From Alphaproteobacteria bacterium MarineAlpha5_Bin9 (GTDB lineage Bacteria; Pseudomonadota; Alphaproteobacteria; HIMB59; GCA-002718135): DNA of 64,000 bases. The DNA is taken from positions 4,057-68,056 of the forward strand of contig PTKV01000001.1 of assembly GCA_002937895.1 (NCBI GenBank). Direction: 5' to 3'. The notes beneath the pieces are model-generated. The model worked only from the letters and a program-made list of their open reading frames with translations. It was not told where the DNA came from and did not search any database. Below, piece by piece: positions 1-64,000 of the stretch (position 1 is the first letter of the stretch; the number at the start of each line of letters is the position of its first letter). Position numbers and translations under genes: made by a program.

Positions 1-319
1 CTTCTATTTTTTTGTATATATTATGTTTAATATCAATTCTTTCTACTACTGCTTCAACAACCCAATCAGCATCTTTAACTAAATTAAAATCATCATCAAT
101 ATTGCCAGCAAAAATCAAATTAATTTTATTTTTTTCAAATAACAAAGGTGGGCGTGATTTTAAAATTCTTTCCTTAGCTTTTTCACTAATTTCATTTTTA
201 TTTCCATTAATTGACGGGAGATCCAACAGATTTACTTGTAAGCCAGCGTTTGCAACTTGAGCAGCAATACCACTGCCCATAGTTCCTGAACCAATTATAA
301 CTACTTTTCTAATTTCCAC
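1..319 (-). CDS. 3-hydroxyacyl-CoA dehydrogenase family protein, N-terminal NAD-binding part (gene continues past the left edge)
   Basis: Not in the ORF track (GTG start at 319-317, no stop inside the window). My minus-strand translation is VEIRKVVIIGSGTMGSGIAAQVANAGLQVNLLD...DADWVVEAVVERIDIKHNIYKKIE. This shows a Rossmann GxGxxG plus the EAVxE...K segment typical of HADH/FadB N-domains. The 12..260 + ORF is its antisense shadow. Confidence 0.7.
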   Translation of the reverse strand, partial: MEIRKVVIIGSGTMGSGIAAQVANAGLQVNLLDLPSINGNKNEISEKAKERILKSRPPLLFEKNKINLIFAGNIDDDFNLVKDADWVVEAVVERIDIKHNIYKKIE

Positions 320-431
320 TTGATTTATTTTTTTAAAAAAACCATATATAACAAGAAAAAAAATAAAGAATATAAAATAATACAAGTATTGGGGTGGAAA
401 TTTCAATAAATATCTCTAAAAGGCTCCTCTT

Positions 432-1814
432 ATGAAAAAAAACCCCAGTAGAAATGAAAATTTTAAAAAAGAGACTTCTTCTTTATTAAAAAAAATAAAT
501 AAATCTATTGATATCGATCAAAGATTATTTAATGAAGACATAGCTTGCTCAATAGCTCATTGTTATATGATGATAAAAAGTAAAATAATTTCCTCTTCTG
601 ATGGCAAAACTATAATTAAGGGACTGCAACAAATTCATAAAGAAATAAAAAATAATAAATTTAAATTTGAAGACTCATTAGAAGATATTCACATGAATAT
701 AGAGTCGCTGTTATTCAAAAAAATTGGGCCTATTGCAGGTAAATTGCATACTGCAAGATCAAGAAATGATCAAGTTGCCACAGATTTAAAATTATGGATA
801 AGAAAAAAAATTTCTATCATAGATAATGAAATTAAAAACTTCCAAAAAACTTTTATTACTGCTGCTAAAAAAAATGTTCATACTTTAATGCCTGGATATA
901 CTCATTTACAAATTGCGCAAACCGTTTCTTTTGCTCATCATATGATGGCTTATGTAGAAATGTTTGGAAGGGACAGAAGTAGATTAAATAATTGCTTAAC
1001 TAGATTAAATGAAAACCCTTTAGGATCTGGAGCTTTGGCAGGAACTTCTTTTAATATAAATAGAAAAATAACAACTAAATTACTTCTTTTTAAAAATGCA
1101 ACGGCAAACTCTATTGACAGCGTATCTGATAGAGACTTTGTGATTGAATTCATTTTTTGCTTATCTTTAATTAGTGTGCATCTTTCAAGATTAGCTGAGG
1201 AAATTGTGTTATGGTCTAGTCAACACTTTCAATTTATTAAATTACCAGATGAACTTTCAACAGGAAGTTCAATTCTTCCTCAAAAAAAAAATCCAGATGG
1301 GGCTGAATTAGTTAGAGGAAAATCAAGTTTGATAATTAGTAATTTATCAGCAATTTTGAATATAATCAAAAGTATGCCATTATCTTATAACAAGGATATG
1401 CAAGAGGACAAAAAACTAGTTTTCGATAGTTTTGATAATGTTCTAATTTCTTTAAAAGTTTTGCAAGAAACTATAAAAAAAATGAAAATAAATAAAATAA
1501 AAATGTTAAATGCCATAAATAATTCAAATGCTACAGCTATTGATTTGTCAGATGCATTAGTAAAAGAACTAAATTATTCTTTTAGAGATTCGTATGCTCT
1601 AACAGGAAAAATAGTTAATTATGCTAACAAAAAAAATAAATTTCTTCATGAATTATCCATAAGAGAGCTGAAAAAATTTGATAATAACCTATCAAAACAA
1701 ATTATCAGCATCCTATCTCCACAAAATAGCATTAAAAATAAAAAAAGTGTTGGAGGAACAGCTCCAGAAAATGTAAAACAAGCTATAAAACAAGCAGTGA
1801 GTAAATATTTATGA
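432..1814 (+). CDS. argH: argininosuccinate lyase
   Basis: 460 aa. Fumarate-lyase signature GSSILPQKKNPD, TARSRNDQVATDL, and typical ArgH length and N-terminus. Confidence 0.95.
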   Translation: MKKNPSRNENFKKETSSLLKKINKSIDIDQRLFNEDIACSIAHCYMMIKSKIISSSDGKTIIKGLQQIHKEIKNNKFKFEDSLEDIHMNIESLLFKKIGPIAGKLHTARSRNDQVATDLKLWIRKKISIIDNEIKNFQKTFITAAKKNVHTLMPGYTHLQIAQTVSFAHHMMAYVEMFGRDRSRLNNCLTRLNENPLGSGALAGTSFNINRKITTKLLLFKNATANSIDSVSDRDFVIEFIFCLSLISVHLSRLAEEIVLWSSQHFQFIKLPDELSTGSSILPQKKNPDGAELVRGKSSLIISNLSAILNIIKSMPLSYNKDMQEDKKLVFDSFDNVLISLKVLQETIKKMKINKIKMLNAINNSNATAIDLSDALVKELNYSFRDSYALTGKIVNYANKKNKFLHELSIRELKKFDNNLSKQIISILSPQNSIKNKKSVGGTAPENVKQAIKQAVSKYL

Positions 1815-2005
1815 GTATGTTAATAAAATTTTTAACAATTTTTTTTCTTTTTACTTTACTTGGATGCGGAAAAATAGGTCCTTTAACATTGCCTGAAGAC
1901 CAATTAGACAAATCAGTTATTACTTATCCATGTGATGAAGCATGTGAAAAAAGATTTGAAGAAGAAAAAAAACGCCAACAATCTGTAACCCTGCAGTTCA
2001 ATTAA
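1811..2005 (+). CDS. small lipoprotein, LptM/YifL-like
   Basis: 64 aa. Signal peptide plus lipobox FTLLGC, followed by GKIGPLTLP, which resembles the CGxKGPLxxP motif of YifL/LptM-type mini-lipoproteins. ATGA overlap with the argH stop, and it sits directly before lysA. Confidence 0.55.
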   Translation: MSMLIKFLTIFFLFTLLGCGKIGPLTLPEDQLDKSVITYPCDEACEKRFEEEKKRQQSVTLQFN

Positions 2006-3247
2006 ATGATTGTAAAATTTAAAAAAAATACTCCTTATATAGAAGGAGTAAATCTATCTAAATTAGCAAAAAAAATTCCTACTCCTTTTTATGTATATTC
2101 TCAAAAAAAAATAATAGATTCATATCTTAATCTTTATAATATTTTAAAAAAAGAAATTTTTTATTCAGTTAAAGCAAATTCTAATCAAGCTATAATTGCT
2201 TTACTAAACTCTATAGGCTCTGGATGTGATGTTGTTTCAAAGGAAGAATTGATTAGATCTTTAAAAGCAGGAGTTCCAGCAAAAAAAATAATATTTGAGG
2301 GGGTGGGAAAAAGCGAAGAAGATATTAAGTTTGCAATTAAAAAAAGAATTAGACAAATAAATGTAGAATCGATTCAGGAATTAGAAACAATTAATAAAAT
2401 TTCAAAATCTTTGAAATTAATTACCAGTATAGGCATAAGAATAAATCCAAATATTGATTCAAAAACTTTCAAAAAAATTTCCACAGGTAAAAAAAATGAT
2501 AAATTCGGTATTGATTACAATGATATTCAAAAAGCCTGCAAGATAATTAAAACTTCAAAAAATATTTCTCTAAAAGGGATTTCTTGTCACGTAGGCAGTC
2601 AAATTTTTCAGATAAAAGTTTTCGAAAAATTATTCACTAAAATGAAAAAAGCTGCAAATTTAGTTGAAAAATATGATATCTACATTGAAAATCTTGATCT
2701 TGGTGGTGGTTTTGGAGTTCCTTATACAAAAACTAATAATAGATTAAATATTATTCAAGTAAAAAAATTAGTTAATAGAATATTTAAAAATTCAACTTAT
2801 AAAATATCATTTGAACCAGGAAGATTTATAGTTGCCCAAGCTGGTATAATTATTACTAAAATTATTACTACAAAACAAAATTCTAAAATTAATTATATAA
2901 TTGCTGATGCGGGTATGAATACTTTTTTACGTCCTTCTATGTATAATGCTTCGCATAATATAATTTCTTTTAACAAATCGCACAAAAAAATGAAATATAC
3001 TTTAGCGGGACCAATTTGTGAAAGTTCAGATATTATTAAAAAGAATATTAAATTACCCAAACAAGAAGTTGGTAATTATTTAGCTATTTGTGATACAGGC
3101 GCTTATGGAGCTGTAATGGCCTCAAACTACAATTCCAAATGCCTTCCTGCGGAAGTACTAATAAATAAAAACAAATTTGTAATAATTAGAAATTCTCAAA
3201 ATATTAATTCACTATTAAAACTAGATAAAATTCCTAAATGGATTTAA
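2006..3247 (+). CDS. lysA: diaminopimelate decarboxylase
   Basis: 413 aa. PLP-lysine context YSVKANSN, HVGSQ, GGGFGVPY, and EPGRFIVAQAG...CESSD motifs of group IV decarboxylases. Confidence 0.93.
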   Translation: MIVKFKKNTPYIEGVNLSKLAKKIPTPFYVYSQKKIIDSYLNLYNILKKEIFYSVKANSNQAIIALLNSIGSGCDVVSKEELIRSLKAGVPAKKIIFEGVGKSEEDIKFAIKKRIRQINVESIQELETINKISKSLKLITSIGIRINPNIDSKTFKKISTGKKNDKFGIDYNDIQKACKIIKTSKNISLKGISCHVGSQIFQIKVFEKLFTKMKKAANLVEKYDIYIENLDLGGGFGVPYTKTNNRLNIIQVKKLVNRIFKNSTYKISFEPGRFIVAQAGIIITKIITTKQNSKINYIIADAGMNTFLRPSMYNASHNIISFNKSHKKMKYTLAGPICESSDIIKKNIKLPKQEVGNYLAICDTGAYGAVMASNYNSKCLPAEVLINKNKFVIIRNSQNINSLLKLDKIPKWI

Positions 3248-3666
3248 TTTATTATCTTATATATTAATCCAGCTAAATCATTTAAGATTAATTTTAAATT
3301 AAAATAAAATTCATTCAAAAAAAATAATATTAAGTTTATTGTTCCTACATCGGTATTTCTAAGAAACCAAAACAACAAAATTAAAATTGATATAAATAAA
3401 ACTGCTATGATTGAGTTAAATATTTTAGGTTTTTCTTCTAAAACATATTTTGAAGGTAAATTAGAAGAAAAATTTGAATTAGTACTTTTTTCTAAAGAAT
3501 TATTTTCTTCTAAAATAGAAGGTTTTAAAACTTCATCATTAAATTTATTGGGTTCTTGGAACCATTGCTCTTTGCATACTGAACAGTGAACCATTCTTCC
3601 ATTTGGCTTTAATTCAGCAGAATTAACTAAATACCTTGAATTACATGCAGGACAGGACAATATCAT
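3244..3666 (-). CDS. MJ0042-type zinc-ribbon membrane protein (ZitP-like architecture)
   Basis: 140 aa. N-terminal CPACNSRY...(17 aa)...CSVCKEQW zinc ribbon, a low-complexity linker, and one TM helix (IIAVLFISILILLFWFL). Confidence 0.6.
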   Translation of the reverse strand: MILSCPACNSRYLVNSAELKPNGRMVHCSVCKEQWFQEPNKFNDEVLKPSILEENNSLEKSTNSNFSSNLPSKYVLEEKPKIFNSIIAVLFISILILLFWFLRNTDVGTINLILFFLNEFYFNLKLILNDLAGLIYKIIN

Positions 3667-3723
3667 AATATATCTATATATATAAAATGTAATTATGATT
3701 AAATAAATTTAAATTATTAATAA

Positions 3724-4422
3724 ATGTTAGTTAGATCTCTTTTTTTTTATTTTTTGCTTTATTTATGGACAATATTCTTAGGTATAATTTTTCTTCCTTT
3801 TTTATTTTTACCTAATAATTATTTAAAAAAACCAATAAATTTTTGGATAAAGGGCATATTATTATTTTTAAAACAAATATGCAGTATTAGTTATGAATTT
3901 AGAAATATTGAAAATATTCCAAATGAGCCTGTTATTATTGCATCTAAACATCAATCGGCTTTTGAAACGTTAGCTTTATTTTATTATTTTAAAAAATCAT
4001 TATTTATTCATAAAAAAGAGCTTCTTTATATTCCTATTTTTGGATTATATTTAAAAAAATGTAATATGATTGCAATTAATCGCAAACAGGGAACTTCATC
4101 AATGCGTAAAATGCTAAAAGAAGTTAAAAATAAAATTTCAAATGGTTATTCAATAATAATTTTTCCAGAGGGGACTAGGAAAAAACCTAATGAAAATACA
4201 AATTATAAATCTGGAATCACAGGAATATACAATGAATGCAAATGTAATGTTCTTCCAGTAGCTTTAAATTCTGGTTGCTTTTGGCAAAAAGGAAAAATTA
4301 CAAAAAATCCAGGAAAAATAATTATAAAATTTTTAGAAGTTATTCCTTCCGGATTAGAAAAAAGTAATTTTTTAAAAATTTTGGAGAAAAAAATTGAAAA
4401 AGAATCTGCTAAAATAAATTAA
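3724..4422 (+). CDS. plsC: 1-acyl-sn-glycerol-3-phosphate acyltransferase
   Basis: 232 aa. N-terminal TM segment, acyltransferase block I SKHQSAFE (HX4D/E) and block III FPEGTR. Confidence 0.85.
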   Translation: MLVRSLFFYFLLYLWTIFLGIIFLPFLFLPNNYLKKPINFWIKGILLFLKQICSISYEFRNIENIPNEPVIIASKHQSAFETLALFYYFKKSLFIHKKELLYIPIFGLYLKKCNMIAINRKQGTSSMRKMLKEVKNKISNGYSIIIFPEGTRKKPNENTNYKSGITGIYNECKCNVLPVALNSGCFWQKGKITKNPGKIIIKFLEVIPSGLEKSNFLKILEKKIEKESAKIN

Positions 4423-4424
4423 TT

Positions 4425-5336
4425 TTATTTCTTTTCTCTAGGATCAAATGAACCTGCTTGTCCATAATCTTCAATAAGTTTTCTAATTTTTTTAGTTGAT
4501 GAAAATATTTTCTCCATTTTATTAAGATCTTTATTTCTAATTGCTTTTTGAAGTGAGGCCAAATCCTCTGAAAATCTTCCTAGCATATCTAATACTGCTT
4601 CCTTATTTTGTGAATAAACATCTCTCCACATTATTGGATCACTACCTGCTAATCTAGTAAAATCACGGAAACCTGCTGCTGAATATTTAATTACTTCATC
4701 TTTCATTCTATTTTCAAGATCTGTTGTTGTGGCAACAATAGAGTAAGCAATTAATTGTGGTATATGCGAGGTCATAGCCAAAACTTTGTCATGATGTTTA
4801 GAGTTCATATATTCCACTTTCATACCAAATGATTTCCACATTTTTTCAATTTTTTTTACATTTTTATTTTTTGAATTTTTTGTTGTTATAATACAATATC
4901 TATTTTTAAACAAATCAGCAAATCCATATTCAGGTCCACTCTTTTCCAAACCAGCTATTGGATGACCTGGAACAAATGTAATGTATGAATTGTTACAATG
5001 TTTCTCATATTGATTTATAACTTCTGTTTTAACTGAGCCTACATCAGTTATAATACAATCTTGTTTTATTAATTTATTAAGTTTTTTAAAAATTGAGCTA
5101 TAAGTACCAAGTGGGGAACATATGATTATTAAATCAAATTGATATTTTGAATTATTTAAGTTAGATACAAATAAATCTACAATCTTTAATTTTTTACATT
5201 TATTTATGACATTCTGATTTATATCGTAACCTAAAATATTGGCAGAAAGTTTGCTTTTTTTTAGAGATCTAGCAACTGATGAACCAATTAAGCCCATTCC
5301 TATTATTAATGTATTGTCAAAAATTTTCTTAGACAT
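4425..5336 (-). CDS. tyrA: prephenate/arogenate (cyclohexadienyl) dehydrogenase
   Basis: 303 aa. N-terminal Rossmann IIGMGLIGSS and the GHPIAG segment characteristic of TyrA/TyrC. It overlaps the upstream aminotransferase gene by 8 bp. Confidence 0.85.
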   Translation of the reverse strand: MSKKIFDNTLIIGMGLIGSSVARSLKKSKLSANILGYDINQNVINKCKKLKIVDLFVSNLNNSKYQFDLIIICSPLGTYSSIFKKLNKLIKQDCIITDVGSVKTEVINQYEKHCNNSYITFVPGHPIAGLEKSGPEYGFADLFKNRYCIITTKNSKNKNVKKIEKMWKSFGMKVEYMNSKHHDKVLAMTSHIPQLIAYSIVATTTDLENRMKDEVIKYSAAGFRDFTRLAGSDPIMWRDVYSQNKEAVLDMLGRFSEDLASLQKAIRNKDLNKMEKIFSSTKKIRKLIEDYGQAGSFDPREKK

Positions 5337-6681
5337 TAAAATTTATTTTTTTTAATATTTTCACTGTCTTGAACATTTCTTCTTTATTCCCAATAGTTAT
5401 TCTTAAACAATGAGGTAAACCATAACTATGTAATTGACGAACGATTATACCACTATCAAATAAAATACTAAAAATTTTGTCTGCCTCATCTGAGTTTTTT
5501 TTACATTCTATAAAAGCAAAATTTGTCGATGATGGTATAGATTTTAAATGTAACTTTTTTAATTCCTTCTGAAACCATGTTCTATTTTTATTATTCACTA
5601 AAATATTTCTTTGCAAATGTTTTTTATCTTTTAGAGCTTCGCTAGCCATACTTAAGGCCATTTTATTAACATTAAATGGAGGTTTAATTTTATTTAATAT
5701 AGAGGCAATTTTTTTACTTGTATAACACCATCCTATTCGCATTCCTGCAAGACCATATACTTTTGAAAAGGTTCTAGTTATTATCAAATTTTCATATTTT
5801 TTAACAAGACTAAATTTAGAATCATAATCTTTGTTGTTTACATATTCAGCATAAGCTCCATCAATAACTACTACTATGTTTTTTGGAACTTTAGATAAGA
5901 AATTACTTAAATTTTTCTTTTTAATATAAGTACCTGTTGGATTATTTGGATTATCTATTAAAATTAATTTTGTAGAATTATTAATTTTTTTTAGAATTGA
6001 ATTAAGATTAAGAACATATTTTTCTTGCTCTGCAATCACCGAATGAGCTCCTGCTATTTTAGTAATAATTGAATACATTTCAAAACCGTATTGGGAATGT
6101 ATTATTTCATCTCCAGGATGACAAAAAGCTATAGCACTCATTAATAATATTTCATTAGATCCATTTCCTAAGACTATTTGATCTTTTTCAATTAAATGCA
6201 TTTTTGATAATTGTTTGCGAAGTGTTTGGCCGCTTATCTCACCATAGCGGTGTAAAAAATTATCATTTTTAAAAATTTTAACTACTTGTGAACTTGCTTT
6301 TAATGAATTTTCATTTGAGGATAATTTAATTATTTTTTTCATTTTTCCAGCAGAAGATTTACCACCTTTATAAACTTTTATGTTTTGAATACCTCTTTTA
6401 GGTTCAAAGTCATCTTTGGTATTCTTTTGTATTTTTAAAGAGGCATGAAAAAATTCTCTCCACACTCTAATCAAACTATCTTTAGAGTAATATCCATTTG
6501 ATTTTTTGAGAAGACGTTGAATAATATTGTTTTCTCTATTTATATCAATAATTTCCTTTGATTTATCTTTTTTTGAGCCAATTTTTTTTACTATTCTAGA
6601 TCTTTCATCAATTAAATTTAATATTTTATCATCTAAAGAATTTATCTTTTTCCTAAGTTTACTAATATCTTTATAAGTCAT
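5329..6681 (-). CDS. bifunctional chorismate mutase (AroQ domain) / HisC-type class-II aminotransferase
   Basis: 450 aa. The first ~90 aa (LRKKINSLDDKILNLIDERSRIVKKIG...RENNIIQRL...VWREFFHASLKIQ) look like an AroQ chorismate mutase. The rest looks like HisC (LSSNEN, GNGSNEILL, NPNNPTG, IDGAYAEY, RTFSKVYGLAGMRIGW with the PLP lysine). Confidence 0.8.
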   Translation of the reverse strand: MTYKDISKLRKKINSLDDKILNLIDERSRIVKKIGSKKDKSKEIIDINRENNIIQRLLKKSNGYYSKDSLIRVWREFFHASLKIQKNTKDDFEPKRGIQNIKVYKGGKSSAGKMKKIIKLSSNENSLKASSQVVKIFKNDNFLHRYGEISGQTLRKQLSKMHLIEKDQIVLGNGSNEILLMSAIAFCHPGDEIIHSQYGFEMYSIITKIAGAHSVIAEQEKYVLNLNSILKKINNSTKLILIDNPNNPTGTYIKKKNLSNFLSKVPKNIVVVIDGAYAEYVNNKDYDSKFSLVKKYENLIITRTFSKVYGLAGMRIGWCYTSKKIASILNKIKPPFNVNKMALSMASEALKDKKHLQRNILVNNKNRTWFQKELKKLHLKSIPSSTNFAFIECKKNSDEADKIFSILFDSGIIVRQLHSYGLPHCLRITIGNKEEMFKTVKILKKINFNV

Positions 6682-6790
6682 AAATCTATAGTTCTTTACA
6701 AATTATAAGCAAATAAATCAAAGAAAACATGCTTTATGTCTAATTATATATAGATTGACTTAAATTGTTGATTAATTTACTAGCCTAATT

Positions 6791-6840
6791 AGCACTGATT
6801 TGAAAACAGCTTGCGGGTGCTAAAATTATCGCTAAAGCGT
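6791..6840 (+). promoter_or_regulatory. probable SAM-II/SAM-V-clan (metX-type) SAM riboswitch aptamer
   Basis: AGCAC(6791-95)/GTGCT(6816-20) forms P1. The loop carries GATTT and CAGCTTGCG. The 3' tail CGCTAAAGCG (6830-39) can pair back to GCTTGCG, giving an H-type pseudoknot. It lies ~40 nt upstream of metX-metW. A -35-like TTGACT sits at 6755-60. Confidence 0.55.
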
Positions 6841-6877
6841 TTTTTACCCCAAGTTATAGAGATTTTTGGTCATAATT

Positions 6878-8035
6878 ATGAGTAATAAAAAAGTCACAAT
6901 TGAGCCAAGTAAGGATTATCCTTGCGATATAGCTATTTTTAAAAACTATAATCATAAACTTGAGTCAGGCAATACTTTAAATAATTTTAAAGTAGCTTTT
7001 AAAACTTATGGAAAAATAAATTCTAAAAAATCTAATGTTATTCTTATTTGTCATGCTTTAACTGGAGATCAATTCATAACTGAAAATAATCCTATAACAA
7101 ATAAAGATGGATGGTGGTCTAAAATGGTAGGAAAAAACAAACCTATAGATACAAATAAATTTTTCATAATAGGAATTAATGTACTTGGGGGGTGTATAGG
7201 GACAACAGGACCTAAAGAGATAAACCCAGATACAAATAAACCATTTAATTTAGATTTTCCTACAGTTACAATTAAAGATATGGTTGATGTACAAAAATAT
7301 TTAATTGATGCTTTAAATATAGATAAGTTATTTGCTGTTATAGGATCTTCTATGGGGGCTATGCAAGTATTACAATGGATAATTGCTTTTCCAGAAAAAA
7401 TATGTAATGCTATTCATATTGCAGGAGCACTAAAACACTCTTCTCAAAATATCGCTTTTCATGAAGTTGGAAGACAGGCTGTTATGTCTGATCCAAATTG
7501 GTTTAAGGGAGATTATTCTAATCATAATGTAAAACCAGAAAGAGGTCTAGCTGTTGCTAGAATGATAGCACACATTACATACTTATCTGAAGATGCTCTT
7601 CATAGAAAATTTGGGAGAAAACTTCAATCAAGAGATATTATCTCTTTTGGATTTGATGCAGATTTCCAAGTAGAAAGCTATCTAAGACATCAGGGAAAGT
7701 CATTTGTAAATCGATTTGATGCGAATAGTTATTTATTAATGACAAGAGCAATGGATTATTTTGATTTAACAGAAAAATTTCCTAAAATAATTGAATTTAA
7801 TAATACAATAAATAAACATATAAACTATTTAGTTATTTCTTTTGATTCTGATTGGCTTTTTCCGACTAATGAAAACCTAGAAATAGCAAAAATTTTAATA
7901 AAAAATAATTGCAAAGTTAGTTTTATAGAAATTAATACAGATAAAGGGCATGATAGTTTTTTATTAAATGAGCCTGAGTTTCATAAAGCTATAAAAGGAT
8001 TTTTAAATAGTAAATTGGATATAAATGATAAATAA
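6878..8035 (+). CDS. metX: homoserine O-acetyltransferase
   Basis: Alpha/beta-hydrolase MetX pattern: ILICHALTGD, GSSMGAMQVLQW (nucleophile elbow), DSDWLFP, GHDSFLL. The ORF track starts at TTG 6866; ATG 6878 (MSNKK) seems more likely. Confidence 0.93.
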   Translation: MSNKKVTIEPSKDYPCDIAIFKNYNHKLESGNTLNNFKVAFKTYGKINSKKSNVILICHALTGDQFITENNPITNKDGWWSKMVGKNKPIDTNKFFIIGINVLGGCIGTTGPKEINPDTNKPFNLDFPTVTIKDMVDVQKYLIDALNIDKLFAVIGSSMGAMQVLQWIIAFPEKICNAIHIAGALKHSSQNIAFHEVGRQAVMSDPNWFKGDYSNHNVKPERGLAVARMIAHITYLSEDALHRKFGRKLQSRDIISFGFDADFQVESYLRHQGKSFVNRFDANSYLLMTRAMDYFDLTEKFPKIIEFNNTINKHINYLVISFDSDWLFPTNENLEIAKILIKNNCKVSFIEINTDKGHDSFLLNEPEFHKAIKGFLNSKLDINDK

Positions 8036-8726
8036 AATGACACAAAATATTAGCATTCGCAAAGATTGGAAATTAATTCAATCTCTCATAGATATAGATT
8101 CTTCTGTTTTAGATATTGGTTGTGGTGAAGGAGAACTAATGTCTCAATTAGAGAAAAATTTAAATTCTAATACAAGAGGCATGGAAATAGATGGTGACTT
8201 AGTAAATAAAGCTATTAATAATGGCTTAAATGTAATTCACGGAAATGCTGAAAAAAATCTAGAGTATTATTCAACTCAAAGTTTTGATTATGTTATATTA
8301 AGTCAAACTCTGCAAGCTATGTATAATCCGAAAATTGTTTTAGAGGAATTATTAAGAATAGGTTCAAAAGCAATAGTATCTTTTCCAAATTTTGGTCATT
8401 GGTATATAAGACTTCAACTTTTGTTTAATGGTAAAATGCCAGTAACAAAAGGTCTTCCATATTCTTGGTATGAAACTCCTAATATTCATTTCTTCACCCT
8501 TAAAGATTTTCAAGATATATGTAAAAAATTAAATATTAATATTGAAAAAAGTTTTGGATTAACAAACAAAGGTAAACAATTTGAAATAACAGATTATTCT
8601 ATAACATCAAATTTGATTACACAAGAAGCAATTTTTTTATTAAGTAAAAATAAAATAGAAACAATAAAAATTGAATCAAAACAAAATGTTTTTATGAGTC
8701 AAAAAATTTTAGCAAATAATCAATGA
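8025..8726 (+). CDS. metW: methionine biosynthesis protein MetW
   Basis: 233 aa. SAM-methyltransferase-like motif VLDIGCGEGELM. Overlaps the metX end by 11 bp, the classical metXW pairing. Confidence 0.9.
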   Translation: MINKMTQNISIRKDWKLIQSLIDIDSSVLDIGCGEGELMSQLEKNLNSNTRGMEIDGDLVNKAINNGLNVIHGNAEKNLEYYSTQSFDYVILSQTLQAMYNPKIVLEELLRIGSKAIVSFPNFGHWYIRLQLLFNGKMPVTKGLPYSWYETPNIHFFTLKDFQDICKKLNINIEKSFGLTNKGKQFEITDYSITSNLITQEAIFLLSKNKIETIKIESKQNVFMSQKILANNQ

Positions 8727-9487
8727 ATGAAAATATAAAAATTCAAATTTGCAAACAGCTCAAAGACAATTATTCATACATAATATATTCAAAAAAATTT
8801 AAAAAAGCCATAGTTATAGATCCATCAGAAGCAGATCCTATATTAAAATTTTTAGAATTAAATAATTTAGATTTAATAGCAGTTTTGATTACACATCATC
8901 ATTCAGATCATACTTCTGGTATAGATAAAATATATAAAAATAAAAAAGTTAATGTGTACTCACCCAATTTAAAGATAGAATTCTCAAATATAAAAATTAA
9001 TAATAATGAAATTATTGATCTTTTTTTTATAAAATTCAAAGCAATTTTTTTGCCAGGACATACAAATGATCATGTAGTATTTTATTGTGAAGAAAAAAAT
9101 ATTTTATTTTCAGGTGATACTATTTTCTCATTGGGATGTGGAAGAATTTTCGAAGGAAGTATTAAAGATATGTATAACTCTTTACAAAAAATTAATAAAA
9201 TGCCAGATAAAACTATGATATTTTGTGGCCACGAATATACATTAAATAATTTAAATTTTTTAAAATCTACTTTCCCGAACCTAAAAGAATTAGATGATTA
9301 TTCTTTGAAAATTAATACTAAATTTAAAGATACTGAAACTACAATGCCATTTTTATTGGGTGATGAAAAAATATATAATCCTTATTTATGCAATAAAAGA
9401 AGTATTTATGAAAAATTTAAATCTATAAATAACTATAATAATTTAAGTTTTTTTAAATATATAAGAGATTTAAAAGACCTTTATTAA
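8723..9487 (+). CDS. gloB: hydroxyacylglutathione hydrolase (glyoxalase II)
   Basis: 254 aa. Metallo-beta-lactamase motif THHHSDH, with LPGHTNDH and CGHEYT downstream. Confidence 0.9.
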   Translation: MNENIKIQICKQLKDNYSYIIYSKKFKKAIVIDPSEADPILKFLELNNLDLIAVLITHHHSDHTSGIDKIYKNKKVNVYSPNLKIEFSNIKINNNEIIDLFFIKFKAIFLPGHTNDHVVFYCEEKNILFSGDTIFSLGCGRIFEGSIKDMYNSLQKINKMPDKTMIFCGHEYTLNNLNFLKSTFPNLKELDDYSLKINTKFKDTETTMPFLLGDEKIYNPYLCNKRSIYEKFKSINNYNNLSFFKYIRDLKDLY

Positions 9488-9552
9488 AAAAAATTAGATT
9501 AATAATTGACTATTTTTGTTTAAAATTATAAACGCTTTTATCTTTAAAAATT

Positions 9553-10032
9553 ATGATAGCAATATTTAAAACTGGTGGAAAACAATATAGTGTCGAAGAA
9601 GGGCAAATATTGAAAGTTGAGAAAATTGAAGGCAAAAAAGGTGATAGCTTAAAATTTGATCAAATATTAGCAATTAGTGAAAAAAATTCAAATAACATAG
9701 GCACACCAAATGTTGAAGGTGCTTATATTCAAGCACAAATCATAGATCAAATTAGGGATAAAAAAATAATTGTATTTAAGAAAAGAAGAAGACAAAATTA
9801 TAGACATACCCAAGGTCATAGACAATATCTAACAGTATTAAAAATTGAAACAATATCAGATGGTTCTAAGAAATTAGCTAAGAAAAAAACTACTGAATCT
9901 TCAAAATCTCTTACATCTGATAAAAAAATTCAAAAGAAAGAGGTTTTGCTAAAAGATAATTCAAAAACTAATAAAGCTAAGAAAAAAATAGTAAAAAAAA
10001 AAGTAGCAAATAAAAATAAAAAGGATAAATAG
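9553..10032 (+). CDS. rplU: 50S ribosomal protein L21 with a Lys-rich C-terminal extension
   Basis: N-terminal ~104 aa are canonical L21 (IFKTGGKQY...FKKRRRQNYRHTQGHRQ). These are followed by ~55 aa of K/S/T-rich tail. Confidence 0.93.
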   Translation: MIAIFKTGGKQYSVEEGQILKVEKIEGKKGDSLKFDQILAISEKNSNNIGTPNVEGAYIQAQIIDQIRDKKIIVFKKRRRQNYRHTQGHRQYLTVLKIETISDGSKKLAKKKTTESSKSLTSDKKIQKKEVLLKDNSKTNKAKKKIVKKKVANKNKKDK

Positions 10033-10038
10033 TTAATC

Positions 10039-10290
10039 ATGGCAACAAAAAAAGCAGGTGGTAGCTCAAGAAATGGGAGAGACTCGGCTGGAAGAAGGTT
10101 GGGAGTAAAAAAATATGGTGGAGAAGCTGTTTTAGCTGGTAATATTATTGTTCGCCAAAGAGGTACTAAGTTTTATCCGGGAAATAATGTTGGGATAGGA
10201 AAAGATCACACATTATTTGCTATAACCAAAGGTAAAGTTAACTTTAAAAAAACTCGAAAAAAAACCTTTGTTTCAGTTACGCCATCCTAA
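10039..10290 (+). CDS. rpmA: 50S ribosomal protein L27
   Basis: 83 aa. [28 protein letters not shown]...[17 protein letters not shown] is canonical L27. Confidence 0.95.
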
Positions 10291-10315
10291 AAAAATAATT
10301 ATTTTAGAATTAACA

Positions 10316-11284
10316 ATGAAATTCCTAGATGAGGCAAAAATATATATTAAACCTGGTAACGGAGGAAAAGGTTGTTTAAGTTTTAGAAAGGAAAAATATA
10401 TAGAATTTGGAGGTCCTGATGGAGGAAATGGTGGTAAGGGAGGAGATATAATCATCAAAGTTGAGAAAAATTTAAATACTTTAATTGATTATAGATATAA
10501 ACAACATTTCAAAGCAAAAAATGGGCAAAACGGCAAAGGTAAAAATAAAACTGGGGCTAGTGGAAAAAATTTAATTATAAAAGTTCCTCCTGGAACTCAA
10601 ATATTAAATCAAGATAAAAGTGTTATAATTTGTGATCTTATAAATAATGAAGGAGAACTCAAAATAGCTGAAGGTGGAAAAGGTGGATATGGTAATTCAA
10701 ATTTTAAATCTTCAACTAATAGAGCGCCTAGAAAAACAACTAAAGGTGAAGAAGTAGAAGCTCAATGGGTTTGGTTATCACTTAAATTATTAGCTGATAT
10801 AGGAATTATAGGCATGCCTAATGCAGGAAAATCTACTTTACTCTCTTTGATTTCTTCAGCTAAACCTAAAATTGCTGACTATCCGTTTACTACACTTCAT
10901 CCAATACTTGGAGTCGTAAAAAAAGATCATAAAGAAATTGTAGTAGCAGATATACCAGGATTAATAGAGGGTGCACATGAAGGCAAAGGTATAGGAGATA
11001 GATTTCTTGCACATATAGAAAGGTGCAAATCATTACTTCATATTGTAGATTGTTCAAATGATAACTTTTTAGATAATTATATTAAAGTAAGAAATGAACT
11101 TAAGAAATACGGTAGTAATTTAAATAAAAAAAATGAAATAATTGCTATAAGCAAAATTGATCTTTTAAACAAAAATTACGATGAATTAATAAAATTAACT
11201 TCTGAAAAAACTGGAAAAAAACCAATATTGTTTTCCTGTTTTAGTGGTTATGGAATTTCTGAATTAAAAAAAAATCTTTTCTAA
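10316..11284 (+). CDS. obg: GTPase Obg/CgtA
   Basis: MKFLDEAKIYIKPGNGGKGCLSFRKEKY plus Gly-rich Obg fold, then G1 GMPNAGKST and G3 DIPGLIEGA. The track ORF begins at 10268 (inside the rpmA end); ATG 10316 matches the conserved Obg N-terminus. Confidence 0.93.
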   Translation: MKFLDEAKIYIKPGNGGKGCLSFRKEKYIEFGGPDGGNGGKGGDIIIKVEKNLNTLIDYRYKQHFKAKNGQNGKGKNKTGASGKNLIIKVPPGTQILNQDKSVIICDLINNEGELKIAEGGKGGYGNSNFKSSTNRAPRKTTKGEEVEAQWVWLSLKLLADIGIIGMPNAGKSTLLSLISSAKPKIADYPFTTLHPILGVVKKDHKEIVVADIPGLIEGAHEGKGIGDRFLAHIERCKSLLHIVDCSNDNFLDNYIKVRNELKKYGSNLNKKNEIIAISKIDLLNKNYDELIKLTSEKTGKKPILFSCFSGYGISELKKNLF

Positions 11285-11332
11285 TTTAAGAAAACAATAT
11301 ATCTAATCTGACTAAAAAAGAGAGTAAAACAC

Positions 11333-11911
11333 TTGATTCATATTGGATTACTTGGGGGTTCTTTTGACCCTCCTCATAGAGGTCATTTATATATTTCTTT
11401 AGAGGCAAAAAAAATACTGAAACTCAATGAGCTTTGGTGGATTGTTTCACCTAAGAATCCCCTAAAAAAATTTAAACCCGTAAGCTATGAAGATAGGTTA
11501 GAAGATTGTTATAAAATTGTTAAAAATTATCCAATTAAGATAAAGGAAGTTGAAAAAAAAATTAATTCGAAATATACTTTTGAAACAGTAAAATATTTGA
11601 AAAGTCATTATCCTAATATTAAATTTTATTGGTTAATGGGAGCAGATAATTTGATTAACTTTCATAAATGGCAAGAATGGAGAAATATTTTTTTTGAAAT
11701 TTCTATTGTTATTTTTCGTAGACATAGATATAACAGTCTCGCATTGAATAGTTTAGCTAAAAAGACATTTTCTAATTATCAAATAAATTCAAATGATTTG
11801 CATCAACTAGATTTTAATAATCTGCCTTCTTGGACTTTTATCAAGAATAAAGAAATAAGAATTTCTTCAACTGAAATTAGGGCACAAAGAAAAATTTTAA
11901 GGGGGCTATAA
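11333..11911 (+). CDS. nadD: nicotinate-nucleotide adenylyltransferase
   Basis: 192 aa. GLLGGSFDPPHRGH (HxGH nucleotidyltransferase motif) and ISSTEIR near the C-terminus. TTG start. Confidence 0.88.
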   Translation: MIHIGLLGGSFDPPHRGHLYISLEAKKILKLNELWWIVSPKNPLKKFKPVSYEDRLEDCYKIVKNYPIKIKEVEKKINSKYTFETVKYLKSHYPNIKFYWLMGADNLINFHKWQEWRNIFFEISIVIFRRHRYNSLALNSLAKKTFSNYQINSNDLHQLDFNNLPSWTFIKNKEIRISSTEIRAQRKILRGL

Positions 11912-12267
11912 TTTCTTTAAATAATAAAAATTTATCTTTAAAAATAATAAAAATTTTAGAGGATAATAAAGCAGAAGAGATAGAAATCATAAATATAGCC
12001 GGCAGATCTTCTATTGCAGAAAAATTTATTATCGCCTCATGTAGATCTAGTCGTCACAATGCTGCTACAGCCAATCTTTTAACTCAAAAACTAAAAGATA
12101 TAGGTATAAAATGTCCGCCTCCTGAAGGCAAAATAGTTTCTGATTGGATAATAGTTGATACAGGGTCAATAATTGTCCATTTATTTAGGCCAGAAATCAG
12201 AGAAAAATATAAACTTGAAAAATTGTGGGATATTGGGTTTGATTTAATTGAAAACCAATCAGCTTAA
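11911..12267 (+). CDS. rsfS: ribosomal silencing factor RsfS (iojap-like); no canonical start codon
   Basis: Absent from the ORF track. The frame is open from 11881 to TAA 12265-67. My translation is ISLNNKNLSLKIIKILEDNKAEEIEIINIAGRSSIAEKFIIASCRSSRHNAATANLLTQKLKDIGIKCPPPEGKIVSDWIIVDTGSIIVHLFRPEIREKYKLEKLWD. This matches the RsfS pattern (D/EyfvI.sg.S.R...A, EG....W.l.D.g.vvvH.F....R..Y.LE.LW). It has the canonical post-nadD position. The first plausible initiator is ATT 11911, which overlaps the nadD TAA. Confidence 0.8.
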   Translation: MSLNNKNLSLKIIKILEDNKAEEIEIINIAGRSSIAEKFIIASCRSSRHNAATANLLTQKLKDIGIKCPPPEGKIVSDWIIVDTGSIIVHLFRPEIREKYKLEKLWDIGFDLIENQSA

Positions 12268-12282
12268 TAATATATTGAAAAA

Positions 12283-13557
12283 ATGAAAAAAATTTTATTT
12301 TTGCTCTTTACTATCGCAATAATTTTAAAATCAAATTTAGCAGTCAATGCCAAGGAAAAAGAAATAGACACTTATGAACTTCTTGACTTGTTTGGACAAA
12401 TTTTTGATAGAGTAAGAGAAACTTATGTTGAAGAAGTAACTGATCAAGAGTTGATAGAAAAAGCGATTGATGGCATGCTCACAGGGTTAGATCCTCATTC
12501 AGGGTATTTAGATGCAGAAACTTGGGAAGAAATGCAAGAGGAGACTAAAGGAAAGTTTGGAGGTTTGGGAATTGAAATTACAATGGAAGAAGGTTTTGTT
12601 AAAGTCGTTTCTCCTATAGAAGATACTCCAGCATATAATGCAGGAATTATAGCAGGGGATTTTATCGTTCAAATTGATGATGTGCCTGTTTTAGGAATGA
12701 CAATAAATGAAGCAGTAGAATTAATGAGAGGTAATATTGGAACATCAGTAAAATTAACTATTGCAAGAGAAGGTATAGATACTTTTGATGTTGATATTAC
12801 TAGAGCAATAATAAAAGTACAATCAGTAAAATCAGATGTGTTTAATAATGTAGGTTATATTAGAATTACCTCTTTTACAGAACAAACTTTTTCTGGTGTT
12901 AGGAGAGCTATTAATAAAATTGAAGATAAACTTGATAATAATGCTATAGGATATGTCTTAGATGTACGTTCAAATCCGGGCGGATTATTAAGTCAAGCAG
13001 TTAAAGTGACAGATGTTTTTTTAGAGAAAGGAGAAATTGTTTCTACTAGAGGAAGAGAAAAAAATGATATAACAAGATATAGAGCAAAAAAAGGAGATTT
13101 AATAAACAAAAAGCCTTTAGTAGTAATTATTAATGGAGGTTCAGCATCGGCTTCAGAAATTGTTGCAGGAGCTTTACAAGATCATAAAAGAGCAATAATT
13201 ATAGGCACTAAAACTTTTGGCAAAGGATCTGTCCAGACCATTATTCCTTTTAAAAATCCAGTTGAATCTGGAATTAGATTAACTACTGCTAGATATTATA
13301 CTCCCTCAGGCATTTCAATCCAAGGTAAGGGAATTGAACCAGATATAATTATTAAACAAGGAAAGTTTGAATCAAATAATTATAGAATATTATCTGAATC
13401 AGATTTAAAAAATTCTTTAGATAAAAATCAAGAACAGCTAGAAGACAGTGAAGAACTATCGCCCCAAGAAGAAAGGTTGTTAAATGATTTTCAATTAGCA
13501 AGAGCCATAAACCTTATTAAAGGATTAAGTATTTATGGAGAATCTTTGATTGAATAA
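12283..13557 (+). CDS. ctpA: carboxy-terminal processing protease (S41 family)
   Basis: 424 aa. Signal peptide, PDZ region (GGLGIEI...PAYNAGIIAGD), and S41 catalytic region LDVRSNPGG / GGSASASEIVAGALQD / TFGKGSVQ. Confidence 0.9.
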   Translation: MKKILFLLFTIAIILKSNLAVNAKEKEIDTYELLDLFGQIFDRVRETYVEEVTDQELIEKAIDGMLTGLDPHSGYLDAETWEEMQEETKGKFGGLGIEITMEEGFVKVVSPIEDTPAYNAGIIAGDFIVQIDDVPVLGMTINEAVELMRGNIGTSVKLTIAREGIDTFDVDITRAIIKVQSVKSDVFNNVGYIRITSFTEQTFSGVRRAINKIEDKLDNNAIGYVLDVRSNPGGLLSQAVKVTDVFLEKGEIVSTRGREKNDITRYRAKKGDLINKKPLVVIINGGSASASEIVAGALQDHKRAIIIGTKTFGKGSVQTIIPFKNPVESGIRLTTARYYTPSGISIQGKGIEPDIIIKQGKFESNNYRILSESDLKNSLDKNQEQLEDSEELSPQEERLLNDFQLARAINLIKGLSIYGESLIE

Positions 13558-14015
13558 TGAGTGAACTTAGAAAATGTGTTGGCATAATGCTAATTAATAG
13601 CAAAAAACAAATATTTGTCGGTAAAAGAATTGATCACCCTTCTGGATTTTGGCAAATGCCACAAGGCGGTATAGATAACACGGAAAATGCAGAACAAGCA
13701 GTATGGAGAGAAATGATGGAAGAAATAGGAACAAATAAAGCCTCTATAATAAAAATTTCTAAAAAATGGATAAATTATAAAATTCCAAAAGAAACTCTTA
13801 AAACTCTACCTTGGGGTAAAAAATATATAGGCCAAACACAAAAATGGTTTGCATTTAATTTTGATGGTGAAGAGAAAGATATAAATATAAAAACTAAAAA
13901 TCCTGAATTTAGTGATTGGAAGTGGTCAGATTACAAAGATATAATTGACGAAATTGTTCCTTTTAAAAAGAAAACTTATTCTATCGTTATAGAGGAATTT
14001 AGAGATTTATTTTAA
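13557..14015 (+). CDS. rppH: RNA pyrophosphohydrolase (Nudix)
   Basis: 152 aa. WQMPQGGIDNTENAEQAVWREMMEEIG is a Nudix box within the RppH-type context. Confidence 0.85.
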   Translation: MSELRKCVGIMLINSKKQIFVGKRIDHPSGFWQMPQGGIDNTENAEQAVWREMMEEIGTNKASIIKISKKWINYKIPKETLKTLPWGKKYIGQTQKWFAFNFDGEEKDINIKTKNPEFSDWKWSDYKDIIDEIVPFKKKTYSIVIEEFRDLF

Positions 14016-14413
14016 ATTTTAAGATAATATTCTGCATCAATAGCTTTTATCATTAAATTAATCTTATTATGTTCTTCTAATTTCTTTTCGCTTTTATCTT
14101 TTTCAATATTATCTAATTGTTTTTTTAGATTATCTTTATTCAAATCACTAATAACAAAAACTTCTTCACCTAAAACTATACATTTATTGGGATTAATTTC
14201 TACAAATCCACCAGAAACAAAAAAGGATTTTAAGAGATTTTTATCTTTACCATATACTAAGACACGTCCTGGACGAAGAGAGGATATTACCTTGCTGTGT
14301 CCTGGAAGCACTCCTATATCTCCATCTTCTCCTGGTACAATAATTAAACCAACCTCGTCAGAAAATATTAATGTTTCTGGAGATACTAAATCAAATGCGA
14401 TAAAATTTTCCAT
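14012..14413 (-). CDS. atpC: F0F1 ATP synthase subunit epsilon
   Basis: 133 aa. LVSPE...GDIGVLPGH pattern, in the last position of the atpHAGDC operon. Confidence 0.92.
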   Translation of the reverse strand: MENFIAFDLVSPETLIFSDEVGLIIVPGEDGDIGVLPGHSKVISSLRPGRVLVYGKDKNLLKSFFVSGGFVEINPNKCIVLGEEVFVISDLNKDNLKKQLDNIEKDKSEKKLEEHNKINLMIKAIDAEYYLKI

Positions 14414-15850
<1,437 letters not shown>

Positions 15851-16741
15851 TTAAACTGATTCAGCCCCAGAAATAATTTCTATTAATTCTTTTGTAATAA
15901 ATGCTTGTCGTGTTCGATTATACTTTAGAGTTAAATTATCAATCATTTCACCAGCATTTCTTGTCGCATTATCCATAGCAGCCATACGAGCACCTTGTTC
16001 ACCTGCATTACTTTCTAATAAAATCTTAAAAATTTGAATAGAGACATTCTTGGGGAGTAAATTTTTTAGAATACTTTCTTCATCAGGTTCATAAGTATAA
16101 ATAGAAATATCTTTACTCTCTTGACTTAAATCTTTTTTATTTTCTTTAAATTCTAAAGGTATAATTTGTTGATGAGCAACTTCTTGAGTAATAGCAGATA
16201 TAAACTTGTTATAGATTAAAATACAAACATCAAACTTGTTTTCAAAAAATAAATTTTGAATCTTATCTGAAATTTTTAATGCAATATCATAATTCACTCC
16301 TTTTGAGCCTAAATCAAAAAAAGATTCTTCAATTTTATCTTTCATAATTCTATTAAAAAAATCTCTACTTTTTTTTCCAATTGTAATAAGTTTTACACTT
16401 TTTCCATCTTTTTCGAGTTGCCTAATATATTTTGCTGTATCTCTATTAATACTACTGTTAAAGCCTCCACATAATCCCCTATCTGCAGTAACAGGAATGA
16501 TTAAATAATTTTCTTTTTTTCCGGATCCTGTCAAAAGCTTAATAACTCCTTCACCAGATAAACTTGATTTTGAGAGAGAAAAAAGCATTTCTTCTAACCT
16601 AGAAGAATAAGGCCTTGAAGCTTCAGCTTTTTCTTGAGAACGTCTCAGTTTACTTGCTGCTACCATTTTCATAGCAGATGTTATTTTTTTTGTCGATCCA
16701 ACTGAATTAATTTGAATTTTAAGATCTTTTAAACTTGGCAT
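15851..16741 (-). CDS. atpG: F0F1 ATP synthase subunit gamma
   Basis: 296 aa. MPSLKDLK...KITSAMKMVAASKLR N-terminus and ITKELIEIISGAE C-terminus. Confidence 0.96.
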   Translation of the reverse strand: MPSLKDLKIQINSVGSTKKITSAMKMVAASKLRRSQEKAEASRPYSSRLEEMLFSLSKSSLSGEGVIKLLTGSGKKENYLIIPVTADRGLCGGFNSSINRDTAKYIRQLEKDGKSVKLITIGKKSRDFFNRIMKDKIEESFFDLGSKGVNYDIALKISDKIQNLFFENKFDVCILIYNKFISAITQEVAHQQIIPLEFKENKKDLSQESKDISIYTYEPDEESILKNLLPKNVSIQIFKILLESNAGEQGARMAAMDNATRNAGEMIDNLTLKYNRTRQAFITKELIEIISGAESV

Positions 16742-16742
16742 A

Positions 16743-18275
16743 TTATTTCTTAAAATTATTTAAAAAATTATCAAAAAAAGACTTTAGAATTTCTGAATTT
16801 TCTTTTGTTAGTTCTTTTTCTGTCTCAATAGAATCTAAAAGATCTTGGTGTTTTGATCTTATTTCTATTAAGGATTCTTTTTCAAATTCACCTACTTCAT
16901 TTATAGGAATATCGTCGAGATAGCCATTAACTCCACTATAAATTGATACAACTTGTTCTGGAACAGTTAGTGGAGAATATTGTCCCTGCTTTAGTAGTTC
17001 TGTAAGTCTAGCTCCCCTATCAAGTAACTTTCTTGTTGAAGCATCTAAATCTGATGCAAACTGAGCAAATGCTGCCATTTCTCTATATTGAGCAAGTTCT
17101 AATTTTATTGAACCAGCAATTTTTTTCATAGCTTTAGTTTGAGCCGCAGAACCTACACGACTAACAGACAATCCAACATTAATTGCAGGTCTTATTCCTG
17201 CAAAAAATAAATTGGTTTCAAGAAAAATTTGACCATCAGTTATTGATATAACGTTAGTTGGGATATATGCAGACAAATCTCCAGCTTGAGTTTCAATAAT
17301 TGGAAGAGCTGTTAAACTGCCACCCCCATGTTCTTCACTCATTTTTGCTGCCCTTTCTAACAATCTGCTATGAATATAAAATACATCTCCCGGATAAGCT
17401 TCTCTTCCTGGAGGACGTCTGAGCAAAAGTGACATCTGTCTATAAGCTACTGCCTGTTTTGATAAATCATCATAAATGATAAGCGCATGCATTCCATTAT
17501 CTCTAAAATATTCTCCCATAGTACAGCCAGTATATGCAGACAAAAACTGCAATGGTGCTGGCTCAGAAGCAGTAGCACTAACAACAATCGTATATTCTAA
17601 AGCACCATTATCTTCTAAAGTTTTTACAATTTGAGCAACCGTGGATCTTTTTTGGCCAATAGCAACATAAATACAATAAAGTTTTTCTTTTTCATTATTT
17701 GATTTATTTACTTTTTTTTGATTTAAAATTGTATCCAATGCAACTGCAGTTTTTCCAGTTTGTCTATCTCCTATTATTAATTCTCGTTGTCCCCTGCCTA
17801 TGGGAACTAATGCATCTAAAGCTTTTATCCCCGTCTGCATTGGCTCTTTTACACTTTGTCGAGGAATAATTCCTGGAGCTTTTAATTCGATTCTTCTTTT
17901 ATTTTTTGAATTAATAGCACCTTTGCCATCTATAGGATTTCCAAGTCCATCAACTACTCTTCCTAAAAGTTCTTTTCCAACAGGCACATCAACAATCTCA
18001 CCTGTTCTTTTAACTGTATCGCCTTCTTTAATACCAGTATCATCACCAAAAATACTTACTCCCACATTGTCCATTTCTAGATTTAATGCCATTCCTTTTA
18101 CACCACCTGGAAATTCAACCATTTCTCCTGCTTGCACCTGATCTAATCCATATACTCTAGCAATACCATCTCCAATGCTCAAAACCGTACCAACTTCAGC
18201 TACATCTGCCTTTGAATCAAAATTAGATATTTGATCTTTTATAACTGAAGAAATCTCTGCTGCTTTAATTTCCAT
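16743..18275 (-). CDS. atpA: F0F1 ATP synthase subunit alpha
   Basis: 510 aa. Walker [42 protein letters not shown]. Confidence 0.98.
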
Positions 18276-18832
18276 TAATTCCCCCTCATAGCAATTTCCA
18301 AATTATTTATCTTTGATGAAATTGAAGTGTCAATCATCTTTGAACCAACTTTAATTATTAATCCTCCAATAATATTTTTATCAGTATTAAAGTTTAAAGA
18401 TAATTTATCTCCAAATAATTTCTTTAACTTATTATTAATTTCATCTTTTTGATTGTTATTCAATACATCCGCTGATGTTATATTAGCTAATACATCACCT
18501 CTTTTTTGAGAATTTATCTTATTAAACTCTAAAATTATTAGATTAAGAATATTGATCCTTTTATTTGTAGATAATAATTTAATAAATTTAAGAGTAAGAT
18601 TATGAATTGAATTTTTTGATGTAATTTTTTCTAATATTATTAACTTATCAGATGAGTTAATAAGTGGACTCTTAATCAATAATTTAAAATCTTTATTGTT
18701 TTCAAATACTGTATTTATAAATTCCAGATTCTTTAATACTTCTTCTATACACTTAGAATCACTGGCTAAATCGTATAAAGCCGAAGCATATCTATTAGCT
18801 ATTAAATTTACTGATGTATTTTTAGAAGACAC
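18275..18832 (-). CDS. atpH: F0F1 ATP synthase subunit delta (OSCP)
   Basis: 185 aa. N-terminal [13 protein letters not shown], in the first position of the F1 operon. Confidence 0.9.
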
Positions 18833-18950
18833 TTTAAAATTCCATAAAATTATTGAATGAAGCTATCTAACATATCATTTAATTAACGCAAACTTTGAGT
18901 TTATTAATAAAATCAGAAAAATGCAAAAAATATTTCATATTGTGAATAAC

Positions 18951-20921
18951 TTAACTAAAAGATTGTGGATCGACATCTATAGATACTTTTATATTAGTTT
19001 CTAAAGGGGTCAAGTCTATCATGTTTTTTACAAAATTGTTAAGAAGCTTTCTTTTTTTTGATTTAAAAAGAAATCTATACCTATATTTTCCCCTAAGCAG
19101 AAAAAATGGGGCTTCTACAGGCCCATACATTAAAACTTTGTCATCAATTTTTACATTTTTTGATAATTTGTAACAATATGATTGAACCTGATTTTTAGAT
19201 GAGCCAGAAACAATTATTGATGTTAGATATACATATGGAGGCAAACTAAATTTTTTTCTCTCTATAAGAGACTTATTTATAAAATCTTTTCTATCCCTTT
19301 TTTCAAATGCTTTTATAATAGGATGATCTTCAAAATACGATTGAACAATAACTTTGCCTGTCCTTCTTTCTCTTCCAGCTCTGCCACCTACTTGCTCTAA
19401 CAGATTATAAGTTTTTTCCATAGCTCGCATATCTGAACCCATAAAAGCTGAATCTGCATCAATTATTCCGACTAATGATAAATTAGAAAAATGATATCCT
19501 TTTGCCATTAATTGCGTAGCAATTAAAATATTAATATTATTTTTTTCAAAATCAAAAACTATTTTTTTTACTTTAGCGGGGGTGTTGGCAGTATCACTAG
19601 ACATAACTTTTATCGTGGCTTTAGGAAAATTAAATTTAACCTCTTCTTCTAACTTTTCAACACCAGGACCAATAAATTTTAAAAAATTATCTTTTCTACA
19701 AGAATGACAAATATTATTAAATTCTTTTATTAATCCGCAGTGATGACATACTAATCTTTTTTTATTTTTATGCATAACTAAAAAAGATGAACAATTTTCA
19801 CAATGATATTTATAACCACAGCCTCTGCACACAACTAAAGGTGAATAACCTCTTCTATTTAAAAATAATAACACTTGTTGTCTGTTATCAAGATTAGTTT
19901 TAACATTGTTAATTAAATTTTTAGAAAGAAATTTATTTTTATCTAAATTTTCTTTTTTCATGTCAATAATTTCAATTGCAGGTAAACTGAGACCAGAATA
20001 TTGAGATGGTAAAAAAACGTGAAAATATTTTTTTTTAAAAATATTATAGTGAGTTTCTAAAGAAGGCGTAGCAGAAGATAATATAATAGGTATTTTTTCT
20101 ATTTTACTTTTTACAATTGCCAAATCTCTAGCATTATACCTAATATTTTCTTCTTGCTTAAAAGAAGAGTCATGCTCTTCATCAACAATTATTAATCCCA
20201 AATTTTTAAATGGTAAAAAGAGACTAGATCTTGCTCCCAATATGATTCTTGAAGATCCTTTTAAGCAATTATGCCATATGTTTTTTTTCTTTGCTTCAGA
20301 AATTTTAGAATGCCATATTTCAGGAGTGAAGCCAAAACGATCTTTAAAACGGATTTCAAGCTGAGGAGTAAGAGATATCTCGGGAAGCATAATTAATATT
20401 TGGTTTTTCTTAACTAAAATTTTTTGAATTGCATTAAAATAGACCTCTGTTTTTCCAGAACCAGTAACGCCTTGTAAAACAATAGTTTGAAATTTTTTAT
20501 ATAAAAATTTATTTATTTGATTAAATACTTTTTGTTGTTCAAAATTAAATTTAATTTCTTTAAAATTATTTAAATTATTTATTTGATCTTTTGATTCATA
20601 ATCAATTATATTTTTATTAACTAAAAATAATTTTAAAACACTTCCTTTGGGTGATAATGTAAAATCTGATATCCAATTTACAAATTCTATTATTTTATGA
20701 TTAATAACAACATGGTTTATTATTGAATGAATGTATTTAATTTTAAAAACTTTATCATTTTTTGGCTTGTTTTCTAAAACAGAATATACGAGACCAACTT
20801 CTAATTTTTTAGCACCAAATGGAACTATCACAACACTTCCTGGTTTTACTTGTTGTCCTATCTTACTTTTATAAGTAAAAAGCTGATTAAAAGGCTTTGT
20901 TAATAGAATATTGCAATACAT
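18951..20921 (-). CDS. priA: primosomal protein N' (replication restart helicase)
   Basis: 656 aa. Walker A GVTGSGKTEVY, DEEHD box, and Cys-rich zinc-binding insertion (CRGCGYKYHCENCSSFLVMH...LVCHHCG...CHSC). Confidence 0.93.
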   Translation of the reverse strand: MYCNILLTKPFNQLFTYKSKIGQQVKPGSVVIVPFGAKKLEVGLVYSVLENKPKNDKVFKIKYIHSIINHVVINHKIIEFVNWISDFTLSPKGSVLKLFLVNKNIIDYESKDQINNLNNFKEIKFNFEQQKVFNQINKFLYKKFQTIVLQGVTGSGKTEVYFNAIQKILVKKNQILIMLPEISLTPQLEIRFKDRFGFTPEIWHSKISEAKKKNIWHNCLKGSSRIILGARSSLFLPFKNLGLIIVDEEHDSSFKQEENIRYNARDLAIVKSKIEKIPIILSSATPSLETHYNIFKKKYFHVFLPSQYSGLSLPAIEIIDMKKENLDKNKFLSKNLINNVKTNLDNRQQVLLFLNRRGYSPLVVCRGCGYKYHCENCSSFLVMHKNKKRLVCHHCGLIKEFNNICHSCRKDNFLKFIGPGVEKLEEEVKFNFPKATIKVMSSDTANTPAKVKKIVFDFEKNNINILIATQLMAKGYHFSNLSLVGIIDADSAFMGSDMRAMEKTYNLLEQVGGRAGRERRTGKVIVQSYFEDHPIIKAFEKRDRKDFINKSLIERKKFSLPPYVYLTSIIVSGSSKNQVQSYCYKLSKNVKIDDKVLMYGPVEAPFFLLRGKYRYRFLFKSKKRKLLNNFVKNMIDLTPLETNIKVSIDVDPQSFS

Positions 20922-20983
20922 TTTAAATTAATATTAACTTATATTATTATTTTAATTAATCCTTTTATGTTATACAGGAAACA

Positions 20984-21643
20984 ATGAAATTTTTTGTGGA
21001 TACTGCAAATATAAATGAGATAGAAAACCTTGTCCCAACAGGCTTTGTTGATGGAGTAACAACAAACCCATCATTAATAGCTAAACAAGGTGGGGATATT
21101 AAACAAACCATAAAAAGTATTTGTTCAATAGTTGAGGGTCCTGTAAGTGCTGAAGTTACAGCAACTGAGCATAATAAAATGTTTGAAGAAGGAAAATTTT
21201 TATCTTCAATTGCAAAAAATGTTGCTGTAAAAGTTCCACTCACCGTTGATGGGCTTAAAACTTGCAAAAAACTTCGTAATGAAGGTATTATGGTTAATGT
21301 AACTTTATGTTTTTCTGCTGCTCAAGCACTTTTAGCTGCTAAAGCTGGTGCAACTTTTATATCTCCTTTTGTTGGAAGATTAGATGATATAGGGCAAAAA
21401 GGAATGAATCTTATAGAAGAAATTGTAGTTATTTATGAAAATTATGGTTTTGAAACTCAAGTCTTAGTTGCCTCAATTAGAAATCAAGAGCATATAATTG
21501 AATCAGCATTGATTGGAGCTGATGTTGCTACAATTCCTCCAAAAGTACTAAATGAACTATACAAACATCAACTTACAGATAAAGGCCTAAAAGCTTTTTT
21601 AGAAGACTGGCATAAGACTGGTCAATCTATTTTACCAAAATAA
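20984..21643 (+). CDS. tal: transaldolase, short type 3B (Fsa/TalC-like)
   Basis: 219 aa. [13 protein letters not shown]...GVTTNPSL...VKVP...NVTLCFS...[10 protein letters not shown] is canonical for the short transaldolase/F6P-aldolase family. Confidence 0.88.
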
Positions 21644-22306
21644 ATGGTTAAAAACTCTTACGAAGAATCTATTATAAATTATCTTAAAAAAAATACAAAT
21701 TTTTTTATTAAATATCCAAATTTATTGAATGAATTAAAAATTCCAAATAGTATTGAATTATCAAATAAAATAATAGATTTAAATGCTTATAGATCCAAAA
21801 AGTTTAAAGAAAAATATGATTTAGTTAAAAAGAAATTAACCGAAATAATTAAAATAGATAATTTAAATATAATTTCACGAAACAGAATACTAAAGTCTAC
21901 ATTAAAAATAATCAAAATACAATCAACAAATAAATTACTTGATTTAATAATTGATGATTTTAAATATTTACTAGATTGTGATTTCGTAAGTTTATTTTCT
22001 AATAACAATAATTTAAAAAATAATAAAATAATATGTTTGAGTGATAAAATATCATCAAAATTTTTTAAAGGCAATTTGCAAACAAATTTAGATCAGAGTC
22101 CAAAAGGTTTAATTACTTTTTTCGAAAAAAATTATAAGTTTATAAATTCATATATTTTAATAAAAATAAAATTAAATAATAGTTATCTAATTATTGCTAT
22201 GGGATCTAAAAAAGAAAACAAATTCGAAAAATCTCATAAAGTTGATCTGATTAATTATCTAATCAAGGTATTAGAAATAAAATTCAGTGATCTTGAAAAA
22301 AAATAA
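21644..22306 (+). CDS. DUF484 (YigA-like, GAF-type) family protein
   Basis: 220 aa. The N-terminus IINYLKKNTNFFIKYPNLLNELKIP matches the v..YL..NPdFF..hp.LL..L.lP signature I associate with DUF484. The remainder has low similarity. Confidence 0.5.
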   Translation: MVKNSYEESIINYLKKNTNFFIKYPNLLNELKIPNSIELSNKIIDLNAYRSKKFKEKYDLVKKKLTEIIKIDNLNIISRNRILKSTLKIIKIQSTNKLLDLIIDDFKYLLDCDFVSLFSNNNNLKNNKIICLSDKISSKFFKGNLQTNLDQSPKGLITFFEKNYKFINSYILIKIKLNNSYLIIAMGSKKENKFEKSHKVDLINYLIKVLEIKFSDLEKK

Positions 22307-22311
22307 TGTTT

Positions 22312-23709
22312 TTAAATATGTATAGCTCTACCACTAACATTAAGAGCAGCTTCTTTGACAGCCTCACTAGTGGTTGGGTGAGCATGACAAATTCTGGCTA
22401 TATCTTCAGAACTTCCTCCAAACTCTATAACAGTTACTATTTCTGATATTAGTTGGCCTGCATCATGTCCAATAATATGAGCTCCTAGAATAGTATCATT
22501 TTTTTTATCTGCTAAAATTTTAACAAAGCCTTCTGTGTTTGAAGTCGTCAAGGCACGTCCATTTGCATTAAAGGGAAATTTACCAGAAAAATATTGAGTA
22601 TTTAATTTTTTTAATTCCTCCTCAGTTTTCCCAACTGAGGCTACCTCAGGGCTAGTATATATTATTGCTGGAATTGAATCATAATTAATTTTTGGTTTTT
22701 GACCATTAATCATTTCTACACAAGCAACTCCTTCCTCCTCTGCTTTATGTGCAAGCATAGGCCCCGACACTACGTCCCCTATGGCATATATATCTGCTAC
22801 ACTAGTTTTAAATTCTTTATTAATTTTAATTGCATTATTTTGATCTAAATCAATCCCAATCTTTTCTAAATTCAATTTTTGAGTATTGGGTTGTCTTCCG
22901 ACAGCAACTAATACTATATCATACTTTTCTATAATTTTTTTTTGATTAGATAATGAATTTAAAGTTACTTCAACAAGATTAGATGTTTTTTTTGCAGATA
23001 AAACCTTATGAGAAAAAACAAATTTAATTCCTTGTTTTTTTAAACATTTTAAAAATTCATTAGATATTTCTAGATCCATATTAGGTACTATTCTATCTAA
23101 TGCTTCAACAACAGTAACATCAGCACCTAATCTTGACCAAACAGATCCCATTTCTAAACCAATATAACCTCCTCCAATTACTAACATTTTATTAGGAATT
23201 GTTTTTAGAGACAAGGCTCCAGTTGATGTTATAATTTGTTTTTCATCAATGATAATATTTGGTATTGAAATCGAATTAGATCCTGTAGCAATAATATATT
23301 TTTTTGCAGTGATGTTTATTTTTTTATTTGATTCAATTTTAATAGTTCTTTTATCAACAAATGAAGTTTCTCCTTTTAAAAAAGTAATTTTATTTTTTTT
23401 AAATAAGAATTCAATTCCAGAAGTTAATTTTTTTACAATTTGATTTTTTCTATTCATTAATTCGGAAAGATTCAAATCAACTTTATCAATCTTAATTCCA
23501 TGTTCATTATAATGATTTAATACATCTAAATACTTTTCAGAGGAATTTAACAATGCTTTTGAAGGAATACAGCCTATATTTAAACAAGTTCCCCCTAAAG
23601 TATTGTTCTTTTCAATACAAGCTACTTTCATCCCTAATTGAGCTGCTCTTATTGATGCTACATAACCACCAGGGCCAGAACCAATTACAACTAGATCATA
23701 ATCAAACAT
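22312..23709 (-). CDS. lpdA: dihydrolipoyl dehydrogenase (E3)
   Basis: 465 aa. GSGPGGY FAD motif, redox-active GGTCLNIGCIPSK, C-terminal HAHPTTSE. Confidence 0.96.
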   Translation of the reverse strand: MFDYDLVVIGSGPGGYVASIRAAQLGMKVACIEKNNTLGGTCLNIGCIPSKALLNSSEKYLDVLNHYNEHGIKIDKVDLNLSELMNRKNQIVKKLTSGIEFLFKKNKITFLKGETSFVDKRTIKIESNKKINITAKKYIIATGSNSISIPNIIIDEKQIITSTGALSLKTIPNKMLVIGGGYIGLEMGSVWSRLGADVTVVEALDRIVPNMDLEISNEFLKCLKKQGIKFVFSHKVLSAKKTSNLVEVTLNSLSNQKKIIEKYDIVLVAVGRQPNTQKLNLEKIGIDLDQNNAIKINKEFKTSVADIYAIGDVVSGPMLAHKAEEEGVACVEMINGQKPKINYDSIPAIIYTSPEVASVGKTEEELKKLNTQYFSGKFPFNANGRALTTSNTEGFVKILADKKNDTILGAHIIGHDAGQLISEIVTVIEFGGSSEDIARICHAHPTTSEAVKEAALNVSGRAIHI

Positions 23710-24914
23710 TATATTCCAAGAATTAAAGATGATGGATGTTCTAACAATTCCTTGATTTTTATAAGAAAACCAACACTTTCTTTGCCATCAACAATTCGAT
23801 GATCATAGCTTAAAGCTAAATACATTATTGGTCTAATTACTATTTCATCGGAAACAACAAAAGGTCTTTTAACAATATTATGCATTCCTAGTATTCCAGA
23901 TTGAGGGCTATTAATAATAGGGGTGCTAAGCATTGAACCATAAACCCCTCCATTAGTAATAGTAAAAGTCCCACCTGAAAGATCTTTCATTGTTAATTGA
24001 CCACTTTTTGCTTTATCGCTTAATTCAATAATTTTTTTTTCAATTTCACCAAAAGTCATATTATTTGCAGATTTTAAAACTGGCACAACCAAACCTTTTT
24101 CAGTTCCAACAGCAATTCCAATATCAAAATGATTCTTATAAATAATTTTTTCATCTCTGATTTCAGAATTTACTGCGGGATACTCCTTAAGTGCCAAAAT
24201 TGAAGCCTTAATAAAGAAGGACATTAAACCTAATTTAACCCCATATCTTTCAAAAAATTCATTTTTCTTTAAATTTCTTACCTTTATTATTTCACTCATA
24301 TCTACTTCGTTAAAAGTTGTTAAAATTGCAGCAGTATTTTGAGACTTTTTTAATTTTAGAGCAATAGTTTGTCTAATTTTTGACATTGGAACTATTTCTT
24401 CTTTTTCATCTTTTTGCGATTCCTGACTTAGTGGATCTTTTAAATATTCAACAACATCAGATTTATTGATTCTACCATCTTTCCTTGAGGATTTTATTTG
24501 AGTAACATCTATATTTTTTTCATCTAAAAGCTTTTCGGCTGATGGTGATAGTTTAGCACTGTTAAATGGACTATTAACTCCATTATCATTTTTATTAACA
24601 TTTTGACGTAATGTATGTTGTGATTCAAGATTATAATCTTTTGGAGGGGCTTGTTTTTTTGAAGATTTTAAATTATCTGATTTTTCTATTATTCCAAGTA
24701 CTCCTCCAATATTTACATCGTTACCTTCTTTGATTTTTATTTCGGATAAAATCCCAGCAGCTGGTGCAGGAACCTCAACCGTAATTTTATCTGTTTCAAT
24801 CTCAACTAAAGGATCATCAACTTCAAATGAATCTCCTACTTTTTTTAACCACTTAGATACTGTAGCCTCAGTTATAGATTCTCCTAGAGAAGGAACAATA
24901 ATTTTTAATGACAT
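23709..24914 (-). CDS. sucB: 2-oxoglutarate dehydrogenase E2, dihydrolipoamide succinyltransferase
   Basis: 401 aa. Lipoyl domain [12 protein letters not shown], and catalytic domain ending [12 protein letters not shown]. Confidence 0.95.
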
Positions 24915-24943
24915 ATGTTTATATATTTAACATTTTGTGATGA

Positions 24944-27832
24944 TTATTCAATTGGCAGTTCATATTTAATTAAAGATACGCCTTCCCATGATTCTTTGAT
25001 TTCATCTATTTTTGCTTGTGTAGCTAGTCTTATGATGTTTTTTTGATTTTGTAAATGTCTCTGGAAAATACCTGTTGCTGAAGAGGCAGCAGCCTTTCTG
25101 CCAATGAATAATAAATTCTTTTGATTAAATTTGATTGATTTCATAGTACTTTCAACTCTACTTCTAATAAATCCCCAAGCACCCATATTTTTTGGTTCTT
25201 CTTGAACCCATATTATTTCACAGTTTAAATTATTTTTAAGTTCAGATTTTAAAGCTTCATATGGAAATGGATATAGTTGCTCTAATCTTAAAATAAACAC
25301 GTCTTTTATCTTTGATTCTTCCAAATAATCTTGCAACTCAAAATAAATTTTTCCAGAACATAATAGTAAACGTTTTGCATTTTTTTTATCTGAATAATTG
25401 GAGATAATTCTATGAAAGGTAGAATTATTTGTAAAATGCTCAATTGGGGAAATATTCTTTTTATGTCTTAAAGTAGATTTAGGAGTTAAAATTACAAGAG
25501 GTTTTCTAAATTTTCTATGTATTTGTCTTCTTAAAGCATGAAAATAGTTTGCAGGGGTAGTGCAATTAATTATTTGCATATTATCTTCAGCACACATTTG
25601 CAAAAATCTTTCTAATCTGCTGCTGCTATGCTCCGGGCCTTGTCCTTCATGCGCATGTGGTAATAAAAGAGTTAAACCTGACATTTTTAACCATTTTCTT
25701 TCTCCAGTAGCAATAAATTGATCTATTATTGTTTGTGCATTATTTGCAAAATCTCCAAATTGAGCCTCCCACAACACTAAAGTATTAGGATCAGCTTGAG
25801 AATAACCATATTCAAAACCTAGAACTCCCATCTCTGATAAGAAGCTATCAATTATTTCAAAATATCCTTGCTTTGGTAAAAAATGTCTTAAAGGTACATA
25901 TCTTTTCTCATTAATTTGATCATATAAAACTGCATGTCTTTGACTAAAAGTACCTCTTCCACTATCCTGTCCTGATAATCTAACTCCATAACCCTCACTT
26001 AATAAAGATGCAAAAGCTAAAGACTCAGCTGTTGACCAATCTATTGCTTTTCTCTCTTCAACTGATTCTTTTCTCTGTTTATATATTCTCTCAATTTTTT
26101 TGTGAACATTAAAACCTAAAGGTATTTTATGAATCGCAGAGTTTATAGAAATTAGATCTTTTTCTTTTATTGATGTTAAACCTCTTCTAGATCCTAATGT
26201 TGCTGTAGATAAACCTGACCAGCTACCCTCAAACCAATCCACATCAGATTTGAAGGAAGAAGCATTTTCAAACTCATTATTTAAAAAATTTTCAAATTCA
26301 TTTTTTTTATTTTCACATTCATTATCATTTAATATTTTTTGATCGATTAATTGTTTTTTATATTTTTCTAGAGTCGTTGGATGCTTTTTAATTTTCTGAT
26401 ACATAAGTGGCTGTGTAAATGAAGGTTCATCAGATTCATTATGACCTGAGCGACGATAACAAAACATATCTACCACTACATCTTCTTTAAATTTATTTCT
26501 AAACTCTGTAGCTATTCTACAAACATGAACAACTGCTTCGGGATTATCTCCATTTACATGAAAAATAGGCGCTTGAACCATTTTTGCGATTTCTGTACAA
26601 TAAGGAGCTGAACGACCATAGAGTGGCATTGTTGTAAATCCAATTTGATTATTTATAACAAAATGAATAGTGCCTCCTGTTCTAAAGCCTCTTAACTGAG
26701 ACATTGCAAAAGTTTCTGCCACAACCCCTTGACCTGCAATAGCTGCATCTCCATGAATTAACAATCCAAAAACTTTATCACAGGTTTTATCTTTAAGTTC
26801 AGTTTGCTTTGCTCGAACCTTACCCATAACAACTGGGTTTACAGCTTCTAAATGAGAAGGGTTAGGAGTGAGTGATAAATGAATTTTATTTTCATTAAAC
26901 TCCCTATCTGTAGAGGCACCTAAATGATATTTGACATCTCCAGATCCTAAAAACTCATTGGGATCATTTAAGTCTCCTCTAAATTTCGATAAAATACTTT
27001 TATAAGACATGCCTAAAACAGTAGCCAATAATGTTAATCTTCCTCTATGAGCTGTTCCTATAAAAATATTTTCAACTCCATTTAAACATGCTTGTTTTAC
27101 TATTTGTTCAATACCTGGAATCATTGACTCTCCACCAATAAGGCCATATCTTTTTGAACCTACAAATTTTTTATCTAAAAATTTTTCAAATAACTCTGAT
27201 TGAAGCAAACGATCAAATATAGCTATTTTGCCTTTATTAGTAAATAAAGTTTTATTTCTAACTTCTTCTATTCTTTCTTGAACCCATTGCTTTTGTTCTG
27301 GAACTTGAATATGTTGAAATTCAACTCCAATTGAAGCAGAATAGGTGTCTTTTAATATTTTTAAAATATTTCTTAATGATGTATTCTCTAAACCTAAACT
27401 TCCATCTATAAAAATATCTTTATCTAAATCATTTTCCGTAAATCCATAAAATTTATAATCTAGTTCAGAGTGGTAATTATTTGGCTGTAATTTAAGTGGA
27501 TCAAGATCAGCAATTAAATGTCCTATAATTCTATAAGCTCTAATTAATCTTAAAGCTCTAATTGAATCTAAAGTTGAATTAATAAATGATTCTTTTTTAT
27601 ATTTTTTGTCAAAATTAGATTTATTCAAATTTTTTGTATGTTCAATAACTTTAGATGGACGTTTTTTCCATTCTGGACCTCTAAAATCTTTTATTACTGA
27701 AATTTCATCTTCATTTAGGGAATCAAAAAAACTTGCCCATTCCTTATCTATTGAATTTGAGTCTTCGATATATTTGAAAAATAATTCAGCTACATATAAT
27801 GCATTTGTGCTGTTTAAAAAATTAGTTTCCAT
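24944..27832 (-). CDS. sucA: 2-oxoglutarate dehydrogenase E1 component
   Basis: 962 aa. Length and motifs (RAYRIIGH, HGDAAIAGQGVV, LLLPHAHEGQGPEHSS) are typical of SucA. Confidence 0.96.
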   Translation of the reverse strand: METNFLNSTNALYVAELFFKYIEDSNSIDKEWASFFDSLNEDEISVIKDFRGPEWKKRPSKVIEHTKNLNKSNFDKKYKKESFINSTLDSIRALRLIRAYRIIGHLIADLDPLKLQPNNYHSELDYKFYGFTENDLDKDIFIDGSLGLENTSLRNILKILKDTYSASIGVEFQHIQVPEQKQWVQERIEEVRNKTLFTNKGKIAIFDRLLQSELFEKFLDKKFVGSKRYGLIGGESMIPGIEQIVKQACLNGVENIFIGTAHRGRLTLLATVLGMSYKSILSKFRGDLNDPNEFLGSGDVKYHLGASTDREFNENKIHLSLTPNPSHLEAVNPVVMGKVRAKQTELKDKTCDKVFGLLIHGDAAIAGQGVVAETFAMSQLRGFRTGGTIHFVINNQIGFTTMPLYGRSAPYCTEIAKMVQAPIFHVNGDNPEAVVHVCRIATEFRNKFKEDVVVDMFCYRRSGHNESDEPSFTQPLMYQKIKKHPTTLEKYKKQLIDQKILNDNECENKKNEFENFLNNEFENASSFKSDVDWFEGSWSGLSTATLGSRRGLTSIKEKDLISINSAIHKIPLGFNVHKKIERIYKQRKESVEERKAIDWSTAESLAFASLLSEGYGVRLSGQDSGRGTFSQRHAVLYDQINEKRYVPLRHFLPKQGYFEIIDSFLSEMGVLGFEYGYSQADPNTLVLWEAQFGDFANNAQTIIDQFIATGERKWLKMSGLTLLLPHAHEGQGPEHSSSRLERFLQMCAEDNMQIINCTTPANYFHALRRQIHRKFRKPLVILTPKSTLRHKKNISPIEHFTNNSTFHRIISNYSDKKNAKRLLLCSGKIYFELQDYLEESKIKDVFILRLEQLYPFPYEALKSELKNNLNCEIIWVQEEPKNMGAWGFIRSRVESTMKSIKFNQKNLLFIGRKAAASSATGIFQRHLQNQKNIIRLATQAKIDEIKESWEGVSLIKYELPIE

Positions 27833-27872
27833 ATCTTTCTATATTCCAATTATAAAAAAGATACTATACAAT

Positions 27873-28766
27873 CTAATTAATCCTATCATGCCATTCTTGC
27901 ATTGCTTTAAGCATTGTTTCCCCAAGTTTAGCTGGAGATGGAGCTATTAAAACACCTGCTTTTTTTAATGCATCAATTTTTGATACAGCCGTACCCTTAT
28001 TGCCAGAAATTATAGCTCCTGCATGACCCATACGTTTTCCTTTTGGAGCAGAAAGACCTGCAATAAATGCTGAAATGGGTTTTTTAATTTTAGTATTTTT
28101 AATAAATTCGGCTGCTTCTTCTTCGGCAGTTCCACCAATTTCACCTATTATTAAAATACCTTTAGTTGCCTCATCTCTTAAAAACATTTGAATACAATCA
28201 ATAAAATTTAATCCATGTATAGGATCCCCGCCTATTCCGATACATGTTGTTTGACCTAATCCAATTTGAGATGTTTGCCAAACTGCTTCATAAGTTAATG
28301 TGCCCGATCTACTCACTATTCCTACTTTTCCTTTTTTATGAATAAATCCTGGCATTATTCCAATTTTACATTCATCTGGAGTTATCAAGCCTGGGCAATT
28401 AGGGCCAATAAAATATGTTTTTTTATCTACTATTCTTTTTTTTATTTCTACCATATCTAAAACTGGAATCCCTTCTGTAATACAAACAATAATTTTTATA
28501 TCTGAGTCTAAAGCTTCATGAATTGCTTTTGTAGCATATTTTGCTGGCACATAAATTACTGTTGCATCTACTTTAGTATAATTTACTGCTTCTTTCACTT
28601 TATCAAAAACCGGGAGACCTAAATGAGATGTGCCCCCTTTTCCAGGTGTGACTCCAGCAACCATATTCGTTCCATAATCTATAGCTTGTTGAGAATGAAA
28701 AGTTCCTTGTGACCCTGTAAATCCCTGACATAAGACTTTTGTATTTTTATTTATAATTATAGACAT
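27873..28766 (-). CDS. sucD: succinyl-CoA synthetase subunit alpha
   Basis: 297 aa. [21 protein letters not shown], and the phosphohistidine loop MGHAGAI. Confidence 0.97.
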
Positions 28767-28767
28767 T

Positions 28768-29955
28768 TTATTTTTTTATTAAATCAACAACTTTTTTTGC
28801 TGCCTCTGAAAAATCCTCTATAGAAAAAATATTTAAAGAAGATTCATTGATTATATCTCTTCCTTTAGAGGCATTTGTACCTTGAAAGCGTATAACCAAA
28901 GGTAATTTAAAATTTAGTTCTTTAATTGCTTCAACAATTCCAGTCGCGATAATATCACAACGAACAATTCCTCCAAAAATGTTAATTAAAACTGATTTTA
29001 CTTTTTCATCTGATTGAATTATTTTAAAAGCCTTAACAACTCGATCTTTGTTTGCTGTTCCTCCTAAATCTAAAAAGTTAGCAGGTTCTTCGCCAAAATT
29101 TTTAATTATATCCATAGTAGCCATCGCAAGTCCGGCACCATTTACAATACATCCTATAGAGCCGTTAAGTTTAACATAATTCATTTGATTTCTAGTTGCC
29201 TCTAGTTCAAAAGGATTTTCTTCAGAAATATCTTTTAGTTTTTCAATTTCAGGATGTCGAAATAAAGCATTATCATCAATTGAAATTTTTGAATCTAACA
29301 AAAAAAATTCATTATTATTATCTAATACTAGAGGATTTATTTCTATAGAAGTAGCATCTAAACTTTTAAAAGCTTTAACTAAATTAATACAAATATTAAC
29401 AAATTTTTCATATTGATTTTCTGTTAAACTGAGTTTTGATTTTAGATTTGCAGGTAATTCAAATTCATCCAACATAGATAAAAGAATTTTTTCAATTTTT
29501 TCAGGACTTTTTAAAGCTATCTCTTCTATATCTATTCCACCTTCGCTTGAAATTATCATCATAGGTTTTGATTTTGATCGATCTATTAAAACACTTAAAT
29601 AAAATTCTTTTAATATTGTGCATCCTTGTTCAATAAAAATTCTACTTACTTTTTTTCCATCTTTTCCTGTTTGTTTTGTTATTAAAGTGTTGCCCAGCAT
29701 CATCTTAGCAATCTCTAAAACATCTTTTTTTTTCGAAATTACTTGAACACCCCCATTTTTATTAAAATTATTTTTGAAATATCCAGCTCCTCTTCCGCCT
29801 GCATGAATTTGAGCTTTTACTACCCAAGGAGGTCCTTTTAATGTTTCTAGATCCTTTTCGACACTTGATAAATCATTTATATAATATTTGCCTTTCAAAA
29901 TAGGTAAATTGAAATCCTTCAAAATTGCTTTTGCCTGATATTCATGAAGATTCAT
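28768..29955 (-). CDS. sucC: succinyl-CoA synthetase subunit beta
   Basis: 395 aa. [10 protein letters not shown]-terminus, ATP-grasp region, and GGIVRCD near the C-terminus. Confidence 0.97.
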
Positions 29956-29962
29956 TATAACT

Positions 29963-30907
29963 TCAAACTAATTTTAAAGCTTTCTTAGTTAGTTGTTTAA
30001 CAGCCTGTATTGATTTATTAAATTTTTTTCTTTCTTGATCATTTAAACTTAATTCGATTATCTTTTCTACCCCTTTTTTCCCTATTATGACTGGAACCCC
30101 TACATAAAAGTCTTTAACACCATATTCTCCATTTAAATAAGCCGCACAAGGCAAAAGCATTTTTTTATTTTTTAAATAAGACTCTGCCATCTGCACTGCT
30201 GATGATGCAGGTGCATAAAAAGCAGTTCCTTTTTTTAAAAGTCTATTTATTTCACCGCCACCATCTTGAGTTCTTTTAATAATACTATTTAGTTTTGAAT
30301 GAGATATCATTTTATTTTTTATAAATTTTTCAATGGGAATTCCTGAAATTTTTGTATATCTTAACATTGGAACCATGGTATCTCCGTGCCCCCCTAATAC
30401 AAAAGTTTCAATATTTTGAATAGATACTTTTAATTCTTGAGCTATAAAATATTTCATTCTAGAACTATCAAGTATTCCGGCCATACCAACACACATATTG
30501 GGTTTTACTTTTGAGGAAAATTGGAGAACACTTACCATAGCATCAAGAGGATTAGTTATACAAATCAAAAAAGCTTTGGGACAAAATTTCTTTATTGCCT
30601 TACCTACATCAGATATAATTTTAGTATTAGTTTCTAATAAGTCGTCTCTTGTCATTCCTGGTAATCTAGGAATGCCTGCGGTGATAATAACTACATCTGA
30701 ATCCTTCATTGCAGAATAGTTATTAGAACCTTGTATTTTTAAATCAAATAATTCTACTGATGAAGATTGAGAAATATCAAGAGCTTTTCCTTGTGGAATT
30801 CCTTTGGCAACATCAATTAAAGTTATATTTGCAAGATCCTTTAAAGCGATTAAATGTGCTAAAGTTCCTCCAATATTTCCAGCTCCTATAAGCGATATTT
30901 TTTTCAT
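29963..30907 (-). CDS. mdh: malate dehydrogenase (LDH-like type)
   Basis: 314 aa. KISLIGAGNIGGTLA, ITAGIPRLPGMTRDDL, GGHGDTMVP. Confidence 0.95.
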   Translation of the reverse strand: MKKISLIGAGNIGGTLAHLIALKDLANITLIDVAKGIPQGKALDISQSSSVELFDLKIQGSNNYSAMKDSDVVIITAGIPRLPGMTRDDLLETNTKIISDVGKAIKKFCPKAFLICITNPLDAMVSVLQFSSKVKPNMCVGMAGILDSSRMKYFIAQELKVSIQNIETFVLGGHGDTMVPMLRYTKISGIPIEKFIKNKMISHSKLNSIIKRTQDGGGEINRLLKKGTAFYAPASSAVQMAESYLKNKKMLLPCAAYLNGEYGVKDFYVGVPVIIGKKGVEKIIELSLNDQERKKFNKSIQAVKQLTKKALKLV

Positions 30908-30911
30908 TTTT

Positions 30912-31688
30912 TTAAAGATTTGTCACAATTTGTTTTTTTAGTTTTGCAATGGCTTTTCCTGGATTAAGCCCTTTAGGACATGAGCTTGCACAATTCATAA
31001 TAGAATGACAATTATGAATATTTGAATTTTTTTCGATATATTTCAATCTTTTTTTCTTTTCTTGATCTCTACTATCATTTACCCATCTAGAAGCTTGTAA
31101 TAGTGCTGCGGGTCCTAAATATTTATCTCCATTCCACCAATAACTTACACATGAAGTAGTGCAGCAAAAACACAAAATACATTCCCATAAACCATCAATT
31201 TTAGATCGATCTTTTAATGATTGATTTTGTTCTTGATCAGAAATTTTTCCAAAATTATTTTGAAGCCATGGTTCTATAAATTTTAGTTGATTAAAAGCAT
31301 GACTAAGATCAACGACTAAATCTTTAATTACTGGTAAGTGAGTAAGGGGGAAAATATTGATATCTTTTTTAATTTCATTAATATTTTTTTGACAAGCTAA
31401 AGTATTTCTGCCATCTATATTCATAGCACATGAACCACAAACACCTTCTCTGCATGATCTTCTAAAAGTTAAAGATGAATCTATGTCATCTTTTATTAAT
31501 ATCAGCGCATCTAAAACCATTTGACCACAATTGTCTAAATCAATTTCAAATGTATCTATTTTTGGATTTTTATTATTTTCAGGATTCCACCTATAAACAT
31601 TTATTTTTTTTAATCTTTTAGGATTATCAATTTTATAATAGTTTCCTTTTTTATATATTGAGTTATTAGGTAGACTAATTTGAGCCAT
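30912..31688 (-). CDS. sdhB: succinate dehydrogenase iron-sulfur subunit
   Basis: 258 aa. The 2Fe-2S ([15 protein letters not shown]), 4Fe-4S ([11 protein letters not shown]) and 3Fe-4S ([12 protein letters not shown]) cysteine clusters are present. Confidence 0.96.
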
Positions 31689-31717
31689 TTATTTAACTTA
31701 TATTATAAGAACAAGCA

Positions 31718-33511
31718 CTAATAAACTCTTTTTTTTGGAGGAATACTTTGTGTATGATTAGTTAAAGTGTTTAAATGAACTGGTCTAGTATTAAACTCTG
31801 TATTTCCATCTTCCCTAAGCCAAGTTAATGAATGAACTAGCCATTTATCATCATCTCTATTTGGAAAATCTTCACGAGCATGAGCTCCTCGACTTTCATT
31901 TCTATTAATTGCAGATGCAAGAGTTACTTTTGATTGAGCTATCAAATTATCTAATTCTAAAGCCTCAACTAAATCAGTATTAAATATTGTTGACTTGTCT
32001 GTGATAGAAACATCATTAAACATGTCAAAAACATCATTAATTTTTTCAATGCCTTTAGATAAAGTTTCCTTGTTTCTAAATACTCCGCAGTGTTTTTGCA
32101 TTATTTTTTGCATTTTTAATCTAATTTTACCAACTTTATTTTCACCTTTTGAATTTCTGAGATTATCAAAACGACTAATAATTTTATCTATGTAATCTTT
32201 TTCAATTTTTGAATATGATTTATATGATTTTATTTTTTCTTTAGCGGTAATGCTTGCTCTTTTGCCAAAAACAACAAGATCAATTAATGAATTAGTTCCA
32301 AGTCTATTAGCTCCATGAACTGACACACATGCTGCTTCGCCTATAGCTAAAAGACCCTCATATATTTTTTCTTTATCATTTATAGAAGGTGATAAGACTT
32401 CAGTTCTATAATTTGTTGGAATTCCCCCCATATTATAATGAACTGTAGGTATTACAGGAATAGGCTGATTTGAGGCATCTATGTCAGTAAATATTTTTGC
32501 ATGCTCTATTACTCCAGGCAATCTCTTATGTAAAATTTGAGAGTCTATATGTTCTAAATGTAGTAGTACATGATCTTGTTCTTCTCCACACCCTCTTCCT
32601 TTATTCACTTCTATTGTTATAGCTCTACTAACAACATCTCTTGATGCAAGATCTTTTACCCTTGGTGCATAATTTTCCATAAACTTATCACCATACTTGT
32701 TGGTTAAATAGCCGCCCTCTCCTCTAGCACCTTCCGTAATTAGAACTCCTATTCCATATAAACCAGTTGGGTGAAATTGGATAAATTCCATGTCAGATAA
32801 GGGTAAGCCACTTCTTAAAGCCATAGCATTTCCATCTCCTGTACATATATGTGCACTTGTTGATGAATAAAATGTTTTGCCATAACCCCCTGTAGCTATA
32901 ATAGTAATATGAGATTGAAAAACGTGTAAGCTTCCATCTTCAAGACACCAAGCAATAACGCCACAACATTTTCCTTCATTATCTTTTAATAAATCTATTA
33001 CAAAATATTCAACAAAAAAATTAACTTTATGTTTTAGAGATTGTTGAAAAAGTGTATGCAATAATGCATGACCAGTTCTATCGGCAGCGGCACAAGCACG
33101 CATAGCTGGATCACCTTCTCCTTTTTGTTTAATGTGGCCACCAAAAGGTCTTTGATATATTTTTCCCTCTGCAGTACGAGTAAAGGGCATTCCATAATGT
33201 TCGAGTTCAATAACAGCTTGAGGAGCATTTGAAGTTAAATATTCAATAGCATCCTGATCACCCAGCCAATCTGAACCTTTAACAGTATCATACATATGCC
33301 ATTCCCAATTGTCATCTCCCATGTTTCCCAAAGCAGCACCTATACCCCCTTGAGCTGCTACTGTATGACTCCTTGTAGGATAAACTTTTGTAATACATGC
33401 AGTTTTAAGTCCTAATTCTGCACATCCTAAAGTAGCGCGAAGTCCTGAACCACCTGCTCCAATAACTAAAACATCATATTGGTGATTCACTATTTTATAA
33501 CTACTAACCAT
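31718..33511 (-). CDS. sdhA: succinate dehydrogenase flavoprotein subunit
   Basis: 597 aa. [11 protein letters not shown], covalent-FAD context [29 protein letters not shown]. Confidence 0.97.
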
Positions 33512-33513
33512 AA

Positions 33514-33843
33514 CTAATAATTAAAATTGTTTATAAATATTAAAATAATTGTAAAAACTAAAAAATATAATGATTTAATTATAAATTTAATATTTTTTTC
33601 AATTTTAGTATCACCAAAATAATCATTAATTGCATGAAAAACTTCAATAGAAGTATGCAAAATTGAAAAAATAATTAAAAAAGAAAATAAAAATAAATTT
33701 TTAAAATTTTTAAAAAAAATATCAATTGTTTCATAATCATAATTATCTATCTTATAAGCTTCATTAGCAAGCCAAATAGATAATATAATGATCAGTGATG
33801 TAGAAATACGCTGATATACCCATTTTATTGTTTCAAAAGTCAT
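33514..33843 (-). CDS. sdhD: succinate dehydrogenase membrane anchor subunit
   Basis: 109 aa, three predicted TM helices. The call rests on position between sdhC and sdhA and a 4-bp overlap with sdhC. Confidence 0.8.
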
Positions 33844-34214
33844 AGCAAAAAGATAAAAACTAAAAAAGTTAAAATTAAAGAAATCAAAATAATTATATAG
33901 CTAGATATCTTTATAGAAATTAAACTTAAGCCTAAACCAAATGCCCAAAATATCTTACGAAATTCATCAATAAAATGAAAAATAAAACAAAATACTATAA
34001 CTATAAAAATTATTTTTCCAAAAATGTTATAAAAAATTAATTTAAAAAATTCATAATAGTTTGGACCTAAAACAAAAGAAGTCATCCACAAAGCAATAAA
34101 CAAAAGACCTATAGAAAAGCCTATACCAGTGGCTCTATGGCTAATTGACATTATTTGAGTCAAAATCCATTTATGGATAGTAATGTGTGGAGATAAAGGT
34201 CTTATATTGTTCAT
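33840..34214 (-). CDS. sdhC: succinate dehydrogenase cytochrome b556 subunit
   Basis: 124 aa. N-terminal RPLSPHITIHKW...SISHRATG is the conserved SdhC motif. First gene of sdhCDAB. Confidence 0.88.
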   Translation of the reverse strand: MNNIRPLSPHITIHKWILTQIMSISHRATGIGFSIGLLFIALWMTSFVLGPNYYEFFKLIFYNIFGKIIFIVIVFCFIFHFIDEFRKIFWAFGLGLSLISIKISSYIIILISLILTFLVFIFLL

Positions 34215-34426
34215 AAAAAATTATATTTTTTTTGTTTACATTTATTAATTAGTGATTTTACAGGGAATTTCAAAATTTTTCATGTCTTTTGATTGTTGTA
34301 TTTTTGACTATAAACTGTGGATAAATATGTGAATATTTTTTGAAAACTGAATAAATGTTAAAATTAAACCATAGTTTATAACTTGATACTACATAATTTA
34401 AGTTATTTTTTGAAATAATTAAACAA

Positions 34427-34455
34427 TTGAAATATTTATTATTTAGCATTAATTT
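34427..34455 (+). promoter_or_regulatory. sigma-70-like promoter candidate for the 34462-34614 element
   Basis: TTGAAA (34427-32), a 17-nt spacer, then TAATTT (34450-55). The predicted start at ~34462 coincides with the first nucleotide of the long closing helix. AT-rich background makes chance matches common. Confidence 0.3.
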
Positions 34456-34461
34456 AGCTAT

Positions 34462-34614
34462 TTGCTGAGTAGTTAAGCTCTTATTTTTATTCATTCTGGG
34501 AGGAACGCATAAAAATATTTTAATCACTTCCGCCGAGTGATTTAGGGTTTTCAAGGCTAGAGAAGTGTCTGCCAAGGTACAGGTTCTAGTTTATCTACTC
34601 AGCAATTTTATTTT
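34462..34614 (+). ncRNA. candidate structured RNA of unknown class (strand tentative)
   Basis: G+C-enriched island in a 393-bp spacer. 34462-34479 pairs with 34588-34605 (17 bp, one U-U mismatch). Internal helices are GGAAC 34502-06/GTTCT 34583-87, the hairpin 34522-28/34536-42 (AATCACT/AGTGATT) at the exact midpoint, and the hairpin 34555-61/34568-73. TTTTATTTT (34606-14) follows the 3' strand of the closing helix. Confidence 0.35.
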
Positions 34615-35591
34615 AAGTTCTTTTTAAAAAAATCTTTCATTTTCTTTCCATATAACTCAGGATTTTTTATCAACCCATCAATGTGTCCAGAATTTTTAAT
34701 TAACCAAAATTCAGCACTAATATTTTTACTTTCTGCATATTTTTTAAAATAATAAAAATGGTTTACATATACTCTTTCATCATCATCTCCATGAGTAAAA
34801 AAATAATTAGAATTTGCATTGAGATAATATACGGGATTTAAATTATTTGGATCTACACCTGAAAGTAATGAACCTACAATTTTTACTCCAAAACCAAAAA
34901 TATTAGGAAAACCATATCGTCCAATTTCTTCAGTTAAAATCATATTAAATTTAGCTAAAGAACTTTCTGACCAAATAGCTTTAATAGAATCTTCGTATTT
35001 TGATGCAATAATTACTGTGCTTGCACCAAGAGATAATCCTATTAAACCTATTTGATTTTGACTATATCCATTTTCTCTTAAATAATCATAGGCACCTAAA
35101 ACATCTCTGTATGAGGTCAATCCAAGATTCTCGTAATTACTAACTATATCACTTTCACCATAATTTCTTAAATCAATTGTTAAAACATTAATACTATTTT
35201 TAATTAACAAACTTGCTATCAAGTTTGATTCAAATTTACATTTTCCATTAGGAAAAATACCATGAACGACAATAACTACTGGCTGGTTAATATGATAATT
35301 AAATAGCCATCCACTTATATTAATATCCTCTCCTCGTGATTTAAAATTAACACTCTCCCATTTATCTAAATAATATTTAGATTCTTCAAAATTATTCCTA
35401 AGATTAATTCTTGATTCACTTTTCATATTGTGATCTGCTAAAACTTTCCAAGTGTTAGGTGAAAATCCAGAAGAATCACCACAAGTATGATTCATTTTTA
35501 ATATTGTATTAGCTAGATAAAAACTCAATCCAAAATATAAAAATATTAGTGAGAATATTACAAAAAAAATAAGTTTATAAAATTTTTTCAT
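34608..35591 (-). CDS. membrane-anchored alpha/beta-fold hydrolase
   Basis: 327 aa. N-terminal TM helix, nucleophile elbow GLSLGAS, and candidate acid/His residues (HGDDDERV, SGHIDG). Substrate unknown. Confidence 0.7.
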   Translation of the reverse strand: MKKFYKLIFFVIFSLIFLYFGLSFYLANTILKMNHTCGDSSGFSPNTWKVLADHNMKSESRINLRNNFEESKYYLDKWESVNFKSRGEDINISGWLFNYHINQPVVIVVHGIFPNGKCKFESNLIASLLIKNSINVLTIDLRNYGESDIVSNYENLGLTSYRDVLGAYDYLRENGYSQNQIGLIGLSLGASTVIIASKYEDSIKAIWSESSLAKFNMILTEEIGRYGFPNIFGFGVKIVGSLLSGVDPNNLNPVYYLNANSNYFFTHGDDDERVYVNHFYYFKKYAESKNISAEFWLIKNSGHIDGLIKNPELYGKKMKDFFKKNLK

Positions 35592-36286
35592 AAAATTTTA
35601 TTTTTATCTAAAATTTTTTTAATATTGTTAAGTAATAAAAGCATTTTTTTTTGATCTATTCTTTTAGTATTCACATTTCTTGGACTAGGATGATAGCTTC
35701 CTATTAGTAATTTACCATCTGGCATTAAAAATTTTCCACCATGAGAGAAAAAATAATCTTTATTCTTTATATCATATCTTTCTTTATAAAAATTAACACA
35801 TGCATCAAAAGCAATTTTACCTAAAGCTAAAATAACTATTGATTTTTTTAAAAGATCAAACTCTGATTTTAAATAAGTAAAACAAGTTTTTAATTCATAA
35901 CTTGTTGGTTTATCCCCTGGTGGTACACATTTTAGAGCTAGAGTTAAATATGTATTATATAAATTTAATCCATCATTACCATGATCGGAGTTATTTTGAT
36001 TTGAAAATCTTGCTTTATAAAGACACTTAAAAAGAAAATTTGCAGATTTATCACCTGTAAATACTCTTCCGGTCCTATTGGCACCATGAGCTGCAGGAGC
36101 TAAACCAATGATTAGTAATTTAGCATCTAAATCACCATATCCATGAACTGGCTTTCCCCAGTAAGTTTCATCTAAATATTGTTTTCTTTTTTCTAAAGCA
36201 ATTTTAGTTCTAAATTTAACTAATCTTTTGCATTTATTACACTTTATTATACTTTTGTTTAATTGATTAAAATTTTTAAATATCAT
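35588..36286 (-). CDS. uracil-DNA glycosylase superfamily protein (family 4/5-type, Fe-S)
   Basis: 232 aa. CNKCKRL N-terminal Cys pair with further Cys at LKCVPP and TCFTYL. GLAPAAHGANRTGRVFTGD motif (family-5-like GLAPA rather than GEAPG). C-terminal GSYHPSPRN. Confidence 0.75.
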   Translation of the reverse strand: MIFKNFNQLNKSIIKCNKCKRLVKFRTKIALEKRKQYLDETYWGKPVHGYGDLDAKLLIIGLAPAAHGANRTGRVFTGDKSANFLFKCLYKARFSNQNNSDHGNDGLNLYNTYLTLALKCVPPGDKPTSYELKTCFTYLKSEFDLLKKSIVILALGKIAFDACVNFYKERYDIKNKDYFFSHGGKFLMPDGKLLIGSYHPSPRNVNTKRIDQKKMLLLLNNIKKILDKNKIL

Positions 36287-36354
36287 ATAATTTATAATAT
36301 CAGATATAATTAAATTATAAGAAACTATTTTTTCTTTTAACTAAATTCTTTTTT

Positions 36355-37137
36355 TTAATATATTTTACTTGATCTTCCTAAAAAGTAATATGATATCAAG
36401 CCAACCCATTCATGGGATGAAGATTCTAATGATTGAATATTTCCAAAAAAATTGAATGATGGCCTCCATGAAAATTTTTTATTTCTTCTATAATCTACTG
36501 GATAAGGAATTAATTTCCAATTAAGTTTTTCAGATATATTTATAACTCTATTCATATGAAAAGCCGATGTAACTACAATCCATTTTTCATGATTTAAAGG
36601 TTGAATTATTTCTTTAGAAAATAATATATTTTCATATGTGTTTCTTGACTTATCTTCAAAAATAATTCTATTAATATTAATATTTTGTTGAATAAAAAAA
36701 TCTTTAGCAACTTTAGCGTGGGTTAAACTTTTATACTTTAGAGAGCCTGAACCACCAGTAAAAACTATTTTCGCATCATTATATTTTTTCATTAATTCTA
36801 TAGATTCTATTAAGCGCTCAACTGCTCCATTTAATATAATTGTATTATGCTCATTTGATAATATTGGACTTGTTGCTCCTGAAATTATTATTATTCCATC
36901 AATTTTATCTGGTAGAAAGGGAGGGGTGTGATATTTTTTTTCTAATAAATAAGATAAATATTTTCCTGTTGGTAACACCGCTATAAGAATAAAAATTGCT
37001 AAAGTCACACCAAAAAAAAATTTGTAAGTTATTTTATTTTTTAAAAAGCTTAAAAAAAATGTTAGGACAATAAAAAACAATAAAATATTAAATGGGTTAA
37101 TTATTCCCCATAAAACTTTTGATAAATAGAAAGTCAT
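36355..37137 (-). CDS. YdcF/ElyC (DUF218) family protein
   Basis: 260 aa. Two N-terminal TM helices, then a DUF218-type core (IIIISGATS...FTGGSGS...NTYENI...VVTSAFHMNR). Confidence 0.7.
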   Translation of the reverse strand: MTFYLSKVLWGIINPFNILLFFIVLTFFLSFLKNKITYKFFFGVTLAIFILIAVLPTGKYLSYLLEKKYHTPPFLPDKIDGIIIISGATSPILSNEHNTIILNGAVERLIESIELMKKYNDAKIVFTGGSGSLKYKSLTHAKVAKDFFIQQNININRIIFEDKSRNTYENILFSKEIIQPLNHEKWIVVTSAFHMNRVINISEKLNWKLIPYPVDYRRNKKFSWRPSFNFFGNIQSLESSSHEWVGLISYYFLGRSSKIY

Positions 37138-37140
37138 TAT

Positions 37141-37461
37141 TTATTTAGACATATTAGTAGCGCCAGTTTCTAATGAAATTATTTTTCCATCTTGATACTT
37201 ACATATAGCCATAACAGCTTGTTTATTTCCATCTTTAAAATTAACTATAGAATGCTCAACTCCAATTTCATCATTTTCATAAATTATTCGAACTTTTTCT
37301 CTATTAATATCATCGGTCATTGCCCAATTTATTAATTCACTTTTTAATATTACTTTACCTGAAGAATGTAGGGTAAATTTAAAATCATCATGTAAAATAC
37401 CGTTTAGTGCATTTTCATCTTTTTCTTCTACTGCCTTATTATATCTTACTAAAATTGACAT
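37141..37461 (-). CDS. small NTF2/SnoaL-like fold protein (hypothetical)
   Basis: 106 aa. The N-terminus ...YNKAVEEKDENALNGILHDDFKF resembles SnoaL/DUF4440-type openings. No catalytic motif recognised. Confidence 0.4.
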   Translation of the reverse strand: MSILVRYNKAVEEKDENALNGILHDDFKFTLHSSGKVILKSELINWAMTDDINREKVRIIYENDEIGVEHSIVNFKDGNKQAVMAICKYQDGKIISLETGATNMSK

Positions 37462-37532
37462 ATATTTCCTTTCTACTATTTAGATATTTTAATAAAAGTT
37501 ATAATATTAATATTCCAACTATTAAACAATTA

Positions 37533-37880
37533 TTAAAAATTTATATTTATTTTTTTAATTAAATATAAAAAGATTATATAAGAAATCGATGTACAAATTA
37601 ATGATATAATTATTGATAAAACAAAATTTTGTTTTAATTTTAATAATATCGGTAAAATAATAAAAAATACAAATGATGGAATTGTCATTACAATTGTACT
37701 GTAAGATAGATCGATTACTTTGTCATAACTTTTAGTATCAACATATAACCATATAAAAGCTAATAAAGATGTTAATGGAATAGATATTATTAATGCAGCC
37801 GCCCATGAAGATCTTTTCGCGACTTCAGAAACAATGACTATTATTAGCGCACTTATTAAGGTTTTAATAATATAGTACAT
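37533..37880 (-). CDS. small 4-TM membrane protein (DUF3147-like)
   Basis: 115 aa, four hydrophobic helices. Family assignment from memory only. Confidence 0.4.
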   Translation of the reverse strand: MYYIIKTLISALIIVIVSEVAKRSSWAAALIISIPLTSLLAFIWLYVDTKSYDKVIDLSYSTIVMTIPSFVFFIILPILLKLKQNFVLSIIISLICTSISYIIFLYLIKKININF

Positions 37881-37947
37881 ATTAAAATAATATTATAAAT
37901 ATAATAAATACTTAAGAGTTTTTTTAAAAAATTTATTTTATTCAAAT

Positions 37948-38520
37948 TTATTTAATGTTTCCTGCTGTTTTCTTTACATCTTCTAAATAATTTTTTCTTT
38001 GATTTTCAGTTACAAAAGGCACTGCAAAATATCTTCTGTATTTTATTTTTCTTATACCACAAATATGAAAAACTCCTCTTTTTAATCTTCTTATAGGTAA
38101 ATTTAAAAAAAATGTTGTTATGGCTAATCTTGGCGAACCATAAGTACAAAAAATTATAGCTTTTTTATCTTTTAATTTTCCTAAAGGATAACCATAATTA
38201 CCAACAAGTTTTTTAAAAGAAAATGCCCAGGGAGGTGCTAAAACTTTATCAATCCAACCCTCAACTATCGCGGGCATTCTAAAGTTCCAAATAGGTGCTA
38301 TAAGAGCAATAATATCGCATTTTTCAATTCTAGCTCTATGATTTAAAACATCCTGGGTCGGTTCTTCACCAGCATAAACCGGATCAAACTTTTCCTTATA
38401 TAAATCAACACAATCAACTTCATGTCCATTTTTCATCGCAGTTTCAATAAAAGTATTTTTTATTGCAAAGTTGAAAGAGGCATCATCATAATGACCATAT
38501 ACTAAAAAAACTTTTTTCAT
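37948..38520 (-). CDS. flavodoxin-like fold NAD(P)H dehydrogenase (quinone) family protein
   Basis: 190 aa. MKKVFLVYGHYDDASFN... and PIWNFRMPAIVEGWIDKV are typical of the Flavodoxin_2 / NQO-type oxidoreductases. Confidence 0.7.
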   Translation of the reverse strand: MKKVFLVYGHYDDASFNFAIKNTFIETAMKNGHEVDCVDLYKEKFDPVYAGEEPTQDVLNHRARIEKCDIIALIAPIWNFRMPAIVEGWIDKVLAPPWAFSFKKLVGNYGYPLGKLKDKKAIIFCTYGSPRLAITTFFLNLPIRRLKRGVFHICGIRKIKYRRYFAVPFVTENQRKNYLEDVKKTAGNIK

Positions 38521-38727
38521 TAATAAATTTTATCATTTTATCATTTTTTTATCATCAAAAACATTTATTTTACTTTAAGTATTATTCTATTAGTACATAA
38601 TCTATCCTGTTTTTACCCAAGCTACTAAAAGAAATTTTTTTAATTTTATTTAACCATTAAATAATTATTCTGTCTTTACTTTGTTATGTAAGTTGAATTC
38701 TTTGATTGAATTATATTTTTGTCAAAA

Positions 38728-39678
38728 CTACCTTTTTGGTTTATCTATACTAACTTTGATATTTTTTCTTATTTCTCTAAGATAAGTATATAACCCCGCA
38801 AACACAATAAATAATAAACCAATATACCCCCTTAGATTTAGAGTTTCTCCCCAAATAACCCAACTGAATATGAGCGCCCAAACAATTATAATATATTCTA
38901 AAGGAGCAACACTAGGAGGTGAGCCAATTCTATATGCTTGGAAAATACATAGAAAACCCAATACAGAAATTAAACCTAAAATTATAAGTATAGCAAAGGT
39001 AGAATAACTATTTATTGACCATGGAATAAATAAAAATATCAAATCTTTTTCAAGAGGATTGTAATATTTACCATCACCTAGAATAAAAAAGATAATCAAG
39101 GAAAAAATTATTGCTGCTAAATAAAGATGAAAAGTTTGAGAATATAAATTATCTTTATCAGATGTTATTTTTTGAATTATCATTGTAAGAGAATAACCAA
39201 AAGCACAAATAACTGGGAAAGTTGAATAAATATCAAAGTTGTTAAAATCAGGCTCCATCACAAGATACACACCAATAAAACCTATTAAAAGAGCACACCA
39301 CCTTCTTATTCCAATTACTTCATTAAGAATAATAATTGAAATAATTGTTACAAAAAAAGGGCTAACAAAAAAAAGAGTGGTAACTTTTGCTAAAGAAAGT
39401 TTAGATAAAGAATAATAATACAAAGAAAAAGATAAAAAAAATAATATACATCTTAAGATTGTCAATTTTGGATAATAAGTTTTTAAAATAATAGATTCTT
39501 TTTTTAAATATAAAAAAATTGCTAGGAGTAAAAACGCTATGATTGATCTTGTAAAATAAATTAAAAAAATATTCGTTTCTTGAGATATAAATTTGATTAA
39601 AGCATCTTGGAATGCTAATACAGTAATCCCAACTATGATAAGTATTATAGCCCTTGGGTTATTATCTGTATTAGTCAT
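38728..39678 (-). CDS. EamA/DMT-superfamily transporter
   Basis: 316 aa, ten predicted TM helices in two EamA-like halves. Confidence 0.75.
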   Translation of the reverse strand: MTNTDNNPRAIILIIVGITVLAFQDALIKFISQETNIFLIYFTRSIIAFLLLAIFLYLKKESIILKTYYPKLTILRCILFFLSFSLYYYSLSKLSLAKVTTLFFVSPFFVTIISIIILNEVIGIRRWCALLIGFIGVYLVMEPDFNNFDIYSTFPVICAFGYSLTMIIQKITSDKDNLYSQTFHLYLAAIIFSLIIFFILGDGKYYNPLEKDLIFLFIPWSINSYSTFAILIILGLISVLGFLCIFQAYRIGSPPSVAPLEYIIIVWALIFSWVIWGETLNLRGYIGLLFIVFAGLYTYLREIRKNIKVSIDKPKR

Positions 39679-39752
39679 TATATAAAAATGAATCTATAGT
39701 AAAAAGTTAATTACAAAAATAAATATTTGTATTAATATAAATTTAAACTTGT

Positions 39753-40202
39753 ATGAGTAATTTAACTATAGAATTAATTTGGGAATTAGGTAACCATAAA
39801 CTAGCCTATGGCAAATATCTGACAGATCATAAAATTAAGATAAATGATAAAATTACTATAAATGGAGGATCTGCACCAGAGTATGGAGGGAATCAAAATA
39901 ATTTAAATCCAGAACAAGCGCTCGCTGCTGCTGTTAGTAGTTGTCAAATGATGACATTTCTAGCTCTAGCCGCAAAGTTAAAATGGCCAGTTTTAAATTA
40001 TTATGATAAAGCAATAGCTTTTCTCGGTAAAAATTCAAAAGAAAAAATGTACGTAAATAAAATTGAATTAAATCCTATAATTAAATTTGAAAAAAATTTT
40101 TCAGTTTCAGATTTAGAAATGGATCAAATGAAACAACGATCACATCGATATTGTTTTATTGCTAATTCTTTATCTGAAGAAGTAAAAATAATAATAAATT
40201 AA
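39753..40202 (+). CDS. OsmC/Ohr-family peroxiredoxin-like protein
   Basis: 149 aa. NPEQALAAAVSSCQMMTF and HRYCFIANS provide the two conserved Cys contexts of the OsmC fold. Confidence 0.7.
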   Translation: MSNLTIELIWELGNHKLAYGKYLTDHKIKINDKITINGGSAPEYGGNQNNLNPEQALAAAVSSCQMMTFLALAAKLKWPVLNYYDKAIAFLGKNSKEKMYVNKIELNPIIKFEKNFSVSDLEMDQMKQRSHRYCFIANSLSEEVKIIIN

Positions 40203-40203
40203 T

Positions 40204-40995
40204 ATGAGCACTGATTTAGTTAAATCTAAAATAAATAATAACATTTTATATCTAACACTAAACAATCCAAAACATCAGAATACTCTTAGTGAACAAATGA
40301 TTAATTCTCTTGATCAAAAATTAAAACTAGGATCTCAAAATGCAAAAGTTAAAGTAATTATTTTATCATCTATTGGTTCAGTTTTTTGTGCAGGACATAA
40401 TTTGAAAGATTTAAATTCTAAAAGATCAGAATCAGATAATGGAAAAAGTTATTACGATAAAATTTTTAAAAAATGCTCTATGCTAATGATTAACATTACA
40501 AAAAATCATAAACCTATCATTGCTGCTATAGATGGTGTTGCAACAGCTGCAGGTTGTCAATTAATTGCAAGCTGTGATCTTGCTTATTCGAGTGAAAAAG
40601 CTAGATTTGCTACCCCTGGAGTAAATATAGGACTATTTTGCTCTACACCAATGGTAGCACTTTCTAGAAATATTAATAAAAAGTCAGCTATGGAAATGTT
40701 ATTAACTGGAGATTTAATTGATTCAAATAAGGCTAAAGAAATAGGACTTATTAATGAAATATTTAATTCAGCTGTTCTTATGCGAAATGTTACTAAGGTT
40801 GCTAAAAAAATTGCAGGCAAATCTATGAAAACTCTACAGATTGGTAAAGAAACTTTTTATAAACAACGAGAAATGTCTCTAGAATCAGCTTATGAATATA
40901 CTTGTACTGTAATGACTAAAAATATGCTGAATAATGATTCAAAAGAAGGAATTTCAGCTTTTTTGAATAAAAGAAAACCTATCTGGAAAAATTAA
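40204..40995 (+). CDS. enoyl-CoA hydratase/isomerase (crotonase) family protein
   Basis: 263 aa. FCAGHNLKD, AAIDGVATAAGCQLIASCDL, PGVNIGLF, EGISAFLNKRKP. Confidence 0.88.
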   Translation: MSTDLVKSKINNNILYLTLNNPKHQNTLSEQMINSLDQKLKLGSQNAKVKVIILSSIGSVFCAGHNLKDLNSKRSESDNGKSYYDKIFKKCSMLMINITKNHKPIIAAIDGVATAAGCQLIASCDLAYSSEKARFATPGVNIGLFCSTPMVALSRNINKKSAMEMLLTGDLIDSNKAKEIGLINEIFNSAVLMRNVTKVAKKIAGKSMKTLQIGKETFYKQREMSLESAYEYTCTVMTKNMLNNDSKEGISAFLNKRKPIWKN

Positions 40996-41021
40996 GTATA
41001 AATTCTAAATTATCTTAAGTT

Positions 41022-42380
41022 ATGAATAAAAAAATTATTTTAACAATTATTGCAATTTTTTTAGTTATTGTATGTATATTTATTTATAATTCTATTGATA
41101 AATATTATGAAAGATTTGAAAGACTTGCTCAAGATAATAATTTTACACAACAACTAAAAAAACTAATTCCTAACAATATAAAAAGTTTTATAAAAGAAAT
41201 TATCTCTGAAAAAATAGTAAATTATGATGAATTTCAATTTAAAAACAATGAATTACAACTTAAAACTCTTGGTGAAGTAAAATTACAATTTAAAACATTT
41301 ACATCACCTTTTCTAAAATTAGCAGGGTTACGTTCTTATATTAGCTATTATAATCAAAATTTATTTTTGACTACGGGAACAGGAATTTTGATGTATACTT
41401 CATTTGATACCTTGAAAGAAAAAAATATTGTTTTTAAAAAAATAGACAATAACTTTGAAGATATAGCGGGCAAAGATTATGTAGAGTGGGCAAAAAGTTT
41501 AGTAAAAAATTTGTTTATCAAAAATAATAAAGTCTATTTATCTTATGTAAAAAAAATAAAAGAAAACTGTTTTACAAACGCTGTTTTAGTAGCAAATCTT
41601 AATTTAGAAAATATTGTGTTTAAAGAGTTTTTTGATACTAAAGAGTGTCAGCCTTTTTATGATGGCCAAACTGGTGGAAATTTGTCAGATTATAAAAATG
41701 ATAAAATTTTAATGTCAATAGGAGATCATCATTCTTATGAAGACCCGCGTCAGGCAAATAACAATCCCCAAAATTTAAATAGTCTAATTGGAAAAATTAT
41801 TTCAATTGATGAAAATACAGGAAAGTATGAAATATTATCTATGGGACATCGCAATTCTCAAGGATTATATTATGATGCAAAAGATAATATCATTTTTTCA
41901 ACAGATCATGGACCTCAAGGCGGAGATGAAATAAACATAAATACTTCTCCAGATGGTGAAATAAAAAATTATGGTTGGGGGTTTTCATCATACGGAGAAC
42001 ATTATGGATATCCTGAAAGAGATAATTCTAAATTATATAAAATAGCACCTTTAAAAAAATCACATTCAGAGTATGGATTTGTAGAACCCATTAAATATTT
42101 TACTCCTTCTATTGCTCCAACACAAATAATCAAAACAGAGAAATTTATCAAAATACCAGGAAAAACTATATTGTATATCGGTACTTTGGGATGGCATGTT
42201 GAAGAGGGAGATTTATCAGTTCATCAATTAATATTAAATGAAGCATTAAATGTTGAAGAACATAATATTATGCCAGTAAATGAAAGAGTAAGAGATATGA
42301 TTTACATAGAAGAATTAAATAAAATATTTTTATTTTTGGAGTCTTCTGGATCTATTGGTATATTAGAATTAAATAATTAA
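41022..42380 (+). CDS. membrane-anchored PQQ-dependent sugar dehydrogenase-like (sGDH/YliI-type beta-propeller) protein
   Basis: 452 aa. N-terminal TM anchor. The C-terminal half carries GKIISID..., SMGHRNSQGLYYD, DHGPQGGDEIN and NYGWG, which match the sGDH/sorbosone-dehydrogenase pattern (GHRNpQGl..., eHGp.ggDE.N..., NYGWP). The N-terminal ~200 aa is unassigned. Confidence 0.6.
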   Translation: MNKKIILTIIAIFLVIVCIFIYNSIDKYYERFERLAQDNNFTQQLKKLIPNNIKSFIKEIISEKIVNYDEFQFKNNELQLKTLGEVKLQFKTFTSPFLKLAGLRSYISYYNQNLFLTTGTGILMYTSFDTLKEKNIVFKKIDNNFEDIAGKDYVEWAKSLVKNLFIKNNKVYLSYVKKIKENCFTNAVLVANLNLENIVFKEFFDTKECQPFYDGQTGGNLSDYKNDKILMSIGDHHSYEDPRQANNNPQNLNSLIGKIISIDENTGKYEILSMGHRNSQGLYYDAKDNIIFSTDHGPQGGDEININTSPDGEIKNYGWGFSSYGEHYGYPERDNSKLYKIAPLKKSHSEYGFVEPIKYFTPSIAPTQIIKTEKFIKIPGKTILYIGTLGWHVEEGDLSVHQLILNEALNVEEHNIMPVNERVRDMIYIEELNKIFLFLESSGSIGILELNN

Positions 42381-42438
42381 TTTTTTCTAATTACTAATAT
42401 TGTTTTAATTTAATGACTATAAGATAAAATATTAATAG

Positions 42439-43692
42439 TTAAGGTCTAATTTGACCATCGCCGTAGATAACGTATTTGAAACTTGTAAGGTGTTCTGATC
42501 CTACTGGTCCTCTTACATGAATTTTATCTGTTGAAATTCCAATTTCAGCACCAAAACCAAATTCACCTCCATCAGCAAATTGAGTGGATGCATTTTGTAA
42601 AATTATAGCACTATTAATTTTATTGTAAAAACTTTTAAATGTTTTTTTATTATTAGTAATTATTGATTCTGTATGACCAGAAGAATACTTGTTTATATGA
42701 TTTATAGCATCTTCAATATCTTCTACAATTTTTACTGAAATAATTTTATCTAAATATTCTGTTTCCCAATCATTTTCATTGGCTAATTTAAAATTTTTGT
42801 TTAGCGATTTTATATATTTATCACCTCGAATTTCACAATTAGAATCTACTAATCCCTGCAAGATTTCACTAGAATATTTTTCAATTGATCTATCTATAAG
42901 AAGTGTTTCTGCAGCTCCACATATCCCTGTCCTTCTCATTTTACTATTCAAAATAACTTTTTTAGCCAAAGATATATCCGCATCTTTATCAACATATAAA
43001 TGACATATGCCATCAAGGTGTTTTATTAAAGGTATAGAGCTTTTTTGCTTTATATTCTTAATTAAATTCTTTCCTCCTCTTGGAATAATTATATCTATGT
43101 AAGATTCAAGTTTTAAAAGTTGATCTACAGCTTCTCTATCACTTGTGGGAATCATTTGAACAACATTTTTAGGAAGGCCAGAATCTAAAAATGATTTATT
43201 AATAATCTCGTTAAGTTTTTGAGAAGAATGAAAACTATCTTTGCCCCCTCTAAGAATTACTGTATTACCAGCTTTAATAGCTATAGCAGAAGCATCAACA
43301 GTAACATTTGGTCTAGATTCATAAATAATTCCTATAACCCCTATAGGCACACTAATTTTTTTAATTTTTAATCCATTTGGTCTTTCCCATTCTGATAAAA
43401 TATTTCCAACAGGGTCTTTTATTTTTATAATCTCATCCAAACTGAAAATCATACCATCTATTCTATCTTTATTAAGAGCCAAACGATCAATCAATGCAGA
43501 GGATAATTTCATTTTATATGCATTTTCAATATCTTTCTTATTTGTTTCTATAATTGCAGAAGAATAATTTTTGAGGTTTTTTTTTAAATTTTCTAAAGCT
43601 TTGTTTTTCAATTCACTGCTTGCATTAGCTATTTCCATTGAAGCTTTTTTTGATTTAGCTCCTATTTCTTCAATAATTTTACTAGTTTTCAT
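42439..43692 (-). CDS. proA: gamma-glutamyl phosphate reductase
   Basis: 417 aa. IYESRPNVTVDA, RGGKDSFHS, the CGAAETLLID catalytic Cys context, and GHTESIIT. Confidence 0.94.
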   Translation of the reverse strand: MKTSKIIEEIGAKSKKASMEIANASSELKNKALENLKKNLKNYSSAIIETNKKDIENAYKMKLSSALIDRLALNKDRIDGMIFSLDEIIKIKDPVGNILSEWERPNGLKIKKISVPIGVIGIIYESRPNVTVDASAIAIKAGNTVILRGGKDSFHSSQKLNEIINKSFLDSGLPKNVVQMIPTSDREAVDQLLKLESYIDIIIPRGGKNLIKNIKQKSSIPLIKHLDGICHLYVDKDADISLAKKVILNSKMRRTGICGAAETLLIDRSIEKYSSEILQGLVDSNCEIRGDKYIKSLNKNFKLANENDWETEYLDKIISVKIVEDIEDAINHINKYSSGHTESIITNNKKTFKSFYNKINSAIILQNASTQFADGGEFGFGAEIGISTDKIHVRGPVGSEHLTSFKYVIYGDGQIRP

Positions 43693-43753
43693 CTCTTCAT
43701 CTTCTATAAAGTTGTGATATACACGATAATTTATATTTTAGTATAATTTAAAT

Positions 43754-44569
43754 ATGAAAAAAATAAAAATATCGCTTTTACAAATTGAAGGGAAAAAACT
43801 CCCTATATACAATGCTAAATTAATAAAAAAATTACTTAATAATTCCTTAAAATTTAAGCCCAATTTAATATGCTTACCTGAATGTTCAAACATCATAACG
43901 AAAGATAAAGAATTTCTTTATCACAATACTACCTTTCAAAAAGATTGTCCTGTTCTAAAAGAATGTATCGATTTTTCAAAAAAAAATAAAGTATATATAA
44001 ATATTGGTTCATTACTTTTAAAAAAAGAAGGTAATTCTAAATTACTTAATCGTTCATTTTTTATAAACAGATCAGGAAAAGTTATTAAATATTATGATAA
44101 AATACATTTATTTGATGTTAAAATAAATAAAAATGAAATACATAAAGAATCAGATTTGTTTTATAGTGGTAATAAAATAGCTTATGTAAAAACTTATTTT
44201 GGTAAAATAGGCTTAACTATATGTTATGACTTAAGATTCCCAAATATTTTTCAAAAATTAACAAAAAAAGGTGCTAAAATTATTTTAGTTCCAGCTGCAT
44301 TTACAGTTCCTACTGGAAAAGATCACTGGGAAATACTTTTAAGAAGCAGGGCAATAGAAAATACAAGCTTTATAGTTTCAGCTGCACAGTGTGGCAATCA
44401 TCACGGTGGAAGAAAAACTTATGGTCATTCTATGATAATCAATCCATGGGGAAAAATAATAAAGAAAGGATCAAAATTTCAAACAATTATTAATGCAACT
44501 ATAAATATAGAAGAAATAAATCAAATAAGAAAAAAGATGCCGTCAATTAAGAATCAGAAAAAATTTTAA
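43754..44569 (+). CDS. carbon-nitrogen hydrolase (nitrilase superfamily, Nit/omega-amidase-like)
   Basis: 271 aa. A Glu-Lys-Cys triad is supported by LPEC, YDKIHLFD and GLTICYDLRFP. Confidence 0.8.
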   Translation: MKKIKISLLQIEGKKLPIYNAKLIKKLLNNSLKFKPNLICLPECSNIITKDKEFLYHNTTFQKDCPVLKECIDFSKKNKVYINIGSLLLKKEGNSKLLNRSFFINRSGKVIKYYDKIHLFDVKINKNEIHKESDLFYSGNKIAYVKTYFGKIGLTICYDLRFPNIFQKLTKKGAKIILVPAAFTVPTGKDHWEILLRSRAIENTSFIVSAAQCGNHHGGRKTYGHSMIINPWGKIIKKGSKFQTIINATINIEEINQIRKKMPSIKNQKKF

Positions 44570-44599
44570 AGCTTCTCGATTTAATATTTTTTATTATAA

Positions 44600-45064
44600 T
44601 TATACGAGTTGATTAATAACATTTAATTCTTCTTCCTTTTCAGGAAGAACATAGGCTACAGCACAATGCTCAAGACAATATGGCTTATCATTAAATTTTT
44701 TCTTATCACAAAAATGAAAATTCTGCTCATCTGGATGACCTATTGGCCATTCACATCCGTTTTTATTAGGAGATTTGAAAGGATTGCCCATTATAGGTTG
44801 AAAAGTTTTATTAATATTTGTTGTTTCTGAAGAGGTGTTGTTTTCAAAATTTAGGACTGGCATAATAGGAGATCTGGCTTTTTTTCTATCAGGCTTAACA
44901 GCAGTTCTTCTAATAGGAGAGGGTCTTCTTTCAAGACCTATTCTATGAGCCTTACCAACTACTGCATTTTTAGTAAATCCTAATAATTTACCAATTTGTG
45001 CGGTAGGCAAACCCTGATCCCATAGTTCTTTTAGTTTATTTACGTTATTTTCATCCCAAGGCAT
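44600..45064 (-). CDS. gcrA: GcrA cell-cycle regulator
   Basis: 154 aa. MPWDENNVNKLKELWDQGLPTAQIGKLLG..TKNAVVGKAHRIGL N-domain and CEWPIGHP...FCD...PYCLEHCAVAY C-domain are canonical GcrA. Confidence 0.92.
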   Translation of the reverse strand: MPWDENNVNKLKELWDQGLPTAQIGKLLGFTKNAVVGKAHRIGLERRPSPIRRTAVKPDRKKARSPIMPVLNFENNTSSETTNINKTFQPIMGNPFKSPNKNGCEWPIGHPDEQNFHFCDKKKFNDKPYCLEHCAVAYVLPEKEEELNVINQLV

Positions 45065-45071
45065 ATAGTCT

Positions 45072-45110
45072 ATATATAGTATATAATTTATAGCTAAATA
45101 TACTATATAT
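45072..45110. promoter_or_regulatory. 13-bp perfect inverted repeat in the gcrA-pgk divergent spacer
   Basis: ATATATAGTATAT (45072-84) and ATATACTATATAT (45098-110) are exact reverse complements separated by 13 nt. The left arm begins 8 nt from the gcrA start codon. Confidence 0.3.
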
Positions 45111-45193
45111 TTTAAAATTTAAATAAAAAATTAAGGTTTTTTTGTATTTTATTAACAAATTTAATGTTTTTCTAAGTATATTAAGATTTTCTT

Positions 45194-46390
45194 ATGAAAA
45201 CACTTAATAAATTTAAAATTTTCAAGAAGAATGTTCTACTTAGAGTAGATTTAAATGTGCCTATAGTAAACGGGAAAATATCAGATTTTAGTCGAATAAT
45301 TTCTATAGAGCCTACAATAAAAAATCTTTCTAATAACTATAATAAAATATTTTTATTATCACATTTAGGAAGACCTAACGGTGAAAATAATAAAAAATTA
45401 TCACTTAAAATTATAAAAAAATATTTTGAAAAAAACTATAAAAATAACATTTTTTTTTCAAACAAACCTTTTGGCAATGAAATAGAAATAATTAAAAAGA
45501 AAATGAAAAATGGTGATATCTGTATATTAGAAAATATAAGATTTTACAAAGAAGAAGAAGATAATGATAAGTCTTTTTCAAAAAAAATTTCAAAGCACTA
45601 TGATGTATATGTCAACGATGCATTCTCTTGTTCACATAGAAATCATTCATCAATTGTTGGAATTCCAAAATATTTACCATCTGTAGCTGGTTATACATTA
45701 CTTAATGAGATAAAGCATTTAGAAAAACTATCTAAAAAACCAAAAAAACCTATAACAGCAATTATAGGTGGAGCAAAAATTTCTACAAAATTAGTTTTAA
45801 TTAATAATATTATTAAAAAATGTAATAATATTATAATTGGAGGTGCAATGGCTAATACTTTTTTATTATGTGCAGGCTTTGAAGTGGGAAAATCTTTAAT
45901 AGAAAAGAATTTAATATCTACTGCAAAAAAAATATTAGATAAAGCAGATAAAAAAAATATAAATATTATTCTTCCAATAGATGTTGTTTGTGCAAAAAAT
46001 ATAAATCATAAAGACAAAATAAATATATATAAAATTAATAAAATTCCTAAAAACCAAACGATTTTAGATATTGGACCAAAAACTATAAAAAAAATAAAAT
46101 CTAGCTTATTAAATTCTAAAACTATTATATGGAATGGTCCACTTGGAGTTTTTGAAAAAAAGCCATTTGACAAAGGAACTATTTCTATTGCTGAAATATT
46201 CAAAAGTAATTTACATAATAAAAAAATATTTTCTATAGCTGGTGGAGGTGATACTGTGGCAGCAATAAATAAATTAAAAGCTAAAAAATATTTTAATTAC
46301 GTTTCAACTTCGGGTGGTGCTTTCTTGGAGTGGCTTGAAGGAAAAGAACTCCCAGGGATACTATCTCTAAAAAAAAATAATTTAAATTAG
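45194..46390 (+). CDS. pgk: phosphoglycerate kinase
   Basis: 398 aa. RVDLNVP, SHLGRP, NDAFSCSHR, GGAKISTK, GGGDT, STSGGAFLEWLEGK. Confidence 0.96.
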   Translation: MKTLNKFKIFKKNVLLRVDLNVPIVNGKISDFSRIISIEPTIKNLSNNYNKIFLLSHLGRPNGENNKKLSLKIIKKYFEKNYKNNIFFSNKPFGNEIEIIKKKMKNGDICILENIRFYKEEEDNDKSFSKKISKHYDVYVNDAFSCSHRNHSSIVGIPKYLPSVAGYTLLNEIKHLEKLSKKPKKPITAIIGGAKISTKLVLINNIIKKCNNIIIGGAMANTFLLCAGFEVGKSLIEKNLISTAKKILDKADKKNINIILPIDVVCAKNINHKDKINIYKINKIPKNQTILDIGPKTIKKIKSSLLNSKTIIWNGPLGVFEKKPFDKGTISIAEIFKSNLHNKKIFSIAGGGDTVAAINKLKAKKYFNYVSTSGGAFLEWLEGKELPGILSLKKNNLN

Positions 46391-46926
46391 CTTGGTTTCT
46401 GATATTTTTTTATAACTGGAAATTGAGTTAAGGTAAATATAAATGTAATCGGTAAAATACCAAATACTTTAAAATTTACCCACAAATCTGTTGTCTGTGT
46501 TCTCCAAACAAACTCATTTATGACAGCTAAAGCAATAAAAAAACCAATCCATCTTCTAGTAATAATTTGCCAACCTTCATCTGTTAATTGCAATGATCCG
46601 CCTAAAAAATATTTTAAAAGAGGTCTATTAAGAAATTGTCCAACGATTAAGCTTAATGCAAAAAGTAAATTAATAATTGTTGGTTTCATTTTAAAGAAAA
46701 TTTCATTATCAAAATATAAAGATAAACCTCCAAATACAAGAATTATGAATGCTCCAAAAGTAGGCATAAGGGGTATTTTTTTTTCAACAATATATGAAAA
46801 AACTACAGCAATGATAGTTGCAATCATAAATGGAAGGATAGCTGATTGAAGATCGCTTCTTGTATAAAAAATAAAAAAAATCGCTAGGGGGCCTATATCA
46901 ACCAATAGCTTTGTTATACTTTTCAT
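46387..46926 (-). CDS. yciB: intracellular septation protein A (YciB/IspZ)
   Basis: 179 aa, five TM helices. N-terminal LLVDIGPLAIFFIFY and overall pattern are typical of IspZ. Confidence 0.8.
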   Translation of the reverse strand: MKSITKLLVDIGPLAIFFIFYTRSDLQSAILPFMIATIIAVVFSYIVEKKIPLMPTFGAFIILVFGGLSLYFDNEIFFKMKPTIINLLFALSLIVGQFLNRPLLKYFLGGSLQLTDEGWQIITRRWIGFFIALAVINEFVWRTQTTDLWVNFKVFGILPITFIFTLTQFPVIKKYQKPS

Positions 46927-46927
46927 T

Positions 46928-47842
46928 TCAATAAGTTTCTAAATCTAACAATGAGTAAGAAAAAGATTTGGAATTAAATTCAATTAAATCGTCCTCTTTT
47001 TCTCCCATACCTACAAAATATATAGGTATTTCAAATTTTTTTGCAATTGAAATAATTGCGCCACCTTTGGCAGTTCCATCTAATTTAGTTATTATCAAAC
47101 CATTTATTTTAACTATTTCATCAAATTTACTTACTTGATTCAGCATATTTGAACCACTGGTTCCATCTAGAACCAAAATATTTGATAATTGATCATATTT
47201 TACTAATTTTAATATAACATTATTTATTTTTAAAAGTTGGTTTAATAGATTGGAATTATTTGATAATCTTCCTGCTGTATCAATCAAAACATATTGTATG
47301 TTTTCTTTTATTGCCTTCTCACACCCCTGATATGCTAAACTCGCAGGATCTTGATTATCTACACCATGCATAAATTCTATATTGTCTATTTCTGTCCATT
47401 TTTTTAATTGTTCTACTGCTGCAGCTCTATACGTATCACATGCGATAACAAGAATTTTATTTTTACCACTTAAATTTAAATAGTGAATGATTTTACCTAT
47501 TGAAGTAGTTTTACCACTTCCATTTACACCTATAAACATAAATATTTTAGGGAACAAATCAGTTTCACTAATTATTTTTTTTTCTCTTTTTTTAAGAATT
47601 AAATCGATTGCTTTTGCTAAATTTACCAGCAAATCATATTTTTTATCAGAAAAATCTAAATTATTTTTTTTTAAATTATTAATTAATTCTGTAGTTGTTT
47701 CAACCCCAATATCTGAAGAGATTAAAACATTTTCTAAATCCTCAATAGATTCTTTACTTAAGCTATTTATATTCAAAATATTTGAGGTTAAAAAATGTGA
47801 CGATTTTTTAAGTCCATTTTTAAACTTTTTAATTAAGTTCAT
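46928..47842 (-). CDS. ftsY: signal recognition particle receptor FtsY (short form, NG domain only)
   Basis: 304 aa. GVNGSGKTTSIGK, DTYRAAAVEQL, DTAGRL, TKLDGTAKGG. Confidence 0.95.
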   Translation of the reverse strand: MNLIKKFKNGLKKSSHFLTSNILNINSLSKESIEDLENVLISSDIGVETTTELINNLKKNNLDFSDKKYDLLVNLAKAIDLILKKREKKIISETDLFPKIFMFIGVNGSGKTTSIGKIIHYLNLSGKNKILVIACDTYRAAAVEQLKKWTEIDNIEFMHGVDNQDPASLAYQGCEKAIKENIQYVLIDTAGRLSNNSNLLNQLLKINNVILKLVKYDQLSNILVLDGTSGSNMLNQVSKFDEIVKINGLIITKLDGTAKGGAIISIAKKFEIPIYFVGMGEKEDDLIEFNSKSFSYSLLDLETY

Positions 47843-47847
47843 AAATT

Positions 47848-49110
47848 CTATATGATATTTGCTTCAGCAATATTTGCATCACTTTTTATAATTTGGCAAT
47901 CAACAATCATCCCTTCTTTAATGGAATAAGGTAGTTTTATTTTAGTAAAATATTCTGATTTTCCATAAGAAAAAGAATTTTCAACTTTTTCAATTAAAAC
48001 TTCGTTTTTATTTCCAATTTGGTTTTTTAAGTATTTTTTTAAATTATCTTTACCTTTTTGCCTCAGAATACTAGCTCTTTTTTTTATCACTTCTCTGGAT
48101 ACTTGTGGCATACGAGCAGCTGGGGTATTTTCTTTAGGTGAAAAAGGGAATACATGAAGGTGAATTAAATTACACTCGTTAACTAAATTTAGTGTATCTT
48201 TAAACATTTGATCATTTTCTGTTGGAAAACCTGCAATAAGATCTGCTCCAAAAACAACATCTTTTCTTATCTTTTTAACATTATTGCAAAAATTAATTAC
48301 TTGTTCCCTGTTATGTCTTCTTTTCATTCTTTTTAAAATTAAATTACTTCCTGATTGTAAACTCAAGTGAAAATGTGGCATCAATCTTTTATTTTCCAGT
48401 AAATCCCAAAAATCTTCATTAATTTCAGCACAATCAATAGAAGACAGTCTTAATCTTTTTAAATTGGGTATCAAATTTAATATTCTTATACATAATTGAA
48501 ATAAATTAGGTGATCCAGGTAAATCCTTTCCGTAGTCGGTTATATCAACTCCTGTTAAAACGATTTCATTATAATTATTTTCTACTAATTTTTTTATTCT
48601 TTCTACTACCAAACCAACAGGAACACTTCTATTGTTTCCTCTGCCATAAGGAATAATGCAAAATGTACATCTGTGATCACAACCCTGTTGTATTTCGATA
48701 TATGCCCTAGCTTTTCCCTCAAAGCTATCAATATTGTTTGAATTATGCATATAATCTTGAAAAATATTCCCTACCTGAATAGCATTTTCACTACTTAAAT
48801 TTTTCCATGCTTTTTCATTCATTTTTTCATTATTGCCCATTACAAAATCAATCTCTTTCATTTCTAAATATTTTTTATAATTAATTTGAGCTGCACAACC
48901 TGTTAAAACTATTTTTTTATTTGGATACTTTCTTTTAGCTCTTCTTATCTGATATTTTAGGTTTTTTTCTGCTTCATTGGTAACTGCGCATGAGTTTATT
49001 ACAGTATAATTATCGATATTATTTTTATTTAAAATAGATTTTATAACTTCGCCCTCATATATATTGAGTCTACAACCTAGATTAATTAAATTTGATTTTT
49101 TTTTATGCAT
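47848..49110 (-). CDS. mtaB: radical-SAM methylthiotransferase, MiaB-like (MtaB type)
   Basis: 420 aa. UPF0004 N-domain (NLGCRLNIYEGE), radical-SAM CDHRCTFCIIP, C-terminal TRAM-like region. It lies between dapF and ftsY, as MtaB does in many Alphaproteobacteria. Confidence 0.75.
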   Translation of the reverse strand: MHKKKSNLINLGCRLNIYEGEVIKSILNKNNIDNYTVINSCAVTNEAEKNLKYQIRRAKRKYPNKKIVLTGCAAQINYKKYLEMKEIDFVMGNNEKMNEKAWKNLSSENAIQVGNIFQDYMHNSNNIDSFEGKARAYIEIQQGCDHRCTFCIIPYGRGNNRSVPVGLVVERIKKLVENNYNEIVLTGVDITDYGKDLPGSPNLFQLCIRILNLIPNLKRLRLSSIDCAEINEDFWDLLENKRLMPHFHLSLQSGSNLILKRMKRRHNREQVINFCNNVKKIRKDVVFGADLIAGFPTENDQMFKDTLNLVNECNLIHLHVFPFSPKENTPAARMPQVSREVIKKRASILRQKGKDNLKKYLKNQIGNKNEVLIEKVENSFSYGKSEYFTKIKLPYSIKEGMIVDCQIIKSDANIAEANII

Positions 49111-49933
49111 TTTTTTCTTTTTCTATAAAGCCTTTGTAACTAATTTCAGCTGGCCCCGTCATAATTGCTTCATCGTTTTTTATTTCAATACTTAAACTGC
49201 CTCTGTCCAGAATAACCTCTACATCTTTATTTGTATATTTTTTTATTGAGCTTGCATATGCAGCTGCACAAGCGCCACTTCCACAAGCAGGTGTGATACC
49301 TACCCCTCTTTCCCACACTTTCATTTTAATTTTGTTCTCATCTATTATTTGAATAATTTCTAAGTTAATTTTTTCAGGAAAAAAATTATGATTTTCAATT
49401 TTAGGTCCATATTTTTTTAAATCACATTTATCTATATCTTGTAAAATAAAAACAATATGAGGATTACCTATATTTACTGCTACACCCTTATCTAATAATC
49501 CTAAATTAATAGGCACATTTAAAGTATCCATTTTTTTTGATAGAGGAATTTTATTCCATTCGTTTGATATTTTTCCCAAATTAACACTAATTAAGTTATT
49601 AGTTAATATATTTGCTTCTAAAATACCGGCCTTAGATTTTAAATTTATTTTACTCTTATTTAATTCTTCTGAAAGAATTTTTGCGACACACCTTGTGCCA
49701 TTACCACAAGCCTCTGCTTCATCACCCTCAGGGTTAAAAATTTTAATGTTTGCATCATAATTATTTGAGTCAGGTTTATCAATTGTTATTATTTGATCGC
49801 ATCCTGGACCAGATCTTCTGTCACTCAATTTATTAGTTATTTTTCTGTTTATTTCTATAATATTTCTTCTTCTATCTATAATAACAAAATCATTACCCAA
49901 ACCATGCATTTTGATAAATTCAATTTTATCCAT
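49103..49933 (-). CDS. dapF: diaminopimelate epimerase
   Basis: 276 aa. F.KMHGLGNDFVIID, catalytic Cys contexts EACGNGTRC and TPACGSGACA. Confidence 0.95.
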   Translation of the reverse strand: MDKIEFIKMHGLGNDFVIIDRRRNIIEINRKITNKLSDRRSGPGCDQIITIDKPDSNNYDANIKIFNPEGDEAEACGNGTRCVAKILSEELNKSKINLKSKAGILEANILTNNLISVNLGKISNEWNKIPLSKKMDTLNVPINLGLLDKGVAVNIGNPHIVFILQDIDKCDLKKYGPKIENHNFFPEKINLEIIQIIDENKIKMKVWERGVGITPACGSGACAAAYASSIKKYTNKDVEVILDRGSLSIEIKNDEAIMTGPAEISYKGFIEKEKNA

Positions 49934-50077
49934 ATTTTTATATATGAACTTTTTTTCAAGAATTCCAAGAAAAATGTTAATAATTCAAGGCAAGCTTGAC
50001 TTTGTTGTCTTAATTTAATAATCGACTCTAAAAATTTCATTAATGATTTTTTTAAACTACTTTAACTAAATAAAGTA

Positions 50078-50116
50078 GGCACACCCGTCCACGAGTTTCG
50101 TGCCCTGGTGATTTTT
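50078..50116 (+). promoter_or_regulatory. GC-rich hairpin plus U-run in the ffh leader (attenuator/terminator-like)
   Basis: GGCAC(50078-82)/GTGCC(50100-04) competes with CACGA(50090-94)/TCGTG(50098-102) plus CACC(50082-85)/GGTG(50107-10). It is followed by ATTTTTGTG (50111-19), then GGAG and the ffh ATG at 50128. Confidence 0.3.
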
Positions 50117-50127
50117 GTGATGGAGAA

Positions 50128-51492
50128 ATGTTTAATACACTAAGTAACAAATTTGAAAAAATAATATCATCAATTAAGGGAAAGGCCCTTATATCAGATG
50201 ATGATTTAAAAACTACTCTAAGAGAAATTAGAATAGCTCTATTAGAAGCAGATGTGGCTCTCAATGTGGTTAAAGATCTAATAGAAAATCTAAATAAAAA
50301 AATAATTGGTCAGGAGGTTTTGAAAAAAATAAAGCCAGATCAAATGATTATCAAATTAGTAAATGATGAAATTACTAGAATACTTGGTTCTGAAAACCAA
50401 GAATTAAATTTTGACAAAAATAATATAACTAAAATTATTTTCTGTGGTTTGCAAGGATCAGGGAAAACTACTACAGTAGCAAAATTAGCAAACTTTATTT
50501 CAAAAAAATCTAAGAAAAAAATTTTGATTTCATCAACTGATATTTATCGTCCAGCAGCACAAGAACAATTAAAAATTTTATGTAATAAAATAAATATTGA
50601 TTTTTTAGAAGCAAATTTAGATTTATCAATTAATGAATTATCTAATAAGATTATGACTTACTGTAAAAAAAACATGTATGATGTTTTATTAGTAGATACA
50701 GCGGGAAGACAAGTTATAGACTCAAAAATGATGATTGAATTAAAAGAAATTAAATCAATTATTATGCCACAAGAAAGTATTTTAATTGCAGATTCTTTAT
50801 CTGGTCAAGATGCTGCAAATATAGCCAAAAAATTTAACGATGAAATTGGAATAACATCAAATATTTTAACCAGAATAGATGGGGACTCTAGAGGTGGTGC
50901 AGCTTTATCAATTAAATCAATTACTGGCTCTCCAATAAAATTCATTGGCTTGGGTGAAAAAATAGATGACTTTGAGGCATTTCATCCTGAAAGAATAGCT
51001 AGTAGAATTCTGGGCATGGGTGATATAGTTTCTCTTGTAGAAAAAGCTTCAGAAAATATAAATAAAAATGAAGCAGAAAAACTTGTTAATAAAATTTCCA
51101 AAGGAAGTTTTGATCTTGAGGATTTTTCAAAACAACTTAAGCAAATGTCAAAAATTGGTGGTGTTAGCAGTATGCTATCTTTGCTACCAGGCATTTCAAA
51201 AATACAAAAACAAGCTGCAGAAAATAATATTTCAGATGAAATTGTTCAAAAACAATTAGCAATAATTTCATCCATGACAAAGAAAGAAAGGAGAGATCCT
51301 GAAATTATAAAAGCTTCAAGAAAAATAAGAATCTCAAATGGATCCGGAACAAAAGTGCAAGATGTAAATAAATTACTAAAACAGTTTTTCACCTCAGTAA
51401 AAATGATGAAAAAAATGAAATCTATGGGGAATCAAGGAAACCCTAAAGATTTGATGAATCAATTAAAAAATTTACCCCCTAACTTTAATTAG
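50128..51492 (+). CDS. ffh: signal recognition particle protein Ffh
   Basis: 454 aa. GLQGSGKTTT, DIYRPAA, DTAGR, TRIDGDSRGGAALS, and a Met-rich M domain. Confidence 0.97.
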   Translation: MFNTLSNKFEKIISSIKGKALISDDDLKTTLREIRIALLEADVALNVVKDLIENLNKKIIGQEVLKKIKPDQMIIKLVNDEITRILGSENQELNFDKNNITKIIFCGLQGSGKTTTVAKLANFISKKSKKKILISSTDIYRPAAQEQLKILCNKINIDFLEANLDLSINELSNKIMTYCKKNMYDVLLVDTAGRQVIDSKMMIELKEIKSIIMPQESILIADSLSGQDAANIAKKFNDEIGITSNILTRIDGDSRGGAALSIKSITGSPIKFIGLGEKIDDFEAFHPERIASRILGMGDIVSLVEKASENINKNEAEKLVNKISKGSFDLEDFSKQLKQMSKIGGVSSMLSLLPGISKIQKQAAENNISDEIVQKQLAIISSMTKKERRDPEIIKASRKIRISNGSGTKVQDVNKLLKQFFTSVKMMKKMKSMGNQGNPKDLMNQLKNLPPNFN

Positions 51493-51510
51493 ATATGAAA
51501 GGAAAAAAAC

Positions 51511-52044
51511 ATGCCAGTTAGAATAAGAATGTCTCGTGGAGGAGCTAAAAAAAGGCCTTTTTTTAGGATTGTAGTTGCTGATTCAAGAAGAGCAAGAGAC
51601 GGTCAGTTTATTGAAAGGATAGGAACCTATAACCCAATGCTTCCAAAAGATCATCCTGATAGAGTAAAAATAGATCTAGAAAAAGCTAAAGAATGGATAA
51701 AAAAAGGAGCTAAACCAAGTGACAGAATCCATATTTTTTTAAGTAAGATTGGTCTTTTAGACAAGCCAATTATTACTGAAAAAACAAAAAAACATTTGCC
51801 AAAAAAGAAAGAAGAGAAAGCTGAGGCAAAACCAGAAGCAAAGAAAGAAGAGAAAGCTGAGGCAAAACCAGAAGCAAAGAAAGAAGAGAAAGCTGAGGCA
51901 AAACCAGAAGCAAAGAAAGAAGAGAAAGCTGAGGCAAAACCAGAAGCAAAGAAAGAAGAGAAAGCTGAGGCAAAACCAGAAGCAAAGAAAGAAGAGAAAG
52001 CTGAGGTAAAACCAGAAGCAAAGAAAGAAGAAATTAGAAAATAA
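51511..52044 (+). CDS. rpsP: 30S ribosomal protein S16 with a repeat-built C-terminal extension
   Basis: N-terminal [42 protein letters not shown] is canonical S16. The C-terminal half is six copies of [12 protein letters not shown]. Confidence 0.95.
51805..52032 (+). repeat. 36-bp in-frame tandem repeat, 6 full copies plus a partial copy
   Basis: The unit AAGAAAGAAGAGAAAGCTGAGGCAAAACCAGAAGCA starts at 51805, 51841, 51877, 51913, 51949 and 51985. Five copies are identical and the sixth has a single C-to-T change (Ala to Val). A partial seventh copy starts at 52021. Confidence 0.97.
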
Positions 52045-52062
52045 ACAATTTCAAAATAATTT

Positions 52063-52578
52063 ATGAACACAAATAACAAGATTCACATTGCTGACTTTAA
52101 AGATCCCAAAGGGGTTAAAGGCCTTTTAAGAATAATAAGCTATACAAAAAATTTTCGATATTTTAATAAAAAGGGATGTTTAATCTATGAAAATAAACAA
52201 ATCAATTCAATTTTAAAAATTATTGAAGAGAAAAAAAATATTTTTATTGTACAGCTAAAAGATATTCTAGATAGAAAAGAAGCAGATTTTTTTAAAAATA
52301 AAAAAATTTATGTTGATAGAAAAAATTTCATTAATCAAAAAATGAATAAAAATGAATTTTACGCTGTTGATCTTCTAAATTGCTCTGTAAAAGATCATAA
52401 AAACATAGTTCTAGGAAAAATAAAAAGTGTTGAAAATTTTGGGGCTGGTGAATTATTAAATATAATAAAGAAAAATAAGAAAAGTTTTTTAATACCTTTT
52501 AATAAAGATAATATTTCATATGTAGATTTATTAAAAAAAAAGGTTGTAGTTACACCTTTAAGTGGACTATTAGACTAA
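52063..52578 (+). CDS. rimM: 16S rRNA processing protein RimM
   Basis: 171 aa. The call rests on the conserved rpsP-rimM-trmD-rplS order, plus G.KG..RI and FYAVDLL.C motifs. Confidence 0.85.
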   Translation: MNTNNKIHIADFKDPKGVKGLLRIISYTKNFRYFNKKGCLIYENKQINSILKIIEEKKNIFIVQLKDILDRKEADFFKNKKIYVDRKNFINQKMNKNEFYAVDLLNCSVKDHKNIVLGKIKSVENFGAGELLNIIKKNKKSFLIPFNKDNISYVDLLKKKVVVTPLSGLLD

Positions 52579-53276
52579 TGTTATCAGTTGTAATAATTAC
52601 AGCATATCCAAAAATGTTTCCCGGGGTATTAAGTCACTCAATAATTGGAAAAGCTTTAAGTGATGGAAAATGGAAACTAAATATTATTAATCTTCATGAT
52701 TATGGATATAACGCAAGAAAAAGTATTGACGATAAGCCTTTTGGAGGTGGACCTGGAATGGTTATTAGACCCGATGTAATTGAAAAAGCTTTAACTCTAA
52801 ATAAAAACTTATTTAATGAAAAATATACATTTATTTATTTATCACCCTCAGGTAATCCTCTAAAACAACATAATCTTGAACTATTCTCAAAAAAACAGGG
52901 TCTCGTCATACTCTGTGGTAGATTTGAAGGAGTTGATGCAAGAGTAATTGAAAAATATCAATTTAATTCAATAAGTATGGGTGATTATATACTAAATGGA
53001 GGTGAAGTTGCCGCTCAAGCTCTAGTTGAAGGTTGTATTAGACTAATTCCTGGAGTATTAGGACATTCTGATAGTATTTTAGAGGAAAGTTTTTCAAACA
53101 ATCTTCTAGAACATCCTCATTATACAAGACCTAAAAATTGGCTTGATAATGATGGGAAAGTTCATAGTGTCCCTGAAGTATTAATTTCAGGACATCATGA
53201 AGATATAAAACAATGGAGAAAAAAAAAGTCTGAAGAAATAACTAAAAAAATTAGATCAGATTTAATAAAGAAATGA
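52578..53276 (+). CDS. trmD: tRNA (guanine37-N1)-methyltransferase
   Basis: 232 aa. [43 protein letters not shown]. Confidence 0.96.
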
Positions 53277-53851
53277 AAAATTTAATAGAAATATATGAAA
53301 AAAAGCAAATTGAAAAACTAGTTGCTAATAAAAGAATTCCCACATTTCGTTCAGGTGACACTCTTAAAGTAACAATAAAAATTGTAGAAGGAGAAAGATC
53401 ACGATTACAATCTTTTGAGGGGGTTTGTATAGCTAGAAAAAATAATGGTTTAAATTCAAACATAACTGTAAGAAAGCTATCTCATGGTGAAGGTGTTGAA
53501 AGAATAATTCCTTTATTTAGTCCTTCAATTGATAAAATTGAAGTTCTAAGAAAAGGAGATGTAAAAAGATCAAAATTATATTATTTAAGAAAAAGAAAAG
53601 GGAAAAGTGCACGTATCAATGATAGAGATAGAGGCAATGAAAAAGATCAATACGAACTAAAAGAAGAAATAGTGAAAGACCAATCTCCTGAAAAAAACAT
53701 AGAAACTAAAGATAGCTCAAATGTTGAAAAGAAAATTGAAATAAAAGAAGATAAACCTCAGCAAAAAGATGAGAATAATACAACTAAAGAAGAACAATCT
53801 GAATTATCTTCTAAAAAAATAGATAAATCAGAAAATGAAACAAAATCATAA
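53273..53851 (+). CDS. rplS: 50S ribosomal protein L19 with an acidic/Lys-rich C-terminal extension
   Basis: The core [12 protein letters not shown]...[29 protein letters not shown]...[11 protein letters not shown] is canonical L19. About 75 extra C-terminal residues are low complexity (E/K/N/S). Confidence 0.94.
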
Positions 53852-55247
53852 TCCTTTAACTTTATTTGATAAGATTTGGAATAACCATCTTATTGATCAA
53901 CAAGAAGATGGCACATGTCTTCTATATATAGATAGACATTTAATTCATGAAGTAACAAGTCCGCAAGCTTTTGAAGGTTTAAAAAACAATAAAAGAAATG
54001 TTAGAAGGCCAAATCAAACTTTTGCAGTTGCTGACCATAATGTTCCAACAACAAATAGAGATAAAATTATTGAAGATGAAGAAAGTAGAATTCAAGTTGA
54101 AGTGCTTGAAAAAAATTGTAAAGATTTTAACATTACGTTTTTTCCTCTAAATGACAAAAGGCAAGGAATTGTTCACATAATTGGCCCCGAACAAGGTATC
54201 ACTCAACCTGGAATGACAATAGTTTGTGGAGATAGTCACACTTCAACTCATGGAGCTTTTGGAGCATTAGCATTTGGAATAGGGACTAGCGAGGTAGAGC
54301 ATGTTTTGGCCACCCAAACACTTATTCAAAAACCTGCAAAAAATATGAGAATTAATGTAGTTGGCGAACTAAATAAAGGTGTAACTTCAAAAGACATAAT
54401 TCTCAATATTATTGGAAATATTGGAACAGCTGGAGGAACAGGTTATGTTATTGAATATTCTGGAGATATAATATCAAAACTGAGTATGGAATCAAGAATG
54501 ACAATTTGCAATATGAGTATTGAAGCTGGAGCTAGAGCAGGATTAATAGCTCCAGATGAAAAAACCTTTAATTATATAAAAGGAAGAGAACATGCCCCAA
54601 AAGGACAAAACTGGGAAAAGGCTCTTGCATATTGGAAAACTTTGCCATCTGATGAAAATGCAGTATATGCAAAAGAAATCAGTATTAATGGAACTAATAT
54701 TTTACCTCAAGTTACCTGGGGCACAAGTCCACAAGATGTCACTTCTGTTAATGGTAAAGTTCCGGATCCTAAAAAAATACAAGATCCACTAAAAAGAAAA
54801 TCTGTAGAAAGATCTTTAGAATACATGGGTTTAGAACCTAACCAAAAAATAAATTCTTTAAAGTTAGATAAAGTTTTTATAGGTTCATGTACTAATGGTA
54901 GAATTGAAGATTTAAGAGAGGTTGCAAATATAGTAAAAGGTAAGAAAGTACATTCTGATGTCCATGCTTTAATAGTTCCTGGATCAGGACTAGTAAAAAT
55001 TCAAGCAGAAGAGGAAGGATTGGATAAAATTTTAATTGAAGCTGGTTTTGACTGGAGAGAGCCAGGTTGCTCAATGTGCCTAGGTATGAATCCAGATCAA
55101 TTGAAACCTAAAGAAAGATGTGCTTCTACGTCAAACAGAAATTTTGAAGGTAGACAAGGACGAGAGGGTAGAACTCACTTAGTTAGTCCTTCAATTGCTG
55201 CTGCTTCAGCGTTGATAGGTAAAATTTCAGGAGTGGATGAATTATAA
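53835..55247 (+). CDS. leuC: 3-isopropylmalate dehydratase large subunit
   Basis: 470 aa. [19 protein letters not shown], and the Fe-S Cys contexts GSCTNGR and GCSMCLG. Confidence 0.97.
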
Positions 55248-55248
55248 T

Positions 55249-55851
55249 ATGAAAAAATTTATAAATCTTAAAAGTATTCCTGCATCTCTTCCTATGATTA
55301 ATGTTGATACAGACATGATAATCCCTAAACAATTTTTAAAAACTATTAAAAGATCAGGATTAGGTAAAAATCTTTTTTATGAACTTAGATACGATCTTCA
55401 AGGCAATATTAAAAATGATTTCGTATTAAATTGGGATCCATATAAATCTTCTAAAATTTTAATTGCTGGAGATAATTTTGGGTGTGGCTCTAGTAGAGAG
55501 CATGCCCCTTGGTCTTTATTAGATTTTGGTATAAGATGTATTATTTCAACTAGTTTTGCAGACATTTTTTTTAATAACTGTTTTAAAAATGGAATTCTTC
55601 CAATTGTTTTAAAATCAGATTCTATAGATAAACTCACTTCTGATGCTGAAAAAAAGATAGAGATTGAAATAGATCTAAAAAATCAAAAAATTTTAAGATC
55701 AAATAATAATGATATTAAATTTGATATAGATCAATTTAGAAAAAAATGCCTTATAGAAGGTCTTGATGACATAGGTTTAACATTAGAAAAAATAAAAAAC
55801 ATTGATATTTACGAGGATAAGCATCATCATAATTTTCCATGGCTAACTTAA
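55249..55851 (+). CDS. leuD: 3-isopropylmalate dehydratase small subunit
   Basis: [46 protein letters not shown]. The track offers an earlier ATG at 55237, overlapping leuC. ATG 55249 (TAATATG context) fits the conserved LeuD N-terminus. Confidence 0.93.
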
Positions 55852-55858
55852 ATTTTTT

Positions 55859-56974
55859 ATGAATAAAAATAGAAAAATTTTAGTTTTAGCAGGAGATGGA
55901 ATAGGTCCGGAGGTGATGAAAGAAGTTCTTTTAATAAATAAATGGTTAGATAAAAATTTTAAAACTAACTTTGAAATATCTGAAAGATTAGTCGGTGGTG
56001 CTGCTTATGATGCTGAAGGAGACTCAATTAGTGATGCTACAATAGAGGAAGCATTAAATTCAGACGCAGTTCTTTTTGGAGCAGTAGGTGGGGATAAGTG
56101 GAATGATGTTAAAAGAGAAAAAAGACCGGAAGCAGCACTACTTCGTCTAAGAAAAGAAATGGATTTATTTGCAAATCTTAGGCCTGCTATTGCATTCGAT
56201 GCTTTAACTAAAAGCTCATCTCTCAAAGAAAATTTGATTAAGGGATTAGATATTCTTATTGTTAGAGAGTTAACAAGTGGTGTATATTTTGGAAAACCCA
56301 AAGGCATAGAAACGTTAAAAAATAATGAAAAAAAAGCTGTTGATACTCAAAGTTATTCAACTTCAGAAATTAAAAGAATTGCCGAAATTGGTTTTGATTT
56401 GTCAAAAAAACGAAATAAAGTAGTAACCTCTGTTGACAAAGCAAATGTTATGGAAACAGGTTTATTATGGAGAAATATAGTAAATGAAGTACATGCAGAA
56501 AAGTACAATGATATAGATTTAAGTCATATGTATGCAGATAATTGTGCTATGCAACTTGTAAGAAACCCAAAACAATTCGATGTAATTATCACTGATAATT
56601 TATTTGGTGATATATTAAGTGATTGTGCTGCAATGTTAACAGGTTCATTAGGAATGCTCCCTTCAGCTTCCCTAGGTGCTATAAATATAGAAGGAAAACG
56701 TTTAGGAATGTATGAACCAGTTCATGGTAGTGCTCCAGATATAGCTGGAAAAGATATTGCGAATCCTTTAGCAATGATTTTAAGTTTTTCAATGATGTTA
56801 AATTATAGCTTTAATATGATTGAAGAAAGCTCAATGATTGATAAAGCAGTCCAATCTGTCTTAGCCAAAGGAAATAGAACTAAAGATATCGCAGAAAAAT
56901 CAGAAAACTATATTTCTACAAGCTCAATGGGAATGTTGTTAATAGAAGAGTTAAATAAAATATTAGAAAGCTAG
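55859..56974 (+). CDS. leuB: 3-isopropylmalate dehydrogenase
   Basis: 371 aa. [42 protein letters not shown]. Confidence 0.97.
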
Positions 56975-56975
56975 T

Positions 56976-58013
56976 ATGGTTAATAAATATAATATAGCTG
57001 TAGTCGGTGCGACAGGGAATGTAGGAAGGGAAATATTAAGCATACTTGAAGAAAGAAATTTTCCGATAGATAAATTACATTGTCTTGCATCATCTAAATC
57101 TAAAGGAAAAAAAATAGAATTTAATAAAAAATCAATATTTGTACAAGATTTAAAAGAATTTAATTTTGATAATATAAATATAGCTTTGTTCTCCCCAGGA
57201 TCTAAAATTTCTTCAATTTATGCCCCTATTGCAGCTAAAAAAGGTTGTATAGTAATAGATAATACCTCTTTTTTTAGAATGAATAATGATGTTCCTTTAA
57301 TAGTTCCTGAAGTTAATGGAAAAGATTTAGATGATTTTTTTAAAAACGAAAAAAGAAATAATATTATTTCTAATCCAAACTGCTCTACCATACAAATGGT
57401 AATGGCTTTGAAACCTATTCATGATAAAGCAATGATAAAAAGAATAGTAGTTTCTACTTATCAATCAGTTTCAGGAGCCGGCAAAGAAGGAATGGACGAA
57501 TTATTTGAACAAACAAAAAACATTTATGCAAATAAAAATATAAATAAAAAAAAATTTACAAAACAAATAGCATTTAATGTTATTCCTCACATTGACGATT
57601 TTTTAGATAATGGTAACACTAAAGAAGAACAAAAAATGATCGATGAAACTAAAAAAATATTGGAATCAAATATAGAAATTAGTGCTACATGTGTGAGAGT
57701 TCCCATTTTTATTGGTCATTCAGAATCAGTAAACCTACAATTAAAAAATAAATTGTCAGAAAAAGAAGTTGTAAAAGTTCTATCTAAATTTCAAGGTGTT
57801 TCAGTAATAGATTATAGGAAAGATGAAGGTTATGTAACTCCTGTAGAAGCAGCTGGTGAAGATAAAGTCTACGTGAGCAGAATAAGAGAAGATAAAAGTA
57901 CAATTAACGGTTTAAATTTATGGGTAGTTTCTGATAATCTAAGAAAAGGTGCTGCTTTAAATGCAGTACAAATAGCAGAGCTAGTTATTGAAGACTATAA
58001 TAAATATATTTAA
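56976..58013 (+). CDS. asd: aspartate-semialdehyde dehydrogenase
   Basis: 345 aa. VVGATGNVGRE, active-site SNPNCSTI, YQSVSGAG, DNLRKGAALNAVQIAE. Confidence 0.96.
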   Translation: MVNKYNIAVVGATGNVGREILSILEERNFPIDKLHCLASSKSKGKKIEFNKKSIFVQDLKEFNFDNINIALFSPGSKISSIYAPIAAKKGCIVIDNTSFFRMNNDVPLIVPEVNGKDLDDFFKNEKRNNIISNPNCSTIQMVMALKPIHDKAMIKRIVVSTYQSVSGAGKEGMDELFEQTKNIYANKNINKKKFTKQIAFNVIPHIDDFLDNGNTKEEQKMIDETKKILESNIEISATCVRVPIFIGHSESVNLQLKNKLSEKEVVKVLSKFQGVSVIDYRKDEGYVTPVEAAGEDKVYVSRIREDKSTINGLNLWVVSDNLRKGAALNAVQIAELVIEDYNKYI

Positions 58014-58022
58014 GATGTTTTT

Positions 58023-58367
58023 TCAGAAATTATTAAAAATTTGAGAATAAATGATTTTACCATTTTTAATCTTGTGCATGTGTAAAAAATCACCTTCAAT
58101 TTGATCTGACCTATCTCTTCCTTTAACAAAAACTGTATCACCAGAACAATAAATCTCTTGAAGATGTATATGCAGAGCAATTTGAAGTATATTTTCTTTT
58201 ATTTTTTTGTGACCCATTGTAGTTTTTTTATTTTTTTTTAGTTTAGCATTATCATCATAGTAAGATAAAACTTTATCTAGATCTTTAAATCGAAGATAGG
58301 TATATAGTTTTTTTATAATTATCTCAGGCTCTCTTACATACATCCCAAGGGCAGACTCTATTATCAT
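58023..58367 (-). CDS. hypothetical small protein (possibly NTF2/SnoaL-like)
   Basis: 114 aa, no recognisable catalytic motif. The C-terminal ...HKIKNGKIIYSQIF resembles SnoaL-type ends. Coding status is inferred from ORF length only. Confidence 0.35.
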   Translation of the reverse strand: MIIESALGMYVREPEIIIKKLYTYLRFKDLDKVLSYYDDNAKLKKNKKTTMGHKKIKENILQIALHIHLQEIYCSGDTVFVKGRDRSDQIEGDFLHMHKIKNGKIIYSQIFNNF

Positions 58368-58573
58368 TGTATTTCTCTAAATTTTTTAATTATTATTGCT
58401 TTATTAATAAAAATTTATTTAAAAAAAAATAGGAAATTTTGTTTTTTTGATAAAATTCGGTATAATATTTTATAAATTAAAAATAATACCGAAAATTATT
58501 CTTTAAAATAAAGTATTTATAAAATATTTGAAAAATATTCTTTTATATATATTAAATTAGAGAAAGAATACTT

Positions 58574-58602
58574 TTGATGTAACTAACATTAATTTTTATT
58601 AA
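58574..58602 (+). promoter_or_regulatory. sigma-70-like promoter candidate for the tRNA gene
   Basis: TTGATG (58574-79), a 17-nt spacer, then TATTAA (58597-602). The mature tRNA 5' end (58609) lies 7 nt after the -10 element. Confidence 0.35.
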
Positions 58603-58608
58603 AAATGT

Positions 58609-58683
58609 GGTCTCGTGGTGAAATGGATATCACATTAGTCTTCGGAACTAAGATTCTAGGTTCAAATCCTAGCGAGACTGCCA
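58609..58683 (+). tRNA. tRNA-Arg (anticodon UCG), CCA encoded
   Basis: Hand-folded cloverleaf. Acceptor GGTCTCG/CGAGACT (G1-U72 wobble). D arm GTGA-AATGGATA-TCAC. Anticodon arm TTAGT-CTTCGGA-ACTAA. 4-nt variable loop. T arm CTAGG-TTCAAAT-CCTAG. Discriminator G followed by CCA. Confidence 0.85.
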
Positions 58684-59301
58684 TTAAATATAATTATTAA
58701 AACTACCGTCGTATACTATTTTTCCATTGTCTAATAAAATAAAATCATCAGCTATATATTTTGCTAATTTTAAATCATGAAGAATACAAATTATTGTTTT
58801 ATTATTTTTTTTCTCTTCAAGAATTAAATCTATAAATTTTTTATCACTTTCAATATCAAGATTCTGATTAGGTTCATCCATAAATATAACTTCTTGATCA
58901 AAACTCATTAATCTAGATAATGATAATTTTTGTCTTTCTCCTTTGGAAATTTTTTTTATTGAATTATATTTAATTTTGTTAAGATTAAATTTATTATACC
59001 AACTTAAGTTTGGTTTAGTATTTTTTATTTTACTAAGTATTTCAAAGTTATATTTTACTGTATTGTCAAAAAGAACTGGATTTTGAAATAACATTGGAAT
59101 GGGACTATTAAAATTTCTAACTAATTCTCCTGAAATTGGTTTTATTAGATCGTTGATTGTTCTTAATAAAGTACTTTTACCAGATCCATTTTTTCCAGAA
59201 ATAACAGTAGTTATATTTTTTTTTATTTCAGTAGATACATTTTTTAAAATATATTTATCAGTTAATTTAATATCCAGATTTGTAATTTTACATAGCTTCA
59301 T
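58684..59301 (-). CDS. ABC transporter ATP-binding protein (TupC-like, short)
   Basis: 205 aa. Walker A GKNGSGKST, Q-loop LFQNP, degenerate signature ISKGERQ, Walker B VIFMDEP, H-loop ILHD. The stop codon abuts the tRNA 3' end. Confidence 0.85.
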   Translation of the reverse strand: MKLCKITNLDIKLTDKYILKNVSTEIKKNITTVISGKNGSGKSTLLRTINDLIKPISGELVRNFNSPIPMLFQNPVLFDNTVKYNFEILSKIKNTKPNLSWYNKFNLNKIKYNSIKKISKGERQKLSLSRLMSFDQEVIFMDEPNQNLDIESDKKFIDLILEEKKNNKTIICILHDLKLAKYIADDFILLDNGKIVYDGSFNNYI

Positions 59302-59933
59302 TTATTAAACTTTATATTACTAAATATAGAAATTATAAAAGAAATAATAATTAAAACTATTCCTAGCTGAATAGCAAAACCAATATTCCCCTTTGCAGTT
59401 TCTAAACTAATAGAAGTTGTCATATTGCGAGTAACTTGATCGATTGAACCACCTACTATTGCTGCTGCACCATATTCACTTATTGCTCTTCCAAAACCAA
59501 TTATAAAAATTGTTAAATATATTCTATATTTGTTTATTAATAATAGACTAAATATATTAAGAAAATTTGCGCCATAAGCATATAATTCTTCTTCAAATAA
59601 AGGATACTCTTCTTGAATATTCCTTATAATTAGTGAAATCATTATTGGCATAATAATAATAGTTTGTGCAATTATCATTGCTGAAGGAGTATATAACAAC
59701 CCCAACCAACCCAAAGGACCAGAGCGACTTACTATTAAATAGCAGATTAAACCTGCACATACAGGTGGAATTGAAGTAAAAGCATTAATTATTGAAATAA
59801 CCATATTTTTAAAAAAAAATTTTTTTATTGCTATATAAAATCCAATAACAAGACTTAAGATTAATGATATTATAGAAGATATAATACTTACATATAAAGA
59901 TATAAATATTGCATCAAAAATATTAAGAGTCAT
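59298..59933 (-). CDS. ABC transporter permease (TupB-like)
   Basis: 211 aa, five to six TM helices. Carries an EAA-like loop (GFGRAISEYGAAAIVGG). 4-bp overlap with the ATPase gene. Confidence 0.75.
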   Translation of the reverse strand: MTLNIFDAIFISLYVSIISSIISLILSLVIGFYIAIKKFFFKNMVISIINAFTSIPPVCAGLICYLIVSRSGPLGWLGLLYTPSAMIIAQTIIIMPIMISLIIRNIQEEYPLFEEELYAYGANFLNIFSLLLINKYRIYLTIFIIGFGRAISEYGAAAIVGGSIDQVTRNMTTSISLETAKGNIGFAIQLGIVLIIISFIISIFSNIKFNK

Positions 59934-59934
59934 A

Positions 59935-60735
59935 TTATTTTAAATTAAAAAAGAGTTGTTCTCCATTTATATTAAATTTATTAATTACATCCATTCCTTT
60001 ATTGCTTAAAATCCAATTAATAAATAAATTTGCATTATCATACTGAACATGTGGGAATATCTCTGGATTTACTATAATTAAACTATATGGATTGATTAAT
60101 TCTGGATCATCTTCGAAAAGAATACTCAAATTTTTTTTATTATTAAAGGATAGCCATGTTCCCCTGTCTGTTAATGTATATGCTTGCATTTCATAAGCCA
60201 TATTTAAAGTTGATCCCATACCTTGTCCATTTTTCAAATACCAGCTATTTTCTTTATCTATATTAACACCAGCTTTTTTCCACAATTGTTTTTCTTTTAA
60301 ATGAGTACCAGAATTATCATCCCTTGATAAAAAAAAATTTTTACCTTTATAAATTTTTTTCATAACATCATTAATATTTTTAATAGATTTTATTCCTAAA
60401 GGATCATTTTCAGGTCCAATAATTACATAGTCATTATACATGAATTGAATCCTTTTAAGTCCATATCCTTCTGCAACAAAACTAATTTCTTGTTTTGGAG
60501 AATGTATAAGTAATAAATCTGCATCGCCATTTTTGGCATTTTTAATTGCTTGTCCAGTTCCCACAGCTACCACTCTTAATTCTATATTATATTCTTTTTC
60601 AAATTCATTTTTTAATATTTGTAACAAACCTGAATTATCAGTGCTTGTAGTAGATTGAAGAATTAAATAATTTCTTGCTAAAACTATATTGGAAAAAAGA
60701 ATTGATATTGATAGTAAAATTAATATTTTTTTCAT
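59935..60735 (-). CDS. periplasmic oxyanion-binding protein, tungstate-type (TupA-like)
   Basis: 266 aa with a signal peptide. STTSTDNSGLLQIL, AVGTGQAIKNAKNGDADLLLIHSP, MYNDYVIIGPENDP, SRDDNSGTHLKE, GQGMGSTL and TLTDRGTW match my recollection of the TupA (COG2998) pattern. Confidence 0.6.
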   Translation of the reverse strand: MKKILILLSISILFSNIVLARNYLILQSTTSTDNSGLLQILKNEFEKEYNIELRVVAVGTGQAIKNAKNGDADLLLIHSPKQEISFVAEGYGLKRIQFMYNDYVIIGPENDPLGIKSIKNINDVMKKIYKGKNFFLSRDDNSGTHLKEKQLWKKAGVNIDKENSWYLKNGQGMGSTLNMAYEMQAYTLTDRGTWLSFNNKKNLSILFEDDPELINPYSLIIVNPEIFPHVQYDNANLFINWILSNKGMDVINKFNINGEQLFFNLK

Positions 60736-60807
60736 GGTTTTTTTAAAACTATTTTTATATATTTTATTTATTTTTTTTATATAAACATTATTATTGGGAT
60801 TGTTTAA

Positions 60808-61776
60808 ATGAATATCTTAGATAAAGAATTGCGAAAATTTTGTGTCGCTCCAATGATGGGATACACCACTCAACATGCCAGGAATTTATATAGAATTTTA
60901 TCAAAAAAAGCATATTTATTCTCTGAAATGATAACTTGCAAAACTCTTATACATTCTAAAAAAACGGATTATTTTTTAGAAAATAAGAATCAAAATCCAG
61001 TTGCTCTACAAGTAGGTGGTTGTGATATTGAAGATTTAATCAAATGTTGCAAACTAGCGGCAAAACATAAATTTAATGAAATAAATTTAAATCTTGGATG
61101 CCCTAGTAAGGCTGTACAAAATGGCAAGTTCGGTGCTTGCTTGATGAAAAATAAAGACTTGGTTTTGGATTGTCTTAAATCAATGAAGGATAGTGCTGAT
61201 ATAGAAGTTTCATTTAAGTGTAGATTGGGTGTAGATAGTTTTGATTCATATGATTTTTTCAGTGATTTTATTGGAACAACCACTTCAAGCGGTGTTAATA
61301 TTGTTTATGTACATGCAAGAAAAGCAATTTTAAAAGGATTGAATCCAAAAAAAAATAGGAGTGTGCCTCCACTCAATTATAAATATGTTTCAAAAATAAA
61401 AAAAGATTTTCCACAAATAAACTTTATTTTAAATGGTGGTATAAAAAATTTAGAAGAAGCCAAAACTTTAAGCAATAGTTTTGATGGAGTTATGATTGGA
61501 AGATTAATACAAACTGATCCTTTTTGTCTTTCAAATGTTGATAATATGTTTTTTGATCATCAAAAAAATACAATCAACTTAAATAACATTGTAAGTGAAT
61601 ATTTTTTATATATAAAAAAACAACTTAAAAATGAATCAATTTATAAACTTCTTAGTCCATTAATGGGGGTTTTCTTTGCAAAACCTTTTGGAAAAAAAAT
61701 TAAGTCAGAAATTCATAATGCAATTAAAGACAATAAAATTGATCAACTAGAAAAATTTATTTTAAATAGTATTTAG
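60808..61776 (+). CDS. dusA: tRNA-dihydrouridine synthase A
   Basis: 322 aa. FCVAPMMGYT N-terminus, NLNLGCPS (catalytic Cys), HARKA, NGGI. Confidence 0.9.
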   Translation: MNILDKELRKFCVAPMMGYTTQHARNLYRILSKKAYLFSEMITCKTLIHSKKTDYFLENKNQNPVALQVGGCDIEDLIKCCKLAAKHKFNEINLNLGCPSKAVQNGKFGACLMKNKDLVLDCLKSMKDSADIEVSFKCRLGVDSFDSYDFFSDFIGTTTSSGVNIVYVHARKAILKGLNPKKNRSVPPLNYKYVSKIKKDFPQINFILNGGIKNLEEAKTLSNSFDGVMIGRLIQTDPFCLSNVDNMFFDHQKNTINLNNIVSEYFLYIKKQLKNESIYKLLSPLMGVFFAKPFGKKIKSEIHNAIKDNKIDQLEKFILNSI

Positions 61777-61790
61777 TTTATTAAAATTGA

Positions 61791-62318
61791 TTAATAAGGA
61801 ATTTGATATACAAAATTAATAATTTCTACTCCTGGGTTTTTATCTCCCAAATTAGCATTTGAAATATGACTAAAAGAAATTCCAATTCTGCTTTTATTTT
61901 TAAGTTGGTAAGTAAATTCTAAACTTGTTCTAAATTCTATATCATTACCTAGTTTTTTTCCATCACCTTCATCATAGTAACCTATAGAAAAGCTTGGGGT
62001 AAAAATAAAGTTAGATGATTTACCTGTAAGCATATCTCCAGCATCATCTTCTAAATATATGCCTGCTAATATGTATGATGCAGAATCTGAAGTTGCCTCA
62101 ATTCCGAAAAGAGGTTTTAATTCAAAAAAATCATAACTTTCTGGACCAATTGTCAAAAGAGAATAATCTAATCTCTTTTCAAATCTTAAATCCAAGGCTT
62201 GATTTGTTTCACTTCCATCAAACTTAATATCATAAACACCCAAGCCAAAAACATTATAACCCCCAGCAAAAACTGATCCTGAAAATAAAAAAATTGCTAT
62301 AAATATAAATTTTCTCAT
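61791..62318 (-). CDS. outer-membrane beta-barrel acyloxyacyl hydrolase (PagL-like lipid A deacylase family)
   Basis: 175 aa. Signal peptide, alternating beta-strand pattern, conserved SFSHISNANLG (His...Ser) near the C-terminus, and a terminal aromatic residue. Confidence 0.6.
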   Translation of the reverse strand: MRKFIFIAIFLFSGSVFAGGYNVFGLGVYDIKFDGSETNQALDLRFEKRLDYSLLTIGPESYDFFELKPLFGIEATSDSASYILAGIYLEDDAGDMLTGKSSNFIFTPSFSIGYYDEGDGKKLGNDIEFRTSLEFTYQLKNKSRIGISFSHISNANLGDKNPGVEIINFVYQIPY

Positions 62319-62376
62319 AGAAGTAGCAATTTAATCATATATTTAAAATATAAGCAAATTAATTCATAGGCTTTCT

Positions 62377-63186
62377 TTAAAGTGATTCTATAATATCTAT
62401 TAATTTTCCTGATTCACTAAAAGATGCTGCGATTATTTTTTTTCGATCAAGAGGCCCTTTATATAAAGAAAAAACCGTTTTATTTTCTAAATTATTATCT
62501 TTCAATAAAGAAGATTCATACCCCCTAATAATTTTTTTAAAAGTTCTATAAGGACGATCTAATTTTGAAAAATTATAATATCCCCACCAAAAACAATCAC
62601 TTTGTGCTGATAATGGGCGAGTAATATCTACACCTCTATTAACAAAAAGAATTAATTTTGATTTTGGAAAAGCAGCATGGCTAAGGTTTGAAAAATATTC
62701 TCTATGCCCCACATTTTTATCAACAATATTTTTTAGATTTGAAATCCATTTATTTATAGAAATAGTTCCTTGGGATGAAACAGAAATTAGTTCTTTTGAA
62801 TCAAAACCGTATGAATCTATGGTTTTATCAACTCCATGATCATACATCCATCGAAGGATTTCAATTGGATTGGGGGCAGTATGAAGTTGAAGTAATTTTA
62901 AAAACATTTCTTCTTGAGCGCCTCTTAAAAATACAACATCTTCAGGCAATAATGAAAATTTAGCCATTAATTGAAACCTTAAATCAATAACGCTACTAAG
63001 AGTTTCTTTTGTGCTTTCGCCAACTCCTATAACATTGCCAAGAAAAATAATTTTATCGTTTGTAGAAAAATTTTCTAATATATATTTTTTAACACTTTCA
63101 AAAGATTTAAAGTTAGAATGGATAGATCCAACTGCCCAAATATGATTACAAGATTTAAATTCTACGAACTTAGAATTATTACTCAT
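62377..63186 (-). CDS. metallophosphoesterase-fold protein with degenerate metal-binding motifs
   Basis: 269 aa. It aligns by eye to PPP/ApaH-type blocks. GDxHG reads GSIHS, GDxxDRG reads GNVIGVG, and (R)GNHE reads RGAQE. Confidence 0.45.
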   Translation of the reverse strand: MSNNSKFVEFKSCNHIWAVGSIHSNFKSFESVKKYILENFSTNDKIIFLGNVIGVGESTKETLSSVIDLRFQLMAKFSLLPEDVVFLRGAQEEMFLKLLQLHTAPNPIEILRWMYDHGVDKTIDSYGFDSKELISVSSQGTISINKWISNLKNIVDKNVGHREYFSNLSHAAFPKSKLILFVNRGVDITRPLSAQSDCFWWGYYNFSKLDRPYRTFKKIIRGYESSLLKDNNLENKTVFSLYKGPLDRKKIIAASFSESGKLIDIIESL

Positions 63187-63189
63187 AAA

Positions 63190-63693
63190 TTATTTATTGT
63201 ATAAAATATTTTCTATTTTATCAGTAGCATTAAAATAATCTGTTTTTTCTATAGCAGCAACTTCTCTAGCTAATCTCTCAAGAGCCATTTGAAACATTTG
63301 CCTTTCACTATATGATTGTTCTGGTTGGCTATTTTTTCTATATAAATCTCTTATTACTTCACCTATTTTTACAGGATCACCAGAATGAATTTTACTATCA
63401 TATTCCTGAGCTCTTCTGCTCCACATCATTCTTCTTACTTTTGGTTTTTGCTTGAGAACTACAAAAACATCATCAATTTTTTTTCGAGAAGATATTTTTC
63501 TAAGACCTACGTGATCTTGTTTTTCTACAGGAACTCTAATTGTCAATTTACTTTGCTCCATTTCAATTACGTAAAATCTTGTTTTAATTTTGCTAATTTC
63601 CATTGTTTCTATAGATTTTATTTCTCCCACACCATGTTCTGGATAAACAACAATTTCACCTATTTTAAATAAAGTTATTTTCTTTTTTTTCAT
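63190..63693 (-). CDS. carD: CarD/CdnL-family RNA-polymerase-binding transcription factor
   Basis: 167 aa. FKIGEIVVYPEHGVGEIKSIE (Tudor-like RID) and a C-terminal helical domain with RDLYRK...SYSERQMFQMALERL. Confidence 0.9.
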   Translation of the reverse strand: MKKKKITLFKIGEIVVYPEHGVGEIKSIETMEISKIKTRFYVIEMEQSKLTIRVPVEKQDHVGLRKISSRKKIDDVFVVLKQKPKVRRMMWSRRAQEYDSKIHSGDPVKIGEVIRDLYRKNSQPEQSYSERQMFQMALERLAREVAAIEKTDYFNATDKIENILYNK

Positions 63694-63696
63694 CAG

Positions 63697-64000
63697 TTAT
63701 CCTGCCTTTTCACTAAAATAATTTTCAAACTTATTTTCAACATTTTCCCAATCCTTAGAATCGGCTGGGGGTTCTTTTTTTTCTTTAATATTAGGCCATT
63801 TTTCTGAGTATACTCTATTAATTTCTGCCCATTTTTCCATATTTTCTTCTGTATCAGGATGTATCGCTTCAATAGGGCATTCTGGTTCACATACTCCACA
63901 ATCTATACATTCATCTGGATGAATGACCAGCATATTCTCTCCTTCATAAAAACAATCAACTGGACATACTTCTACACAATCCATAAGTTTACATTTAATA
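63697..64000 (-). CDS. fdxA: ferredoxin, 7Fe FdxA type (N-terminus runs off the right edge)
   Basis: [40 protein letters not shown]. The preceding residues (..IKCKL) continue to the window end, so the true start lies beyond 64000. Confidence 0.9.

Follow-up and report, generated by a model that had tools for sequence, protein, structure and literature searches.

6S RNA is a folded particle which is bound by a protein, the RNA polymerase. Small RNAs of the RyhB, PrrF, NrrF, and FsrA type are short and controlled by Fur, they pair with sdh mRNA by means of a linear seed, and all four of them repress sdh operons. In 'Candidatus Pelagibacter ubique' candidate non-coding RNA motifs have been described in long G+C-rich intergenic regions, including the three-stem SAR11_0635/0636 motif (Meyer et al. 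2009, PMC2704228), and none of the eight Pelagibacter motifs adjoins sdh genes (PMC2704228).

Upstream of the sdhC gene in a stretch of DNA of 64 kb, the whole of which is called the window in the following, a G+C-rich island is located which, as judged by comparison with homologous sequences, very probably is a single-copy + strand gene for a structured non-coding RNA with a predicted transcript of about 150 nt. The gene is a new family of a known kind of element, the stand-alone structured bacterial small RNAs. It is regarded as new since no match was obtained in Rfam 15 and since neither an sdhC-associated RNA motif nor non-coding RNAs of HIMB59 are described in the literature that was searched. 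With 6S RNA (RF00013) it has in common that it is a stand-alone gene, about 150–190 nt in length, with a closing stem formed by the 5′ and 3′ ends and with one copy per genome. The fold is different, however, as the sdhC-linked RNA is a junction with three hairpins and has no Rfam match, whereas 6S RNA is a rod with a large central bubble. The RyhB, PrrF, NrrF, and FsrA RNAs resemble it in being transcribed independently and in their link to sdhCDAB, which is a functional one in their case and here consists in the predicted gene adjoining sdhC. In contrast to these RNAs no enrichment of Fur boxes accompanies the sdhC-linked RNA, and its fold is much more elaborate. The Pelagibacter motifs were found in a similar setting, as islands of high G+C within long spacers of A/T-rich, streamlined genomes of marine bacteria, and the SAR11_0635/0636 motif is like it predicted to be a multi-stem junction which is probably transcribed separately (PMC2704228). 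From the Pelagibacter motifs the sdhC-linked RNA differs in sequence and structure as well as in its genomic context and its host lineage (PMC2704228).

The Spacer Upstream of sdhC

The spacer which contains the island is situated between two genes on the minus strand, an alpha/beta-hydrolase / S9-peptidase-like gene (34608–35591), in the following called the hydrolase gene, and sdhC (33840–34214), after which sdhD and sdhA come. An earlier note on this DNA had described the spacer as by far the longest one. With 393 bp it is indeed the longest in the window, provided that a spurious open reading frame of 101 amino acids is set aside, but "by far" goes too far, as gaps of 371 bp and of 316 bp occur as well, the latter containing a tRNA. 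The median intergenic gap in the window amounts to 6.5 bp. The enrichment of G+C in the distal part of the spacer, which had also been remarked upon, is readily seen, the G+C content being 0.38 in positions 34462–34605, as compared to 0.17 for the remaining spacer and 0.27 for the window as a whole. The sequence features listed in that note were all found again at the coordinates it gives.

The reading frame of 101 amino acids on the minus strand was considered as a gene and rejected, as it is not conserved. Of the 107 homologous copies introduced below only 14–15 are open throughout in any frame of either strand, and with at most about 14% of the copies open in any frame it can be taken as an accident of the window copy. 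A search of positions 33800–35000 with ARAGORN yielded neither a tRNA nor a tmRNA. A dispersed repeat was discarded as an explanation on account of the single copy per locus.

Folding of a 160-nt stretch of the window copy as a single sequence gave −42.4 kcal/mol with a z-score of −3.0 on the + strand and −41.6 kcal/mol with a z-score of −5.8 on the minus strand, and on either strand the native sequence beat all 200 shuffles. As the window copy folds well on both strands, a single sequence is sufficient to demonstrate structure and leaves the strand unidentified. In a simple scan of the window sequence for promoters and terminators the promoter proposed by the earlier note was not called, nor was any terminator, and promoter-like matches in the window copy occurred at chance level (4 found versus 3.6 expected). 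With promoter-like matches at chance and folding on both strands, the question had to be decided by comparison of homologues.

Occurrence in Related Loci

Homologous copies, more than 120 in number and at least 107 of them distinct, were found in marine metagenomes, MAGs, and SAGs. In the spacers of the four loci L007, L015, L017, and L018 the core strings are identical, and the closing helix is different in sequence yet complementary. Variants of this helix are UUGCUGAGUAG/CUACUCAGCAA, GCCGGAUAAAA/UUUUAUCCGGC, and GUCGGA/UCCGAC. A metagenome scan with two core strings, by which 22 nt in the helices P3 and P5 of the fold described below are fixed, gave at least 119 loci; these and the loci found earlier make up the 107 distinct copies.

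As the search pattern fixes 22 nt, loci were sampled additionally through proteins alone. Three of them (L138, L139, L140) were reached via the hydrolase protein and one (L142) via SdhC, and no RNA pattern was used. All four carry the RNA, with 89–165 bits in the covariance model, and some substitutions within the strings fixed by the pattern, such as GGGAAG and GCCAUGG, are seen in the loci found by protein. The RNA is present in all related hydrolase-sdhC loci examined, i.e., L007, L015, L017, L018, L138, L139, L140, and L142. The covariance model does not find it in L016, where a homologue of the hydrolase gene has other surroundings, nor in L001–L006, six distant loci with sdhC from other Proteobacteria. 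Selection by the pattern partly explains the invariance observed in P3 and P5, and the copies free of this bias are those in seven neighbour-gene loci, the one in L007, and the window copy.

The covariance model of the family matches the window at 34457–34619 on the + strand with 94.5 bits (E = 2e-19), which is the only match within the 64 kb, and exactly one match was obtained in each of 100 loci comprising 620 kb. The position of the RNA is well maintained. In the window the RNA gene and sdhC point away from each other, and the RNA gene and the hydrolase gene point towards each other. Divergence from sdhC is found in every locus which reaches sdhC, with the 5′ end of the RNA 175–250 nt from the ATG of sdhC, and the hydrolase gene converges on the 3′ end of the RNA in most loci. 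In two loci (L125, L126) the hydrolase gene is missing and a UDG gene abuts the RNA, and the linkage to sdhC is kept. All this is found across loci in which the SdhC protein is only 34–76% identical to that of the window.

The earlier note had supposed that the RNA stands outside the known families, and the search of Rfam 15 agrees with this. The window copy had no match at the gathering thresholds and two chance-level matches at E ≤ 10, and 11 other, diverse members had no match at E ≤ 5. A likeness to 5S rRNA in the string AGAAGUG was dropped as well, this being a short match without structural or Rfam support.

Secondary Structure

Compensatory changes in orthologous spacers had been named by the earlier note as a check on its candidate RNA, and such changes are found. 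A covariance model was built from the alignment and 100 aligned copies were counted, in which 95.8% of the cells are paired and 24 of the 42 pairs have changes on both sides. For covariation a score of 0.248 was obtained as compared to 0.133 in shuffles, and none of 500 shuffles reaches the observed values, although these shuffle statistics are inflated both by the fitting of the counted alignment to the model and by the relatedness of the sequences. The more robust evidence for the fold is provided by slid controls, with covariation scores of 0.02–0.05 and pairing of 30–46%, and by the large number of different pair types which occur in P1, P2, and P4.

According to the predicted architecture a helix P1 clamps the ends, and inside it a helix P2 encloses the hairpins P3 and P4 and is followed by the hairpin P5. 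The three hairpins have near-invariant tips, which are GGAG, CCGCC, and GUGUCU-GCCA-AGGUAC, the last one containing a tandem G·U that is fixed. All helices are given here for the + strand. In P1 the 5′ arm UUGCUGAGUAG (34462–34472) pairs with the 3′ arm CUACUCAGCAA (34595–34605). Ten of its 11 pairs are changed on both sides, for example in GCCGGA/UCCGGC, GUCGGA/UCCGAC, and GCUGAG/CUCAGC. The first 11 nt of the RNA would in this way pair with the last 11 nt ahead of the U-run and clamp both ends. A longer closing helix, of 34462–34479 with 34588–34605, had been proposed initially. It can indeed be formed in the window copy, with 17 pairs including one G·U and with one U·U mismatch, but conservation is limited to the outer 11 bp. 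The inner 6 bp form in a minority of copies and compete with P2 of the family.

The 5′ strand of P2 (about 34478–34483), for which the family consensus is ACUC and which is weak in the window copy, pairs with AGGG at 34544–34547, where the consensus is GAGU. All four pairs of P2 are changed on both sides, and the register in the window copy is uncertain by 2 nt. The P3 hairpin (34485–34514) has the tip UUC-UGGGAG-GAA in the window copy and UUC-GGAG-GAA in most copies. In P3 98.6% of the cells are paired and three of the 10 pairs are changed on both sides. Its string GGAGGAACG is invariant; it is part of the search pattern, yet it is invariant also in the seven neighbour-gene loci. The P4 hairpin (34522–34542) is identical with the hairpin AATCACT-TCCGCCG-AGTGATT already recognised in the window sequence by the earlier note, and its stem covaries, with changes on both sides in all five pairs of the main stem and in one of the two pairs of the inner part. 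The invariant CCGCC loop of P4 (34530–34534), conserved to at least 97%, lies outside the search pattern.

The P5 hairpin (34557–34589) is made up of CUAG / AGAA / GUGUCU-GCCA-AGGUAC / NNN / CUAG with the GCCA loop at 34571–34574. In it 99–100% of the cells are paired, with support almost only from one-sided, compatible changes. Of the four outer pairs CUAG/CUAG one is changed on both sides, and of the six inner pairs GUGUCU/AGGUAC none is, three varying on one side and three never. Having scarcely any two-sided changes, P5 is the least certain helix. The tandem G·U/U·G in it is retained in 98–100% of the copies, although replacement by Watson-Crick pairs would be possible.

Two further inner helices, which had been suggested from the window sequence, were not supported by the comparison. 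For GGAAC/GTTCT no comparative evidence was obtained, and of GGCTAGA/TCTGCC the two outer G-C pairs are found in only 3–7% of the copies, the invariant inner pairs being uninformative. Taken together, and with the inner 6 bp of the longer closing helix included, these inner helices show covariation no better than shuffles. In the family-consensus fold their bases are given to the hairpins P3 and P5, the latter displacing GGCTAGA/TCTGCC. An extra hairpin between P1 and P2 is present in some lineages. An all-against-all scan of the columns for additional tertiary or pseudoknot pairs gave only G·U noise arising from relatedness.

Probable Promoter and Terminator

Ahead of P1 a −35 hexamer TTGAAA (34427–34432, + strand) is followed after 17 nt by a −10 hexamer TAATTT (34450–34455, + strand). 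In a single A/T-rich sequence such matches occur at chance level, and the promoter becomes credible only by its conservation in the homologues, where TTGAAW stands at the equivalent place and TAnnnT is conserved. A strict test for TTGNNN-16..18-TANNNT at a fixed distance from P1 was passed by 80 of the 107 copies as compared to 2.5% of shuffles, and at offset positions by 1%. In nearly all copies which failed, the motif is displaced by a few nucleotides. Of the 80 strict matches 79 have a promoter spacer of 17 nt, and the −10 hexamer ends 6–8 nt ahead of the first G of the P1 core, which is G[C/U]CGGA in most copies. The positions of the hexamers are conserved to 85–95%, and those of the spacer between them are near random. 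The promoter read by the earlier note at 34427–34455 is thus conserved in position and in its hexamers across the homologues, with a spacer that is free to vary. As a sigma-70-type promoter it would set the start of transcription at about 34462.

On the + strand P1 is followed by the terminator-like U-run UUUUAUUUU (34606–34614), which shares positions with the stop codon of the hydrolase gene on the minus strand, just as had been stated for TTTTATTTT at this position. At least five U within the first 8 nt past the 3′ arm of P1 are found in 93 of the 107 copies, and the gene-sense strand after P1 is mostly A-rich. P1 probably doubles as the stem of an intrinsic terminator. That this terminator was missed by the simple scan can be attributed to its stem being a long-range helix. 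From the promoter and the U-run a transcript of about 150 nt is predicted, which extends from 34462 to 34614 on the + strand, with a 5′ end accurate to ±2 nt and a 3′ end within the U-run.

A terminator stem which encloses 120 nt of structure is unusual.

Proposed Mode of Action

The best overall explanation combines an independent + strand small RNA gene with a product which works as a partner-bound particle recognised by its shape; as a whole it is given about an even chance of being correct. The part of it which concerns the action, that the RNA is a stable folded particle which works in trans and is recognised by shape, most likely by a protein, is put forward tentatively and stands somewhat short of even. 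Several features of the family speak for shape recognition. The constraint rests on the hairpin tips and on non-Watson-Crick features, i.e., GGAG, CCGCC, and the tandem G·U by GCCA, and the joining regions vary. The optional extra hairpin between P1 and P2 is tolerated, as in other structured RNAs. Moreover no conserved single-stranded seed exceeds the CCGCC loop of 5 nt in length, and pairing of a linear seed with mRNAs is probably not used by the RNA. Sequences complementary to the P4 loop or to P5 occur nowhere else in the 64 kb searched.

The RNA might instead be a trans-acting small RNA which works by base pairing, with the CCGCC loop or the GGAG tip as a seed and possibly with Hfq on the U-tail. 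This is a rather unlikely explanation, yet it is the main rival. A promoter of its own together with a stem followed by a U-run is the usual layout of small RNAs, an invariant apical loop is present, and a C-rich loop and a U-tail are typical of base-pairing small RNAs. The strict linkage to sdhC would moreover be well suited to a RyhB-like regulator of sdhCDAB which is encoded beside its target, the specific version of this explanation. Conserved single-stranded stretches do not exceed 5–7 nt, however, and the constraint reaches into the stems and the wobble pairs. When each RNA was paired with its own sdhC leader, in a crude duplex model covering only positions −60 to +24, the mean z-score against shuffled leaders was −0.17, and the pairing sites predicted by this model were inconsistent between loci. 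CGGCGG is found nowhere else in the 64 kb of the window. A Fur box is not enriched in the control region either, where the best matches agree with the box at 11.9 of 19 positions on average, just as they do in shuffles.

Far less probable, and in fact hardly to be expected, is a diverged housekeeping RNA, such as 6S or SRP RNA, which the Rfam models would have missed in an A/T-rich lineage. A length of about 150 nt, paired 5′ and 3′ ends, a strong-looking promoter, and one copy per genome are what such an RNA would have. As a further lead the 3′ strand of P3, GGAGGAACGCCAAG, is locally like the 3′ strand of helix 8 of E. coli 4.5S RNA, and the P3 strand and part of P5 have short strings (GCCAAGG, GGA-GGAA) in common with helix 8 of SRP (4.5S) RNA. 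The resemblance to helix 8 was dropped, as the matches are short and come without structural or Rfam support. P3 is a regular helix without symmetric or asymmetric loops and without a GNRA tetraloop, and the overall shape of the RNA is branched. Even at E ≤ 5–10 no Rfam match was obtained for the window copy and the 11 diverse members, and covariation supports a junction with several branches, neither the rod with a central bubble of 6S RNA nor the single long hairpin of SRP RNA.

Strand and Control Region

The promoter, the U-run, and the wobble pairs are three independent lines which point to the + strand of the window, opposite to the flanking genes, as the coding strand of the RNA. A G·U pair read from the opposite strand becomes an A·C mismatch. 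In the consensus helices 462 G·U cells were counted versus 43 A·C cells, a ratio of about 10 to 1, and canonical pairing reaches 95.8% on the + strand versus 85.6% on the other one. RNAalifold gave −58.4 kcal/mol on the + strand versus −45.0 on the other with the same MAFFT alignment. Sequence comparison thereby supports a gene which reads away from sdhC and towards the hydrolase gene. The earlier note had left a choice between an independent small RNA gene on the + strand and a far-upstream leader of the TCA operon on the minus strand, and the conserved promoter, the U-run, the excess of G·U, the covariation, and the lack of an Rfam match speak for the former.

A cis element on the minus strand, whether as a structured sdhCDAB leader or as an element between the cistrons of a transcript running from the hydrolase gene into sdhC, is very improbable. 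The element is always upstream of sdhC, the simple scan found no evident minus-strand terminator between the hydrolase gene and sdhC, and the window copy by itself folds with the better z-score on the minus strand, −5.8 as quoted above. On that strand, however, the 462 G·U cells turn into A·C mismatches, the consensus folding energy is worse, and the conserved promoter and the U-run are on the opposite one. In addition sdhC has a conserved promoter-like motif of its own, a T-run followed by TTGAAW, which is nearer and sits between the element and the gene, and which is likely to be the sdhC promoter. A riboswitch or 5′ leader would lie on the same strand as sdhCDAB, and the strand of the RNA was found to be opposite to that of sdhC.

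The promoter of the small RNA and that of sdhCDAB have a common control region of about 250 bp. Between the two promoters a pair of DnaA-box-like 9-mers, ATATTCACA and TTATCCACA, is located at 34316–34336 on the minus strand. A tandem pair of TT[AT]TNCACA, a relaxed consensus of the DnaA box, is present in 74 of 104 loci, in constant orientation and about 96 nt from the 5′ end of the RNA, whereas none of the shuffles contains one. A perfect TTATCCACA, the second 9-mer of the pair, occurs once in the 64 kb. Matches resembling the ICE of Irr were found in the control region of 26 of 104 loci versus 16% of shuffles, which is marginal. The DnaA-box-like pair may be part of the regulation of the small RNA, and the common control region with its DnaA-box-like sites makes it conceivable, as a speculation, that the RNA is co-regulated with the TCA and respiratory operon.

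Least probable of all is a role of the element as DNA or as a mere terminator, i.e., as a bidirectional terminator of the hydrolase gene, a repeat-like palindrome, or a DnaA site for an origin or for DnaA titration; the long inverted repeat at a gene end and the DnaA-box-like sites about 100 bp away would fit, but a terminator needs neither three internal hairpins with invariant tips nor compensatory changes throughout, the asymmetry of G·U versus A·C indicates selection on the RNA of one strand, the element is single-copy and not dispersed, and neither GC skew nor gene orientation switches at the locus. A replication origin was considered separately and rejected for the lack of such a switch, and nothing beyond the DnaA-box-like sites suggests one.

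Significance and Host Lineage

In streamlined marine bacteria regulators are very few and hardly any DNA is to spare. If such genomes keep a non-coding gene of 150 nt across a lineage so deep that SdhC is only 34–76% identical, the gene is likely to be important. HIMB59-type bacteria are widespread in the ocean, and a single metagenome scan yielded at least 119 loci with the RNA. As a small RNA family it is well supported, the marine lineage to which it belongs is abundant, and its fold is elaborate; in kind it is unsurprising. Its fixed place beside sdhCDAB and the DnaA-box-like pair suggest that central metabolism and the cell cycle are linked with control by RNA in this organism, whose regulatory repertoire is minimal.

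A bolder proposal, possible but rather doubtful, is that the RNA forms the core of a new ribonucleoprotein, or is a ligand-sensing RNA, which is found throughout a lineage of the HIMB59 / AEGEAN-169 type and whose expression is tied to the TCA/respiratory operon via the control region with the DnaA boxes. The single copy, the strong promoter, the clamped ends, and the invariant recognition loops would be those of a housekeeping-grade RNA. If true, this would be a new functional class and more than another base-pairing small RNA.

As far as can be told from the genomes and metagenomes compared, the RNA family is found in marine Alphaproteobacteria of the HIMB59 type. In viral contigs the 17-mer GGCAGACACTTCTCTAG gave seven matches, which all lie in unrelated phage coding sequence. 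The reference to SAR11 in the earlier note is only approximately right, as the window comes from an alphaproteobacterium of the MarineAlpha5 / HIMB59 type, which is not SAR11 in the strict sense; MarineAlpha5 is described as a relative of HIMB59 which stands apart from Pelagibacterales (PMC8879329). The hydrolase protein is 100% identical to one of the MAG 'Alphaproteobacteria bacterium MarineAlpha5_Bin9', the nearest locus in a genome is that of MarineAlpha5_Bin7, and one single-cell genome which bears the RNA is labelled 'Pelagibacterales bacterium SAG-MED31' by NCBI.

Linkage and Structural Variants of the RNA

The predicted structured RNA of about 150 nt (window 34462-34614, + strand), which lies between the divergent sdhC gene and the convergent hydrolase gene, is also found in two loci lacking the hydrolase gene, L125 (4295-4458) and L126 (1523-1679). 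There the linkage of the RNA to sdhC is kept despite the missing hydrolase gene, and only 2-30 nt separate the 3' end of the RNA from the end of a uracil-DNA-glycosylase-like gene. A hydrolase homologue with 56% identity in a metagenome-assembled genome labelled Nitrospinota (L016, GCA_036012965.1) resides in another neighbourhood, with proS and fumarase, which contains neither sdhC nor the RNA. The RNA thus follows sdhC and the lineage rather than the hydrolase.

In some lineages an additional hairpin of approximately 25-40 nt is inserted between the closing helix P1 and the short inner helix P2 (L028, L041, L054, L058, L068, L114, L118, L120, L138, and L139). In several of these loci the tip of P3, one of the hairpins inside P2, is slightly altered and reads UUCUGGGAGGAAC, the same as in the window copy.

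Control Region between the RNA and sdhC

A T-run followed by TTGAAW is located on the minus strand at window position ~34262-34280 and also occurs in related loci. Of 102 spacers, 78 carry this motif (TTTTTTTGAA), which precedes the start codon of sdhC by 50-70 nt. It probably represents the promoter of sdhC, in which case sdhC would be independent of read-through from the hydrolase gene. Between this putative promoter and that of the RNA, with a constant spacing of about 96 nt to the 5' end of the RNA, two tandem DnaA-box-like 9-mers matching TT[AT]TNCACA, for example CTATCCACAGACTTATGCACA, are found on the minus strand (window 34316-34336). An equivalent pair with this consensus occurs in 74 of 104 related loci and never in shuffled controls; TTATCCACA is found a single time across the 64-kb window. 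As neither GC-skew nor gene orientation gives a sign of an origin at these sites, one possibility is that the promoters of sdhCDAB and of the RNA are controlled by DnaA in the role of a transcription factor.

Other Noncoding Candidates in the Window

An Rfam match to Rp_sR47 (Rickettsia sRNA47) at 13122-13244 (- strand) scores 66 bits, above the gathering score, and spans model positions 33-158 of 316. Because it falls within a long + strand reading frame (~12271-13557), it may represent conserved coding sequence instead of a small RNA. The second-longest apparent noncoding gap (11912-12282, 371 bp, 28% G+C), which contains no Rfam match and is flanked by + strand reading frames, may be a mere effect of start-codon choice.
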